Source: Fistulifera solaris (Eukaryota). From it: a stretch of DNA of 64,000 nt. A program made the position numbers and the translations under genes. How positions within the stretch are numbered: the first letter of the stretch is position 1; every line of letters starts with the position of its first letter. The DNA lies in NCBI GenBank assembly GCA_030295235.1, contig AP026164.1, forward strand, positions 1,302,001 through 1,366,000, in the 5' to 3' direction. This document shows positions 1 through 64,000 of the stretch, one piece after another. Below the pieces are notes generated by a model. That model did not search any database, was not told where the DNA came from, and was given only the letters and a program-made list of their open reading frames with translations.

Positions 1-977
1 AGATGGTAGCAGAAGCTCACAACCCCTTAGGAGCCTTCAGCCTATTAAAGTTCAGAGGTTCCATTGAACACATGTCGATGATTTACTCTGACAATCGGGA
101 CTTTTCAGTTTTCTCGAATGAAATTCTGCTTAAGCGAACGTTCGCGTCTTCAGAGCAAATTTTAAATGAATGTATGCGTCGCGGACATCATCAACGGTTG
201 CTCATCACCGCATCTCTGTGTCTTGGAAGCAACCAAAGGTCCCAAAAAGGAAAGATATCTAAGAATACGATCGATCAAGAGAAGTGTTGCAAGAGTCTGT
301 TATCGACCATTCAATCGGCAGATGCGTTTTCGCTCGACCAAAGGTACAGCTTTATGCTCAAGTCAATGCACGGGCTATGCTTTGCTATTTCTGTGTTTGG
401 AGCTGGAATTTATCCCGATTCGTCAACTATTGAAGACACATTAGAAAGTAGAGAGGAGAAAATCGTATCGTATCTTTGTGCTGCTGAAAATGACTTGAAT
501 AATGGTGTCAAAACTTTTCCTTTTGCTTCGAATGTAATATCCGTTGCTGAGGTATGCCGGTTAGTTCCTGATTGCCTTATTCCAATTTTTGCTCTCTTTC
601 GCATGTGTCTCCGTGCTGCGGAGCTTTACGGGTGGGGTCCTCGAAAACATAAATCGAAACCCTGCGCTTCAGCTGTATTTTCTTTGTACACTACAATTCG
701 ATTTTTGATTAAGCAAATGAAGGATTGCATTTCAAGGTAAGAATGTTGTCATTCTTTGAATCTTCTCTCGCGAACTAATTTTCACCCGAATTTAAGTTTG
801 CCTGATACAACGTTGCACACAGGCGAATTTGATTCAAATCTTCTTTCGGAATTAGCAGACAGAAGGGTCTGCAAGGATACTATAGAACACATTTTTAATG
901 GGCAGGAGAGCACTCGCTCTCGTGTCAGTATGGTGCTGGACGCTATGATTGAATCTCTGGAATCGCAATGTGAATGA
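1..977 (+). CDS. 3' part of an uncharacterised protein gene (5'-truncated by the window edge)
   Basis: Open frame 3..740 ends at a GTAAG donor (~737). An acceptor CACAG (~822) leads into the ORF ending at 977. No family recognised. Confidence 0.5.
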
Positions 978-1115
978 TACCAACGTTATTAGTATCAGTT
1001 GATCGCCTTTTCTATTCAATTCTCGTTCTCGGCCTGTTGATCATGTTGGCGTGATTACCGTATTTTATTTGATTAGTATTGACAAGGACAGTCCTATGTT
1101 CTTATGGATCCACAA

Positions 1116-4100
1116 TTAAATAGTTCCTTTGAAGTTCGCAACGCGATGCTCTTTGAGCTCAGTCCTACCTGAAGCTTTACGCTTCAAAGCGGCCTGAGCA
1201 GAAGCAAGTCTTGCAACCGGCACACGGAACGGAGAGCACGAGACGTAGTCCAACCCAACATCATCGAAGAACTCAATTGACGCGGCATCACCTCCATGCT
1301 CACCACAGACAGACAACGAAAGTGAGGGGTTAACAGAACGCCCTTTTGCCGCAGAGAGACGAAGCAGCCATCCCACTCCATCGGCATCAATTGTCTTAAA
1401 TGGGTCCTTTTGAAAATTCCAAGCTCGTTGTATTTGGGTATGAATTCTCCAGCGTCATCTCGCGAGATCCCAAGCGTCATTTGAGTCAAGTCGTTGGTAC
1501 CAAAGGAAAAGAACTTGCAGAGAAAGTCGCCGGTTTCTGGATCTGTGGTTGCAGCAATTTTTTCCGATTGCAACGCAGCGCTGGGTACTTCGATCATGGT
1601 TCCTATTTGATAGCGAAGGTCCTTTTTCCTTTCCTTTTAACCTTCTCAGCGGTGCTCTTTACCAACAGAGCCTGATGCTCAAACTCCCGGACATTTCCAA
1701 CCAAGGGTATCATGATACGAGGGAACGGGTTTGCGCTAGGGTCGACGTCGATGATGTCAGCAGCTGCATTCATAATAGCTTCTACCTGCATCGTTGTCAA
1801 CTCGGGACGACAAATACCCAAACGACAGCCGCGTAAGCCGAGCATAGGGTTTTCTTCGTGCATTTTTTCTATATCGATCTTGAGTTGATGGACATCATCG
1901 TAACCAAGCTCTTTGCCATACTTTCGCTAACTGAAGAGAGCGGTGGAGTAAACTCATGCAACGGAGGATCTAGGAGGCGCACGGTTACAGGATTGTCACC
2001 CATGGCCTTAAAAATATCCCTAAAGTCCGAACGCTGAAATTCACGTAGCTTTTCGATACCTACACCATGAAGAATCCATGCTCGAACATGCGGTAGACGC
2101 GCATGATCGAAGAACATGTGTTCGGTGCGAGTTAATCCGATTCCCTTGGCGCCGAGTTCAACTGCTTTGGCCGAGTCGGGTCCAGAATCGGCGTTCGTCA
2201 TAACCTTGCAAGAATCGTCGATTTCGTCTGCCCAACTTAGCAGCATGCCGAAATCGCCATCAACCGTTGGTGATTCGGTCGGGATGGCGCATCGTATTAC
2301 TTCACCGGTAGAACCGTTGATTGAGATCACGTCGTTTGCCTTAAACACCTCTCCAGTGCTTTTAATAGTCATGATATTATTTTGAGCGTCAATTTCTATA
2401 TCGCTGCATCCACAGACACAAGGCTTGCCCCAGCTGCGAGCCACCACGGCTGCGTCGTGCATAAAGAGAGCCAAGAAAGTGAGATAAGTATGAGTATCGA
2501 TAGACTCAGAGTAACAGCGACCACCTTACCTGCGTGACTAGTAACACCTCCACGAGAGGTGAGGATACCCTTGGAAGCCCACATACCGCCAACGTCTTCG
2601 GGCGATGTATTCTCACGAACTAAAATTAGATCCTCAGAAGAACGTTCTTCGGCCTCTTCAGTGTGAAAGCATAGCTTCCCCACCGCAGCTCCAGGACCTC
2701 CTTGGAGACCAATGGCAATGATGTTATTCTTATACTGCGGAGAATCGAGAACCTTTTGTGGAAAGGTTGGGTGCAAAACTTGTTTGACATGATCGGGCTC
2801 GACATTGAGGAGTGCCTCCTCGCGGCTGCAAATACCTTCTTTCACTAGATCGACTGCTATCTTGATAGCAGCATGGCCGGTTCGTTTACCAGATCGGCAT
2901 TGAAGCATCCATAGTTTTCCTTCCTGTACGGTGAACTCTACATCCTGCATGTCCTTAAAATGCCTGCGAAAAGGTGCAGCTTTTAATGTTGGTCAAAACG
3001 GAAAGATTATTCGTTCGATCGCAAAACGCACACTTACCTCTCTAGGGCGTTCACATTTTTAATGAATTCCTTGTAAGCTTCTGGGAGATTTCTTTCCATG
3101 GTGGAAATGGGCTCGGGCGTCCGAATACCAGCAACGACATCCTCTCCTTGAGCGTTGATCAGATATTCGCCCTTTAACTTGGCCTCCCCTGTTCCAGGAT
3201 CGCGGCTAAAGGCAACTCCAGTCCCCGAACTTTCTCCGAGATTTCCAAACACCATGGTCTGAACATTTGTGGCTGTTCCAAGCAGCGAGGTAATGTTGTT
3301 CAATTTTCGATATTTGATGGCGCGACTAGAATTCCAAGATCCAAATACGGCTCGCACACACTTTTGAATTTGCTCGAAGGGATCTTGAGGAAATTTCAAG
3401 CCCTTGTCTTCGTACACCTTATAGTATGCTTGACACAGCTCCATCAAATGGTCGGCATTCAACTCGAGATCCGTCTGGGCGCCATATTTCTTCTTCAAAG
3501 CCGCATGCTTTTCTTCAAAGTCCTCGTGGGGAATTCCCAAAACGACATCGCCAAACATGTCGAGGAGACGACGAAATGAATCGTAAGCGAATCGAGGGTT
3601 CCCTGTCGCCAAAGCGAGACCTTTGACTGTTTCATCATTCAATCCACTACACATAAAGAAGTCAGACTTTGAAAATTCAGTTTCTTCAATCGAATCATGC
3701 GAAAGGAACTTACATGTTAAGGACAGTATCCATCATACCGGGCATGCTTTTGGCGGCACCACTACGGCACGACAATAGTAATGGATTCGTGGCATCACCA
3801 AAGATCTTGCCCATGTCATTCTCTAGGCGAGCAATCGCCTTCTTGACTTCCCTCCCACATTTCGGGTGGTAGATCATTCGTTTGTTGGTATATCTGACAA
3901 AGAGGAGTTGTCAAAGTAAATCCCGGTGGCACGGCAATGCCGATCGACCCCATTTCTTGTAATCCGAGTCCTTTTCCGCCTAGTATGTGTCGGTTGGGGT
4001 TCTGGATGGGTACAGCCGATCCACCGAAGGGTACCACAGCCTCAATGATGCCATCTTTGGCGCATTCCATCACCATCGGATCCAGTCCGGGGCGATTGGC

Positions 4101-4121
4101 GTCCATCATGACGGTAGTCAT
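1116..4121 (-). CDS. PPDK: Pyruvate, phosphate dikinase (3 introns, several apparent sequencing frameshifts)
   Basis: Motifs [67 protein letters not shown] (phospho-His), [21 protein letters not shown] and SVCGEHGGD. Introns ~3648-3713, ~2964-3038 and ~2450-2529 have GT..AG ends. Confidence 0.95.
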
Positions 4122-5019
4122 GGTTGAATTCGTTTTTGTTGATCAAAACAGTTGTATTATACTCCGTAAATCAGTTTTATGGGAAGAACTGGATGTACGT
4201 TCGTCGCGTTGGATGAATTCAGTTTGGAGTTCGCATAGTTTGACACCTGTGATCGTTACAGTAGGAAGTTGCGAACTCCGCAACCCGAACCTCTGCTGTT
4301 TCATCATCGGACCGTACAAGTTGAAACGTGTACTCTGTTCACCCAACTTTTCCTAGTGATCAACCACTCAATCACATAACATCTATTTTATTCCTCTTCA
4401 TTGTTGTTAGTTCGGTATGTTAGTACAACACCAGGTAACGTTCGTGATTTCAAGCTTTTGAGACAGCGTCCAAAAATAAGCGATTCCGGCATAGGGTTTA
4501 GGGATAGTAATGTCTCGCTCGGAAGAAACCACAATGCATAACTACTGAAAAGCAGTGGTGGCGAAAAGGGAACCCACAGTCAAAGTACACTGTCCAATCC
4601 ATAGTGAAAACTTCCTTGAGGAGAGTCGTCGAGCGCTGTGTCATGGAGTATCTATGTTGTGGAAAACCAGTGTACCAGGTACGGAAAAACTAAGGTAATG
4701 ACGAGACAACAAACAACCTTCGCACCTAACCCTGGAGTAATAAGTAGGCTTTATTGGGAGGAATCATCGTGTCAAGACAGCTGGTGTCGAGATCATTGAC
4801 ATTAGTCGTGCAGGGCCAATACGCTCGCTCCCAAGCCTTTAATAGTTTGCAAATTGCTGAAAAATCGCACTCTATCACCCCCAATTTGACCATCGACAGT
4901 TTCGACCAAGTTGGCCATTCGTATTGCAGAGATTGGACACCTCTTCAGTGCATCAAACGGCAAACAAGGTAAAGAGCTACATTACTCTTTTTCTATTTTC
5001 TATTATTTTACCTTGACTT

Positions 5020-5098
5020 GGATCTCTGTTCTTCCGTATTTACTATATAACTCAAGTGTTCACTGTTTTTCGCCACGACTGCATTTCAGTCATGAGTC
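5020..5098. repeat. Dispersed intergenic repeat family ending in the hairpin CCACGACTGCATTTCAGTCATGA
   Basis: Long copies at 5020-5098, 5259-5319 (partial) and 35711-35771. Short opposite-orientation copies at 5485-5510, 7854-7878, 21048-21073 and 21271-21299. Degenerate copy at 4543-4567. Confidence 0.85.
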
Positions 5099-5387
5099 AC
5101 TTTCCTTCCGAACAACGCTACTAGGCTACTACGCTCCTACCAAACTTCCATTTTGATTGTGCTCAATTAGCGGGCGTTTTTTTGTTTCATTCAGAAAGCA
5201 GTAGCGTTCAGCAGCATTTGCAATAGACGCGGCGACTCATGATGCCGAAAGTCCTTGCGGATCTCTGTTTTTCTGTATTTACTATATACCTCAAGTGTTG
5301 ACTGTTTTTCGCCACGACTATTTAAAACTTAATGACGATCACGTCAAGTTTGCAAGGGAGAGGTTACATAGAGATGTCTGGGGTCTG

Positions 5388-5466
5388 GGAAGGACGTTAA
5401 AATTCTGCCTCCCAGTACAAGATTCTACGTAGCGTCCACGACAAGGCAGAATTTTAACGCCGTTTC
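5388..5466. repeat. ~80-bp palindromic (MITE-like) element, copy A
   Basis: GTTAAAATTCTGCCT...AGGCAGAATTTTAAC inverted arms around a conserved spacer containing CTACGTAG. Homologous copies at 23275-23353 and 61701-61779. Confidence 0.85.
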
Positions 5467-5679
5467 TGTCTCGGCTATATCATGATTCATGACTGAAATG
5501 CAGTCGCGGCACATGCTGTGGAATTTGGTGGAACCGAGAACCCGATCCAAGCATTTTCGATGAAAATCATCGCCGCGTGCACTGTAAAAAACAAGCTGCC
5601 TTGTTGGATATTCACTTCCATGTGACCGAGTTTATAATTCAAAAAGTATTCATTTCCAAATCTTGCATGCGAAAAAATC

Positions 5680-7422
5680 ATGTCCGACCAAAGCCGCCGT
5701 CGCTTTCCCGTGGGAGATCCCCGTAAATCGGCGGAGCAATATCATCAAGATATGTTCCAACGAAGGCAAACACATACCGTGTCGCTTCGGAAGGAGCGTA
5801 AGGAAGAGAGACTGTGGCGTCGTCGACGACAACCCCCGCATTCGACCTCAGATAGAGTTGTCACAGTCGATGAGCTACTGCAACAGTACAATTTGTTCCT
5901 CGACAATCCTCACGAAATCGAAAAACTGAAAGAGTTACAAACGTCCATGGCCATCGATTCGGCATCGACCCACCAGTTTTTACAACAGTTGATTGATAAC
6001 CCTGATTTAGAAACACGGAACCGCTTATTGATTGCCAGTCTACGGAAGATATTAGAGGAAAATTCCGGAACGATGGATGACAAAGGCAAGGCTTCATTTA
6101 AGGTTCTGATGGAAGTGACGTTCTTTTCGTTGAATGTACCGAAACCGTCTGCCGACGATTATTATGGCATGCCAGCATTGCGCTGGTCCGATATTGTACA
6201 AGAGGATGAACTATTGATAAATTTACTGGTGGACTGGCTTCGGGTACCATCCGCCAATGAAGAAAGCGTAGGATACGTATGCATAATCGTGGGAAACTTG
6301 TTACACGATTCGGCTAGGTTAATTCCATTTCTTACATCGGCATGGGGTGCTATCGTCAAGCAACTGCCTTTTTCATCGTATCTTTGTGCCACTCTTATCC
6401 GAGAGGACTCTACTCACTTGGGTGCTTCATTTTTGTATGATTTGACTCCCGAGAAAATAGCAACCCTGCTACGAGAAAGTAGCACGGCGGAGGAAGCCTC
6501 GTTCATCCTAGAAGGATTGAGTCGCAGAGAAGAAGAGGCGGTTCAGATATTGTGTGGATCCTTGGAGTTGATGTACGCCATTGTCGCTGTTTTAGAAGAG
6601 AGCATGACTTCGTCAAATACTCAGGTCCTTGGGCCCCTGCTACGGGCAACACGCAACATTTTCAAACAAAGTCAGCACGCGAAGGGCTTATTGTTACATC
6701 CGTCGTTTCTACCGATCATCTCCAGCATTATGGAACAAGGAACTGAACTCGACTCTCTCGAAGTCGCTACCGCTCTCTTAACCTGGAACGGTACACTTGG
6801 TAACGATGAAATTGGCACTTTACTTGTACAGACACTGCTGCCGGTCCTTGTTCGGATTATAACATCGTCCAGCGCCTCATTTCCCTGGAAGCGAGATGCT
6901 GCGTGGGCGGTGTGCTGTTCTTTGCATCACGACTGGTCAATCGAACACCACGCTGTGTCACCGCAGGCGAAAGGCATCTCTGTCACGTGGTTGTCAAACC
7001 AATTGAGCGTCCCCCAATCCGATTTCGTTCGCTCTTTGACGGATCTCTTAACCAGTCCTGATATGGAAGCTGTTATTCCTGCATTGCAAATTCTTGACGT
7101 GTTGTTACGTACGATTCAAGCGACGCAACAAATCTTTGAAAGTGCCGGAGGAGTAGATCGGCTGGACATGATTTGTGAAAGGGGCGGTGAAGGAAGTCTC
7201 TCAGATTTTGCTTCGCTTTTAGCTGCGGATCTTCTGGACGATTTGTTTGAGGCAGATATCGAAGAAGATTCTATCATACTTCCATGCAGAGGAGAGAATG
7301 AGTTTGCTTTCGGTGTCATGGAACCTCAAAAGGCATTTGACTTCGGTGTGGGGAATCAACCAGGTCCCGGTCGCGGTCGCGGCCTCACAATCCCCGCATG
7401 GATGCAACAGTCGAAGAGATAG
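5680..7422 (+). CDS. Divergent importin-alpha-like protein (IBB-like N-terminus + ARM-like helical repeats)
   Basis: 580-aa ORF. RRQTHTVSLRKERKEERLWRRR resembles the importin-beta-binding domain. KRDAAWAV and FESAGGVDRLD resemble importin-alpha C-terminal ARM repeats, followed by FAFG/FDFG. Confidence 0.7.
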   Translation: MSDQSRRRFPVGDPRKSAEQYHQDMFQRRQTHTVSLRKERKEERLWRRRRQPPHSTSDRVVTVDELLQQYNLFLDNPHEIEKLKELQTSMAIDSASTHQFLQQLIDNPDLETRNRLLIASLRKILEENSGTMDDKGKASFKVLMEVTFFSLNVPKPSADDYYGMPALRWSDIVQEDELLINLLVDWLRVPSANEESVGYVCIIVGNLLHDSARLIPFLTSAWGAIVKQLPFSSYLCATLIREDSTHLGASFLYDLTPEKIATLLRESSTAEEASFILEGLSRREEEAVQILCGSLELMYAIVAVLEESMTSSNTQVLGPLLRATRNIFKQSQHAKGLLLHPSFLPIISSIMEQGTELDSLEVATALLTWNGTLGNDEIGTLLVQTLLPVLVRIITSSSASFPWKRDAAWAVCCSLHHDWSIEHHAVSPQAKGISVTWLSNQLSVPQSDFVRSLTDLLTSPDMEAVIPALQILDVLLRTIQATQQIFESAGGVDRLDMICERGGEGSLSDFASLLAADLLDDLFEADIEEDSIILPCRGENEFAFGVMEPQKAFDFGVGNQPGPGRGRGLTIPAWMQQSKR

Positions 7423-8170
7423 ATTCCAACGCTTTTAAACATATTAAATGTTGTAGGTATATTGGCAGGCTATAAAGCCCCCTTCGAGCGCCAATCCATT
7501 CAATGAAAACATAATTGTTAGCGAATAACGTGTTCCAATTCGTCGGTTTATAGCCCAAAGGCAACTCAACCCAAAGAACCGAATTGAGTCGGAAACTACG
7601 CTTCTACGCCACACGACGTAGGAAACAAATGTGAGAAATAACGCCCAGCACTTCGTGTCATTGGCTGTTGTAACGGATTCCATTGGATTTCACACCAAAG
7701 ACAGTGATAAAACTGTTGTTCCGGAAGAGACCAGTCTGACAACGTATTTTCCGTACGTAATCGACGCATTCATCGCAAACGATGCTAAAGATAACTGCAT
7801 TTTGCTTAAGGCATTTAGTTAGTTTGGACGCCTGTTTAGGATGGACACTTTTGATTCATGACTGAAATGCAGTCGTGGTTAAGTTGAGTCGTCAACACTT
7901 GAGGCCATAGTAACCATCCACATCATAAATGTCTGTACGGGACTCAAATCTTTGTACGACATCAACGGCTCAAATTTCGCAATGACAGCGAGGACGACGG
8001 ACACACCAACCCTGTGGTTGCTGCTGCGTTGCGCTGTTTTTGCTACGACGAACAGCAGAGACACAATGGATGATCGAGGTATGCGAAGCTGACTTCTTTT
8101 GTGCATAAATGTTATCGTTACATCAAGAGCCCTGTCAACCGTGTATCGTTTGCAATTTAATTGATGTAAA

Positions 8171-11100
8171 ATGAGTAGTCGCGATGATGATGACGGATTG
8201 CTCGATGAATCTGAATCATCGGATACCGGATTTGAGCCTCCGAAAAAACGCAAAAAAACCGATTCGAAAAAGTCTTTCATCGATGACGCAGCAGAAGAGA
8301 GCGGAGAAGATGGAGATGATAATGATGAAGACGAGGAAGATGACGATGATATCAATGATTACGTAAAAGACGGTTTTGTTGTGGACGAAGATGAAGAAGA
8401 AAACAAGAAAAAGGATGATTTAGAGGATTCCGATGACGAAGATGACGACGACGAGGATGATGACGATGAAAGCCCAAGGAAAACATCAGACAAAGAAGCA
8501 AGTAGAAAACGGTTGAAGAAACTCCGCAGGACGCGCGACACAGATTTACTCGATGAAGACGATCTTGCACTTATCCAGGAGGCTCAAGCCGGTGAAGATC
8601 GAGCCGACAAAGAGGCTGCTCAGCGGCAGCGGTGCTTGCACGATCCGAAGCCGAACTCCGTCGAGGATTGTTTGCCGACCAGGAAGACGAGGATGAGATG
8701 CCCCGACCTGCACGTCGACCAGAGCGAGTGGAAGAATACGACGAGTACGACGATGGGTTCATTGAAGATGACATTGGTGATCAAGGCGAAATCCGTGCTT
8801 CCGAACGAAGAGGGGGTATGTTTGATGATGAAGATGCGAGGGAAGTAAGCGAAGCTCAATTAAATGAAGCAAGCGAGATATTCGGTACCGATTACTTGGA
8901 GTTCATGGCAGCTGAACAACCAGATGATGACGAAGAGGAATTATTTGGCAAGTACCGTGAACGTGGAATCGACGCAGGGGATGAGTCTGAAGAAGAAGAG
9001 AGCGACGATGACGACCTTTTTGGAGACGACGACGATGATGATGCATTGGACGGAGAAACGGCCCAGCAGAAAGCCGAAGCTTTGAAGCTAAAACGCGAAA
9101 AGCGAGCACTGGCAAAAGCCGAGCGTCGTCGAGCTGCTTTGCAAAAGAAAGCGCAAAGACGTAAAGCCCAGCTTAGAAAAGCCTTTGAGCCTGTCCAGCT
9201 TGTTGAAAACTTTTGTACTGATCGAGATGACGACATTCGCCAAACAGATATCCCCGAACGCTTTTACGATTGGAAAACTCCTTTTGATGGTTCAAGGGAA
9301 GATGGCTTGACCGATTCGGAAAGAATTAAAGCGGAGTGGATAGCTGAACGTATTCCGAAAATCTGTGCAGAGATCGCCAATAGTACGAGTGAGGACGAGA
9401 AGATTCGCGTTTGGAAGGCTATCGCAAACGCTCTTCGCTTCATGCATCGTGACAAGCTTGAGCCTTCATTTTTAAAGCACTATCGCAGAGATTACATTCA
9501 ATCTGCCGCAGTTCGCGAAAGCCTATATGACATTATGGATGAAGACTCTGAGTGGCACAATATGCTCAATGCTAGAAAGAAGGTAGAAGACCTTTTGCAG
9601 AGATCAATGCAACAATAGAAGTCGAACATTCTCAGAACGTTGATGTAGAGCAAATTCAGAAACTTCAGGCTGATTTAAAGACGGCAGAAGAGCAGCTTAA
9701 CGATACTGCAAAACAAGAAACACAAGTAAAACATGAGCTTGAAGCTTTGGGAGCTGCCCATGACGACGACGATGATGATGAGCTTTTTGGGGACGACGAT
9801 GATGATGACGGAGAAGTGAGTTTGGCCTCTCGACGTTGTTTTGTTACCATCGCATTTCCATTAACCTAACCTAATCACTGTTTCGTTTCAGGAGAAGAAG
9901 AGAGAGCGAACAAGGCTTACTCAACATCTCGAAACAATCCAGTCACTTTTGGAAGCACGCGCAGAGAAAGTTGCGCAACTGCAGTCGCAGCTTCAAGTTG
10001 CAGAGGCAAAAATCAATCATTGAGCGACGGGGGATCCATCGCAAGAATAATGAGAAAAACGCACAAAAAAATCACTGTGGGATGTGCCTGACTATACTCA
10101 GTATCTACTAGGGCTTCAAGATACTCGCCACATAGTTGACATGAATGTTTACCTCACTCTAATAAAGGAAGGAAATGACGCCATCAGGAAGAAGGAGCTC
10201 CCAGCTCTTGTGTTGAAAGAAGGTATGGGCGAACGACGGAAACGCAGCCGTAGATTTGACCGGGATTTCTACAGGACTTGCGTATCAGAAGGTCTTCGAG
10301 CCGTTTGTTATCGTTTTCTCTTGTCGCCTTCGCGAGTTGGTATCAAATTGGAGGACTCGGTACAGTATGGAAAGTTTGACTTTTCAAAGCCTCTACCCGG
10401 TTCAGAAGAACAGAGTGTTGATCCTCTTCAATGGGTCGCGCCAACTATTCCAGACAAGAGTCCATCCGATTTTGCCAATGATTTAATAGGAAGTGGAGAG
10501 CTTGTTTTGCTTTCTTCGCCAGATCTTGCCGACATGTCAGAAAGTAACGATCCTTTACGTGGCTGCAGATACGTTGCCGCGACAGAACTGGCAGCCGAAC
10601 CTAGGGTTCGACGAACTCTTAGAGAAATTTATCGCAAACATGCCGTGCTGACCACTAGACCGACAAAGAAAGGGTTGGATGTGATTGATGCGTTTCATGA
10701 CTACTACGGCATCCACTTGATCTTTGCGAAACCCGTAAAGGACCATTTCCCTGTGGATGCAGAGGAATCACAACGGCGGAAGGACACGCTTGGTTCATCG
10801 GAACAGAAAGAATACGATAAGGAGATGACAGAGCGCCAGAGGCGAAGCTGCCTACAATACTTACACGTTCTTAAGGCTGAGCAAACCGGACTAGTCTCTC
10901 TTCATGTTCACCTACCGTTGAAAGAAAAACGAGACGACTGGTATAGTATCGATACCGATCAGCTGCTGAACACGAACCAGAACTTAAAGCCTTTGCTTGA
11001 TGAAGTTGAAAAAGTTTACCTTCCACTAGACGCAGACGAATTCAACGAGGAACGCCGAAAAGTGGTGCATATGGCATTGGTCAGCTTCCTTCTTCCTCAA

Positions 11101-14100
11101 TTCGAAGCGGAGCTGAAGCGGGAGCTACGAGATGCATCAGTCAAAATTGGGATTGAGGCCGCCGCAAATAATTTGCGAAAAATGGCGATGGATGGGCCGT
11201 ACCGACCTGCAGCAATCGTCCACACAGAAAATCGCTTTCTGCATCCAACGGGTGATTTGCCTTTCGTTGGTGTGTCATGTTCGTCAGATCCCAAGGAAGC
11301 TACGTACTTAGCTGCGGTAACTGACCGGGGGGAATCAAGTGATTACCTTGCAATTCCTAGTGGCGTAAAAGTTGACTCACCAAAAATACGCGAGAAGGTT
11401 GTTATGTTTTTGATTCAAACACGACCTGCAGCTGTTATGGTTGGTACCTCCGGCGGCTTTGAAAGCCGGTTGCTTCAGCGAAAAATGGTTGATTTGATAA
11501 ACGAAGCTGTTCAGCGGTGGAATAAGCGTGATATTCAGGGAGAAGACGAAGACGATGATGCTTTTCTTTCACGCCAAGAACAGTTTAGGCAGTTTCAAAC
11601 TAACATTCATGACGACGACGACCAAGATGAGTGGACATGCAACGTTGAGTTAATTGACGATTCAGTCTCGCAGTTGTTTGGACGAAGTGTGCGGTCGAAG
11701 AAAGAGTTTCCAGACCACTCGATGAACTTAAAGTGCGCCATCTCTATTGCTAGATATGCTAAAGATCCTCTTGCCGAACTTGCATATGCTTGGAGTGTGG
11801 CAAGTGACTCAGGTAACTTTGGTACAGAGATGCTTTACCTGAATATTCACCCTTCACAGCAGCTGCTTCCCCGGACAATCCTACTCCGTCATTACGAAAG
11901 GGCTCTTTGTGATATCGTCGCTGAGATCGGGGTGAACCTTAACAAATGTACGGCTTTGGATCATCTGAAAGGCTTGCTTACATTTGTTCCGGGTTTGGGT
12001 CCACGTAAAGCTGCTAACTTGAACCATATGCTTTCTCAAATGGGAGGCGCAATAGCTAAGAGACGGGACCTTCTAGAGAAGCGAGTCCTTGGGCCTGTAG
12101 TTTACAATAATGCAGTTGCATTTTTACGAATTGAAGATGCGGACCAGCTTGCGGACCATATACTTCACCCCCTCGATGGCACCCGGTTGCATCCAGACGT
12201 TTACATTCGTAACAACTGGGCATCGAAAATTGCTTTTGATGCTCTCGAACGAGAAGACCCGAAAACAAAGGAGTCAGCAGCTATCAAAGCCGTGAGAGAT
12301 GTCATGGATGATTCTCATTTGGAAGTCGACAGACTTTTTAAGGCCACCAAAGCGGAGTGGGAGCGACACTATGGTCCAACGTTCAACATTAAAGAGTGGG
12401 ACCCGAGAGTCAATGTTCCTCACGATCAGTGGCGTGACAAAGTGGAAGAATTGGATCTCGACACTTTTGCCAATATGATAGAGCAGAACGGCCATGGGCG
12501 CTGGCATACCCACCTTGAAATGATTAAATGGGAATTTCGCTTGCCAGCAGCCGACCCGCGGAAACCGCTTGAACCACTTTCTGGGGATAAAGTTTTTCAT
12601 TTGATTACAGGTGAAACCGATCAAAGTCTCCGACCCGGCAAGGAAATTACCGGAAAAGTCATCCGCAATGGTGATTTTGGTTCTCGTGTCAAGCTTGAAG
12701 GGGACATTCCTGCGTTTATCCCTCTCAGAAACTTATCTGATGAGCACGTCGAATCCGCTGATGACTTCGTCAGCGTCGGCCAAATTGTGACTGCGGTAGT
12801 GACAGAAGTAAAGAAAGATCACATGACAGTTGATATGAGTTTAAAATTGGAAGACTTTCGTAAGAAGCCTAGTTCCTGGGAACGTCCCACCTCTCTTTTT
12901 TCACTCGACGAATGCTTCGACGTTCAAGCGGCAAATAAAATTGAAGATGACAACGCAAAAAAGAGAGATGCTCATGTCGATGCTCTTCTTGTAAGTCTTG
13001 GAAGAACGGGAGACGACGTCGGTGGACTTCGCCAAGGAAAACGACGTGTTGTTCGACGGGCATGTACCCACCCTGCCTTCCGTAATGCTAAAAACAAAGA
13101 GGTAGAACGCGAGTTACTGGACGGGGGCTCTCAGATGGTTGGAGAGGCGCTCATTCGTCCCAGCAATAAATCAAGCGACTCGTTGGCTATCCATTGGGTT
13201 GTTAAAGAAGGCATGATCAAAGTGATTGAAGTTTTGGAAGAAAATAAGGAAACAGATGCTAGCATTGGAAATATTTTGAAGATAAAGGTATGCTTCGCCG
13301 TTTACACATTCTTGTCCTTGCTTCATTTCTGACCTTGGCATTATTTCAGGACGATGCGTTCGGCAGTATCGACGAACTTCTTGGACGTTTCATTGCCCCC
13401 ATGAACGACTACGTCGAGGAGCTCGTAAGTCATCGTAAATTTCTTGATCTTGCTGAAGAAGAAGTTGATGCTAAGCTCAAGGATGAAAAGAAGGCCAACC
13501 CGAAGTCCATTCCTTATGCACTCTGTTGGCTTGAAATGCACCCCGGCTATGCTTCTTTGCGTTTCGTTGCGTCTTCGACTCCGAGAAACCACACTATTGG
13601 AATCAGCCCAAAAGGATTCTCTTGGAATTCAATTACGTATGCCAATCTGGATGTTCTAATTGACAGTTTTAAGAAGAATCCTCGTGGTTCGGTCCCGAAA
13701 CCGAAGGAACTTCCATCTGTCCGTAAGCCTCCAGCACCCCCAGTACCCTCTCGACTACCGACGGAAAACAGATGGGGTGCAAAGCCACTTCCACCAGCCG
13801 CAACAGCTACTGGTTGGAATCAAGCGCAAGCGCCTCCGCCTTCTACTAAAGTTGGTTGGGGGCACCATCCGGAGGTCCTCCTGCTGCTGCGAAGGTTGGA
13901 TGGGGTGCGCCATCTCCTGCTCCTCCTGTTGCCGCAAAGGTTGGGTGGGGTGAACCGTCTTCAGCTCCTCCCCCGACATACGCGGCTCCTCCCGCCGTCG
14001 GTTGGGGCGCCCTATCCCGGCAAACGGGTACAGGTTGGCAACCTCAGAGAGCTCCTCCTCCTCCTAGACCTCAATCGCAGCATCAGCCCCCACCACCTGG

Positions 14101-14337
14101 ACCGTCAGCAATGCATCGCCCTCCCCACCGAACTTGCCTCCACCGCCAATGTACAACCAGGCTCCGCCGCCAAGGCCTCCCCCACCGAGACCCGTTCCAA
14201 ACTTGCCGCCTCCTGCAGCCCGACCACCACCTGATTACGGCTTTGGTGGCGACTTTCCACCCCCACAGGATTCCGGACAAGGTCGCGGTCGCGGACGAGG
14301 ACGTACTTTGCCTGCTTGGATGTCAAAAGGACAGTAA
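8171..14337 (+). CDS. SPT6: Transcription elongation factor / histone chaperone SPT6
   Basis: Acidic N-terminus (SFIDDAAEES, DDDIRQTDIPER), YqgF-like and HhH region (FVPGLGPRKA, HPLDGTRLHP), S1 domain and tandem SH2 (GEALIRPS, PKSIPYALC). Introns ~9816-9891 and ~13288-13349. Several homopolymer frameshifts. Confidence 0.93.
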
Positions 14338-14754
14338 GGTGTTAGGTCGTGCGTGCGCTTATCTAGCGCGATACTTAGGATGTAGGAAACGTCTAGCTAA
14401 ATAACAAAAGGTCTTTTGAACAGATTTTTGATCAGCAATGATCGATCAAGCGGGATCGATGATGAAGAAAGAGAGCTTGTGTCTTGTTTGTTCGTGTAAT
14501 TTACGGTAGGGAAAGTGTTGCAGTACCGTACAGATACGAACACATTCTTTGCCTAAGAAAGACACAGGAAAAGTTTCCGTTCAAAAATCACCATTGCCCC
14601 TTGATAAATAAATTGCCGACAGAATGACGACGAGACGAGAAGCGACAAGGTGAAAAACGATGAACGCATATTATTTATTCAATTTTATTGAATCTCCTGT
14701 TTGAATCACAAGTCATGCCTCACTTGCTCTCGCGAATGAGTCCTCCCGCGAGCC

Positions 14755-15895
14755 ATGAAGCAGTTTAACTTCTTTGCGTGGGCATCTCTGGTTACGAGGT
14801 TAAAAGTAACTATGGCATTACACGGAGGGGGTATTTCACTCTGCGACGATTTAAAGACGGTTTGCGTCGATGGTGGACACTGTGCGAAAAGAAAAAAGCC
14901 AAGAGTGTTTTTGTGAATGTCTCGATAGTTCTGTGAACTGTGCAATGGAAGTTAGCGATTTGTGTTCGAGAACTGCCATCAGGGATGGACATTTAATTTC
15001 GCCAAGTCAAATTTTCGGTTTTTGTATAAACAAAGGGCAATGCGCTACGAGCGGCGACGAAAGGTTTTACTGCGTCTGTAACGAAAGCACATTTACTGGC
15101 CTCCACTGTGAGATTTCCACGGAACGATATTTGCAGCAAGGTATACCAACAGCAGCACCCGCTGCTTTCAACTCAACAATTACTGCCATCCCTTCATTTG
15201 CCCCATCAAAAGCAAATCAATCGGATGCTCCAAATAACAGCCAGCCTTCATTAGCGCCTTCCTCTTTCAATGATACAGTATTTAGGCCATCCTTGGCACC
15301 CTCTATCGGAACCAATAGGAGCGTGGCGCCTACTTCTTCTGCATCGCCTTCGGCATCCTTCGTGCCCACAACAGTATGGCCTTCTACTTCCAACTTTCCT
15401 ACTACAGCTTCACCTACAGTCACCTGGTTTCCAACGGCAAGTGCTATTCCTACTATAACATCACTTCCCACTTTGACAGCAATACCATCCACTTCGGAGC
15501 CTTCCAGCAATCCGTCGGCAAGTCCCTCCATAGCCCCGAGTCTTGCGGTCACAACTGCTAATCCAACAAAACGACCCGTACAAGAACGCCCGGCAGTTCC
15601 AGAACCGCCTACTTTTCTTGCTCCTGTACCATACAACGATGACGATGTCCCGGAGGAGAAACAGAGTCTACCAAAGGGCGCTTCGATTGGAATGGGACTA
15701 CTTGCGGTTGCAGCGGTGTTGTTAATGATATTTTTCTGTACGCGACGACGACGACGAGGACGCTACAGACAAGCCGGTCGCATCAACGACGGTGACCTGG
15801 AGTTGACGACGAACTACCTAGACGATCAAGACGATTGGGCAAACCAAAGACCGCTCACAGCTGGTAGTCGTCGCGTCGACGATGAGCTGCTGTAA
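14755..15895 (+). CDS. Cell-surface type I membrane protein: EGF-like Cys domains, Pro/Ser/Thr (PT-repeat) stalk, TM helix, basic tail
   Basis: ATG at 14755, one frameshift in an A-run (~14890). CINKGQC..YCVCNESTFTGLHCE (EGF-like), repeated APSxAPS/PTxxPT, hydrophobic segment followed by RRRRR. Confidence 0.75.
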
Positions 15896-16093
15896 TCGAT
15901 GAAATATAGTGATTCTCATACAATGGTAACCTGCAATAGCGGACATATCTAGAATATGTAAATTTTATTTTAGAAATGTTGCGCCAAAGGAAGCTGGGTA
16001 CGTACCGTACTGGTAGTCTAGGTTCTAGGTCCAAAAATGTGTGAGGAATGATGTTGAGGACAAAGGAAACCATCGTTCGTCTGTCCGCTACAA

Positions 16094-16111
16094 GGTACCG
16101 GTACCGGTACC
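16094..16111. repeat. (GGTACC)3 palindromic microsatellite
   Basis: Direct read. Related clusters at 23375-23421, 30434-30458, 32281-32319, 57711-57745 and 57847-57932. Confidence 0.9.
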
Positions 16112-16252
16112 AGCGATTTGCGAGCGTCTTTTTATTGTTTCCATAATTCTTGCTTTCATTGCTCACAACTCCCAATAAAACCACCACCAACAACACAAAT
16201 CCACTCTGTTCTAGCTTTGCTTGTATTTTTTCAGACTGTCGAGTAATTTCTT

Positions 16253-16531
16253 ATGCAACCAAAAGAAGTTGTTGATTTAAGCTTGTTTCTGAGCGAGTGG
16301 TCGCGGTGTCTTACGGCGAAATATCAACGCGATCGACTGTATCGTTTCGGGAAGTTTGATGATTGTGGATCGCAGTGGCAAGATTTCAAGAAATCGCTTC
16401 GCGCCAAGGTCATCAAGGATGAGAACGAGGCACTTAAACTTATTGAACAAACCTCGTATTACAATCGTACATTCGTCTCGCCGACGGTAGGAGTTATTTG
16501 GGAAGCCAAAGAGCAACCCGGTTGGCACTGA
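16253..16531 (+). CDS. Small C22orf39/EMI1-like (DUF3128-type) protein
   Basis: 92 aa. The pattern CLT.KYQ..RLYRFG..DDC..QWQDFK.SL, followed by C-terminal IWE, resembles this family. Confidence 0.6.
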   Translation: MQPKEVVDLSLFLSEWSRCLTAKYQRDRLYRFGKFDDCGSQWQDFKKSLRAKVIKDENEALKLIEQTSYYNRTFVSPTVGVIWEAKEQPGWH

Positions 16532-17526
16532 GTTCCAGACATACACAGCGACTTGTCGGAAAATCAAAGGCTTTGCTTGATTCTGCTTACGGAAATATTC
16601 CACGGCGATTCGAAGAGTCAACTTAACAGAACTGAGAAACAGTTTCTACAGGACAGCGAAAGTATCTCTTGCATTGCCAATTTGAAGGATGGCCCTAAGT
16701 GATGACCGTTTGTATTATCAGTTGACGACTAATGGTAGAGTACTCATTGAGAAGTGATTAGTTGGTTCATGTCGGCAGAAGTTTGTAAGAAATGCAAGAA
16801 AAGGTATAAAACGCCATCTATCTAATTTTGCGGTTGATGCACGTACCTCCATTTGGAAAACTCTGATATGGTTGGTTGGTTGAGAGCTCCTGGCAAGCTA
16901 TATTGGATCATTTTTAGCTATCTTGAACTGGGCACCTTAGTCGGCACCATTGCGTCAAGAAAAATTATCAATTGGTAGACAGCGTGTTTTCCCTAGTTCC
17001 TTCCAACAAAGTTCCATAAAGAGTCGTCCCTGAAACAACAATCACCAAACGATATTGACGAAAAAATCATAATGACTATGAGATCACTCCGTATATTGTC
17101 ATTTATTCATTTATTATCATCTTAGAGCATTCACTATAAGTAGAAAGAAGAACTCGTGAATGAAGTACTTACCCCACCGGTACTCAAAATGCCGTCACTA
17201 TATTCGGATTTGGCAGATAGGGGTGGTAAGAACTTTTGCTTTTTGGAAATTGGCAGCAAGACTCGCGCCCACCTCCCAAAAAAATAGAGTTGTTACCCGC
17301 TTTCGGATTTAGGAAACAAACGCCCGACTCACTTGCTCTACGCAATTTCTACGTCGTTTTTGTACTGATTCAGTTTCCGTCCAACGTTTGAAAATCAAAA
17401 CTATCAAAACTCTCCGTTGAAAGAATTTCACCTCGTAAACATTGTGCTTCCCTCCTTCCGAGTTTCCTAAACACATCTGTTTGAAATACTTTTCTCGTTT
17501 GTGATGTTTTACTATTCTTATTTCTC

Positions 17527-18060
17527 GTGACTTCTGTTGCCTTCTCGAATTGTTTGGATATTCTCGAACAGTTGCCTCAGTTCGCCTTCACCGAAGTACA
17601 GAGTGATATTGATCATTCGTTGGTAAATGGAAGGGTTTATTCGTCGGTTAAAACTCTTCGCCCTATGGGATCAAAGGTTGCTAAGCGAGAAAAGGAGGAA
17701 AGCATGAAAGCCGAGGCAATGGCAGCAAAGAAGCTCAAAGTTCTTGAGAGTCTTGCTGATTCTGGTCGTATTCTTGCCTTTGCATTTCAGAGCGAGACAT
17801 TTACCAACCTGGCTGCTGTTTTCGAGCAACGCGGTGAGAAAAGCCAGGCTCAGGCTTTTCTTAAGAAGGCTGTCGCTCTTGCAAATGGAGTTCCTGGTAC
17901 CGACATGTCTGTTCCCTTGGTGTCGTCCGACAACGAGAATTCTCCTAATGCGACCGAGAAAGACCACGGCGGTGACGGAAAAGAGAATGATCCTTCACTT
18001 GCAGTCCCACAGAACATTGAGATTTGCCGCTCCTGCGAGAAAATCCATTACCTGCGATGA
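17527..18060 (+). pseudogene. Remnant of Harbinger accessory ORF (NAM-associated-like C-terminal part)
   Basis: RPMGSKVAKREKEE resembles the RPxGxKxAK motif of Harbinger second ORFs. Lies inside the TIRs and lacks an N-terminal Myb/SANT region. Confidence 0.55.
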
Positions 18061-18369
18061 ATCCGACTTGATCTTCGAAGTCGTAGGACGCACCAACGAC
18101 AACAACAACAAAAACGACAACAACGACACCGACAAGAGTAATGAGTGAAGAGGCTCCAGCATTAGGTCGTACACTTAGATTTTAGGATAAATTTAGTAGG
18201 TTTTAATTATTAATATTTCATGTTATCATCTACTTTTTGAACTTTGACATAATTGCTCTGTATAGAAGCATATGCTCTTCAAGATTTACCAACTCATGCC
18301 ATCTCCCACTAATTGCTGGTAGAGAAGCTTCAGATTCCAAACCTACGACGGGATCTTCTGCTGCATTCA

Positions 18370-18890
18370 ATTACATCTTGCACCAATTGCATCCAGGTTA
18401 TGAAGCTCAATTGGTTTTTTAATGAATTGAAAGCTGCGCTGAAGAACACCGAACGCTTCGCTCAATGTCTTTACCGCCTTCCTGTCAAGAGGTGTATCGT
18501 TTTTCTAAATCGTTTGTCGGTTCCTTTATGCCTTTCACTAAACGACTCCAGAATTCATAAAGTCTTCCATTATGCGTTGGAATCGGGCCGGAGAAATGCG
18601 AACATGTTATAAAACTGTTTGTCGTTGAACCTTGGCTGGGGACCAAGGTAATCAGTAAGGATGCGCTGCAAAGCAGCAGCGTGATTGTAAGAGTTAAGCT
18701 TGGGCCTTGGGTGTTTCTTGTGACGATGCTTGCGGGCGACAGGGTCGGTTTCGGGCAAAGTGTCCTCCATTTCATCGGATAAAATTTTTGACGATGCTTC
18801 CAGAAAATAGCGCAGCAGCAGCAGCCTTTGCCGCTGCTTGCTGCGAGTGATGCGCTGCAGTATTTCAGCTTCGGCAGCTGAAGCCTCCAT
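18370..18890 (-). pseudogene. Deleted plant-transposon-type (Harbinger) DDE transposase
   Basis: N-terminal DYLGPQPRFNDKQFYNMF/RISPARFQRI is joined directly to C-terminal WSRLVKGIKEP..*QEGG.KDIE/RAFGVLQ..FQFIKKP. The central catalytic region is missing and there is an in-frame stop. Confidence 0.8.
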
Positions 18891-19425
18891 GATAAAGGAT
18901 GAAATGATGAACAGGAATGTGATTTGAGTTGAACGAGAAATTACGCAAAAACGAAAATGTCGAGGGGACTCGATCGAACAAGACTGAATCGGAATTATCT
19001 GCCACACGGCATTCACTACTACATTGGTAGCAAGACTGGTTATGAGTACAAAAAAATTGGCAACTGGCATGCAGATTCGGTTGTTGCCATTTCCGGATGT
19101 AGTGACTGCTCTTACGAGACAAATTGAGATCTTTCACGGAGCGTTCCACTGTTCAGTGAACAAAAGGGTTAGGGTTTTAAGTCGCAGTCTCGCTTTATAA
19201 AAATACTCCGAGTATTTCTTATTTTGGTGCTCAAAATTTTGCCGGCATGGAATTGCGTATTTTGCAAATTTCTCATCAACAAATCTTTCTTTCTATATTT
19301 GAAAATAGGATCCAGGCCAACCATTCACCTCCGAAAGTAACAAGAACCGTCTCAGGCCTTGACATAAAGTGAGGCTTCAGGCGGAAAACAAAACGAAATA
19401 CAACAACGCACAACCCGTTGCAAGC

Positions 19426-20319
19426 ATGGGAAAACACTGGCGAACAACAGTCCTGCACATTCTCGTCGTTTTCTCAGCAGGACGTGACACTATTTGTTTA
19501 TCGTCATCTCCTGATCAAGAAGCTCGAACTAGTCATGACAGAAGCGAAAGTCCTATACTGAATATTCCATTACGTCAACAGCCCAGTCTAACCAGAAAGC
19601 CTGTGCTAGAAAGCCCTTTGAGTGAGATACTGGAAGGCCTCACCAAAGACGATGTACCTTCTGACTTTCACCAACGATTGATTAATGAGGAAGAAGAGGA
19701 ACAAGCTAAATCCTTACTCGCTTCACAATCTGCCTTGCAGTTCCGAAATGCCGTCAACTTCCTTTTGAAAGTCGCCGGCGCTGGTTCTATTTTGCTGCTC
19801 GCTGCACATTTCTTACAGGGTGCGTCCCTCCTCCACGTCTGGAACGATCTTTCTCATGTTTTAAAAATAACGAGCCTTCTATGGTTTCCCTGCCTCTGGA
19901 TTCGACCGTCTCATATGCTGGGGGACTCGTTGTCATTTGCGAAATTCTTTGTGGGGCCCGACTTTAGTTCCTACGTGATGAACAATTTCTTGCCCACAAT
20001 GGGAACTACTGTCAAACAAATCATTACAGCGGAGCTATGGGGGCACTTTTGGAAAGTGACCTCGAAGAAGATAAGCATTGTCATGGGAAAGCCGCCGCGG
20101 GATCGCGATAGCGACCCGGGCGAATCATACGTTCCCGAATGGCTGAGTACAGGTTACTCCTTCGTCGCGTCTACTATTGAGAAAGGATGCACGAAGCTAC
20201 TACAAAAAACCATGCAAAAGCACTTTCATCAATCGATTGAGTCAGTTTCATCGTTTGTAATGGTATCGCTACGTGATTCTCTTTTTCAACCGAAAAGTGG
20301 CAACGGACTAGACGTATGA
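19426..20319 (+). CDS. Uncharacterised protein with possible signal peptide and TM segments
   Basis: Long ORF (first ATG 19426) with a hydrophobic N-terminus and internal hydrophobic stretches. Confidence 0.6.
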   Translation: MGKHWRTTVLHILVVFSAGRDTICLSSSPDQEARTSHDRSESPILNIPLRQQPSLTRKPVLESPLSEILEGLTKDDVPSDFHQRLINEEEEEQAKSLLASQSALQFRNAVNFLLKVAGAGSILLLAAHFLQGASLLHVWNDLSHVLKITSLLWFPCLWIRPSHMLGDSLSFAKFFVGPDFSSYVMNNFLPTMGTTVKQIITAELWGHFWKVTSKKISIVMGKPPRDRDSDPGESYVPEWLSTGYSFVASTIEKGCTKLLQKTMQKHFHQSIESVSSFVMVSLRDSLFQPKSGNGLDV

Positions 20320-20399
20320 ACAGACGATTTTTTCATATACAAAACGATGCCTTCGGCGTTTTCTATTTAAGAACAGTTGCACAGTTCGCTTACGAATCG

Positions 20400-20923
20400 T
20401 TAATTGTCATCGTCACCTTCTTCTTTGCCTTCAACAATAATGAACTGTTTCAACTCTACCCACAGCCTTTCTCTCGCTTCCCCTTCCAGCGCTCCATCTA
20501 GTTTTGCAGACCGCTCCTGACCATCAGATGCGAACCATAACTTTGAGATGTGCGTATCACCTTCATCTAATGGTAACGCCGTATCATCGGATATGTAAAT
20601 AGGAGGGCCTTTGTCGAGCAGCCGTCGCAGCTCGGCTTGGCAGTCCGTTTTCTTGACGCGTTCTACATATTGATGAAATTGTTCGTCCAGGAGCTTTTGT
20701 ACGACTTCTAGTTCAAAGAGGGAGGGCTTCCATTTCAAGCTGGGGAACGACTGATACTCGACTGGTTAAATACAATTTGATGAGTGATTATGAACGAAAT
20801 AGTGACTTTTGAAAACACAAACAAAGGCTCACCGTAATTTCCGTCTTCTACTGTTATATCTTCCATGGTGCAAAGGCAGCACATCCCCTCTGGAGGCGTT
20901 CCATGTTCATCACTGTCCGACAT
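20400..20923 (-). CDS. Uncharacterised two-exon protein with N-terminal CxxC (degenerate RING-like)
   Basis: MSDSDEHGTPPEGMCCLCTMEDIT..NY, intron ~20764-20831 (GTGAG..CAG), then VEYQSFPSLKWKPSLFE..DCQAELRRLLDKGPP. Confidence 0.7.
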
Positions 20924-21548
20924 TTTAGAAAGAGTAGTAGAGTTTGTTTCAGAAATACTTGAGACATATGACTTGACGAAGAGACGACAAGCCGATTATC
21001 ACAAAAGCGTCGTCGATCTTATAATACTCCGGTATTGTTTACCTCATTATTCATGACTGAAATGCAGTCGTGGTAGCCTTGAACCTCGCATACATTTTGG
21101 GACTGTGGGAATACCAAAGTCAACGACCTTCATAGTTGATCGACATAAAATATTGAGACGTGCAATGCATGTGATGCTGATGGTTAAACCATCGCACGAA
21201 CAACAAATCTTGCTCAACCAAACATGAGAGCGAAATGAAGGTAGGCAGCAGTTTGGATCAAAAGAATAGAACTCGTGACTGCAATGCAGTCGTGGTGAAC
21301 GATCGCCAACACTTTGGCCCTATAGTACCTTGTCATGTAACAAAATAGGGCATGAGTTTTGCAAAGAATACGGAGTACGGAGAAATGGTGATAGTTATTG
21401 CATCGTGATAAGGACAATTGTATTGTAGTTCACAAGCTTGCAAAAGTGATTGTTAAATGACTGTGTGCAAAGAAAGGGGCTGAACGTAAGCCCGATTAGC
21501 AGAGATTCTGATTTTGCCGTTCAGCGGATTCTATCGCTCTTATATGCC

Positions 21549-23161
21549 TTACTCGTAAAGTGCATAGAGTTCATCTCCACTTGAATCAGAATCCATGTTA
21601 TTCGCCCGATTACTCTGATCGAGTGCCTGCTCTTCGATACTGATGTAGTCATTGTTTCCTGCCAGAACACGAAACTTATCCATGATCGGCTTGATATCAT
21701 CATACGTCACCTTCTGTATTACGAGCAAGGACGCCAAGGCAAACTCATACTGATCTATCTTGTCGTCATGCTCTTCAGCCTGCATATCAATGATGAGACC
21801 TTCACTCACTTCACGACGGTCCCAGGCGTATTGTCGTCGGACGGCGCCGATTTCTTTGGACAAGGAGCCGAGGCGACCCAAGGAATCGCCAACAAAGTAG
21901 GTCGAAAATACCAAGAAGATAATCTGCACCCATCGCATATCAAAAGGCATGTCGAGATCGCCGTACTACGTTCAAAGAAATGTTGCATGAGTTATCGGTG
22001 CAATTGATTGATCTTCTTTTATTTGATGTCACTTACCCCGATGGTGGTGGTTGTTTGAACCGCCCAATAAAAGGTTGTCATCCACGTCCATTGTTGATTT
22101 TCTTCTTCTGAAAGCCTGACGAAGATTCGCGCCAAAAGAACTCCAATCAAGTTCAAGGCCAAAAATTCGACCGCAATAATGGAAAACTTGACCATGTAAG
22201 TGCGATGGATAAGTTGATACAGAAACTTCTCCTTTCCTACACTACGAACGAAGTAATCCATGGCCCAATCATGCAACCTATCTAACGGATTCCCCGTAGA
22301 TGATACGACGGCAGATATCGCAGTAACTAGCACCGCCATACTCAGAATCATGTACAGGATGCCCATCAACACGTGCCATCGCGGTTGGTCCAAGTTTGCA
22401 TCGATGACCGAAACATCGCCATATCTGAAGAAAAAGCAATCGAAAAATGAGACGACATGTTCCCAACTCGATTCACATTTTGTTACTACATGCAAAAGCG
22501 TACCCCACTGTGGACAGTGTCGCAGAAGCGAAATACATGGCGGTGAGCCAACCAGCGTAAGGTCCTCGTTCGGGAATATTAGGGCAAACCTTTTCGTCAT
22601 CAACAACCCAACAAAAAGAAAACAGGAGTGAAAAAGTAATACGCCAAAACAGTCAACAGGTATTTGGTGAATGGACTTCGAAGCCAAGGCCACCAACTGA
22701 TGATTCTCGTGTAATAGAAAGAGAAATCCTGATAGTAGAAGTAATTGTGCTTGATTTCGGAGGTGACGCATTCAACGCCTTTCTCCAAAACGGAAAGCAG
22801 CATTTCGGATTCATTCGGGAAGCCAAAGATCTCAAAGAGGGAAGCCACTTGGCTCCTGGGAGATTGCACTTCCTCTCGTAGCTCGTCACGGAATCGAAGC
22901 AAATCGTCGAGATGAATTCTCGTCTTGTGGTTTTGTTGTAAAGCGATCTCGCGACACTTCTCGAGAAATCGCTTACGTACAGCAAACGTGATAGGAATAC
23001 GATTTTCTCGTTTTTCTGCAGCCGGAGAGCAATGTCCTCTACTTCAGACATGTTACGGGCGCTCGTTTTGAGTGGATGTTCCGCCTGATAGCGCTGCATA
23101 CCTTTTCCAAAGCAATGAGCTGGTCCCTCATTATGCTGTTTGCCGTATTTCCCTTGGCCAT
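21549..23161 (-). CDS. Two-pore-domain (TPK/K2P-like) potassium channel
   Basis: Two pore loops, each split by an intron at the filter Gly: YFASATLSTVG|YGD and YWAVQTTTTIG|YGD. C-terminal DDKIDQYEF resembles an EF-hand. Frameshifts present. Confidence 0.85.
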
Positions 23162-23274
23162 GGTTATCGAGTGACGTAAAATATGCCCTCTTTTGTTACT
23201 TGCTACGAGTTCTTCAGGTAAAATAATGGCCTGGATAGATTTCGGACAGAGTTCGAGGGAATTTCTTTCTTTCT

Positions 23275-23353
23275 GGAAACGCGTTAAAATTCTGCCTCGT
23301 CGTTGATGCTACGTAGAATGTTGTACGAGAGGCAGAATTTTAACGTCCTTTCC
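23275..23353. repeat. ~80-bp palindromic element, copy B
   Basis: GCGTTAAAATTCTGCCTC..CTACGTAG..GAGGCAGAATTTTAACG, in reverse orientation relative to copy A. Confidence 0.85.
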
Positions 23354-23707
23354 TACCTTGGACCAGTACTGTATGTACCTGGTACGGTACAAGGTACCGG
23401 ACCAGTACCGGTACCGTACCCGTTCGAGTAGGTCCGGGACTGCAAATGAAATCAGTCATGTCAAGACAACCCTTTACGCCACAGTAATGATAACATGATT
23501 CTTCACGAAAACGTTTCCATGCATTTTTGGGAACGCAAGCATTGGTTCGCTGTCATGAGGAAAGGACATAAGTACGAAAATTCACACTTTTCATTGTTGT
23601 AGCCGCCTTCGGCGTCTAGCCCCTTTCGTGCTCGCCCTTCCCTGGGGATAGCGCCACACCCGTCAAATTGATCTAACTTATCGTCGAGCTCTTCGGCCTG
23701 CATATCA

Positions 23708-23891
23708 TGCACTACGCTTAAGCTGAAGGGGAGTGTAATCGTTTTGTTATTGATGAATTATGCTACATGATGCGAATAAGCTCGTGTGGCGGGGTCCATG
23801 AGTCAGCATGTTGTTGGCGACGTGTCCATTCCAATGGCGACGTCAATTATATTATTGTGTCCGATCCGACATTGTCGTGCAGCGTACTGCA
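23708..23891 (-). repeat. 3' LTR (184 bp)
   Basis: TGCACTACGCT...AGCGTACTGCA. Matches 28585-28769 except for one G in a G-run. Confidence 0.95.
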
Positions 23892-26800
23892 CTCGCTTCC
23901 TCCCAATGGTTGTTACCGATTGCGAGGGGGTGTAAGGATGCAGGAGACGGATGTTGATCCTGTCTTTGATTTTCCGATCGCCCTTAGCAATTTGGACAGT
24001 ACCGTTGGGATATACTTTAAGTACTTCATACGGTCCATCGTACGGTTGGGCATGTTTATACGTGTCTCGACGTTTGTAGAGTACACGGTCACCGGGATGA
24101 TAGGTGTATTTGATTCTTTTGCATTCTCTCTTTTGTTGTTTGTGTTGATGATTGATTGTTTGTGTCGTCTGATTTTTCGAAATCAGGATGAAAGGGTCTG
24201 TCAAAGAGGATGTCAGCGTCCAAAGACGAGTTCAGCTGGTGTTGCAAGATTGGACGTGTGGAACGTTGATCGGATGGCGTAGGCTGTGGCCGCGAGGAAG
24301 CCGGACCAGGGGTCTTTGGGGTCCATGTCTTGTTGTTGGAAGTTGAAAGTGCGCAGCATATTGTGAAGGGTGAGGTGCACTCGCTCCACTACGCTGTTAG
24401 ATTGGGGGTTTTAGATGGGCGCTTGCCGGTTTGCCTTTGACGCCCGTAGCTGGTTAACAGTTCTTGGAATTCATTTCCAGTAAATTCGCCGCCTTGATCG
24501 TATGTGATGTAGTGCGGGCGTGGATAGCGGCAAAACCATTGCCGATCGACGGCTAAGGCTACCGTCTCAGAGGACTTGTCGGAGATTTGGACCACTTCGA
24601 ACCACGATGTGGCCGGGTCAATCATTGTGAGTGCGAGGAGTTCATGTTCGCGGTGATTGGCATCGCGGACGGTGTATGGGCCGATGATGTCAACGCAGAG
24701 TCTTTTCCAGGGCTTGAATTCGGCTTCTTTTGCTGGCAGATGCCCATATTTTTGGTTTTCTTTTGAACATTTTGCATTCATGACAATCTGCTAGAGTTTT
24801 GCGAACGTCGGCAGCGGATGTTGTTCCAATGGAAGTTGCGCCCGAATGGTTAATTCCGTTCTGTCGAGGCCTGGATGGCACAGATTTTGGTGGTACCATT
24901 GAATTATTGGTTTTCGCGAGTGTTGTCGAACGAGGATTTTACCGTCTCGTTTCATGATCGAGAAATTTTGTATCTTTTCGATGTGGATGTCGTTGTGTGT
25001 CTCAAGCTGTTCAAGGAGGTTGGTATCGTTCCATTGATGCTGAGCAATTGTTTCCGTAACTAATGGGGATGGATGTGTGCGCTTGTATTGTCTCTTCACG
25101 CTTGCGTTTGCGCAGATTGGGTGTGTCGGTGGTTGTAGCGTTTTGCGATTGCTGTCGTTGACGTTTGGCAAAAAAAATGTTGTGCTCTTTCTGTGTACTT
25201 TCGGTGTTGTCGAGTTTGGATGGCGTGGACGGCGGGAGATTCGATAAGATTTGTCGAAGCCCCGTGGGTGTTAATGTTCGCGCTAGCGCTGCCTTCGGCC
25301 TTCGACTTCTGGTGTCGGTTTCAAGGGTAGTCGGCTTAAAGCATCGGCTACCACGTTTGCCTCGCCCTTTATATAATGTAATGTGGGCCCAAACTCTTCA
25401 ATATAAAGCAGCCACCGATGGATTCGATCGGGAGGAGCTCGGGTGTGTCTCAAAGGTAAGATTCTTGTGATCTGTCCAAACGTCGATTTCGTATCCTAAC
25501 AAGATGCTGCGGTATTCCCGTAGGGTTTCGGCCGATGGAGAGAAGTTCACGCTCTGTTGTTGTATATTTTTGTTGTGCCGGTGTCAATTTGCGGCTGTAG
25601 AAGGCGATTGGTTTGCCTTTTGCATGATGACTGCGCCAAGTTGGGTTTTGCTGGCATCGGTGTAGATGGTGAATTTCTCTTTGAAGTCGGGTATGCTAGT
25701 GCTACGTCCCGTGAGAGGAGATCTTTTATTGCCTTGAAGGCGTGCTCATGGCGTGGTTCCCAGAGGAATTTGGCTTTTTCGGATTTTTTGGTTAGTTCCG
25801 TGAGTGGTGCGAGTATTGTGGATCGATGTCGCCACATGTCGCGGTAAAAATTGATCATCCCAATAAATCGCCGGACGTCCTTTTGTGACTTCGGTCGATC
25901 CATGTTGAGGATAGCATCAATTTTCTTCCGCACGGGTGTGATACCGTCAGCGGGTGAGCCAGAATCCGAGGTATTCAATTTGTGTGGCGAAGAAGGTAGA
26001 TTTGGGAGCATTGACTTTTAGTCCTGCTGCTTGAAGTCGTTGAAGTACTTGTTCAATCTGGGAGAGATGGTCCTCAAATGAGCCGCGTCCGATGATGAGG
26101 AGGTCGTCCAGATAGGTCCGGACAAAATCTTCAAGACCGGACATCAAGGACATAATCTTTAGTTGGAAGATGTCACTTGCGACTGATATTCCCATGGGGA
26201 GTCGTTGGTAGGAGTACTTGCCCCAGGGGGGTGAGGATAGTGCAGAGATCTTGAGCAAAGGGGGTGAGTCGGATTGTGTAATATCCCATGTTTAAATCTA
26301 ACGCCCGTTCGCGTATTGGAATCCTTCTAGGTTATGGAGGATGTCAGCGATAGTTGGCGTGGGAAGTTTCTTCGTTGCAGTTTTGCGTTGAGCTTGCGGA
26401 AGTCTGTTACAAAGCGAACGGTTCCGTTGGCCTTGGGGATGATGAATGTTGGGTAGGCGTGTGGGCTATCGTCGTTCACGTTTGAGTACGCCGAGAGCTA
26501 CCAGCCGCTTTATTTCTTTATAGAGAGTCTTGCGGTGAATGTGTGGTACCGAGAATGCGGTTCGCGCGTGATAGGGTTGGTCATGGCCGGGCTTTAAAGT
26601 GACGTCGGCCGGTTCACAATCGAAGTCTCCGAGTGTTCCGTCGAATAAGAATTCGAATTTCCTCAGTAACTTGAGTAAGCGCCTTCTTTTGTTGTGGGTT
26701 CAGGGTTGTGATGTTTGCAACTACTTCGTCTAGGTTTGCTTTTTCATTTAGCATCTAGGATTTTTGTCGTCGCTGGTTGCTTTGACCTGCGGGCTTGAGT

Positions 26801-28584
26801 TATGGTCGTCATCGTCAGCCTGCCCTTATGACGTGGAGGGCGTTGGCAACGGATGTAGATGGTTCGGCTTGCATACGTGCAATTGCTCCGTCCCATTCGA
26901 TGCTTTGTCTTGAGTACGAGATGTTGATTTGATTTTGCTCTAGGAAGTCGCTTCCCAGGAGAAGTCCAAAGCGCGGTTTGTCGCTCGGATCTATGTAGAA
27001 TGTCCATTGCACTGACCGCGTTGTTGAAAGTTCCGGTAGTATTATCTCAACGGCTGCTACGTATTTGACGCGGAAGTCGCCGCCTTTCGTCTCAAAGGGG
27101 CTTTCGCGGCATTTGCGCCAATACTGTTTGGGTATCAGCTCGTGGTGGATGAACGATGCGGTAGATCCTGTATCAAGTAGTGCGGTGGACGTTGTCGCTT
27201 CCATGTAACTGTCTATGGGCAATATATCGCATAGTAATGCTGCCTTGCGTCGCCGTCGGTCTACCCTCTTTGGCCTCTTGGGGTCCATAGGTTGGCAGTG
27301 ACGGGTTTTGTCATCCTTTTGGTATATTGTGTGACACATAGAATAGGGAGAAACAGAATAACTAGAATTAGAATCGCTACTGGGCGATCGTCTCACGTCT
27401 TCCCTTGGCTCTGTGGCGCGGGGGTCGGTAGGATGAGGCAGTGCTGGCATCCGATGAGGATGCTTCTTTTATATGGTTGCTGTAGCGCGGACGTTTGCTG
27501 TCTCGGTCGCTAGCTCTGTTTCGGTTTCTAAAATCATCGCGAGGGCGTTTGTCCTGCCTGTCGTCAGCGGTCTCGTCGGTCGTCAGCGATTACGATTCCG
27601 TTCTCGGTCTCGCGGGTTTTTGTTGTCGTCTTCCTTGTTAGCCTTTCGGCGACAGTCGCTGGTGTTGTGCGTCGCTGAGTTACACTCGGAACACCACTTC
27701 CCATCCCTATTGTTTGTTTTGTTGCGCTTCGTGTCGGGCGTTTTTGGATCGGGTGCCTTGTTGGCGTGAAAAGTGTTGTTGAGCTTGTTCCTGGACCTCC
27801 ATGCGCTTGAAGCGTTGGAAAAGCTTCGGCCGGAGTATACTTGTTCGGGTCAGTTCCGTTGTTAGTTAGCTTATTCAGCCACGTGGCCGGAACGGCCTTG
27901 AGCATGAGTCGCCGATAGGAGTTCTCATCTAAGGTGGGCTGTTCGTCCACCGGTAGGGGTTCGCCGTCGGCTCCCAGGTCCTCAGGAAAATACTTGAGGT
28001 CGGCGATCATTTGGTCAATTTCCGAAACGAATTAAGCTGAACGTCAGCCTCCGGGTTTGCGGAGGGTCTCGATGTAGTCGAGTTGGTCTTTTCTCGGGGT
28101 ATCACTGTGAAAGTATTCTTTCTTGACCTTAGATAGTACTACTTGAAAGACGCCAGAGTCTCCGTCGCTACCGTTCGCGGGCTCTCTGGAAATCGTTCAG
28201 GGCCTTTCCAGTGAGGCACGAAGAGGTGACTCCGAACCTGGCTGGGCCGGTCGTACAGGGCTTTCGCTGGAAGACCTCCCGAAGGGCCGGTTCCCATTGG
28301 CACCAAAAACGTGCGTTATCGCCCCCGTACTCTCCGTCCGAATAGGGTCACGCTTTTCTTGTGGATGCCGAGGTCGGCGTTCAGCGGGTTCGTCGAAGTT
28401 CAAACTTGGCGGAAACGCCCGAAGAACAGGGCGTTTGTTCTTGAAGTTGTTCCTCATGTAGATGGAGGGGATGGAGAGTTGGCGAGACATGATGTCACTG
28501 AAACAAGTTCAACAGAATAACGGGCAAGAAAAAAAAAGGTGAGAAATGCAAGAGTACACCGTACCTCGTGCTGTGTTAACACAG

Positions 28585-28769
28585 TGCACTACGCTTAAGC
28601 TGAAGGGGAGTGTAATCGTTTTGTTATTGATGAATTATGCTACATGATGCGAATAAGCTCGTGTGGCGGGGGTCCATGAGTCAGCATGTTGTTGGCGACG
28701 TGTCCATTCCAATGGCGACGTCAATTATATTATTGTGTCCGATCCGACATTGTCGTGCAGCGTACTGCA
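28585..28769 (-). repeat. 5' LTR (185 bp)
   Basis: Direct repeat of 23708-23891 with 11-bp imperfect terminal inverted repeats. Confidence 0.95.
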
Positions 28770-30605
28770 TATCATTGATGAGGCCCTCTCGCCGATGATC
28801 CCAAGCGTACCTAAGTCGCATTATATCAATTTCTTTAGACGAATCGACCCACGGAATATCCGGCAAAGTATGTCAAAAATAACAAAAATACAACCTGCAT
28901 CCAACGAATGTCGAATGGCATGTCGAGATCACGGTACTTCAGTTTGAAAAAAGCTTGCATGAGATCGAGATACAAAACATCATTTCCTTTCCGACTTATT
29001 CATCTTACCCCGATGGGGGTGGTTGTTTGAACAGCCCCAGAAAAGGTTGTCATCCAGGTCCATTGCTCACTTTCTTCACGAGAACAAATTTGCGAGCCAG
29101 GAGAACCCATGACATTCAGCGCTAGAAATGAAAAGTTCACAATGTAACTCCGTCGGACAGTTGGTAGAGAAATTTCCAGTCATGCATCTTGTCAAGTGGG
29201 TCCCTCTAGAAGACGCGTATATAGTGGTCATCAGAACCACCACGCTCGAAACCATGAAGACAGTCCCTGCAAAAACATACCACCGTGTATGTTCGACTGC
29301 AACATTACCTTATCTAATATTGGGGAGCAAGTCAGACAAAACGTCAGCGGATGTCGAACTAAGCGTCAAAAGGTCCTCTTCAGCACTTACCCCACCGTGA
29401 AAGCGTTACAGACGCAAAGTACGTCGCAGTGAGCGTAAGGTCCTCTTCCGGGAACATCGGGACAGACATCTTCGTCGTCTACTGTACAATCCAACAAAAA
29501 AGAACGGAAGCAAAGATTTAGAAGGCCTGAACAGTCAATTCGGTATTTCTGTAAGGGGCTCCGCAGCCACGGCCACCTGCTAATATTAATCTTGTATAAT
29601 AGAAGGAGAATTTTTGAAAGAATTAAAAATTCCTGCTCGAGCTCGGACGTGACGTATTCGATGCTTTTGTCTAGCTCACGAAGGAGCATGGTGGAGTCGT
29701 CAGGAAACCAACCCAATGAAGGAGAGAAAGAAACAGGGTTTGGCAATGCTCCACTTCCTCTCGTAACTTGTCCCGGCAATGTCGTAGATCATCGAGAAAA
29801 ATTCTTTTATTGAATCCACGTTAAATAGCCCTTTCACGGTCCTTCAGAAATCTCTTTCGCACCGCCAAGGTAATGGGAATTCCGCTGTCTCGCTTGATTT
29901 CAATCTTATGAGCCAGATACTCGACTCCAGACATGCGACAGTCGCTGGTGCTACAAGGAAGTCGTTCATCCGCGTTGATTGCATTGCCCCCAGAGTCTTG
30001 TTTGTGTAGAGAGTTTTTCGTTAATTGCGCTTGGAACATAGGTCGTCAAGATGTGGTGAGCTAGGAGTTTTTGATCTATGAAAACCAGCAAAACGATTCA
30101 TATCCTTGCTTTTTTTGAAGACTGGAGCTTCGATGGGTTCATCTGAAGTACTCGAGAATACTCTTAATATTATTTTTGGGGGTTGAACTTCGATCGATCT
30201 TGGATTCTCTCATTATAAGGTTGGCAGTGAAGATTGGCGTTTGAAACCTGATGTTTCGAGATGCAGCGAGAAATAAGCACAAAAAAGGTCTACCAGCATG
30301 GAGCGGTTATTGCCAAAAAAATTAGAGGGAGATCTCGTCGCCGCTCGTCGCAACCGTACAAGTAACTTAAAGAATTTGCATGTAATTTTGAGGTGGTTCA
30401 GCAAAACCCTAGCCTCAATGGTGCTCAAATTTCCGGTACCGTACCTGGTACCGGTACCTTATTGCACCTACCTTGAAAGGACACCAACACCAACAACAAC
30501 TACTACTTGGTACCTCGATTTGCTCTCAGGGCTTCATTGTGAAGATCGATAGCCTGTCTTTTCTTTTATAAATGTCGTTAACAGACAAAACCCAGTTGCA
30601 GTATC

Positions 30606-31545
30606 ATGGATCCGCGTCCCCTAAAGCGCCCGAGGAGTTCAACACCAACCAAAGGCGGTAAGTGAGTGTTGTATTCGGTGGTACCTCACTGCGATTTATC
30701 CTCACTCCTTTACTGCTAAATCATTTAAGATGCTGTGCAGAAAAGAAAGGCTCCAAAAAGAGTAAAAATAAGAAGAAAGTACAACTACCAGAAGCCACTT
30801 CAGCTACTACAAAAACGAAACAGAATGCATCTCCTCTTGACGAGTAAGTCCTTTTGCACTCTCTGATCTACATGGTCTCTTTTACGTGCCTCATGGTCTT
30901 CACCCCCACAGAACAGCGACAGCGGAAGGTCAAATGATGTCGCAGATGCTTTCTACTTTCTCTTTCATCGAACAATCGCGATTTGAAGCATACAAACGCG
31001 CGAAATTAAATCACCCTGCCGTAGAAGACTGGGTGGCAGCATGCGTGTCGCATCACATGTCGCTGGAAGGCCCTGGCCGTCCACTATCCGATCTAGTGAC
31101 ACCAGGAAGTCACCGAGAGATTGCAATGGTCGTGGCGACGGCTGCGAAAATTTACGCGCAACGTCTGGTGGCGGCCGCGTTGAAAGCAGAACGTCCTGGG
31201 GCGCCATTGTCTCCCGAGACTCTTTGGAAAGTGCTACAAGAACGGAGAAGGAATGGAACAGATCCTGGTTTTTACTTACAAAAGAATGGGTCTATACAAT
31301 TGAATGCGCCCCATTCGTGTAAAAATTACGAACAGCGTCGACTCGCTGGGTTAGCGGCGCAAGAGGCATATGATGCAAAGTTTGGGACGGATTCATCAGA
31401 GCACGCAGATGAATGCGCAACCGTCAAAAATGAAGCGAGCGATGCTGTAGAAGAAAGGAGGTCTGATGAAAAGGAGGATACTAAAGCGGCGGACGTCGAG
31501 AATGAAGTGAAAGACGAAGATTTCATGGACGGGGCCGACAATTGA
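30606..31545 (+). CDS. TAF11: TFIID subunit TAF11-like histone-fold protein (2 introns)
   Basis: LSTFSFIEQSRFEAYKRAKL..IAMVVATAAKIYAQRLV..PLSPETL resembles the TAF11 fold. Introns ~30658-30740 and ~30844-30911. Confidence 0.7.
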
Positions 31546-31614
31546 GAGACGAGTCGAACTGAAAACTAATTGAGTTTACGCAATCTATTTGTATGTTCTT
31601 AAATTCTCTTGAAA

Positions 31615-32063
31615 TCATGTGTATAGTATTAATAGAAATAAGACAATGGCTATCACGATCAGAGTCAAAATCAGCATGAAATTCTGCGTGCCCCCAGATT
31701 TTTCAATAAATTCTTTCGTCTTTTGCGTGACATAATCCAGATTGTTCCCCGCTTCCTCTAGATCACGATCCATATCATCTAACATTTTGTTTTGCTGATT
31801 GAGTTCGTCTGAAATTGCCATGGAAAGACTTCCCAATCGCTCCGCCGATTGAGCCAACATTCTAAGCCTTGATCTTGTTGTTGCATTAATTGCTGTTGGC
31901 GCTGCATGCCTCCGACATTATCTCTGTAATTCCCATGATTACTGCTGCTTCGAGAAGCGCTCGGGCGATTGACAAAGTCTTGTTCATCTTCGCTACTGTC
32001 ATCGCTAAACTCATCGAGGGAAATCTTGCGGTAGTCGGGATTATTATTGTTGTTCGAGAACAT
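31615..32063 (-). CDS. Qc-type SNARE (syntaxin-6/Bet1-like), tail-anchored
   Basis: QQDQGLE/MLAQSAERLGSLSMAISDELNQQNKMLDDMD coiled coil plus a C-terminal TM helix. One frameshift at ~31860. Confidence 0.85.
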
Positions 32064-32596
32064 TGTGTGATCTGAGAAAAGCGTCTCAAGACGCCATTCA
32101 ACTTACGGTTTTGTACCTCTTCTTTAAGCAAACGGAAAAGTCTACAACGTTACTGTCGTCTGAATGAACAATCGAACTATCGACAGCAGCAGCGGTTAAG
32201 TCGGCGCTTCGGTGAATGTCCATGATGGGAGATTTTACGTTTTGCAGAGCGTTGACCGTTGCAACCAAAACCGTACTTGCACCAGTACCGGTAGGGTACC
32301 TGGTACCGGTACCGGTACCAGTCCTTGTACTCTCTCTAGAAACCGGAATGACTAAATGACCATTTTGAATGATTTTGCGTCACACACGTGACCAATTCAA
32401 GACTCAAACTCGTACGTGTTTTACTACTTCCACTTGGCACCACGAAGCATTTCAAAAATTCAGTAATAACAGCAAAACAAAGCGTGAACTTCAACGACAC
32501 AACAGAGAAGGACATCAACTAACATCCTCTCTTTTGCCCTAATCAAGAACTATAACCAGTTAAACTTGGAGTTCTTTACAAAATTTTCGATTTATC

Positions 32597-33638
32597 ATGA
32601 TTTGCAACAACTGGCGAATAGTGCCGCTTCTGGCCCTTATCGTTACACTTTCCTCCAACACGGACGCCTTTGTGCTGCCGTCGGCTCGGTCAACTTTTCC
32701 ACTATCGGCTTCTACCACTTCACTTCACGCAGCGGCCGTATCGAATCCTTTCAAACGCTTGCCCTGGATCGTACAAAAGGAAAAAGAGAGAGAAGCTCGT
32801 CGAATGAAACAAGAGCGGGCCAAGTTGCACCGAGAGCTGGGAATTGCCGAAGACGCGACCTACGAAGAAATTGTCGCCGCCACAGATATGCTGATTGCAC
32901 AAGTAGGATCAGATCTTAAAGCAAAAGTCAAGATCGAAATTGCTAAAGACAGAATCTTGCAGATCCGATTGAACGAGAGATTGGCTGGCTTGGCAGCGGA
33001 AAGCAAAGAAGCAAGGGCCATGTCGAGTTATGAACTGGAAGGGTAAGTTTTGTTTTTTTGAGAAAACGGATGTTTCATTTTTTTCTTCTTCTTTTCTGCC
33101 AAAGAATCGATGGCTGAAATACCCGCTAACGAATTCTTGCTTTTTATTTTGTGTGCTTCTTCAACGCCTCTGAATTTACAGAATTGACGAAGATGACAAA
33201 CCAAAGGCTGCGAAAGAATGGAATGCGCCGCGTTGGACACAAGGGCTTGTTGTGAAGCCCGACGAACAGCACCTGAAATCACAGATTCGATTGTGGGGAA
33301 TTGTAACGGCTATTGGTGTTGCTCTTCCACCAGCTCAGGAATACTTGGGCCGATTTACGTGGTTGATTTGTGTCGCTCAGCTCACATTCCGTGGCATGCC
33401 TCGTGATCAAATGGAAGGCGGAGGTATGGGAATGAGTTTCAATGCGGGTGGAAAAGGCGGACACCGAAAGGTAGCTTTCGCCCTAGGTTTCGCTACCTGG
33501 GTGGTCGGTGCCGTAATTTCGTACGGTCTGATGCCCTCGTGGGCCCGCGGACAGCGATGGTCCGCCACACTTGGCTTCACCATGCAGAACCTTATCTTTG
33601 GTGTGGTGTCTTCGTATTTACAACCGTACAAAGGATAA
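32597..33638 (+). CDS. Plastid-targeted CPP1-like (chaperone-like protein of POR1, DUF3353-type)
   Basis: Signal peptide ending in DAF (ASAFAP-like). J-like LGIAEDATYEEIVAA..KIEIAKDRIL..RL followed by TM helices. Intron ~33043-33181. Confidence 0.7.
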
Positions 33639-33739
33639 CGAAATAAAAATAAAAGAAGTGTTTGAATTCCGTTATTTTATTTGATGATTCGTTCCGAGTG
33701 ATGCAGATTATGATGCGAGGAAGCCGAAGCAATGTCTCA

Positions 33740-34793
33740 CTAATCTGGATGTGTTTTCCATATCCGAATGGTTCCATCTTCGGATCCTGATGCGTAGGTG
33801 GAGCCGTCGGGTGAGTATCGAAGGCAGCGGATGGGTCCATGATGCCCTTTGTGACACTCAAGCTCTTGACCGGTGGCCGTGGCAAAGACTCGGACCCACA
33901 AATCGCTACCTCCCGCTACAAACATTTCACCGGATGGATGCAACGAGACACCACCTTCCTCTCGAAAATGAACGGGCATTTTGTACGAATGCATCAAGGA
34001 TCGGTCCGCCAGGTTGAAAAAGTATACTTTGTCGCCTGCTGCCACGGAAAGTATTTGACGCGAAGCAGTGGTGCTCGTGATATCCATATCACGAATTTCC
34101 ACTCCGTTTTCAGTTTTTAAAACGTGTATCAACTTCCCCGGGGACGAGAGAGAATCGATCTGCCAAAATCGAATACAACCATCGGTGCCACCAGCCAACA
34201 AAACATTGTTGGAGATCCACAAGCATTTGTTTATCCCAATCTTCGGACCAGAGGACTGAGCGATCTCCAGCGCTGCGTTCTTGGGATGAAGTAAATCATA
34301 AACTCGAATGATTCCTTCGTGCCCGCCAGTCGCGAGCCACCTACTATTGGGTGTAAAATCACAAGTCTTAACGATATGCTTGTGGGGCAACTGGTGCAAG
34401 TCCTTTCCTGTAATGGCATCCCATACATGTACACTGTAATCACCGCTCGCGGTTGCTGCTAAATTCCCTGACGGATCGAGTCGACAGCACCACACAGCGC
34501 CTTTGTGGCCTACAAACGTACCGATCCAATCGCCAGTGATTCCATCTCGAACCATCGGTTTCTTGTCTATGCAACAGTAAGAGCAAATCAGGAGGTTAGA
34601 GGACTGCGTCAACGCAAACGCTTTACAACGATAGCTTCAAGCGTCTTACCATGACAGGCGGAAATGAGCAGAGTTCTGTTTTCCCCGACACATGGATAAA
34701 TTGGAGCTCAGCGAGAGGTCGGGTGTGTCCGGGACAAACGATAGGGATTTGACGACCCGGATGATTCTTTTCAGCGGTATCCTCCGCGCCCAT
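33740..34793 (-). CDS. STRAP: Serine-threonine kinase receptor-associated WD40 protein (STRAP/UNRIP)
   Basis: IPIVCPGHTRPL..LISACH|DKKPMVRDGITGDWIGTFVGHKGAVW ... KGHHGPIRCLRYSPDG.TYASGSEDGTIRIW. Confidence 0.9.
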
Positions 34794-34952
34794 TTTTCTG
34801 TTTATATATTAATCGAGCTAATGGAAACATGGAAGTTTTTATTCATGCAGCGGAGTATTTATTACTCCAGTATTTTTGAACGTTGCGCGCCGGCGGGCGG
34901 GACAACCCGGAGTTTGTGTGTTCCAAACACATCATTCATCAATCTGCATCGC

Positions 34953-35930
34953 ATTCATCGGGTCCTTTTCAAAAGAAAGTCTTTTTCACTACAAGTATTA
35001 CCAACATGGACACTTCCTTCCATCGAACAATAATCAACGTCGATTCCATCTAAAACAAGAAAGAAGAGAATAGCAGCATGATGTTTCGAATGTCTACGTG
35101 AAATCCACGATTCACGTAAGCCGCGTAGGAATTTTATCTATGTAGGTAGCACCTGGCACTCATCGAATTAGACCTCATCAATAATTCTCGGGTCCAACAG
35201 CGACAAACTCCATCGTAACATTCATCAACATACCTTCCTAGAGACCATAAAGGAAGATTGACATTACCAAGCATGAAAAAAGAAAAAGATGTAATGTTGC
35301 GAATGGCTACGTCCATTTCATGTGGGCCCCGTAGAGAAATTTATCTATAGAGGGATACTTGAACCCGGATATTGTATACTTCGACATCATCCATTATTCA
35401 TGTATGTTTGACTGCAATGCCATAAAACCTTTCGGCAATATCATTAATCCTCACTAAGAAGCGATATTCACGTCAGTTCCACATCAAAACGTAAAGAAAG
35501 AAAAAGATACAAAGTTTCTAATTACAAAGTATATGTGAAATTCACGTAGGCCCTGAGTTCATATTTTTATCCGAAGCCGAAAGGCGCATCTGTAATCACT
35601 AATGTCCGTCGTTCTTCTAACACTACCAATCAAAGGGAATTAATTAGAATCAACAAACATGATTGTGTCAATGGATCTCGGCGAAAATGTCGGCACACCG
35701 GTCTCTTCAATATTCACTATTGTCCAAAGTGTTGTCCGTTTTTCGCCACGACTGCATTTCAGTCAAGAGTCCGCGAAATTCATCGGGTTCCTTTCAAACG
35801 AACGCCTGTTTTACGTATAATCAACATGGACACCACACTCCAATGAACAATTATCGACGTTGATTCCATCTCAAAATGAAAAAGAGAATATCGCTACAAA
35901 GTTTAGAGTGTCAACGTACAGTTCGCGTTT
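34953..35930. repeat. Intergenic patchwork of decayed repeats, including a ~150-bp diverged direct repeat (34953-35100 vs 35778-35920)
   Basis: Shared blocks ATTCATCGGG, CAACATGGACAC, GAACAAT, GATTCCATCT and AAGAGAATA occur in the same order in both copies. Confidence 0.7.
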
Positions 35931-36066
35931 CCATGGCGATTCCAACTACAATGACTCATGACCATAATTCAGTCGGGAATCGCACGCTAGTTCTACCAGA
36001 GCAAAACGAAAATATTATTGAAAGCATCTTCGCTGAAGACTGGAAATAACGCACAAGAACTTTGAT

Positions 36067-39000
36067 TTAGAATGAAGGCGATCGCGTCCTTACGTTCTGA
36101 CCGTTCAAATCCGAAAGCCGCGAGTTCCCACGTGCATGAGACCGAGCTGGCGAATCATTCGTCATTCTAAGTTTCACAGCACAAGCAGAGATTGAAATGA
36201 CATTATACACTTGTGACTTGTACACCAGTCCACCGGACTCTGCTGGTACAGCGCGATAGGCTGCACAGGAAGGAAAATGCTAAGAATCATCCATAAAAAG
36301 GCTGAAGAAATGACACCACTCGAACGTACCTAGCATTGCGTTGCCACCCAGTGCGGCAACATGGGCACGGACGATAGCATTGCACTCAGTGACGAAACGG
36401 TTGAATTCTCTTGCTTCTAGGCCACGAGATTCACGAATGAAATGGAAGCTCAGCAGACCGAGATACTCTGTGATTTCTCCACCTTTGACGTAATGCAGTG
36501 GGGTGAGTTCGACTGGAACCTCCTCAACATTCATTAGCCATTCATTACTATTAGCAACTGCCTGCCCTTTTCCACCATAATTACCGCTTTCTCCGACTGA
36601 AATCGAAGTCAACGGCGTCGCTGGAAGCGGTAGTTTCGGAGCATTCGACAGCTCAGCGACACTGTCGGTGCGGCTTCTATGCAAGATCGGAGATAATCTG
36701 GGTAGCAACGACTTGGGAGATAGTCTTCCAGGGACACGAGGACTGAGGTCGATCTGCGCCACAGAAGACAAAGATGGCGACCCTTGATCTGAAGTGCTTC
36801 TTTTATGGGTCTTTTCAGCAACCACGGTTCGGTGAAGCCTTCCCATTTCATCACTCAACTTATCAACAATAACCGTCGAACGACAAAGAGCGATAAGCGG
36901 TTCGGTCTTGAAGAGCACTTCAATACCTTCTTGGATGTCCTTTTGAATTAATCTCATCTCAGAGTCTTCTCGGCGCCTTACTTCCAACTCGTCTTGTCTG
37001 CTGTCATCTGAATCTTCCCCTGTCATATCTGTCTCGTTAATCTTTTGTGTCGCTTCAAACCTTCGCTCAAGAATAAGTTTACCAGTGCAAAGAAGCTCAA
37101 CTTGATCGTCCGGTGTAAGATTTACTTGAGTACGGACGCCGCAAATGACAGCCGGAGCAAAGTCCTTGATTCTGTTACAGAGCTTCGAAAAGAGCTCTTG
37201 AAAGAGACTGGAGAAAAGAAGATTGCTCCTTGTACCCCTTGTGGCGGGATTCCACTTGAATCGGAGCATGGCCATGACCATTTGCCCGTTGATTTCTTCA
37301 GACATCATACCGCCTGAACCTTTTCCAAAAGCCGGAAGATGAGAAGTGGATGCGAGGGATATTCCTTCTGGAAGAGGTTTGTCCAAAAGAACACTCAAAA
37401 AGTCCTCATCTGTTTCATCATCAATCTCAAGCACAAACGGCATCTTGTCATCGCGATACAGCCTCCTCCTTCGCCTTCGACCCATACCAGTACCATCATT
37501 TCCAAGTGTAGCCTCAGCTTTGTCGTCGTGCATGATTTCCTCGCGCAAGTCTTCAAAATCAGACACAACTGAACCTATTGATTTGATTCCGGTGTCATCA
37601 TGAGCACCAAGATGGCCGTATTCTTCTAGATCAAGTTCTTGATCGAGCTGTAAAAGTTCCCTAGCTCCAGTATCTGCGTTGTTCTTAGTTTCAGATTCAC
37701 CATCAGCATCATTGTCCGTGTCACTTTCACTTTGACTGGAAGAGGAGCTCGAAGATGATGTGCTCTCCGAATCAATGCTAGAGAAAGTCCCTTCTTCTTC
37801 ATTTTGCTCTAAAACACCGGGATCAGTCCTCTCTGACTGTTCAATTCGCAATTGTCGGTCTTCAAAGCTTCCGGATTGATCGAATGCGACGGTTCCTGAG
37901 ACCCGCTGTTGCTCATTTCCATCATCACCTTCCGATTTTCGTAACAAACGTCGAGATTTCTTTGCACTTTCTTTGCGACGAGAAAATTCGGCTCTCGCAG
38001 CAGCACGACGTGCTTGCGCTTTTTTAAGCTTTAAAGCATGTCTCTTCCTAACACGTTCCGAATGTCGTGCAGCAGCTTCGATCAAGCGCTGCCGATTTCG
38101 ATTCGATACAACTTCAATCTGACGCTGTAACTTTACTACCTGATGATCCTCTTCATCTTGGACGGCAATGGTTCGCTTGATCTCCAGCGGCCTGGGCGCT
38201 GGCATTGCGGTACAATATACCGCCGTTCCGGTTGCCGTGGACACAATCAATTGCCTACCAACATCAACCTCGGTTTTCAGACTAAACACGGCGTTTCTTC
38301 CTAATACCTTCAACTTCACCATAAGCTGCCGCGCGAGGTCATACTCCAAAAAGGGAAGGGCTTCACTGACGGCCAGCGCATCTGGTTCACCGGCTGCTTT
38401 AGGTCTTGACCGACAGACTCGTGCCTGAATAAAGACACCCGTGCCACGAATAGGCAGATTGCCAGGGGTTTCGACTGTCGAAAAAATAACTTCCGGTACC
38501 CACTTCTTACCACAATGAAGACACGGGACAAGCTTTAAGTTGGTGAATGGTGCGCGACGATGGGAGTAGGGAACGTGAACAGCTGTACATGGCTTCGTTC
38601 GTCGCCTTCGCAGAGCCTTGACATGGTTATCAGTGCTCATGTAGAAAGTGTTGCCATGATAGCCTTGAGAATTGGGAGAGCCCTGTTTGGTATCACTTTC
38701 ATCGTCACCAAACAAGGGCGGGACAGGAACGGATTTCGACATCCGTAGATTGCGTTTGGAGCTACGGTCCATTACGGCTCGTCTTGATGACGGGCTCGAG
38801 GGAGCTTGCAATCCATCCGACAATCCTTCTGACAAGCCAGTCATTTCGGATTGCTCCCCTTTGTCCTCACCGGATCGGGAGGTCCACAACCTCGGCGCGG
38901 TCAGATTCGGAAGACCGCGAACAGTAGCAGCAGTGCCCGTGATGGAAAGAATAGCGACATCATCATGAATGGTGGAAGCCTCCAAGTAACCAACGATGTG

Positions 39001-40366
39001 GGTACAGCAAAGAATCTTGGCATGGGCTCGAATTTCATCACGGAGCTCTGTCCACCACGAGTCGCGTGTTTCTTGATCAGATAATTTTGAAGCCAGATTG
39101 CCCAGATATTTTACTGATCGTGCTGTTACAAGACCTCCCAGTCGAATTCGAACCGACGGATCGAAATCACGAAGCGTCAACAATTGCACCAGATCATTGT
39201 CGGGATTATCGCGATGACGGGCCACCGCTGCCAAGGTTGCTTCCGAAAGCCAAAATCGAGACGACTCCATTCCCCCGTCGATAGATCTGTCGAAGGATTT
39301 CAAGTGATCGTCTTCATTGCGAGTGATCTGAATGGAGGAAAGTGATTTGTTGTTTGGCGATAAACAGGACATTCCTCCAATTGTTCCGATGGACGCGGAC
39401 GCCTTGGTCGGCTGTTTCCTTCTTCGTTGTAGCAACACAGCAGTTCCATACGTACGCGCCACAATACCCGAGTCACCTTCCACATCAAAATTCTGAAAGT
39501 ATCCAATGACAGCATTGGCACCCATTTCTTGCACAGTCTTACACATGCGACGACGCACGGAAGCATCCAACAAATAAAGGAGCGTTTGTCGCGTTTCATG
39601 ACTCTCGCGTGCACGACGAAAGTTATCACTCCATTCAAATTCGGGATCATCGGCCACTACCAGCTCCTCAACGAACCCAAAGACGTGAGCCACTTCGAAC
39701 CCACTCGCCGGGTCGATGCGCGAAAAGGGAAGCAATCGGACTCCCGCTGACGAATCTCGAAAGGGGTTGACGTCACCAATGAACGTTAGTTTGACAGAAA
39801 GCAACAGCTCTCCTCGAACTCCGGTCAATGTATCGTACAGGGGAAACCATCCATCAATACCTCCACCTTGATCGGCGTCATTGTCATTTTCTTCACTCCG
39901 TCCCGACTCGGCTGTCAGTAACGGATTCAGATCGACATACACAATCCCGATACTCGGATCGGTCGTCCGCGAAGCAGAAGATATTGGCGAAGCCAATGAC
40001 GTAGCCTGTTCTGCATCGCATACTTTAAAGACCAGAGGCTCATCTTGCAACAAAGTGTCATCGGAGACGTCGAAACGAAATTCTTCATTCCAAACGGGCG
40101 CACAAGTATTTCGACAAACTCTGGTTTTCGCCGTGTAGCCCGACGATGACGATGCGGAAGAATACGTGCGACTCGAATACGTGGCTTTTTCGTACCATTT
40201 GCTCTTCGTCCGACAGAGCAATGGAATAGGCATGTCCGCCCAAGGTAACAATCACGTAAGGATCGGGAGTGGGCGATCCTTGCAAATGCGCCGTTCCGGT
40301 ACGAGAAGATTCTGGAGGCGGCAAATTGCGAGCGCCCTTGACGCGGACTTTGACAGTCGAAGGCAT
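36067..40366 (-). CDS. C2CD5/KIAA0528-like protein (N-terminal C2 domain + YbjQ-like domains)
   Basis: [90 protein letters not shown]. Last intron ~36262-36329. Confidence 0.88.
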
Positions 40367-40802
40367 GAGTGATTATTGCAATTTATAAAATGGCGGAACA
40401 CAGAGCACTAATACGAATAACAAGGATAGCAACAAATGCAATGGGTTTTGTCGTTGAGAGCTGCCGCCAGCGGCGTTCGCAGATCAGAGATAAAGATAAA
40501 ATAATAGTTGTTTTCGTGACTCAATTCCTGTTGTGGAGAGTGGACAGTGGACAGCACCATAGTAAAAAGGAAAGGAAAGATCCGAAAGGATTAAGGTTAT
40601 AGTCGTTGGCATCAGTTGCGGCACTGACGACAGACAAACGTCTTCGATTGCAAACCAAGGAAAAACGAAAGAAACAGCGAAAATGGACCGCACGACCGCA
40701 ATTTCGTTTTCGTTGCATTTCTTGACAGAACATTAACACAAGGAGCACAAACAAAACTACTTGACTTAGCTAAACACACAATCTACACGCTTCTATACCA
40801 TT

Positions 40803-42179
40803 ATGGAACTGGATTCGCAACTAGCCTCCACAACAGCACCTGGCAAACTATTTGCCAGCCGCGAAGAACTCGCGGCGCACTATAAGTCCGATTGGCACAA
40901 GTACAATCTTAAGCGACGAGAAGCCGGCCTCCCCATGTTGTTGCAGCCGGATTTTCAAGCACGTCTGGATGCGGCCTTGGCATTGCGTCAAGAGAAAGAG
41001 ACCGGAACGAGTCATCTGAAGAAGGAGAGTAAAAAGCATTTCAAAAAGAAAAAGAACGGCATTTCACTGGTATCGCAAGCTTCGGCGTACGACCGAATGA
41101 CGAAAGAAGCAGAAGCACCGACAACTGATACAATAGACGTCGAATCAATGGTCGAGAATGCAGTGCCTACTACCGAACAACCTGTAGCACCAGAGGCGAT
41201 TGAGATTGAGCCGAGACAATGCTTATTTGATCGACACATGTCCGTATCTGTACAAGCCAATGTGGAACGCATGCAACGAAAATATGGCTTTTTTATTCCC
41301 GATGCTGAATATTTGACGGATCTGACGGGTCTGGTTGGGTATTGTCATGAAAAGATCAAGCTGGGCCATGTTTGTTTGTATTGTCAAAAAGTCTTCACGA
41401 CCTGGCAAGGATGTCAAAAGCACATGATATCCAAACGACACACCAAGTTGCGTTATGAACCAGATATAGATTTGGAAGAGTTTGCGGTGTTTTATGATTT
41501 CGCGGAAGCTGATGCCGAGTACCTGGGTCGTACATCATTCGAAAAGAACACGGTTGACGCTGACATGGACGAAGTATCTGGTGACGACGAGGATTGGGAA
41601 GATATCTCGGACGACGAAGCTGCAGCAATGGACGAGGAAGATGATGACGACGATAGTGAGATGATGGACAATGATTTTGATGAAGCCATTGCGAGAATGG
41701 GATTTGACGTGACAGCTTTGGGAGAACTGGTTCTTCCGGATGGTCGTATCATTGGCCACAGATTATATCGACGATATTACAAACAACGTGCGCCACGAAC
41801 CAACACAAGCAACGAGGCGGTGAATGCGGCGCGCTTGGCAGCTAGTGAGCGTCTTTATAGAGGTCAAGTTTACCGTATTGGGTACCAAGGCGACCGTAAC
41901 AGCGCTAGTGATCCTTCGAGCGGCATGACGGCGTTGATGAAAGCCGGCATAGCTCCAGGTATGGTCGCAGGGCGCGCTGGAAAAGGTCTTTTGGTCAAGA
42001 GCGGTGGATCTTTCACAGCAATGTCGATTTATCGCTATCAAGCAGCCATGCGAAAGCAGAGAAAAGGCGATGTAAAAGGATTGAATTTGTACAATCGCTC
42101 AAGTCTGAATATGAACCGTATGGACAAAAAACACAATCGCTTGATGAACGGAGTAAGTGTAGCGCATGCAAAAAGATAA
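40803..42179 (+). CDS. REI1: Cytoplasmic 60S maturation factor REI1/ZNF622
   Basis: HYKSDWHKYNLKRR, CLFD..NVERMQRKYGFFIPD.EYL, CLYCQK..CQKHM..K.H, ELVLPDGRIIGHR..RRYYKQ. Confidence 0.92.
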   Translation: MELDSQLASTTAPGKLFASREELAAHYKSDWHKYNLKRREAGLPMLLQPDFQARLDAALALRQEKETGTSHLKKESKKHFKKKKNGISLVSQASAYDRMTKEAEAPTTDTIDVESMVENAVPTTEQPVAPEAIEIEPRQCLFDRHMSVSVQANVERMQRKYGFFIPDAEYLTDLTGLVGYCHEKIKLGHVCLYCQKVFTTWQGCQKHMISKRHTKLRYEPDIDLEEFAVFYDFAEADAEYLGRTSFEKNTVDADMDEVSGDDEDWEDISDDEAAAMDEEDDDDDSEMMDNDFDEAIARMGFDVTALGELVLPDGRIIGHRLYRRYYKQRAPRTNTSNEAVNAARLAASERLYRGQVYRIGYQGDRNSASDPSSGMTALMKAGIAPGMVAGRAGKGLLVKSGGSFTAMSIYRYQAAMRKQRKGDVKGLNLYNRSSLNMNRMDKKHNRLMNGVSVAHAKR

Positions 42180-42305
42180 ATATTACAATTTTATTGAAAG
42201 TATAGTTTGGCTGGATTAGACCAGCTGATATGGTTGACAAAAGTGAAAGTGACGGATAACGTTCTCAACAACAATTATAAATGAGGCACATCGAGTTCTC
42301 AGCCG

Positions 42306-43409
42306 CTATTGCATCTGTGGTGGTATTTGCTGTTCCGTCATTTCGACTGTCACTGGTTCATTGTGATCGTGGTCCATAGTATTACTGTCAGGGCTAACAA
42401 CGCTCACTTGTGTCCATCGGTATCGCGTTAACCGTGTCCAGAAGTAATGTAGCACATTTCTCGAGATGATGGTCCCATTCGCTCGTTCTGTTTCTATTAT
42501 ATGCTCCAAAACATCAAACTTACACAGTGGGCACATGGGCTGACGTTCCGTGAGCCACGGTACGATGCATTCGGTATGATACTGATGTTGGCATGGTAGG
42601 CAAGTCCAGGGAGTTGATTGGTCATCATCAAAACAAATCGCACATTGCTCTACTACCGCGCGTTCGGTCGGTTGCGGCAGTGCTAATACTTGCTCTTCCG
42701 TCAACATGGCTCCTCCAGCATTGAATACGATCCTTCCGTCAGCTTGTACATGACCACGAGCCCCCATTAAGATCATTGCACAGGCACTCAAACTGATCAG
42801 CATAAAGAACAGTCCAAGCGTAGTGACCATCATTTCTTGCAAATCCGCAGTAGTAATCAATCCTGGTGGAGGTTTTGAATCCATGCGGATGACCGGCCCT
42901 CCCTGCGACAGTATTTCCTTCGGTTGTGACGCCAAATACGACCGCAGCGATCGACCCGCTCGGTGGGTGACCGACAAGAGAACCAAGCGCGAGTCCCCGT
43001 ACTCTGTAAACATGGGCATTAACGCGTCTTCACCATCCAATTCATAATTGTACACAATCAAGAACTTGACGGCCGTCCCCATGGATTCCGCCACGGCGGC
43101 TTTGCGAGCAAACGGACAGTTTCCTCGCGAAGCGAGCATGACGACCGCGTCGGCCGGAAGAACGGTCGTGTCCGAAATCCGAATCGCTTTCGGCTGGATA
43201 AAGGAAGTCGCATTGCTGTCAAAATTGTCGCACAAATACGGATTTTCGGGAAGAAATTGCAAGCGCGCGTTGTATACTTTGTTGTCATTCATGTAACGAC
43301 CGAACAACGCTGGAAGACTCGGAAGTGTTTCATTGGCAAAGTAGATGGCAGCGTGTGCGGTCGGCAGCAGCCATAGTGATAAACAAGTAAACAAGAAAGA
43401 GGATGGCAT
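42306..43409 (-). CDS. PA-domain transmembrane RING-H2 E3 ligase (RMR/RNF13-like)
   Basis: Signal peptide, PA domain (SRGNCPFARKA), TM helix, RING-H2 CAICFD..LPCQHQYHTECIVPWL..CPLCK. Confidence 0.9.
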   Translation of the reverse strand: MPSSFLFTCLSLWLLPTAHAAIYFANETLPSLPALFGRYMNDNKVYNARLQFLPENPYLCDNFDSNATSFIQPKAIRISDTTVLPADAVVMLASRGNCPFARKAAVAESMGTAVKFLIVYNYELDGEDALMPMFTEYGDSRLVLLSVTHRAGRSLRSYLASQPKEILSQGGPVIRMDSKPPPGLITTADLQEMMVTTLGLFFMLISLSACAMILMGARGHVQADGRIVFNAGGAMLTEEQVLALPQPTERAVVEQCAICFDDDQSTPWTCLPCQHQYHTECIVPWLTERQPMCPLCKFDVLEHIIETERANGTIISRNVLHYFWTRLTRYRWTQVSVVSPDSNTMDHDHNEPVTVEMTEQQIPPQMQ

Positions 43410-44185
43410 GGTCTTTCTATAAGTGGAACGTGTAAATGAAGGACAAGAACGACGCAATGATTTGATATACATGAGGAGTCGTCGAACTGCATGGCAGCAA
43501 AATGTCAAAAAGCTACGTTTTCTTTTACGAGGCTTCTCGTTTCTATCGACGTAGGCTTACGTATATTTCGTTACTGGGCTGTACCGCTGAAACTGAACGA
43601 CGACAGGAGCACTTGCAATCGATGCGATTTATTCCTACACCAGGATCATCAACAAGATCAGCAATGGATTCATGACCTAATCCAATGCTTTAAGTATCAA
43701 AGGGTTGGAATAGTCGTCAATGCAACGAATAACAAGTCGCCATAGCCCGGGACTCATTTTCATGTAAATGAGTCGCAAAAAGTCATTGCCACATTTTGCC
43801 TAATACAAGTCATTCGAGAAACAATAAACTTAGGGCTTCTTCTGTAAATAATTCCAATGATATCGTCAAAAAAAGATCAAAAATAATGGCAATACTGATC
43901 GCAACTGTGCATAAAGGGCGTACCAGTAGCATTTTCCGTGAAGTACTTATAAAGCATTTTATACAAGGCGGGACTGAGTAGCATTTGAGTCGCAAAGAAT
44001 TCCCCGACAGTCCTTAGCTCGTAGCTAATTTCCTTAGCTTGATTTTGATTCCCACTGCGATTTCCCAGAAATGCACGGAGCATTTTTTCAAAACGCAACA
44101 CCGTGACAAGACAAATGAAGCGACCGACTCTTATCATTTCAAAGGAATTCATCATACATCAAATTCCAATAGATACATCAGCAAG

Positions 44186-44930
44186 ATGTCTACCAAGAAA
44201 AGCCAGGAGTCCAAGCAGGCATTGAATTGGCGGCCCAGCCTGACAAGGTGGAACTTTGGCTCGCTACGGAAAACAAACTGGCAGATTTACCTATACCCAA
44301 ATTGCCTGAACTTGAAAAAAAGATAAAGGTCCTCTCGAAAAGGAAAGCCTTAATCTAGATGATCTAGATACAATCGTCAGCTGGAAGTTTGTCGTAGGAA
44401 AAGCTCGTCCTTCGATTCGCAAACTAGTGCAGTCCAATCCGGAAGAGGAAGTCCATAGTTTCACAGATAAAGCCATTCGCATGGCTAGAATGACTCGCGC
44501 AGAAGACAGTGATAAGACAATTAGCGACTCTTTGGAGGAACTGGAGAATTTACGTGGTATTGGACCAGCGACAGCGAGCGCCGTGCTGTCCCTCTTCAAT
44601 CCTTCGGTCTTTTGTTTCATGTACGACGAAGTCATTGATTGTTTCATGCCCCAGCGAGATTATAAGAGATCCACGTATCTTTCTGTCAGAAACGAGTGTC
44701 AGCGAATTGCCAATGCTCTCAATGCAGCCAGTTCTCCGTCGCCTTGGACGCCGGCTCGTGTTGCTACCGTATTGTGGACGGCCTGTCGAGATTGCGCTAT
44801 TCATGGTACTAGCTTAAAACAACGAGATGCTGGTGACAAGACACAGGAAGAAAAGAAGCCACCAGCCAGTCGACACAAAGGCGCTGAATCGAAAGAATCC
44901 GCTACCCGCCCCAAACGACAAAAAAGATAA
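44186..44930 (+). CDS. Amun-like helix-hairpin-helix (DNA glycosylase-like) protein
   Basis: IVSWKFVVGKARPSIRKLVQSNP (reached via frameshift) and LENLRGIGPATASAVLS..FMYDE. Confidence 0.7.
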
Positions 44931-44960
44931 ATCAGCTAGTGAAAAGAAGCTTTTGAAAAA

Positions 44961-46432
44961 TTAGGCCATTCGTTTCGCAGCTGCGTTCTTTTGTTTTTCC
45001 CGCCGATTCGCTAGCTTGCGCTCTTTGGCTCTCTGGTTCCCTTTGCTCCGATTGTTATTCGCATTGTCGTTGCTGAAAGACTCTCCATTCGTTGCGCTTT
45101 CGGTAGGCGCATCCTTTTATTAGATCCACGGCCGCCTCTCCCGCCGCGACCCCCTCGCCCCGCGTTTGGAATTCGCCCACCTTTTAATTTGTCCGCACCT
45201 CGATACGTCTTTCCATTCTCCACAGAAGTATCTTCTTGCGCTACTTTTTTATCCAAGGAAGGACGCTGCGTATGATTGGTGTTGCGATCGTCTTCCCAAA
45301 AGGCTTGCTCTTCCACAATTCCCTTCAATACCCGGTTATAGGTCCGGACCGCATCATAATTATCGTACAAGCCTTCATCGGATGCTCTTCGATTCCCTTC
45401 TGTCTCATCGTACTGATCATCATAGTCATCATTGTATTCATCATGGGCACCCTGTCGCATCACCATATCCAACATATACGCGTCTTCTTCCTGTTGTCTC
45501 TGTGCTGCCTGCAATGCAGCCTTGGCAATTTGTTTCGCTTCTTCTTCTTCGGTCTCCTTGTTGCGTCCTTCGAGGCGCCGCCGTGGCAACTTCTGATCGT
45601 ATAGCCGCAAGGCCGGCGGTAGATGATCCATGTCAACGAGGGCTGCAACCGTTTGTTCCACATCTCCCTTAAAGTATGACAAACACAATTCGACAAATCC
45701 TTCCCCCAGATCTGGTACTACTTGTAGTACTTGGTTGATGCGACGTTGCAACTCGATGCCCGGTGTGACGACGGTGGTGGCTTGTTGGTGTTCTAATGAT
45801 GCAGGGGACATCTGTGCGACCTTTGCAACATCGTCGGTTGGTTGCCACAATAGTTGCAAATAGTCGGCATGATCCGGATGCTTTTGAAGCAGAGTTTGTT
45901 GCCATCCGGGTGCATGATCTTGAAACCAATCGATGATATCATTCCAGATAGGATCTTCGTGTAATTGATGTAAGAGCGGCAGATAATTTTCCCATGATAG
46001 CTGATGTTTGAGTAAAAAGAAAGCCAGTATTCGTACAATATCTTTGTCATTGAAGTGATGATGTGTCGTTTGCAATGTGGTCAGTTGCTCCGAAGTGAGA
46101 TCCGGCAAACGAGGTGCCAGATGATAAATTTCCGCTACGGCGGCCAAACATTCCTCTCGGTTGCGATCATTCGTTTCCAAAACATAAAATAGTCCATCGC
46201 GTAGTGGCTCGACGATATGAGAATCCGGTATCACGTTTAAGAGCTGACGCAGTGACGATCGTACGGTCGTCTCCTCATCGAGTTTGGCCAGTAATTTTCC
46301 GATCTGATAGATCTGCAGTGCCGTCGGCCATGAGGACGACGTCTCGCTGCAGCTGTTCCATGCAACAAGAGTGTCTTGTACACAGGTCAATAAATCAGCT
46401 GGAATATCACGTGGTGTCGCAGGGTTCGTCAT
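44961..46432 (-). CDS. CUE-domain protein, ASCC2/Cue3-like
   Basis: INQVLQVVPDLGEGFVELCLSYFKGDVEQTVAALV..LPPAL (CUE), DEYNDDYDDQYD motif and RGG tail. The basic C-terminus is restored by a frameshift at ~45120. Confidence 0.8.
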
Positions 46433-46952
46433 CTTGGCTCTGTTTTTGTTGGATGTGATGTGATTTTGTTTTCGACAAGGGATCCTGACCGCACGCCTCC
46501 GCCGTGTTCGCTTCGTTTTTGACTATAGCCCCAAAGTCTGGCTCGTATTAGACTATAGTCTCCAAGTGTTGTCTGGCAGTCGCCAAGACTGGATTTTAGT
46601 AACGAAACAAAATATGCTATAGCTCGCTTTGGTGTTCTCCGCATATGCGATGGTGAACCGTTTCTTTGAGGGTAGGTTTCCAACATCAGCTATCATTAGA
46701 AGCAACATCAGAAACTCACCGCTCGATCATTCTCTTGTCGAAATTCGTCGTTGATGGGGTATTGGGAATTCATGCTCGTGCCTAGTACGTAGTAAATGAA
46801 CTCTAGTCACAAAGTGTGAAGTTTGAGTACCGTAGCCCACGTCTCGACTCTCGACAAGGATGTTCAGATTGCGACGACGATGACAACAAAGAAGTGATGA
46901 TCATTATCAATGCGTTCTTTTTTCGTGTAAATTAGTTTTTCCCCTTGCGACA

Positions 46953-48616
46953 ATGACAAACACTTACAACACTCTCATTTTGTCGCTCGTAGGATGTAGT
47001 CTTCTCTTGCCGACAACTACGGCTTGTATAGATGCTGCCGATCGCGTCACCCATTTGCCCGGATGGAATCAACCGTTGCCGAGTGCCTGGTTTTCTGGTT
47101 TTCTCGATTATGAATTTCAGGGACACACGATTCATACACATTATATACTCGTGGAAGCAGAAGATTTGGGCGAAGATCAGGTGAAACCATTGATTTATTG
47201 GACCAACGGGGGCCCGGGGGCGAGTAGTTTGTTTGGCCTCATGACCGAATTGGGTCCTTTGTTGTTTTCGGATGACTCGTTGTCGGGTCATGATGACATT
47301 CCGAAACCAATCTACAATCCCAAGAGTTGGACGCGTCTCGGAACATTGCTCATTGTAGATCAACCCGCTCCGATTGGATTCAGTTATTGTGATGACGATG
47401 TTATGGGCCGCAATTGTTTGTCGTGGACCGATGAGCTTGCGGCGGAAAACACACACGCGGCGTTGCGGGCATTCTTCGACAAACATCCTTGTTATCAAGA
47501 ATTGGATTTGTATCTGACTGGGGAATCGTACGGAGGTATTTATGGTGCGTGCGTTAGAAGGAAAAGCAGGACGATTGCTTGCTGAGTCTCATCTCACGAA
47601 CCTTTCTCATTCCCAACAGTACCGACACTAGCGCGTTCCATTTTACAGGACAAGACATCGAACTTTAATGTCAAAGGATTTGCTGTAGGAGATGGCTGTT
47701 TGGGGACACAAACGGGTATCTGTCCCGATTTAGGAGGCACTGGTTTCGATGCGTGGAAAGTGCTCTTTCTGTTTGGACATGGCCAGATTCCTATTGCTAC
47801 CTTCCAAGAATTTATGCGGGCCTGTGCTCCCCATCAGAATGGCCATTGGGCGCTGCAGACCCCGGACAATCCCGCTTGTCAAAAAGTTGTCAAAGACATT
47901 GAGATCCAAGCGGGAGGATATTACGAATACAACCTCTACGACGATTGCACGTACCGCAATGGTATTCTGGCAGGAGCGGTGAACGATTATGCCTGTGGAG
48001 GGGATATGGTAATGGAAGCTTACTTTCAACATCCCGAAGTCCTAGAAGCCTTTCACGTTCCGAACAACTACTACAGTGTTGACAACGCCGTTGGCTTTGA
48101 TTACACGCCCACGGAACAGGATCTACGACCCTTTACAAGTCGCTCACACACGACAATCGGCTCCGCGATGAGGATTCTCAGATTCGCGTCTTGATTTACA
48201 ATGGAGACGCGGATCCTGCCATTACGAGTTTGGCAGCACAAAACTGGACGTGGCATTTGGATTTACCGGAAATTGAAAGCTGGCGGCCTTGGACGGTCGA
48301 TAGCTGCCGTCGCGTAGGTGGATACGTGACACGCTACGAGGGTAGTTTTGACTTTTTGACCATCCGAGGTGCGGGTCATATGGTATGTGCTCTTCAAATG
48401 ATGTTAGATGCTGCATGGACAGTATGATTTTTCTAACTATTGATCCCTTTCAATGAATGGATGTAATGCAAGGTCCCCACTTACAAATCCGATGCTACAT
48501 TTGCTTTCATCCGTGCGTGGATCAATAACAAAGACTATCCATTGTATGACAAGGATTGTGTTAGCCCTAAGTTTCAAGCAATGGAAGAAGAAGTAGTCGC
48601 TGTACAGCCAAATTAA
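46953..48616 (+). CDS. Serine carboxypeptidase (peptidase S10)
   Basis: Signal peptide, WTNGGPGASS, DQPAPIGFSY, GESYGG (Ser), YNGDAD (Asp), GAGHM|VP (His). Two introns. Confidence 0.93.
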
Positions 48617-49009
48617 TTGTGACGACTACGCTTTGCTACGCAGTCAATCCATTCGCAGACTTTCCCGATAGTAAAGTGGGCATATAGCTATTTGTAAATG
48701 ATTATTATTTGTATTCGATAATAATTCAACAGAGATTTTCCTCGAAGTTAGACACGAAAACGCTAGACCCTTAACCTTAGTCAATTTCCGAAATAGTTCC
48801 TCGTTGATGGCGAGCCACGCGCAAGCCTACGAGACATGCTGGCGCGCACCTCGTCCGCTTTCGCATTATTTCGCGGTTTGATTATTTCCTAAATTTGTGC
48901 TGCGCGCGTCTTTGACACGATGACAAATAATAATAATGAGGACGAGTTTGATCATTTCAAATCATCCTCCATATCCAACCAAAACTAATATCATTTCTCC
49001 ACAATTGTA

Positions 49010-50006
49010 ATGAAGCGTTTACTCACTATTGCCCTCGCCGCATATCCTGTAGTGCTTGTATTCGGATTTGCGCCAAATCCCCCTCCAACGACCCGTCCGA
49101 GCCTGCGATTGCGAGAAACAAAGGTAAGAAGAAAGCAAAGCACATCGGTAATACTCTTCCTGTGAAACGTCCTGCAACCGTACTTCACATTGCACTCGAT
49201 CTTCACTCAAATGAATTGCGTGTCACAGAAAGATCTCGAGAATCTCGCGAAAGAGTTAAACCCCATCATCGGCTTCTATGATCCGATCGGCATTTCGAAC
49301 AATTTCTTTTGGGATTTAACCGTCGACGAGACGATTGGCTGGCTGCGGGAATCGGAAATTAAGCACGGTCGGGTAGCCATGGCAGCATGTGTCGGATACT
49401 GCGTTCAAAGCTTTTACACGTGGCCTTTCGATAACACGTTGTCGGGGAAGCCGTTCCCCTCGACGACTCTCAGTCCTCCAGAACAGTGGGATGCACTTCC
49501 GTTGGGCGCCAAAGTGCAAATTCTGCTCTTTATTGGATTTCTAGAGTTCTATGCTGAACTGTCGCCACCGCGTCCGGGTGCACTTCCACATTACACCAAA
49601 GGCGGCATCCCGGGAAAGTACCCATCCTTTGACGGCGTCCCACATCCTGTTCCATTTAACTTGTACGATCCATTCGGTTTTTCATCCAAACGAACCAAGG
49701 AAGAAAAAGCTAGAGGTTTACTTTGTGAGATCAACAATGGTCGTCTAGGTGAGTGTTGGATGCTATTGCTGTGATGGCGTACCGAATCTTGCAGTGACTA
49801 ACACACCCATGCTCTGCGGTATTTTGGTAGCCATGATCGGTATAATGTCGGTCCTTTGCGAGTCAAAGATTCCAGGGTCCATTCCAGCGCTCAAGGGATT
49901 AGTGAAACCATATGCAGGACAAGTCATGGCTCCATTTGAAGGGACTCCGTTTTTTCCCGCCTCGGATTTGGGCTGTATCTTTGAGGGGCTTTGCAGTAGT
50001 TCTTGA
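49010..50006 (+). CDS. Fucoxanthin-chlorophyll a/c light-harvesting protein (Lhcq-like), copy 1
   Basis: Signal peptide ending in GFAP, IGWLRESEIKHGRVAMAA, PEQWDALP, EINNGRL|AMIG. Two introns. Confidence 0.93.
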
Positions 50007-50518
50007 GTAAACAAGAAGCACAAATAGTAATCACTACTGAGTACTTTAAACACCCATTTGTGACCAACTTTCGATACGATTTTGTAGCCAAGGACTGTCT
50101 CGTTGCCAGGTGAAAAAGTCCGATTTCAGCTCTAGCGATACGAAAGAAGTGGACTTTATTAAGATTTGAAGCATTCCTATTACAAACGCTTTATTTTCAG
50201 AAGTCTAATGACAAAAGTTTTTGTCAAGTATGTAAGCATAAGGAACGATGTAGTCCTTTGCCATAAAGTCGAAGTCAAGAAAAGTGCATGGACGACCTGA
50301 ATGATATCCGGGTGCCCGACTGTTGATAAATTTCCCCTCCGCGAGGGCTACGTGAAATCGACGTTGGCGACCCCCAAGCATTGCTGAGTTTCATCGTTTC
50401 TCCCTCCTTTTTGTCTGCCAAAAAGTTATTTTGCCGACGACATTGTTTGTGAATAGCATACAAGTACCACATATCTCTTTTTCAACTTTGATCTTCTTAC
50501 CTAAGAAGACGATAAGAA

Positions 50519-51380
50519 ATGTTGACAACAAATCTAATAGCGGCCGTGCTGATGGCACCCGTATTGGCATTCACGGGTGGTTTGTCATCCAGCCGACCAG
50601 CGACGTCTCTCTGCGAAACAAAGGTACGAACCATTCGTTGCATTTGCCGACTATATCGAAAAATCGTCTTTCTCAACAACATTTGACAAAGGGGGATTTG
50701 GAAGCGCTCGCGAAAAAATTAAATCCTTCTCTCGGTTTCTTTGATCCGTTGGGCTTGGTGAATGACACATTTCTGTTGCAAAGCAATGAAGCGACCATCG
50801 GATGGCTTCGTCATTCGGAAATCAAACACGGGCGCGTGGCCATGGCAGCTTTTGTTGGATACTGCGTACAAAGTGTCTATCATTTTCCCTGGGCGCTGAC
50901 ACTGGATCGACAGTCCTATCCTTCTGTCAACTTGAGTCCACCGGAACAGTGGGACGCGCTGCCGACCGCGGGCAAATTGCAAATTCTGATCTTTGTGGGA
51001 TTTTTGGAATTTTTCTCGGAAGCAGCTCAGCCTGTGCACTACACGAAAGGTGGAAAGCCGGGAGAATTTCCTCCTTTCCTGGAATCGAAACTTATTCCGC
51101 ATCCTGTGCCGCTGAATCTCTATGATCCCTTCGGTCAAGCAGCGTCCATGGATGACGAGAAGAAGGCAACTCGATTGCGAGCCGAAATCAACAATGGACG
51201 ATTAGGTAAGTTGGAAAGAGGATTCTGAAGACAAGTTATTGTCAAGGCGGTCTAATATTTTGATTTACAGCCATGATAGGGATCATGGGCTTTCTGACGG
51301 AACAGAAAATCCCAGGCTCTGTGCCTCTGCTCACGGGTATTGTCAAACCATACGCGGGAGAAGTCATGTCGCCATTCTGA
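50519..51380 (+). CDS. Fucoxanthin-chlorophyll a/c light-harvesting protein (Lhcq-like), copy 2
   Basis: MLTTNLIAAVLMAPVLAF.., IGWLRHSEIKHGRVAMAA, AEINNGRL|AMIG. Introns at the same positions as copy 1. Confidence 0.93.
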
Positions 51381-51511
51381 ATTTTACCAGTATCAGGCGT
51401 AGTATTCTAATGAATGAGAATCGGTAGCGAGCTATGATAAGTTTGTTGTAAAGAGTAAATTATCTGTTGAACCGGACCAAGACTCGTGCGAATTGCAACT
51501 CTTCCACAGCG

Positions 51512-52612
51512 TCACAACTCGGGACGAGCGTTTCTCTCTTTCAACCGATCATTGTGCGAAATGCGAGCACTTTCTATTATGATTGGTTGTCCTGTCTGTC
51601 GTAGTTGTTGCAGAATGTCGGTCCCACTTACAATTTTCCCCGGACAAGCGAAGCGTCCTCCATCTTCATAGCCCAGCATAGGAAACAGCAAAGTAGGTCC
51701 TCGTCCCACCAATCCAAAGGTGTTTTCTCGACATGGTGCTACGGGTGATAGCTCTTCGAACCAAAGTGGTTCACTTCCGTACCCCGTTGTGGCGTATTGT
51801 CGTTGCAAGGACGAGTGTATCTGTTTCGATGCACTGTGTGGCTCTCCGCCCGTCACAGCTGGACCTCGGTCCGTATTCCTGTATTGCAACGTCGTTCCAT
51901 CGTACAAGCCGTCGTCGACTAGTTGTAAAAGGTCCATATCATGTGCGGCATATCCGCAAAGTCGGTGAACTCAACACGCAAAGAAGAATGATCGTGCAGC
52001 GTGAGTTCCACCGCGTACGGCGGTACACCGAGCCATTGCACACATTGTGCAGCATTCCACCCTCGTGATTGCTGCTTGTAATCGAATTAAATCACTCATA
52101 TCATGCCCGTTTGTTGACGCGAGGGATCGCACTTCATCGATTTTCTGTTGAACCAAGGATCGCGACAAATCGAGCTGCTGTCGCAATGATTCCATTTCTT
52201 GTTGCGCTACACGTTGCACTTGTCGAACTTGTACCGTGGTAGAGCCTAATTCACGTTGCAATCGTTTCACTTGTTCGGTTAATTTCAGAATCGTTTCGTC
52301 GTAGGCGTCATTTTGTTGCGTTACTTTCGACAATTGTTCCCGAGAGACGTCCAGTTGTTGCTGCAATTCTGCATTTCGACTCGTTAACGCCGTCTGTATT
52401 TGTACAAATCGCACCACATCGTCCTGACACGCTTGTTCAATAGCTTCTGCGTGCGTTTCCTGCAGAGACCGAAGGGTTTGATTGTGTTGGAGTTCCTTGT
52501 CGATCAAGACAGTGGCGCATTGATTATGAAATAGTATGACAAAGATGGAGTAACCCGCGATTACCGATACTCCTGCTGTTAATATATGTGTTGCCGTTGT
52601 TTTTGACAGCAT
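51512..52612 (-). CDS. Membrane-anchored coiled-coil protein with a degenerate cyclophilin-like C-terminal domain
   Basis: N-terminal TM helix and Gln-rich coiled coil. After a frameshift: MPH..TFLQLVDDGLYDGT, FEELS, TFGLVGRGP, GKIVSG.DIL. Confidence 0.55.
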
Positions 52613-52916
52613 TTCCTTTATGATTGTAATGCAATGTGTAACTTTTAAGAGAAGGAATGAAACTTGCATAAGTTGTGATACTTGTACTTGTACAAGTGAT
52701 TTTTGCGCTGCTTTTCGTCAATACAATTACGGGAATGAAATCGAGTTGAGTCACAAGAAGACAACTCTAAATAATAATGAGTTGGAATTGGTGTACATTC
52801 CCTGTCACAGCGTCAAAGATAAGACCGGTCGGCGTCGCGAGACCGACGCACCGAAACTCGAAACAAAACATCTCTCCATAATATCCATCCATCGCATCCA
52901 TTCGTCGTCACATAAA

Positions 52917-55145
52917 ATGGCGCAAAACACGATGGAAAGCGATTCAGAACAAGAACGACGAAATAGAACGCAACTTTCCGCTCACCTTTTATCCAGTTTA
53001 CTGACGAATCACACTTTTGATGAGATTCCGCTTGTAGCATTTCAAAGCGAGGTGTGTAAGACTCTTTCTCAGATTGTCGTCGCGTGCACGACCACTCCCT
53101 CCCTAAATGGAGTGCAGAGCATTTCTTTTGCTCGTTTAGACGAATGTTTACAGCGAGTGGATTGGAAAACGATAATCGAACAGAGAGATGCCCGACTGAG
53201 ACCGCACAAACAATCCACCATGAACTTAACAACGCCGTGCGATGTTCTTTTATCGTCTTTGAAAGACACCACCGTTTGGCCTCCAGCGTGTAATGGATGT
53301 CTCGTCAAGGTCCTGTTGAATCATTTACTTTTCATCGATCCGGAAACTCTATAATTAAGCGCTCCACGCGTTGTGGTAGACTCGATTGGTCGCCATCTCA
53401 TTCAAATTTACTCGACTTTGTGATCGAAATGATGCAGGTGCAACCGTCTCTTGATGCGAATCAAGTTACCTCGTGGATTCGCTCCAACTTGAACGAATCC
53501 AACAAGACCGACACCGAAACTATTAACGTCGCAATCTCCATCGTCAAAGAACTTATTCGTAGTTTCCCATTCAAGGCCATCGTGTTCCTTCCCCTTTTCC
53601 TGGATATGTTATGTGTCACAGAAGCACTTCTGAACAAGCTTCGATCGGCTTTGCCGCGTGTATCAAATAGTGAAATAGGGAAACCGCAAGTCAAGCGATC
53701 GAGATTGGTACATGGAACCAATGTGGCTGTGTTGCACGGTGAAAGTTCCGATTGCGAGGAAGACGCTTATCACAATCGATTGTTTGTGCAGCACTCCAAC
53801 GCACATAAGAATTCCCAATCCTTAGGGGCTGATCGCAAAAGATATTGCAGGCAAATACGCAATCGTCAACACGAACGGTAACTTATGAACAGATTGCATT
53901 TTTGTCTGCCTTGAGAACAAAGTGCCTGAAAGCCTTCTTGGCGTCTTCCAATGATTGTGCATCTACATCGGGTGTCGGAGCTGTAAATCAGTCACTCTTT
54001 CGTATCATTTTTAATTTGTTGGAGAGTCAACCGGGTTCCGAAACAATTTTGGTGCGGTTTGCTGCTTTACTTTTGATCAACGCCAATCCACCGTTGGCTT
54101 ATCAAAAACTGCTGGATATGCTATGGTCACGTGTCGACGAAGCCAATGACCCTTGCGCGTGTTTGAGCTTTTACGTCGAGTTGCTCATTGAATCTTCCAT
54201 CTTCGACGATAGGACTGCACTAACCACCGCAATACAGCCACTGTTGGATCTTGTAAAGAGGAGGATCCTAAATCGAGAAGACCAAGCTTTATGGCCGAAT
54301 GCGCAGGTCGCTCTTCACTGCCTTGCATGCCTTCTCACCTATCGAGGTACCATGCTAATGCAATTACCCGAGTTTCTGTTTTTGCTTGCTCAACTCTCGA
54401 ATGAATATCCATCACCCAAACAATGGCTTTTGGTAAACACAGTTTCTGCTCCGGAAGAGCTGAAGCTGTTGACGTCCCTACGCGAGTCTGGAGTATTTGG
54501 AATTGAAAATGAACTAGAGGAAGACGGAATTCTTAAGGATTGCAGTGGGTCTTGGTTTTATGATCCTCATCGAAGTTCGACAATCCGTACTTGTAGTCTT
54601 TTCACCGGTTTAGCATCTTCTGGTCTTTCGTCGCCATGGAGTCCCACAAACTCGGATCCAAAGCTAAGTTGTGGTTCACAAGTGGATCAGCCACTACATC
54701 CTGACACGAAAGGAGGAATAGCGCTGCATGACTTAGGAGATGATGTACTGCGTGAAGTATTCTCTTTCTTGGTTTCAAACGGATTGTTTTCAATAGGCAA
54801 GTCTGCAAACGATGGAAGTGCATCGGGGACGACGAGTTTAATACGTGGAAGCCATTGTACGTTGGACGATTCGGTGTGGACTTAGAAGATCCTTTATTAT
54901 CAAGTGCGGCTTGCACATTGTCATGGAAGCAACTTTTCATGGAGCGATGGATGGCAGAAAAAGAAATAAGATACAAGCGAGATAAGAACGGCTGGAGATG
55001 GCGACTCTGCACACGGATTGGTTGCCTGACAGTGCATTCTTCACCATCGCGACTTTTGAAACATCAGTCCACTCATAAAATCACTTCGAAAGAGCGAAAG
55101 AGGGCAAGACGCCTTGACGCGACACCTACGAAGTCGGTTGCTTAA
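52917..55145 (+). CDS. Uncharacterised protein with a C-terminal F-box-like motif
   Basis: Four overlapping plus-strand ORFs joined by frameshifts. LHDLGDDVLREVFSFL followed in the shifted frame by QVCKRW..IGDD..WKPLY is F-box-like. Confidence 0.6.
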
Positions 55146-55323
55146 GTTGGAGAAGTTGACGTGAAAGTTGTGCAGTGCAAGCTCTCCCAATCGTCTTCCA
55201 ACGCATTAGTGGGCGGTTTGTTGTCAGCTACGTTGCGCCAGCGTCTCTCACACCAAAACACGATTGTTCTCAAGACTTTCACATACAAACCCACTCTCTC
55301 ATTAAATATATACTTAAAATAAA

Positions 55324-57337
55324 TTAGAAGTTTGCAATTGCTGCGAGCAAATCCTTTGATTCCCGGAGATAATCGACAGGCCACATTCCCACTACACTTG
55401 TCTTCACTCTGTTTTCTTCGTTTACCAATTCATTCTTGACGCGGCAGCGAAACACCCAGTCTGAGAAAAGAGCAGGTGCATACAAACTGTCGTAGGCATT
55501 CTGATCGAACGAGCCTTCCGGATGGGAATGAAGGAACGCTTCGTCGGCAGTGACACCCAGCAAGGTTTCCGCCTGCTCGTTGAAAAACGATACCCAAGTA
55601 GAAGAGGTGCTATCTTCGACAACTCCAGAAAAAATCCAACGTCTCACGCAGTTACCGTACGTGTTGTGGCATTTGTCACATTGCCACTGTCCATCGGTCG
55701 TCGGAGTCACCTTGAATCGGTTCTTGCGGCTCTCCCGCGTTCGCACACGCGGGATACCAAGCACCGCCTTCGCGGTCTTTCTTAAAGAAAGTAATGGTGC
55801 CCTTGAAAGCAATATAGTCACCCTTATCAACGTTGATATGTCCTAGATTTTCTTCACGGATAGCCTCAATGTTCTTGCGCTCGACCAGGGAAGCGACTTG
55901 TCCTCCACCCCCGGAGCGTGCCGACAAAGACCGAGTCGCTGCCCCAGTAGAACCAACAGTCTGCCACCATCGCACGAGCTGCTGCGCTTCAGGGATCTGA
56001 GGGTTGATATCGGTGCTAGCACCGGCGGAGAGGGAGCGTCCTCCATACTCTGAAAGGCGCGCACGGCGGAAAGCAACCACGGGATGGTTCGCAAAGTCAC
56101 GGGGAGCTGTTTCGGCCTTTTCTCGCCAAACGGTGAGAGTAATCTCCGTACCAGAATCATCCACAAGAATCAAATCGCATTTTCCCATTTCTTGACCAGT
56201 TTTTTTCGAAACAATGTGGCTGACATCGCCCACCGATTTGACAATCGCGAGCACATCGACGGATTTATTCGGTTCAACATGTTCCAGATCCCCAATCTTC
56301 ACGAAATCGTAGTGCGCCGCTGCAATGGCGCCATCGTCATCGTCCAAGTGGATTTCGGTGTTTTGATCGAAAGTGATCTCGAAGGACGATTTGCAAGTGT
56401 TGTATTGCATGTTGGCTACCTTGAGGCGACCGCCTGAGATGCGGTAGACTTTACCGGGTATCAGCATGTTGTAAAACTTGTCAACTCCTTCTTTGAAGAA
56501 AGTGCCGCGAATATCTACTCCAGAGTTGTCGAGCAACTCGATAGAGAAGAGGATCCCTCGCCCTTGGCGTTGGACCAAGTTCGGACATCCGATTTCGTAG
56601 TGAGACGGGCCTTGATCGTCCAACGACTGTTGTAGATGTTAAGACCGGCAATGGGAGTGATCGTCGTTCCATCGACGTTCATCGATCGCTCGATGGGCGG
56701 CTGGTATCTCTGACTCGTCGAAGATCCGTAGGGATTGTCTCCGCGTGGCGATGTGGCAGCTCCGTACGGATTTCCTCGATTTGGTGATCCGATCGCTGGC
56801 TTGTTCTCTCGTTTCACATAGTTGTTGGCCATGGGAGCGCTGTTGGTGCTATTGTATAGGGGCTGAGCCAGTGGCTGGGCGTGCATAGGCTGAGCGCTCG
56901 GAAGCTGACCTGACTTCAATGACGGCTCAATATCGATTGGGGCACCGATGCGCTGACCGGGATTATCTAGTACGCGAAGATTCAGAAGAATGATAACCAA
57001 ACGACCAGAGACCTCATTCTTGAGGCATTCTTGCAGCTGAACGATAGAATTGTCTCTAAGCTCTCCGGCATGGACCATGCTAGTCAATTGCTTAGAAAGC
57101 ATTCCTTGCACGAAATGTATACCATCGGAAAGAACAGCCTGCAAAGAAAGGATGAGAGGGCTAATTCGAAGGAAAGGTTCTTTTGTAGAAAAGAGTCTGT
57201 TGATGACTTACGCGATAACGATCGTTACTATTTCCAACTTGTTTGAGGCTGACAACCTGAACGATAGGCGAAAAACTACTATCAACTCCCGCTACTTGCA
57301 CGAGCTTGCTAATGGCATTGCTGGTAATCATCTCCAT
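55324..57337 (-). CDS. RPA1: Replication protein A 70-kDa subunit
   Basis: RYR|AVLSDG, PIAGLNIYNSRWTIKARLTTKSDVRTWSNAKG, YPAC..CDKC zinc ribbon, WVSFFNEQAETLLG. Intron ~57140-57211. Confidence 0.95.
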
Positions 57338-57710
57338 TTTCTAAAGAGAAAGAAGCAAGGGTGAGTCAAATCCTGTCGTGCGGAGGAGTGCTCGTTGTCA
57401 AATGATCATTGCCCGCGATATACGCAATTACCGATCGCTTCGTCGCAAGTCGTTCTGTTCTTCCCCCACATGTTCACTCACCTCAGTGTTATTCAAATCA
57501 CTTTTATTATGGAAGAAACAAAAGCTTTCGTTATTGTATGAGTTGATAACAACACAACGCAATCGAATGATTGCAAAATGAATGCAGATGATCTGCAGCC
57601 AAAAGTTCGAACGGAAACTGAACAGGCGCGAGACAGTTCTCATTACACTATAGTCTATCCCGGAGGGAAGTTTTGACAAAGCGCGCGCACTGCACCTATA
57701 CTACAAAGTA

Positions 57711-57932
57711 GGTACCGGTACCGGTACCGGTACCGGTACCGGTACTCTTGTATGCTCCGCCCAGCCGCCCAGCGGTAGCGGTGCCGGCGTGTTTTTCAAA
57801 GGGTGGAAAATGGGCGCGCAGCACCACTGTACAAAGTAAAAGCTACTGGTACCGGTACCGTACCGGCACAAGTACTCTAGAGTAGCAATTAGGAAAGGGT
57901 ACGGTACCGTACCTGGTAACGGTACCGTACCG
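57711..57932. repeat. (GGTACC)5 array plus degenerate GTACC cluster in a divergent intergenic region
   Basis: GGTACC x5 at 57711-57740, with further GGTACC/CGTACC units at 57847-57932. Confidence 0.9.
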
Positions 57933-58091
57933 GCACGATATGTCGTGGTCGATGGAGTTTGGAGCGAAGCGCATAACGAGATTTCCTGTTCTGTGTTCAC
58001 TTTTCAAGCTTGAAAAACACCCATTGACTTGCTGGTAAGAGGAGTGAATGGCAATGATCTTAGATAAGATACTGTATACAACAAGAAGAGA

Positions 58092-59963
58092 ATGTCGAGC
58101 AATTTCTGCTTGAAGAGAGGCGCTCCATCCAGCTCAACGAAGAAAGTTATCATCGATTCTTCTACGTCTGAAGATGAGAGTTTGATTTCGAGGTCGAGCA
58201 GCATCCCACGATCGCGGATACGGAAGTCTCCCAATGATTCTACGGCTTTACGAGCAGCTCGTACGCAACCTTCTTGTATCGCAACGAAAACAACAACTAA
58301 GGAAGTTTACGCGATCGACTCGCAGTCAAGTAGCGATGACGACGATGATGATTCATTGTTGAAACCAATGATTGCGACAAAGCGAAGAAGAATTACTGAC
58401 AGTCCCAATTTGCTGTCACAGAAAACTAGAAACCCACCGCTAAAGAATTCTTGTGCAGATGACTCCTCTGCTGATACGGAGGAACTTCGGTTGATTTTAC
58501 TGAAACCGACACCGAAAGCCGTCGGCCCACAATTCACACCAAAATCTACCGAATCTACGTCGCATGGGGAAGTGCTGCGAAACTCATACCGTTCAACCAA
58601 CAATCAAGCGAACGATGATTCTTCGGAGGACACAGTGGAACTAACGAAACTTTTACTGGGAAAACAATCAAATCGAGAGGAGCATTGTGATTGCCGATTG
58701 CCCACCGAAATCAACACGGCTCCACCTAGTGTAGATCATCAAGAAAGCGATAGTGATAAGTTCGAGTTACCCGATCCGGAGGAGTCTTCTGATTCTTCCG
58801 TGGCATCCACGGATACGCAAAATAGTGACCGTTGGGAAGATCGAAAGTTACCGGCTAGAGAGCATCCCCTACAGCCACGTAAACAACTGGTTCCGCGCAA
58901 CCCGTATGTTGGTGTTTTATCAAGAGGTACATTCATTGCTCCGACACAGCAACGAATTACTCCTATAAACCAGACTAAGACCTATGCGACTGGCTGCCAA
59001 AATGATTTCAGTGGAGTTGGCAATGAAATAGTAACTGACCTCCTTTTAAAGGAACCACCCTTAACTCAAACTCGACCACGTCCTCCAGATCCTTCTCAAC
59101 TTCGGTTATGTGATCTTCGTGAAGCTGCTCTTTTCGAATGCTCGGTTGTTGATTATGATTTGTTAGGGAATCTGAGTCCTTCACCGGACAGGACAAGGAA
59201 TTCGTCGAAGTGTGCACTTGAGAGCTCGCATCGACAATTCAATACTGAGCAAGTGGATGACCAATTGGAGAGAGCGGCTCTCTTCGGTGATTCACCATGT
59301 GTCAGACAGTCGGAAAATTCACAATCGCAAACGCAGGTGCGAATGGGACTTCACTCTCCAAGATCTACCCCGTTTTCCCAAGCACCACCAGCCCGACAGA
59401 CTGAACCGCTCAGAGACGATTATATTCAAGACTTTAGTGACGACGAAACCGCGGTGCAACGCATCGGAAGACTCGCCAGTCAGGCTTTGCGACAGAAGCG
59501 ACAAAGCCTGCTACAAACAGCTCAATCGCAGCCGTATCAAAACGAAGTAGGGCAAGTGAATCGCCATGGTCCTCCTCGCCGCTTTCGCGATGTATCGATT
59601 TGCGATACTACAATGTCTCGATCTGTAGTGCTACGGCAATCTGACAGAGATCCCTCCGGCCTGGCGCCACGAAACGAGTTGACTGGCGGATCGGGTACTG
59701 GTGTAACAAGCTTCGTTTCTGCACCTAGGAATAGAGGCAAAGGTTCGGAAACTAACAAGAAGCGATCGGGTGGTTGGAAAGGACGAAACAGATGGGGTAA
59801 AGCTAAGGGGAAGAACAAAAAAGGCACTCGAGGCCGAGGGAAAGCAAGTAGTGGAGAAGGCAATGGCTTTTTGAACAGACGGCCACCCAGCGCGGGAGGA
59901 GGATTCAGTCGGGGAGATGATGCTAACTTGGGACACGTTGGTGGTGCTGAATTTTCATTTTGA
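58092..59963 (+). CDS. Uncharacterised disordered Ser/Asp-rich protein with a Gly/Arg/Lys-rich tail
   Basis: Uninterrupted 623-aa ORF. No family recognised. Confidence 0.7.
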   Translation: MSSNFCLKRGAPSSSTKKVIIDSSTSEDESLISRSSSIPRSRIRKSPNDSTALRAARTQPSCIATKTTTKEVYAIDSQSSSDDDDDDSLLKPMIATKRRRITDSPNLLSQKTRNPPLKNSCADDSSADTEELRLILLKPTPKAVGPQFTPKSTESTSHGEVLRNSYRSTNNQANDDSSEDTVELTKLLLGKQSNREEHCDCRLPTEINTAPPSVDHQESDSDKFELPDPEESSDSSVASTDTQNSDRWEDRKLPAREHPLQPRKQLVPRNPYVGVLSRGTFIAPTQQRITPINQTKTYATGCQNDFSGVGNEIVTDLLLKEPPLTQTRPRPPDPSQLRLCDLREAALFECSVVDYDLLGNLSPSPDRTRNSSKCALESSHRQFNTEQVDDQLERAALFGDSPCVRQSENSQSQTQVRMGLHSPRSTPFSQAPPARQTEPLRDDYIQDFSDDETAVQRIGRLASQALRQKRQSLLQTAQSQPYQNEVGQVNRHGPPRRFRDVSICDTTMSRSVVLRQSDRDPSGLAPRNELTGGSGTGVTSFVSAPRNRGKGSETNKKRSGGWKGRNRWGKAKGKNKKGTRGRGKASSGEGNGFLNRRPPSAGGGFSRGDDANLGHVGGAEFSF

Positions 59964-60143
59964 GAGTACGGTGTATCGATCACATGAATTATAAAAGTGA
60001 ATTTAAATAGCATAAGCGTTTCTTTACGACTTTAAGCTAAATGGTCAGTTCCCAAAAATATCCAGCACTTGGAATAGCTTCTGGTTTCGTAGTTGCAAAG
60101 ATTTATAGCGGCAGAATCAACATGGTCGCCTGGCAAGAAGAAC

Positions 60144-60998
60144 TTAGAAGTGCATAGGTACTGTGGACTGTGACTGCTGCCAAAACATTTCAGCTATGGT
60201 ATTCGGATGTACCTGATGATTGTATTGTGCGGCTGGGGGATCTATCTGCAAAGATATTGGTGCGCCAAGAGTTTGTTGAAGTCGTTTGCTTGGTTGCCCG
60301 TTGTAGGTCGATTGACGAATCCATACTTGTGAAACAAATTTCGTGTCAATGGCAGGCAACGCTGCATGCAAAGCCATCTTATCCAGCATACCGTCAACAG
60401 TAGCAGGAAAGAATACCAGCGCCATGCCTCGTCGCGGCTGAATATCTAGATTAAGAGCCGGAAAACGTGTCGCGCCACCTCGCATAACATCGTTCAAATA
60501 AATCAACACTGTGACTGTCCGCTGTCCTCCGTTCGCCGCGAAACGACGACCATCTTCCGTGCTCAAATCAAAAGCTATGATCGATAGCATGGATGTGAGT
60601 ATCAAAAAATCACTGTAAAAGGAAGAAATTGACAGTAGGAAAAGAACAAACGTACCATCAAAATGCTGAAGATACTTTTCTTGATAGAAGTAACGTCCAA
60701 CTTGCGGAAGCTCACAGTGTTCTGGGGGTTTGCCCGTCAACAAGGTCACTTTGCGCATCAAATCACCAAGATCTTCTCTGGCCAAGTAGCAAGTCGAGCT
60801 GGTGCGACTCGGTGATATCTCCCCCGCCCCTTTTCCTACAACTGGTGCTGGTCCGAGTCCGTCCACCGCTGCATGGATGAGGAAATCGCATTCATACGGC
60901 GTGAGAAAATTTTCGACGGCAAAAATTGGAGGTGAATTGTTTAGAACACGCAGGCCTGGGTAGCTCGGATTAACGCCGTTGTAAATTGGAGGCGTCAT
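60144..60998 (-). CDS. Prolyl 4-hydroxylase-like 2OG-Fe(II) dioxygenase
   Basis: NFLTPYECDFLI, RTSSTC, QVGRY..YLQHFD|AFD, RTVTVLIYLNDV..GGATRFP, LHAALP. Intron ~60577-60655. Confidence 0.9.
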   Translation of the reverse strand: MTPPIYNGVNPSYPGLRVLNNSPPIFAVENFLTPYECDFLIHAAVDGLGPAPVVGKGAGEISPSRTSSTCYLAREDLGDLMRKVTLLTGKPPEHCELPQVGRYFYQEKYLQHFDGTFVLFLLSISSFYSDFLILTSMLSIIAFDLSTEDGRRFAANGGQRTVTVLIYLNDVMRGGATRFPALNLDIQPRRGMALVFFPATVDGMLDKMALHAALPAIDTKFVSQVWIRQSTYNGQPSKRLQQTLGAPISLQIDPPAAQYNHQVHPNTIAEMFWQQSQSTVPMHF

Positions 60999-61700
60999 TG
61001 ATGAATCTTGGAGCGAGAAAGTAGTTATGGTTGGTACAAGAGAATCTGTTTGCGGTATCTCCTCTAACAAAAGAGCTCGTCAAGGAGGTGCGCGTTTTCG
61101 GGTTGAGCGATCGCAAGCGACTAAAGCTGTAGTCAACAAAGAAATAAACTACGGAGTATGCCACAAGTTCCCTCGAAATAACGCTTATGATTTCTTGCTG
61201 CTTGAATGGGTATAAAAATGGAGCATAAACAAAGATGTGATCGGGGGTATAAATAGTTCGTCGTGTCGAAGCACTTCGGAAATTGACGGTGAACTTTGCT
61301 TGAACTCTAAAACGGCTGTGACGTCTGTGAGGGCGCAATGGCGCTGGCAATTTCTACGGTGGATACGGGAATGAAACACGAATGAATCATCTAATCTGCG
61401 CGAATGAAGATCATTCTCACAAAGATCAGGTCCGCCTCTTGTGATTGCTTGATGACGAAATCTACGATTCATTTTGTTTATAATGAAATAAAATGAGAAG
61501 AATGACGAAAGAGTTCGAGTGCGGACGAGTCAAAGAGGAAAGGCTGCATTTTTATTAGCAATCAGCATGCAGCATGAATGCATGCCGCAAAAAACTACTC
61601 CGTATATACAAGTACCGTACTTATATAGTACTTGTATTTGCAGGTTGCATGCCGCATTGGCATCGTCGTTCGAATGGACAAGGGACGAGGACCGTACCAT

Positions 61701-61779
61701 GGAAAGGCGTTAAAATTCTGCATCGTCGTAGACGCTACGTAGAATCTTGTACTGGGGAGCAGAATTTTAACGTCCTTCC
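61701..61779. repeat. ~80-bp palindromic element, copy C
   Basis: GGCGTTAAAATTCTGC..CTACGTAGAATCTTGTACTGGG..GCAGAATTTTAACGTCC, a near reverse complement of copy A. Confidence 0.85.
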
Positions 61780-62791
61780 CGGGTACCAACAACCAACAAC
61801 CGCACACCGCACAGAAAAAGGGAGACACGGGAACGCACCTCTGCTTGGTACATTTCTCTACGGGGGCCTACGCGAAAGTACACAATTTCCCGCACCGTCC
61901 CGTGGCCCGTGCTAAAAGATTAAGCCATGGCATAATTGTTCGTGCCATAAAACTTAGAGAAAGGGTCATAGTCATTTATAATCAAAACGCCCAATAAGTC
62001 AAAAAGACTACACTAATTTCCGGAAAGTGTTGCGTTCAGTGTGACTGAAGTTAAAGTTAATGTTTTAATTTATTACTCATTACTCATTACTCATTACGAT
62101 TAAGAATTTCCGATTAGAAACTAGAAAAGTATCCCGTACCAGGTATTGGCAAAGCTAGGTAGTAGCAACTGGCAACTGGAAATCGACAATTGGCAATCGA
62201 CAATCAATAGTTGGCAATTGGCCATTCGAAATTCGAAAAAATGAAGTCATTTGTCATTTGGGGTTACTGAGTTCGGTCCTACAGAGATGTACCAAGTAAT
62301 ATTATCTACGGATGCTGGAACCTGGAACAGGTTACAGTTGGTAAGCTGAAAACGTGAAACATAGAACAAGTCATAAGATGGGGTTATAACTTGGAACTAA
62401 TTACTTCGCATCTCCGCATCCCGCATCCGGTCATGAGGGCAATTACAAATTACTAACAACTAAGAAATAATGAAAGGACTATCAAGATGAACGAATATCA
62501 TCAAGCATCCCATTCAAGCATCAAGCATCGACCAGCAACCAGCAACCAGTCACATTCACGTGAGATGTGACAGGTCACGGGTCACGTAGATTAGCTATCA
62601 GTACCACTGAGAAACCAATAAATAATGTAAGGTTTTACCGGCATAAATAAGATAAAGAAGCCCTAAAATTCCACGCCCTGCTTGACGTGCAGAGTGCAGA
62701 GATCCTTTTAGCCTTCAAAATAACCTCCCAGCTCCCATTTGCCATTTATAAAGACTCTGCGTTTTGAGAAGTGAAACATCCTAACAGCACG

Positions 62792-64000
62792 ATGAACGAT
62801 CATTACAAAGTTTCTCCCCTAAGTTCCCCTGCGACTACGAGCACCGACCGTTCTGACTCTTCCGCGCAAAGCGCTGAAACCAAGAAGATGCCAACGAAAG
62901 CGCGAAGGTCGTGGAAGAAACCTGCTGTAAGTATGATCAAGGCTATTTGGGGCCTCTGCAAGACAGTGTCACTCATCGGTCTTTTCTTTCTTGTACATCG
63001 CAATAAACAGGGAATGCCTCGTCGGCCTCTTTCAGCCTATAATCTATTCTTCAAGGAGGAAAGAAAGAAACTTTTAGGCGGAGAGGATGCAGAAGGTGAT
63101 AGTTTAGTTACTTCAAAACGGAAGCACCGAAAAACGCACGGTAAAATCGGCTTTGCTGATCTGGCCAAAAGCATCAGTCAGACATGGCATGATCTCAAGA
63201 AAGAAGAGAAGCACAAGTATGAAAATGAAGCTAAAAAGAGAAAACAAGAATACTTTCTTCAGCTTCAAGAGTACAAGGCAAAGAACGCTGAACAAGAATC
63301 CACGTCGAAAGATGACGACCGCTCTGATTATGCAGCGGTGCTCGTGTCAATGTCTCGGGTCACTACTGATTCTTCAATGGCACGGACTGCTTCCTTCAAT
63401 AAAACCAGAGTTGCCGAAAATGTTGAAGTCCCCTTTGTTCGCTCTTCGGCTACTTCAAATGAAAGTGAACAAGAAAAATTGTTGGAAGACTCGGTAAATC
63501 GCCCACGCGTCGCTGAAAACTTTGCAAGCACGACCGAGTCTAATGATTTGAAGCACAAATGTGCTATTCCTGTAGCTCAACCGACAATGGCAATAGCTCC
63601 TATGCAACTAGCACACGATGTGGCAATAAGGAATTTGATTATGGTGAACTCGGTTCAGGGGCCTCTCACAGCCTCAGTTCCGCTTATAGGCAATCTACAG
63701 CAAGTATCACAGCTAAACCAAGGAACAGGTAACCTTTTGCAACCCAACCTATTCAGTCCTTTGGGAAGTTGTTCTCAGAACTTAATTCAGTGGGTCAATC
63801 CTCGACTAGTTACTCAGCAGCGTTGTCTGAATGTAACTGGTGTCGCACAGAACCCGGTCACCAGGCTCACGTTTTCGAACCAGCAAGCGCTCTTTGGTGA
63901 TTCGGGTTTGCTTTATGGTCGTGTCTTGCCGATTCAAAATCAAATCCGCACCGTTTCAGTTCAACCGCCTCTGGCCGGGAACTCACAAAACAGCATGTTG
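62792..64000 (+). CDS. HMG-box protein (runs off the window end)
   Basis: WKKPA|GMPRRPLSAYNLFFKEERKKL..KRKHRKTHGKIGFADLAKSISQTW..YENEAKREKQEY. Intron ~62927-63010. Confidence 0.88.
   Translation, partial: MNDHYKVSPLSSPATTSTDRSDSSAQSAETKKMPTKARRSWKKPAVSMIKAIWGLCKTVSLIGLFFLVHRNKQGMPRRPLSAYNLFFKEERKKLLGGEDAEGDSLVTSKRKHRKTHGKIGFADLAKSISQTWHDLKKEEKHKYENEAKKRKQEYFLQLQEYKAKNAEQESTSKDDDRSDYAAVLVSMSRVTTDSSMARTASFNKTRVAENVEVPFVRSSATSNESEQEKLLEDSVNRPRVAENFASTTESNDLKHKCAIPVAQPTMAIAPMQLAHDVAIRNLIMVNSVQGPLTASVPLIGNLQQVSQLNQGTGNLLQPNLFSPLGSCSQNLIQWVNPRLVTQQRCLNVTGVAQNPVTRLTFSNQQALFGDSGLLYGRVLPIQNQIRTVSVQPPLAGNSQNSML

What the first reader, a model, noticed from the sequence alone, without database searches (positions are those of the whole stretch)
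13771..14040. SPT6 carries a GW/WG-repeat tail resembling an Argonaute hook
Seen: after the tandem SH2 domain, and correcting a frameshift in the G-run near 13860, the protein reads RWGA..TGWN..KVGWG.PS..KVGWGAPS..KVGWGEPS..AVGWGA..TGWQ in a Pro/Ala-rich tail. Established: GW/WG repeats bind Argonaute (GW182, plant NRPE1, SPT5L/KTF1), and Arabidopsis SPT6L has such a tail while yeast and animal SPT6 do not. Inference: a diatom elongation factor may recruit AGO-small RNA complexes co-transcriptionally. This would be a candidate link to TE silencing in a lineage without plant Pol IV/V.
Basis: partly seen in the sequence, partly recalled or inferred. Interest (0 to 1): 0.7.

Follow-up and report, generated by a model that had tools for sequence, protein, structure and literature searches.

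The report
Diatom SPT6 tail with tryptophan-glycine repeats
A diatom's essential transcription elongation factor SPT6 ends in a floppy proline-rich tail with seven evenly spaced tryptophan-glycine motifs, like the tail that plant SPT6L uses to bind Argonaute, and milder versions occur in nearly all diatoms, but whether it binds Argonaute is untested.

Summary
The gene is SPT6. Behind the tandem SH2 domain lies a 218-residue Pro/Ala/Gly-rich tail with 8 Trp, 7 of them next to Gly and 11-19 residues apart.

The window breaks the tail into three frames. Contigs of public runs add one G behind 13857 and one C behind 14122, which restores one frame down to a conserved end, GRGRGRTLPAWM. Spliced contigs show the gene is transcribed, and no splice lies in the tail.

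Trp motifs are conserved. Of 82 diatom SPT6 tails, 81 carry Trp and 61 begin with SRWG. The median Trp-Trp gap is 15 residues. The fourfold VGWG array is partly a young 45-nt tandem expansion.

By the published plant scoring scheme the tail passes the cut-off, but only in the weak class. It is 30% proline, against 3% in plant hooks.

No Argonaute sequence was available, so binding is untested. I put an Argonaute hook at about 0.4.

GW-rich SPT6 tails also occur in Amoebozoa, a malawimonad, fungi and a glaucophyte, although print calls this hook plant-specific. The scan index held no earlier SPT6 note.

The parts
8171..14337 (+). SPT6 gene (approximate span; the exon structure of the N-terminal third was not resolved)
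   Evidence: Pfam hits HTH_44, Tex_central, YqgF, HHH_7, S1/Spt6_S1 and SH2_2 on the ORF pieces. The best relatives are diatom SPT6 proteins at 57-70% identity.
13048..13676 (+). Tandem SH2 domain, split by an intron
   Evidence: SH2_2 profile positions 23-98 match 13048-13284 (E 7.6e-18). Positions 102-210 match 13356-13676 (E 5.4e-26).
13286..13347 (+). 62-nt GT..AG intron
   Evidence: Skipped in contigs of runs X2 and X3 (table 5).
13683..14334 (+). Disordered C-terminal tail, 218 residues once the two one-base breaks are read through
   Evidence: Composition is 65 P, 25 A, 25 G and 8 W of 218. In the AlphaFold2 model of the close relative P0250, the SH2 part has pLDDT 91-96. The tail has no secondary structure and block means of 41-79.
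13770..14041 (+). GW/WG zone: seven Gly-adjacent Trp (RWGA, TGWN, four VGWG, TGWQ)
   Evidence: Trp codons start at 13773, 13815, 13857, 13901, 13946, 14003 and 14036, with gaps of 14, 14, 15, 15, 19 and 11 residues. None of 5000 shuffles reaches 7 Gly-adjacent Trp.
13851..13971 (+). 45-nt (15-residue) tandem repeat that encodes the (A)AKVGWGxPS units
   Evidence: Tandem Repeats Finder: period 45, 2.7 copies, 77% matches, score 130.
13858..13862 (+). Run of 5 G, one base short in the window (first frame break)
   Evidence: An X1 contig puts a G in behind 13857, at depth 13.5 of 13.5 (table 4).
14123..14126 (+).
   Evidence: X1, X2 and X3 contigs put a C in behind 14122 (table 4).
14131..14154 (+). 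NLPPPPMY, a conserved PPxY-type motif
   Evidence: It aligns with [ND]LPPPPxY in most of the 14 full-length diatom tails compared. That PPxY is a WW-domain ligand is recalled knowledge, not tested here.
14275..14337 (+). C-terminal module GQGRGRGRGRTLPAWMSKGQ plus the stop codon
   Evidence: Conserved at the end of 14 of 82 diatom SPT6 models. The same module sits on unrelated diatom proteins.

Best explanation
The tail is a multivalent tryptophan-motif docking platform carried on elongating RNA polymerase II by SPT6. Its most likely single partner is Argonaute. On this reading the evenly spaced GW/WG tryptophans insert into the tryptophan pockets of an Argonaute PIWI domain, as in plant SPT6L. 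That would bring small-RNA-loaded Argonaute to nascent transcripts.

Shown: the gene identity, the translated frame, transcription, predicted disorder, Trp enrichment and spacing, and conservation across diatoms.

Inferred: the partner, and any link to transposon silencing or to methylation of DNA or RNA.
For: - Seven Gly-adjacent Trp lie 11-19 residues apart in a segment predicted to be disordered.
- Across 82 diatom tails, 81 have Trp. Trp frequency is 2.47% in tails against 1.33% in the protein bodies.
- Of 218 non-PAWM Trp, 137 are followed by Gly. The median Trp-Trp gap is 15, and 113 of 137 gaps are 10-25 residues. Trp sits in the first half of the tail, while Phe and Tyr sit in the last fifth.
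- R-W is invariant in a 23-sequence alignment.
- My re-implementation of the Karlowski 2010 score gives 20.72 and 9.2 half-bits, both above the 6.99 cut-off. Of the 82 diatom tails, 77 pass it, against 16 of 82 protein bodies.
- Between the window and P0250, all 5 alignable GW Trp are kept, while the zone as a whole is 58 of 93 identical.
- Plant SPT6L carries a hook at the same position, and that hook binds AGO4 and AGO9.
- SPT6 tails with canonical Gly/Ser/Asn-rich GW arrays recur in other supergroups.
- hAGO2 has three evenly spaced Trp pockets.
- Diatoms have an Argonaute-like protein and small RNAs on methylated transposons.
Against: - No Argonaute sequence or binding test was available.
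- The score is in the weak class (below 25). The fern SPT6L scores 117+31+28, and 243 of 5000 composition-preserving shuffles reach 20.72.
- The residues around the Trp are 21% P, 15.5% A and 10% R. The fern has 31% G, and the amoebozoan and fungal tails have 26% S and 24% G. Proline makes up 3.2% of plant hook domains.
- The first motif, SRWG, aligns with SRF or SRY in other eukaryotes. Per the passage, Trp-to-Phe changes abolish Argonaute binding.
- Twelve of 82 diatom tails have a single Trp, and one has none (Leu in its place).
- One relative at 38% identity (P0015) has about ten PPPNF repeats instead of Trp motifs.
- The oomycete Thraustotheca SPT6 has no Trp tail. Oomycetes have Argonautes (recalled; listing only).
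- The high count in this species is partly a recent tandem duplication.
Confidence: 0.4

Rival explanations
1. The Trp motifs are short linear motifs for a partner other than Argonaute. On this reading the tail is a composite docking platform: SRWG, GW units, poly-proline and PPxY, and RG-PAWM. It would recruit WW, GYF or SH3-type proteins, RNA-processing factors or chromatin factors to elongating Pol II.
For: - SRWG is homologous to the SR[FY] motifs behind the tandem SH2 in non-diatom SPT6, so an older partner is likely.
- The Trp is typically followed by Gly or Asn, then Gln and a proline run, and a similar W-[NQG]-Q-G-P-P pattern occurs in Cyanophora.
- The tail also holds a conserved [ND]LPPPPxY and a portable RG-PAWM module.
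- The context is proline-rich and basic, unlike known hooks.
Against: - No candidate partner was identified or tested.
- Known proline-binding domains do not need Trp at regular gaps of about 15 residues.
- Gly next to the Trp, in 137 of 218 cases, is the signature of Argonaute-binding motifs.
- That GW182-type Trp motifs can also bind CCR4-NOT or PAN3 is recalled knowledge, not tested.
Confidence: 0.33
2. The Trp residues act as aromatic stickers in a low-complexity proline-rich tail. They would tune condensate partitioning or weak self-association with the Pol II machinery, with no dedicated pocket-type partner.
For: - The aromatic residues are evenly spaced in a disordered tail.
- Relatives use Phe-based repeats instead: PPPNF in P0015 and GPPGGF in Cyanophora.
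- Tyr-rich and Gln-rich stretches lie further down many tails.
Against: - At the first motif Trp is never replaced by Phe or Tyr in 82 diatom tails; the single exception is Leu.
- Trp and Tyr/Phe occupy separate zones of the tail, which suggests distinct motif classes rather than interchangeable stickers.
Confidence: 0.15
3. The GW array in this species is a neutral by-product of tandem duplication in a fast-evolving low-complexity tail and has no function of its own.
For: - The zone contains a 45-nt tandem repeat.
- The number of units differs between the window (7) and its close relative P0250 (5) through whole-unit insertions or deletions.
- Trp counts vary from 0 to 6 across diatoms.
Against: - Trp, the rarest residue, persists in 81 of 82 tails.
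- Its spacing and flanks are conserved while the surrounding sequence diverges.
Confidence: 0.12

Closest known systems
Arabidopsis SPT6L (GTB1) C-terminal Argonaute hook
   Same: It is the same protein family and the same position, directly behind the tandem SH2. It is also a disordered tail with repeated WG/GW motifs. The plant hook binds AGO4 and AGO9.
   Different: The plant hook is rich in Gly, Ser, Asn and Asp and scores in the strong class (above 150 half-bits; the fern homologue scores 117+31+28). The diatom tail is 30% proline, basic, and scores 20.7+9.2. It also carries PPxY and RG-PAWM modules. Common descent of the two tails cannot be shown, because they are low-complexity and cannot be aligned.
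NRPE1 and SPT5L/KTF1 WG/GW platforms (plant Pol V)
   Same: Both are reiterated WG/GW motifs on a disordered extension of a transcription-machinery protein.
   Different: The carrier proteins differ. The plant platforms have many more motifs and a Gly/Ser-rich composition.
GW182/TNRC6 Argonaute-binding domain
   Same: Both have multiple Trp in a disordered region, spaced so that they could reach separate pockets on PIWI.
   Different: Pfam finds no GW182 domains (UBA, RRM, silencing domain) in the SPT6 pieces. GW182 is a cytoplasmic miRNA effector, not a Pol II factor.
Canonical SPT6 (yeast Spt6, human SUPT6H)
   Same: The full domain core is shared: HTH, YqgF, HhH, S1 and tandem SH2.
   Different: Non-diatom hits such as the Thraustotheca protein show Ser-rich tails with SRF or SRY instead.
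GW-rich SPT6 tails of Pelomyxa, Echinamoeba, Protostelium, Tulasnella, Gefionella and Cyanophora (undescribed, found here)
   Same: All are Trp arrays at the SPT6 C-terminus. The pattern of Trp, a small residue, Gln or Glu and then prolines recurs.
   Different: Most of these tails are Ser/Gly/Asn-rich and score 36-104 half-bits. The diatom tails lie at the proline-rich, low-valency end of that range.

Membership tests
SPT6 transcription elongation factor / histone chaperone | Domain series HTH, YqgF, HhH, S1 and C-terminal tandem SH2 | tested here: met
   Pfam: HTH_44 6.2e-13, YqgF 1.2e-10, HHH_7 9.8e-20, S1 3.4e-11, and SH2_2 in two halves at 7.6e-18 and 5.4e-26.
WG/GW Argonaute-binding platform (AGO hook) | Several WG/GW motifs | tested here: met
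   Seven Gly-adjacent Trp. None of 5000 shuffles reaches 7.
WG/GW Argonaute-binding platform (AGO hook) | Motifs lie in an intrinsically disordered region | tested here: met
   AlphaFold2 on the close relative P0250 with 23 aligned sequences: SH2 pLDDT 91-96, tail without secondary structure and block means of 41-79. The window's own corrected tail was not folded.
WG/GW Argonaute-binding platform (AGO hook) | Biased composition (rich in G, S, N, W; poor in hydrophobic residues), scored by the Karlowski 2010 domain score with cut-off 6.99 half-bits | tested here: inconclusive
   My re-implementation gives 20.72 and 9.2 half-bits. Both are above the cut-off but in the weak class, and 243 of 5000 shuffles reach 20.72. 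Proline is 30% of the tail against 3.2% in plant domains. The second published score (ics) was not computed, because its matrix is in a supplement I did not see.
WG/GW Argonaute-binding platform (AGO hook) | Trp residues far enough apart (about 10 residues or more) to reach separate PIWI pockets | tested here: met
   The gaps are 14, 14, 15, 15, 19 and 11 residues. The threshold is recalled (Pfaff 2013, Elkayam 2017; not held). states that hAGO2 has three evenly spaced pockets.
WG/GW Argonaute-binding platform (AGO hook) | Trp-dependent binding to an Argonaute PIWI domain | not testable with these tools
   No genome is held for the window. No Argonaute gene lies among the 25 window ORF pieces scanned against Pfam. 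No complex prediction was run.
WG/GW Argonaute-binding platform (AGO hook) | The host encodes an Argonaute with intact Trp pockets | not tested
   Only literature is available: P. tricornutum and T. pseudonana have Argonaute-like proteins (passages). Their pockets were not examined.
Plant SPT6L clade (orthology of the hook) | Tail inherited from the streptophyte SPT6L ancestor | tested here: not met
   The protein groups by similarity with diatom SPT6 at 57-70% identity. The fern SPT6L, at 30% identity, ranks near the bottom of the 150 hits listed. Print describes the hook as a streptophyte synapomorphy. No tree was built.
GW182/TNRC6 | GW182 family domains besides the GW region | tested here: not met
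   Pfam finds only SPT6 domains, and none at all in the tail pieces.

The most novel reading that the evidence does not exclude
Tryptophan-motif tails on SPT6 are an ancient, or repeatedly re-invented, eukaryote-wide tether that places Argonaute and its small RNA on elongating Pol II. They are not a plant invention, and diatoms carry a proline-rich, low-valency version. In diatoms, which lack Pol IV and Pol V, this tail would be the missing link between the 25-30-nt small RNAs and the methylated, silenced transposons and gene bodies.
Probability: 0.22. Interest if true: 0.85.

Novelty: new variant of a known kind. Interest (0 to 1): 0.62.

Why it matters
Small RNAs of 25-30 nt coincide with DNA-methylated, silenced transposons in Phaeodactylum. 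How Argonaute meets chromatin or nascent RNA in diatoms is unknown.

A Trp platform on the one elongation factor that travels with every Pol II gives a concrete hypothesis. It can be tested with a pull-down of the wild-type tail against a Trp-to-Ala tail, and with a tail deletion.

The finding also bears on how the plant pathway arose. Print treats the SPT6L hook as a streptophyte novelty. Here GW-type SPT6 tails turn up in diatoms, a pelagophyte (weakly), Amoebozoa, a malawimonad, fungi and a glaucophyte.

There is a practical point too. The window's two one-base homopolymer errors would make any gene caller replace most of this tail with a spurious Leu-rich sequence.

Tried and rejected
- Own-genome search: no genome is held for the window. 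Copy number, paralogues and the species' Argonaute could therefore not be examined.
- Argonaute in the window: none among the 25 ORF pieces scanned against Pfam.
- Complex prediction was not run, for lack of a legitimate Argonaute sequence.
- Read cover: runs X2 and X3 have no contig over about 13759-13978. The G insertion therefore rests on one X1 contig, on P0250 and on the one-frame homologues. The X5 contig (13868-14107, no difference) spans neither break.
- No contig of the divergent second allele was laid across the GW zone, so its repeat number is unknown.
- An intron or programmed frameshift as the cause of the frame changes is rejected. Contigs carry single-base insertions in homopolymers, and no joint lies in the tail.
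- Literature: 'PAWM' returned only irrelevant papers. 'diatom' with 'AGO-hook' returned 0 papers. 'SPT6' with 'diatom' returned 6 irrelevant papers. None of the 20 listed hits contained 'diatom'.
- Elkayam 2017 and Sheu-Gruttadauria 2018 are not held.
- Scan index: no SPT6 note and none for this genome. One loosely related note on a viral RPB2 tail did not change my reading.
- Searches sent with too-short terms failed and were resent in corrected form.
Full report
**What is there.** The finding lies in the last exon of a gene on the + strand that spans about 8171-14337. Pfam identifies it as SPT6. The hits are HTH_44, Tex-central, YqgF, HHH_7, S1/Spt6_S1 and the two halves of the tandem SH2 model SH2_2 (profile positions 23-98 at 13048-13284 and 102-210 at 13356-13676). 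The closest proteins are diatom SPT6 at 57-70% identity. Named examples are Epithemia clementina (62%), Thalassiosira profunda (57%), Cylindrotheca, Fragilaria crotonensis and T. pseudonana. The window's other genes are ordinary nuclear eukaryotic genes: PPDK, a chlorophyll a/b-binding family protein, RPA and an HMG-box protein.

**The frames.** In the window the tail is spread over three frames:
- Frame 0 runs up to 13862 and gives RWGA, TGWN and the first KVGWG.
- Frame 2 gives three more VGWG units and TGWQ.
- Frame 1 gives a proline-rich stretch that ends in GRGRGRGRTLPAWMSKGQ and a stop.

I laid contigs of four public runs on 12900-14450. One X1 contig (13769-14154, 388 letters, no mismatch) has two one-letter insertions. 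One is a G behind 13857, so the run of five G becomes six. The other is a C behind 14122, so the run of four C becomes five. X2 and X3 contigs, from the same study, also carry the C.

With both bases added, the tail is a single frame from the SH2 domain to the stop at 14335-14337.

X2 and X3 contigs also splice out 13286-13347 (62 nt, GT..AG), so they derive from RNA. No joint lies inside the tail. The G insertion rests on one contig of a run whose RNA or DNA nature is only guessed. Two other lines support that frame:
- P0250, a 291-residue protein from another assembly, reads from SH2 through the GW units to PAWM in one frame. It matches the window at 217 of 286 aligned residues, 82 of 94 within the SH2 part.
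- Fourteen diatom SPT6 models run in one frame from SH2 through Trp motifs to the same PAWM end.

Left uncorrected, frame 0 stays open to 14234 and would give a spurious Leu-rich tail.

**Is it more than chance?** Behind the FKKNP end of the SH2 domain the tail has 218 residues, read with X at the two breaks. It holds 65 P, 25 A, 25 G and 8 W. Seven Trp are next to Gly. None of 5000 shuffles of the tail reaches seven, and the mean is 1.72. The Trp codons start at 13773, 13815, 13857, 13901, 13946, 14003 and 14036, with gaps of 14, 14, 15, 15, 19 and 11 residues. The eighth Trp, at 14317, belongs to the PAWM end. Part of this regularity is recent. Tandem Repeats Finder reports a 45-nt unit in 2.7 copies at 13851-13971, so the KVGWG units are copies of one another and not independent events.

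**Conservation.** I examined 86 diatom-type SPT6 proteins. All 80 hits were included (77 new ids, plus P0004, P0014 and P0110, which one search had already returned). Four had no recognisable FK.NP anchor and were dropped (P0194, P0203, P0237, P0241), which left 82. These are related sequences, many from metagenome gene calls of unknown completeness, so the counts are not independent events.

- 81 of 82 tails contain Trp. By number of Trp, the tails divide as: none 1, one 12, two 28, three 9, four 24, five 7, six 1.
- Trp makes up 2.47% of tail residues (232 of 9397) against 1.33% of the protein bodies (1258 of 94333).
- The first Trp is SRWG in 61 tails and [TNG]RWG in 12 more.
- In a 23-sequence alignment the Arg and Trp of this motif are invariant, and the Gly is at least 90% conserved.
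- Of 218 Trp outside PAWM, 137 are followed by Gly, 29 by Asn and 13 by Gln.
- The median Trp-Trp gap is 15 residues, and 113 of 137 gaps lie between 10 and 25.
- Trp sits in the first half of the tail (median relative position 0.43). Phe and Tyr sit near the end (0.80 and 0.85).
- Between the window and P0250, all 5 alignable GW Trp are kept and 2 fall in whole-unit gaps. The zone as a whole is 58 of 93 identical.

So a Trp-motif zone behind the SH2 domain is a conserved feature of diatom SPT6. This species has the largest array seen here, seven motifs, and P0250 has five.

**Disorder.** I folded P0250 with a 23-sequence alignment. AlphaFold2 gives pLDDT 91-96 for the SH2 part. From residue 100 onward it gives no secondary structure, with block means of 41-79, apart from a four-residue helix at the PAWM end.

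**Does it look like an Argonaute hook?** Karlowski et al. 2010 (PMC2910046; I read passages and sections 5 and 6) define the hook by WG/GW motifs in a region of biased composition. They give a scoring matrix, an extension rule with a drop-off of 8.6 half-bits, and a cut-off of 6.99 half-bits. My re-implementation gives the window's tail two domains: 20.72 half-bits with five Trp and 9.2 with two. Both pass the cut-off but fall in the paper's weak class (below 25).

- Among the 82 diatom tails, 77 pass the cut-off and 20 reach 20. Among their bodies, 16 pass and none reaches 20.
- A fern SPT6L scores 117+31+28.
- 243 of 5000 shuffles of the window's tail reach 20.72, because the score is driven by composition.
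- The context differs. Within five residues of a Trp, diatom tails are 21% P, 15.5% A, 13% G and 10% R. The fern is 31% G, and the amoebozoan and fungal tails are 26% S and 24% G. Proline is 3.2% of plant hook domains.
- The paper's second score was not computed, because its matrix is in a supplement I did not see.

hAGO2 has three evenly spaced Trp pockets (PMC12477606, passages). That motifs need about ten or more residues between them is recalled, and the papers are not held.

**What speaks against a simple hook.**
1. In non-diatom SPT6, SRF or SRY occupies the place of SRWG just behind the SH2 domain. Examples are P0125, P0026, P0032, P0034 and P0044, and P0015 has SRWD. The first motif is therefore probably older and has another partner. 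Trp-to-Phe changes abolish Argonaute binding (passage citing El-Shami 2007).
2. A relative at 38% identity (P0015) has about ten PPPNF repeats instead of Trp motifs. Cyanophora has nine GPPGGF repeats ahead of four Trp motifs.
3. The tail holds other conserved motifs. One is [ND]LPPPPxY, at 14131-14154 here. Another is PPAF[DGN]. The third is the terminal GRGRGRT[LMIV]PAWM.
4. Twelve of 82 diatom tails have a single Trp. F. crotonensis has only one, and T. pseudonana has two SRWG.
5. The oomycete Thraustotheca SPT6 has no Trp tail.

No Argonaute sequence was within reach. No genome is held and none lies in the window. Neither pocket conservation nor a predicted complex could be examined.

**The wider pattern.** Among the 150 best SPT6 relatives, 14 have a WG/GW domain of 25 half-bits or more. 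In 13 of these the domain lies in the last 400 residues. Named cases:
- the fern Adiantum, which is the known plant SPT6L;
- the amoebozoans Pelomyxa schiedti (104+57), Echinamoeba exundans (78+22) and Protostelium nocturnum (36);
- the basidiomycete Tulasnella (81+24 in the tail);
- the glaucophyte Cyanophora paradoxa (61).

Below 25 half-bits come the amoebozoan Thecamoeba quadrilineata (23), the malawimonad Gefionella okellyi (22+15) and the mucoromycete Podila humilis (22). A pelagophyte has two WG motifs and a PAWL end.

Print says otherwise. Cermak et al. 2024 (PMC10991848; abstract and passages) call SPT6L with the hook a synapomorphy of Streptophyta. They searched Viridiplantae only. 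Kaspar et al. 2026 (preprint; abstract, Introduction and first Results section) call the hook unique to plants. They also show AGO4/AGO9 binding that depends on it. I could not see their supplements.

My searches found no paper that combines 'diatom' with 'AGO-hook' (0 papers). None of the 6 papers holding 'SPT6' and 'diatom' is relevant. The scan's own index held no SPT6 note.

**Verdict.** The repeats are transcribed, lie in one frame, sit in a disordered tail and have conserved counterparts across diatoms.

I rate the readings as follows:
- an Argonaute hook at 0.40;
- a Trp-motif platform for another partner at 0.33;
- aromatic stickers at 0.15;
- a neutral repeat at 0.12.

In P. tricornutum, 25-30-nt small RNAs cover methylated, silenced transposons, and an Argonaute-like protein exists (PMC4247016, passages).

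On novelty, this is a new variant of a known kind: a proline-rich, low-valency GW tail on SPT6 outside plants.

Noticed in passing
window 14123-14126: A second one-base homopolymer shortfall (4 C where the run contigs have 5) breaks the SPT6 frame again, 260 nt after the first. Two such errors in about 300 nt suggest the assembly undercounts homopolymers elsewhere too.
   Followed up: yes
window 14275-14334 and 7330-7419; P0247-P0259: The C-terminal module GRGRG(R)T[LI]PAWM, preceded by an AFDFG or PPAF-like patch, is shared by SPT6 and the neighbouring upstream gene. That gene (5638..7422) has a weak IBB hit and is importin-alpha-like. The module also ends that gene's orthologues (P0253-P0258) and recurs 2-5 times inside other unannotated diatom proteins (P0247, P0248, P0249, P0251, P0259). 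It looks like a portable diatom motif with an unknown partner. A literature search for 'PAWM' found nothing relevant.
   Followed up: partly
P0147, P0075, P0061, P0083, P0071, P0122, P0150, P0053, P0046, P0047, P0145 (hits): SPT6 homologues carry Trp-rich, mostly Gly/Ser/Asn-rich C-terminal tails that score 22-104 half-bits on the plant hook matrix. They come from Amoebozoa, a malawimonad, two fungi, a glaucophyte and several unnamed sources. Print describes the SPT6 hook as specific to streptophytes.
   Followed up: partly
window 13764-13784; tails of P0125, P0026, P0032, P0034, P0044, P0015: A short basic-aromatic motif, [KR]xSR[WFY], sits just behind the tandem SH2 domain in SPT6 of very distant eukaryotes. 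Diatoms have SRWG there, some of them twice.
   Followed up: partly
window 14131-14154: NLPPPPMY aligns with [ND]LPPPPxY in other full-length diatom SPT6 tails. It is a PPxY-type motif, a possible WW-domain ligand (recalled, not tested).
   Followed up: no
window 12900-13787 and 14199-14345: The run contigs show a second version of the gene with about 6-8% nucleotide differences: 39 of 617, 23 of 301 and 12 of 147 positions, plus a 3-nt insertion behind 14222. This is a divergent allele or a close strain. P0250 may be its product.
   Followed up: partly
window about 8600-8650: The N-terminal acidic region of SPT6 changes from frame 2 to frame 1 near 8632 with no obvious intron. This may be another missing base. 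It was not checked against reads.
   Followed up: no
P0147 (Pelomyxa schiedti SPT6), last 350 residues: Its GW-rich tail also contains two CCHC zinc-knuckle-like stretches between the Trp arrays.
   Followed up: no

What the first reader, a model, noticed from the sequence alone, without database searches (positions are those of the whole stretch)
61563..62750. Intergenic field of unrelated 7-bp tandem duplications
Seen: about 1.2 kb between the P4H and HMG genes is packed with different words, each duplicated with an exact 7-nt period. Examples: CAGCATG x2 (61563), ACCAACA x2 then ACCGCAC x2 (61785-61812), ATTACTC x3+ (62072), TAGAAAC (62115), GCAACTG x2 (62165), AATCGAC/AATTGGC/AATCGAC (62181), ATTCGAA x2 (62224), GTCATTT x2 (62246), CTGGAAC x2 (62315), CCGCATC x2 (62414), TCAAGCA x2 (62514), ACCAGCA x2+ (62531), GGTCACG x2 (62573), GTGCAGA x2 (62687), CTCCCAG and CCATTTG (62725-62747). 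The length is fixed but the sequence is not, unlike ordinary microsatellite slippage. Inference: a local mutational process making 7-nt staggered cuts followed by fill-in. Candidates are repeated TE insertion/excision footprints with a 7-bp TSD, or a nuclease/repair pathway aimed at a decayed repeat. I do not know of a description of this in diatoms.
Basis: partly seen in the sequence, partly recalled or inferred. Interest (0 to 1): 0.8.

Follow-up and report, generated by a model that had tools for sequence, protein, structure and literature searches.

The report
Seven-base duplication hotspot in diatom promoter
The control region in front of a diatom transcription-factor gene is peppered with unrelated 7-base words written twice in a row, the densest sampled example of an ongoing mutational process that copies exactly seven bases, mostly in promoters, by an enzyme that is still unknown.

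Summary
Confirmed. Window 61563-62747 holds 13 exact 7-bp tandem duplications of unrelated words (shuffles: mean 0.08, maximum 2 of 1000); short-read contigs reproduce 11 of the 13. The stretch is the upstream region of an HMG-box gene. The genome has two subgenomes, and the homoeologous promoter carries its own section: 10 duplications, 1 shared. Across about 0.96 Mb sampled, lag 7 stands alone (386 events, against 26-64 for lags 8-16) with 306 different units. 27 of 48 alignable cases are single-copy in the homoeolog, so these are +7 insertions. They need no microhomology, are absent from coding DNA, rank divergent > tandem > convergent gaps (1.9, 0.85, 0.19 per kb), and show a weak end motif, (G)TC. 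Transposon footprints are not supported: the resident MITEs have ~3-bp target duplications, no element with a 7-bp one was found, and hAT-footprint tests failed. Best reading: a nick in open promoter DNA, a 7-nt stagger or repair patch, then fill-in and joining; the enzyme is unknown. This scan already noted the phenomenon at two other loci of this genome. New here: promoter bias, homoeolog-conserved hotspots, end motif.

The parts
61563..62747 (.). Field of 7-bp tandem duplications in the HMG-proximal 1.2 kb of a 1.8-kb divergent intergenic region (60999-62791)
61563..61576 (.). exact duplication CAGCATG x2
   Evidence: in short-read contig
61785..61813 (.). two abutting exact duplications, ACCAACA and ACCGCAC, between the two MITEs
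   Evidence: not spanned by the long contigs listed
62072..62097 (.). ATTACTC x3.7 (duplication with later expansion, inferred)
62165..62328 (.). exact duplications GCAACTG (62165), ATTCGAA (62224), GTCATTT (62246), CTGGAAC (62315)
62414..62701 (.). exact duplications CCGCATC (62414), TCAAGCA (62514), ACCAGCA x2.7 (62531; the only unit shared with the homoeolog), GGTCACG (62573), GTGCAGA (62687)
61899..62747 (.). five near-exact pairs (6 of 7 bases) at 61899, 62115, 62441, 62725, 62735, read as decayed duplications
   Evidence: decay is inference
61701..61780 (.). MITE-like palindromic repeat A (about 80 bp, hundreds of candidate copies, ~3-bp CNG/CWG flanking duplication); the homoeolog has a copy of the other subgenome's subtype at a similar place
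61820..61900 (.). MITE-like repeat B (about 80 bp, 42 matches listed, 2-3-bp flanking duplication)
62792..64000 (+). HMG-box gene (PF00505, E 5e-12), ATG at 62792, GT-AG intron 62927-63010 skipped in a contig of run X2; runs off the window
60144..60998 (-). 2OG-Fe(II) oxygenase / P4H-like gene (PF13640, E 5e-7), divergent from the HMG gene; start codon inferred

Best explanation
The field is a mutational hotspot, not a functional element. A genome-wide process in this diatom inserts an exact adjacent copy of 7 bases without needing a prior repeat. Shown: events are +7 differences between subgenomes, sequence-diverse, homology-independent, missing from coding DNA, concentrated upstream of genes, and hotspot strength is a lasting property of the locus. 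Inferred: a nick is made in accessible (nucleosome-poor or underwound) promoter DNA with a weak preference for (G)TC at one end. Either the opposite strand is cut 7 nt away, or a 7-nt strand-displacement patch is converted to a break. The 5' overhangs are then filled in and joined. Later slippage makes the few 3-4-copy arrays, and point mutation erodes older pairs. The enzyme that sets the 7-nt ruler is not identified.
For: Lag 7 alone is in excess: 386 non-ORF events against 101 (lag 6), 64 (lag 8) and 26-58 (lags 9-16), with 306 distinct units and no palindrome excess, 46 of 386 against 10% expected. In the 384 kb not chosen by gene type, 84 events (61 without the focal pair) against 14-22 at lags 8, 10, 11, 13. 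Indels between homoeologs that are exact tandem copies: 9 of 39 at 7 bp; 0 of 34, 3 of 72, 1 of 21 and 0 of 18 at 5, 6, 8 and 9 bp. Single-copy in the homoeolog: 27 of 48 alignable lag-7 pairs, against 2 of 34, 6 of 44 and 1 of 6 at lags 5, 6, 8. Run lengths fit a no-microhomology simulation. ATG-to-stop ORFs: 19 at lag 7 against 10-28 at lags 8, 10, 11, 13. Per kb: divergent 1.92, tandem 0.85, convergent 0.19; upstream of TF genes 2.63, downstream 0.69; no strand bias relative to the gene. Private-unit density correlates between homoeologs (rho 0.48, p 0.013, 26 pairs; 2 of 152 units shared), and hot and cold gaps have the same composition. End motif against a local null: TC at unit positions 2-3, 58 against 23; GTC at 1-3, 24 against 5.5. 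A one-sided model beats a symmetric one (gain 14.4; maximum 13.6 in 150 simulations).
Against: No nick, break or enzyme was observed. 156 of 204 lag-7 pairs could not be aligned to the homoeolog, so polarity rests on 48, and without an outgroup some could be losses. Long runs are more common than the simple model predicts (about 13% with run of 11 or more against about 4%), so slippage contributes. The one-sided result ignores neighbour correlations and could come from a symmetric enzyme with strong and weak half-sites; GT...AC units are 5 of 180 against 0.6 expected. The sample is enriched for TF and MITE loci, gene orientation came from ORFs only, and the divergent class includes the focal pair (about 1.7 per kb without it, my subtraction). 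Promoter bias could partly reflect tolerance rather than rate. Intron-like windows also show a mild excess (11 against 1-6 at lags 5, 8, 10, 11, 13).
Confidence: 0.6

Rival explanations
1. Polymerase slippage with a preferred 7-nt register, as proposed for the heptamer repeat excess of some bacteria: the nascent end realigns 7 bases back and recopies.
For: Same length preference as bacterial long simple repeats (Mrazek 2007 as relayed in passages of PMC4679880). Excess of long runs and 20 of 386 arrays with three or more copies.
Against: 180 of 386 events have a run of exactly 7, i.e. no microhomology on either side; about 30 of these are expected by chance. Slippage alone does not explain the tenfold divergent/convergent contrast at equal base composition.
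Confidence: 0.15
2. Scars of DNA transposons: target-site duplications left by a transposase with a 7-bp stagger (P/Galileo/1360 type; 7-bp TSD and GTnnnAC consensus recalled, not verified) after clean excision or abortive cutting, or hAT excision footprints.
For: Sharp fixed length. GT...AC units 5 of 180 against 0.6 expected, and nTnnnAn 26 against 13.9. MITEs often sit in the same gaps. hAT domains exist in the genome (2 matches). A small lag-8 class (26 against about 9) has T at 2 and A at 7, as recalled for hAT targets.
Against: MITEs A and B have 2-3-bp flanking duplications. The inverted-repeat scan of about 0.96 Mb gave 3 candidates with a 7-bp flank, all with only 10-11 matching bases and chance-like, while clear 6-bp and 9-bp classes were found. 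No P-transposase domain match (0 candidates for PF21787 and PF21788; the prokaryote controls were silent, so this is weak). hAT-footprint predictions fail: A at 7 given T at 2 is 0.30 against 0.29; the spacer base is complementary to a neighbour in 43 and 46 of 179. No transposon-end remnants between the copies.
Confidence: 0.12
3. Errors of a topoisomerase acting on underwound promoter DNA (type IA), by analogy with E. coli TopA R168C.
For: R168C makes repeat-independent tandem duplications in hotspots (PMC6954433, parts 2-4 read). Divergent > tandem > convergent matches negative supercoiling. The genome encodes three type IA enzymes per subgenome.
Against: R168C lengths are broad (2-19 bp in galK; 2 of 22 galK/tdk insertions are 7 bp by my count of the supplement). 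The C at -4 preferred by TopA (PMC7587558 passages) is not seen: C at -4 is 0.16 against 0.22, and at unit position 4 is 0.23 against 0.22. Having the genes is ordinary.
Confidence: 0.07
4. Selection: doubled words are kept because they multiply transcription-factor sites at a 7-bp spacing.
For: Strongest upstream of TF genes. One duplication abuts a TCACGT block conserved in the homoeolog. TGAC/GTCA words are enriched in units.
Against: 306 different units among 386; 1 of 13 shared with the homoeolog, and 2 of 152 over 32 pairs. The excess also appears in intron-like windows. Seven bases is not a helical turn (established knowledge).
Confidence: 0.05
5. Assembly or long-read artefact.
For: Two of 13 duplications are not spanned by the listed short-read contigs.
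Against: 11 of 13 are identical in short-read contigs. Decayed copies exist (run-5 and run-6 excess), some are shared between subgenomes, and coding DNA is spared.
Confidence: 0.01

Closest known systems
Homology-independent short tandem duplications from paired nicks or patch-mediated breaks with fill-in and end joining (Schimmel 2021, PMC8355091, passages seen; Messer and Arndt 2007 and Vaughn and Bennetzen 2014 seen only as citations in PMC11385596)
   Same: Exact adjacent copy, arbitrary sequence, no prior repeat needed.
   Different: Known indel lengths follow geometric or power laws (PMC11385596 passages); here one length dominates. The primase route needs pyrimidines near the 3' tip and overhangs of about 43 nt or more were tested; here unit position 6 is purine-rich and the unit is 7 nt (inference).
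Heptanucleotide excess among long simple sequence repeats of bacteria (Mrazek 2007, as relayed in PMC4679880 passages)
   Same: Seven is the favoured unit length.
   Different: Those are multi-copy arrays in prokaryotes, and TAACTGA in that paper is one word. Here the genome is eukaryotic, 95% of events have fewer than three copies, and there are hundreds of words.
E. coli TopA R168C mutator (PMC6954433)
   Same: De novo, repeat-independent tandem duplications in hotspots.
   Different: Mutant enzyme, broad length range, no motif found by the authors; TopA's C(-4) preference is absent here.
Target-site duplications of DDE transposases: 7-bp P/Galileo/1360 type and 8-bp hAT (features recalled)
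   Same: Fixed length, mild target preference, promoter hotspots.
   Different: No element or end remnant between the copies, no 7-bp-TSD family in the sample, motif better fitted as one-sided.

Membership tests
Homology-independent tandem duplication (nick/fill-in class) | Insertion is an exact copy of adjacent sequence, single-copy in a relative | tested here: met
Homology-independent tandem duplication (nick/fill-in class) | No microhomology required at the junction | tested here: met
   180 of 386 with run of exactly 7; simulation 53%, observed 47%
Homology-independent tandem duplication (nick/fill-in class) | Dependence on nicks or breaks and on end joining | not testable with these tools
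   needs mutants or break mapping
Microsatellite slippage | Arises at pre-existing repeats; few recurring motifs; rate falls with unit length | tested here: not met
   306 units of 386; peak at 7 above 4, 5, 6; met only for the minority of arrays with three or more copies
hAT excision footprint | Derives from an 8-bp nTnnnnAn target, with a lost or complemented central base (recalled) | tested here: not met
   no T2-A7 coupling, no T1 excess, spacer not complementary
P/Galileo/1360-type 7-bp target duplication | TIR elements flanked by 7-bp duplications in the genome | tested here: inconclusive
   none convincing in about 0.96 Mb, under 2% of the genome
P/Galileo/1360-type 7-bp target duplication | P-type transposase gene present | tested here: inconclusive
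   0 candidates for PF21787 and PF21788, controls silent; the same search did find hAT domains
P/Galileo/1360-type 7-bp target duplication | Palindromic target consensus | tested here: inconclusive
   GT...AC 5 against 0.6, but the one-sided model fits better
UVDE-initiated alternative excision repair | UvdE endonuclease gene | tested here: not met
   0 candidates in G000; control rang in 3 of 14 genomes
TopA-type mutator | C at -4 of the cut; broad lengths | tested here: not met

The most novel reading that the evidence does not exclude
Diatoms carry an unrecognised nuclear nicking or repair activity with a fixed 7-nt ruler and a (G)TC end preference that keeps rewriting the promoters of regulatory genes. 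The same ruler may underlie the 7-base excess noted in a fungus by this scan and in some bacteria, making it a general, undescribed mutational signature.
Probability: 0.3. Interest if true: 0.8.

Novelty: new variant of a known kind. Interest (0 to 1): 0.56.

Why it matters
Short homology-independent duplications are a main source of new DNA, and their origin is still debated. A single dominant length, an end motif and stable hotspots give a sharp handle for finding the enzyme in a transformable alga. About a fifth of this promoter consists of such copies, so the process may drive regulatory divergence between the two subgenomes. It also breaks the smooth indel-length models used in alignment.

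Tried and rejected
Palindromic units as in the fungal note e1-7650152: no excess. MITEs as source: flanking duplications of 2-3 bp; no exact 7-bp duplication inside 43 + 33 aligned MITE copies, which are young, so this says little about rate. UV-repair idea (TC is a dipyrimidine; a 7-nt patch after UVDE nicks is recalled, and only the reference entry was seen): no UvdE gene found. Strand bias relative to transcription: none (T2 38, A6 40 of 95). Composition of hot against cold gaps: no difference. Other lineages: 80 metagenome loci with related HSF genes (taxa not determined, many look like transcripts) gave 34 lag-7 events against 5-24 at other lags in about 76 kb non-ORF, and T2/A6 21 of 46 (p 0.02): suggestive only. 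No RNA holder is on record for the stretch. L028, a simple-repeat block, was dropped from all pooled counts; low-complexity units were filtered from then on. Literature searches that found no description: diatom + tandem duplication + 7 bp + intergenic (0 papers); diatom genome + microsatellites + heptanucleotide; some searches returned only unrelated listings; Galileo/1360 search. A bioRxiv paper on an allopolyploid diatom genome has no occurrence of 'duplication', '7 bp', 'heptamer' or 'microsatellite' in its main text; its supplements were not seen. Vaughn and Bennetzen 2014 could not be read. Subscription journals are not covered by these searches.

Full report
Observation. Window 61563-62747 contains 13 exact tandem duplications with a 7-base period and unrelated units. 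In 1000 dinucleotide-preserving shuffles the mean is 0.08 and the maximum 2, and lags 5, 6, 8 and 9 give 0, 1, 0 and 0. Five more pairs match at 6 of 7 bases. Lag-7 identity implies that about 18% of 61551-62791 is duplicated DNA, while the 550 bases next to the P4H-like gene show none. Short-read contigs of run X1 reproduce 11 of the 13 with no substitution; the other two fall between the listed pieces. X1 may be the assembled strain.

Setting. The field is the upstream region of an HMG-box gene (PF00505; ATG 62792; an intron is skipped in a contig of run X2), divergent from a 2OG-Fe(II) oxygenase gene. Two MITE-like repeats of about 80 bp lie inside it. The window is G000:C4:1302001-1366000. 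Gene matches come in pairs of contigs, and 104 kb of 124 kb around the window aligns to C3 at 88%, so the genome holds two subgenomes. Earlier notes of this scan call it a Fistulifera solaris-type diatom; I did not test that label.

The homoeolog. The matching promoter on C3 keeps short conserved blocks but has its own section: 10 exact duplications, 1 shared with the window's 13. In 207 kb of aligned homoeologs, indels that are exact tandem copies number 9 of 39 at 7 bp, against 0 of 34, 3 of 72, 1 of 21 and 0 of 18 at 5, 6, 8 and 9 bp. Taking each lag-7 pair in turn over 33 homoeologous regions, 156 of 204 could not be aligned. Of the 48 that could, 27 are single-copy in the partner, 13 are doubled in both and 8 are unclear; lags 5, 6 and 8 give 2 of 34, 6 of 44 and 1 of 6 single. 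Hotspot strength agrees between partners (rho 0.76, 32 pairs), and still does when only private units per non-ORF kb are counted (rho 0.48, p 0.013, 26 pairs; 2 of 152 units shared). The hotspot is thus a property of the locus that is older than most of its duplications.

Genome-wide pattern. I sampled about 0.96 Mb, under 2% of the genome, with overlaps removed at event level; it is enriched for HMG, HSF and MITE loci, and L028, a simple-repeat block, was dropped. Outside long ORFs there are 386 lag-7 events, against 101 at lag 6, 64 at lag 8 and 26-58 at lags 9-16; they comprise 306 distinct units and show no palindrome excess. In the 384 kb not chosen by gene type the count is 84, or 61 without the focal pair, against 14-22 at lags 8, 10, 11 and 13. 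Coding DNA shows no excess, and intron-like windows a mild one. Density per kb is 1.92 in divergent, 0.85 in tandem and 0.19 in convergent gaps, and 2.63 upstream against 0.69 downstream of TF genes; counts are overdispersed (chi2/df 3.2; 91 of 194 gaps empty, 44 expected). Orientation came from ORFs and is approximate. The focal field ranks first in the sample (13 per 1.2 kb, next 10). Hot and cold gaps have the same G+C and GTC content and similar CpG. Eighty metagenome loci with related HSF genes give only a weak hint of the same process elsewhere (34 against 5-24).

Anatomy of an event. 180 of 386 events match over exactly 7 bases, which means no microhomology on either side; a simulation without homology gives 53% and the data 47%, with an excess of long runs that points to secondary slippage. 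In these 180 the phase is known. T is enriched at position 2 (0.42 against 0.29), TC at 2-3 (58 against 23) and GTC at 1-3 (24 against 5.5), against a local null and counting both strands. A one-sided weight matrix fits better than a palindromic one (gain 14.4; maximum 13.6 in 150 simulations), though neighbour correlations were not modelled, and GT...AC units are 5 against 0.6 expected. The motif has no orientation relative to the gene.

Mechanism. Shown: +7, homology-independent, sequence-diverse insertions that concentrate upstream of genes and are absent from ORFs. Inferred (0.6): a nick in open promoter DNA near (G)TC, a second cut or a displacement patch 7 nt away, fill-in and joining. 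This is the class described for paired nicks in PMC8355091 (passages), but with one length instead of the geometric or power-law lengths in PMC11385596 (passages). Rivals follow. Slippage in a 7-nt register (0.15) was proposed for bacteria (relayed in PMC4679880 passages) but sits badly with zero microhomology. Transposon scars (0.12): resident MITEs have 2-3-bp flanks, no convincing 7-bp-TSD element was found although 6-bp and 9-bp classes were, P-transposase searches were blank with silent controls, and hAT-footprint predictions fail; the Galileo and hAT consensus motifs are recalled. A type IA topoisomerase error (0.07) has a precedent in PMC6954433 (parts 2-4 of 5 and supplement parts 1-2 of 10 read), but its lengths are broad and the C(-4) preference (PMC7587558 passages) is absent. 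UVDE repair lacks its gene. Selection for doubled sites (0.05) is contradicted by unit diversity and turnover.

Novelty. Five searches aimed at the phenomenon or at length-specific indel peaks found no description, nor did a term search of one allopolyploid diatom genome preprint (supplements unseen); subscription journals are not covered. This scan has reported the same phenomenon at two other loci of this genome, so the field is another instance rather than a first sighting. What this locus adds is the promoter gradient, the conservation of hotspots with turnover of words, the no-homology test and the end motif. Verdict: real, a new variant of a known kind of mutation, enzyme open; interest 0.56.

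Noticed in passing
window 57709-57745 and 57846-57935; many MITE A flanks (L122-L150); L113:~1540; L115:~1565: GTAC-based palindromic stutters (periods 5, 6, 7). MITE A often sits in a GTAC-CWG-GTAC-like context, and two MITE B copies have gained 7 or 5 bases that create such words without being plain tandem copies. Possibly a separate, sequence-specific process or a MITE footprint.
   Followed up: partly
L066:4519-4863, L064:4997-5782, L164:314-878; L155:2555-3038: Unclassified TIR elements with 6-bp target duplications (three cases) and one with a 9-bp duplication.
   Followed up: no
window 61701-61780 and L061:6786-6867: Both homoeologous promoters carry MITE A at a similar place, but of subgenome-specific subtypes and with different flanks: independent insertion or later homogenisation.
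   Followed up: partly
pooled non-ORF sample: A small lag-8 class (26 exact events against about 9) has T at position 2 and A at 7; either the tail of the same process or hAT target remnants.
   Followed up: partly
L028:6200-7500 (G000:C6, near 1306500): Block of degenerate GA-rich repeats followed by a 17-bp tandem array and its inverted continuation.
   Followed up: no
window ~23124-30606: About 7.5 kb present in C4 and absent in C3, with a stretch resembling a retrotransposon aspartic protease (resemblance by eye).
   Followed up: no
L021:6840-9770: Long inverted repeat pair about 2.9 kb apart enclosing two host-like genes.
   Followed up: no
L265 (G000:C38, near 369400): A bacterial-type TopA (best match TIGR01051) besides two Top3-like genes per subgenome.
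   Followed up: partly
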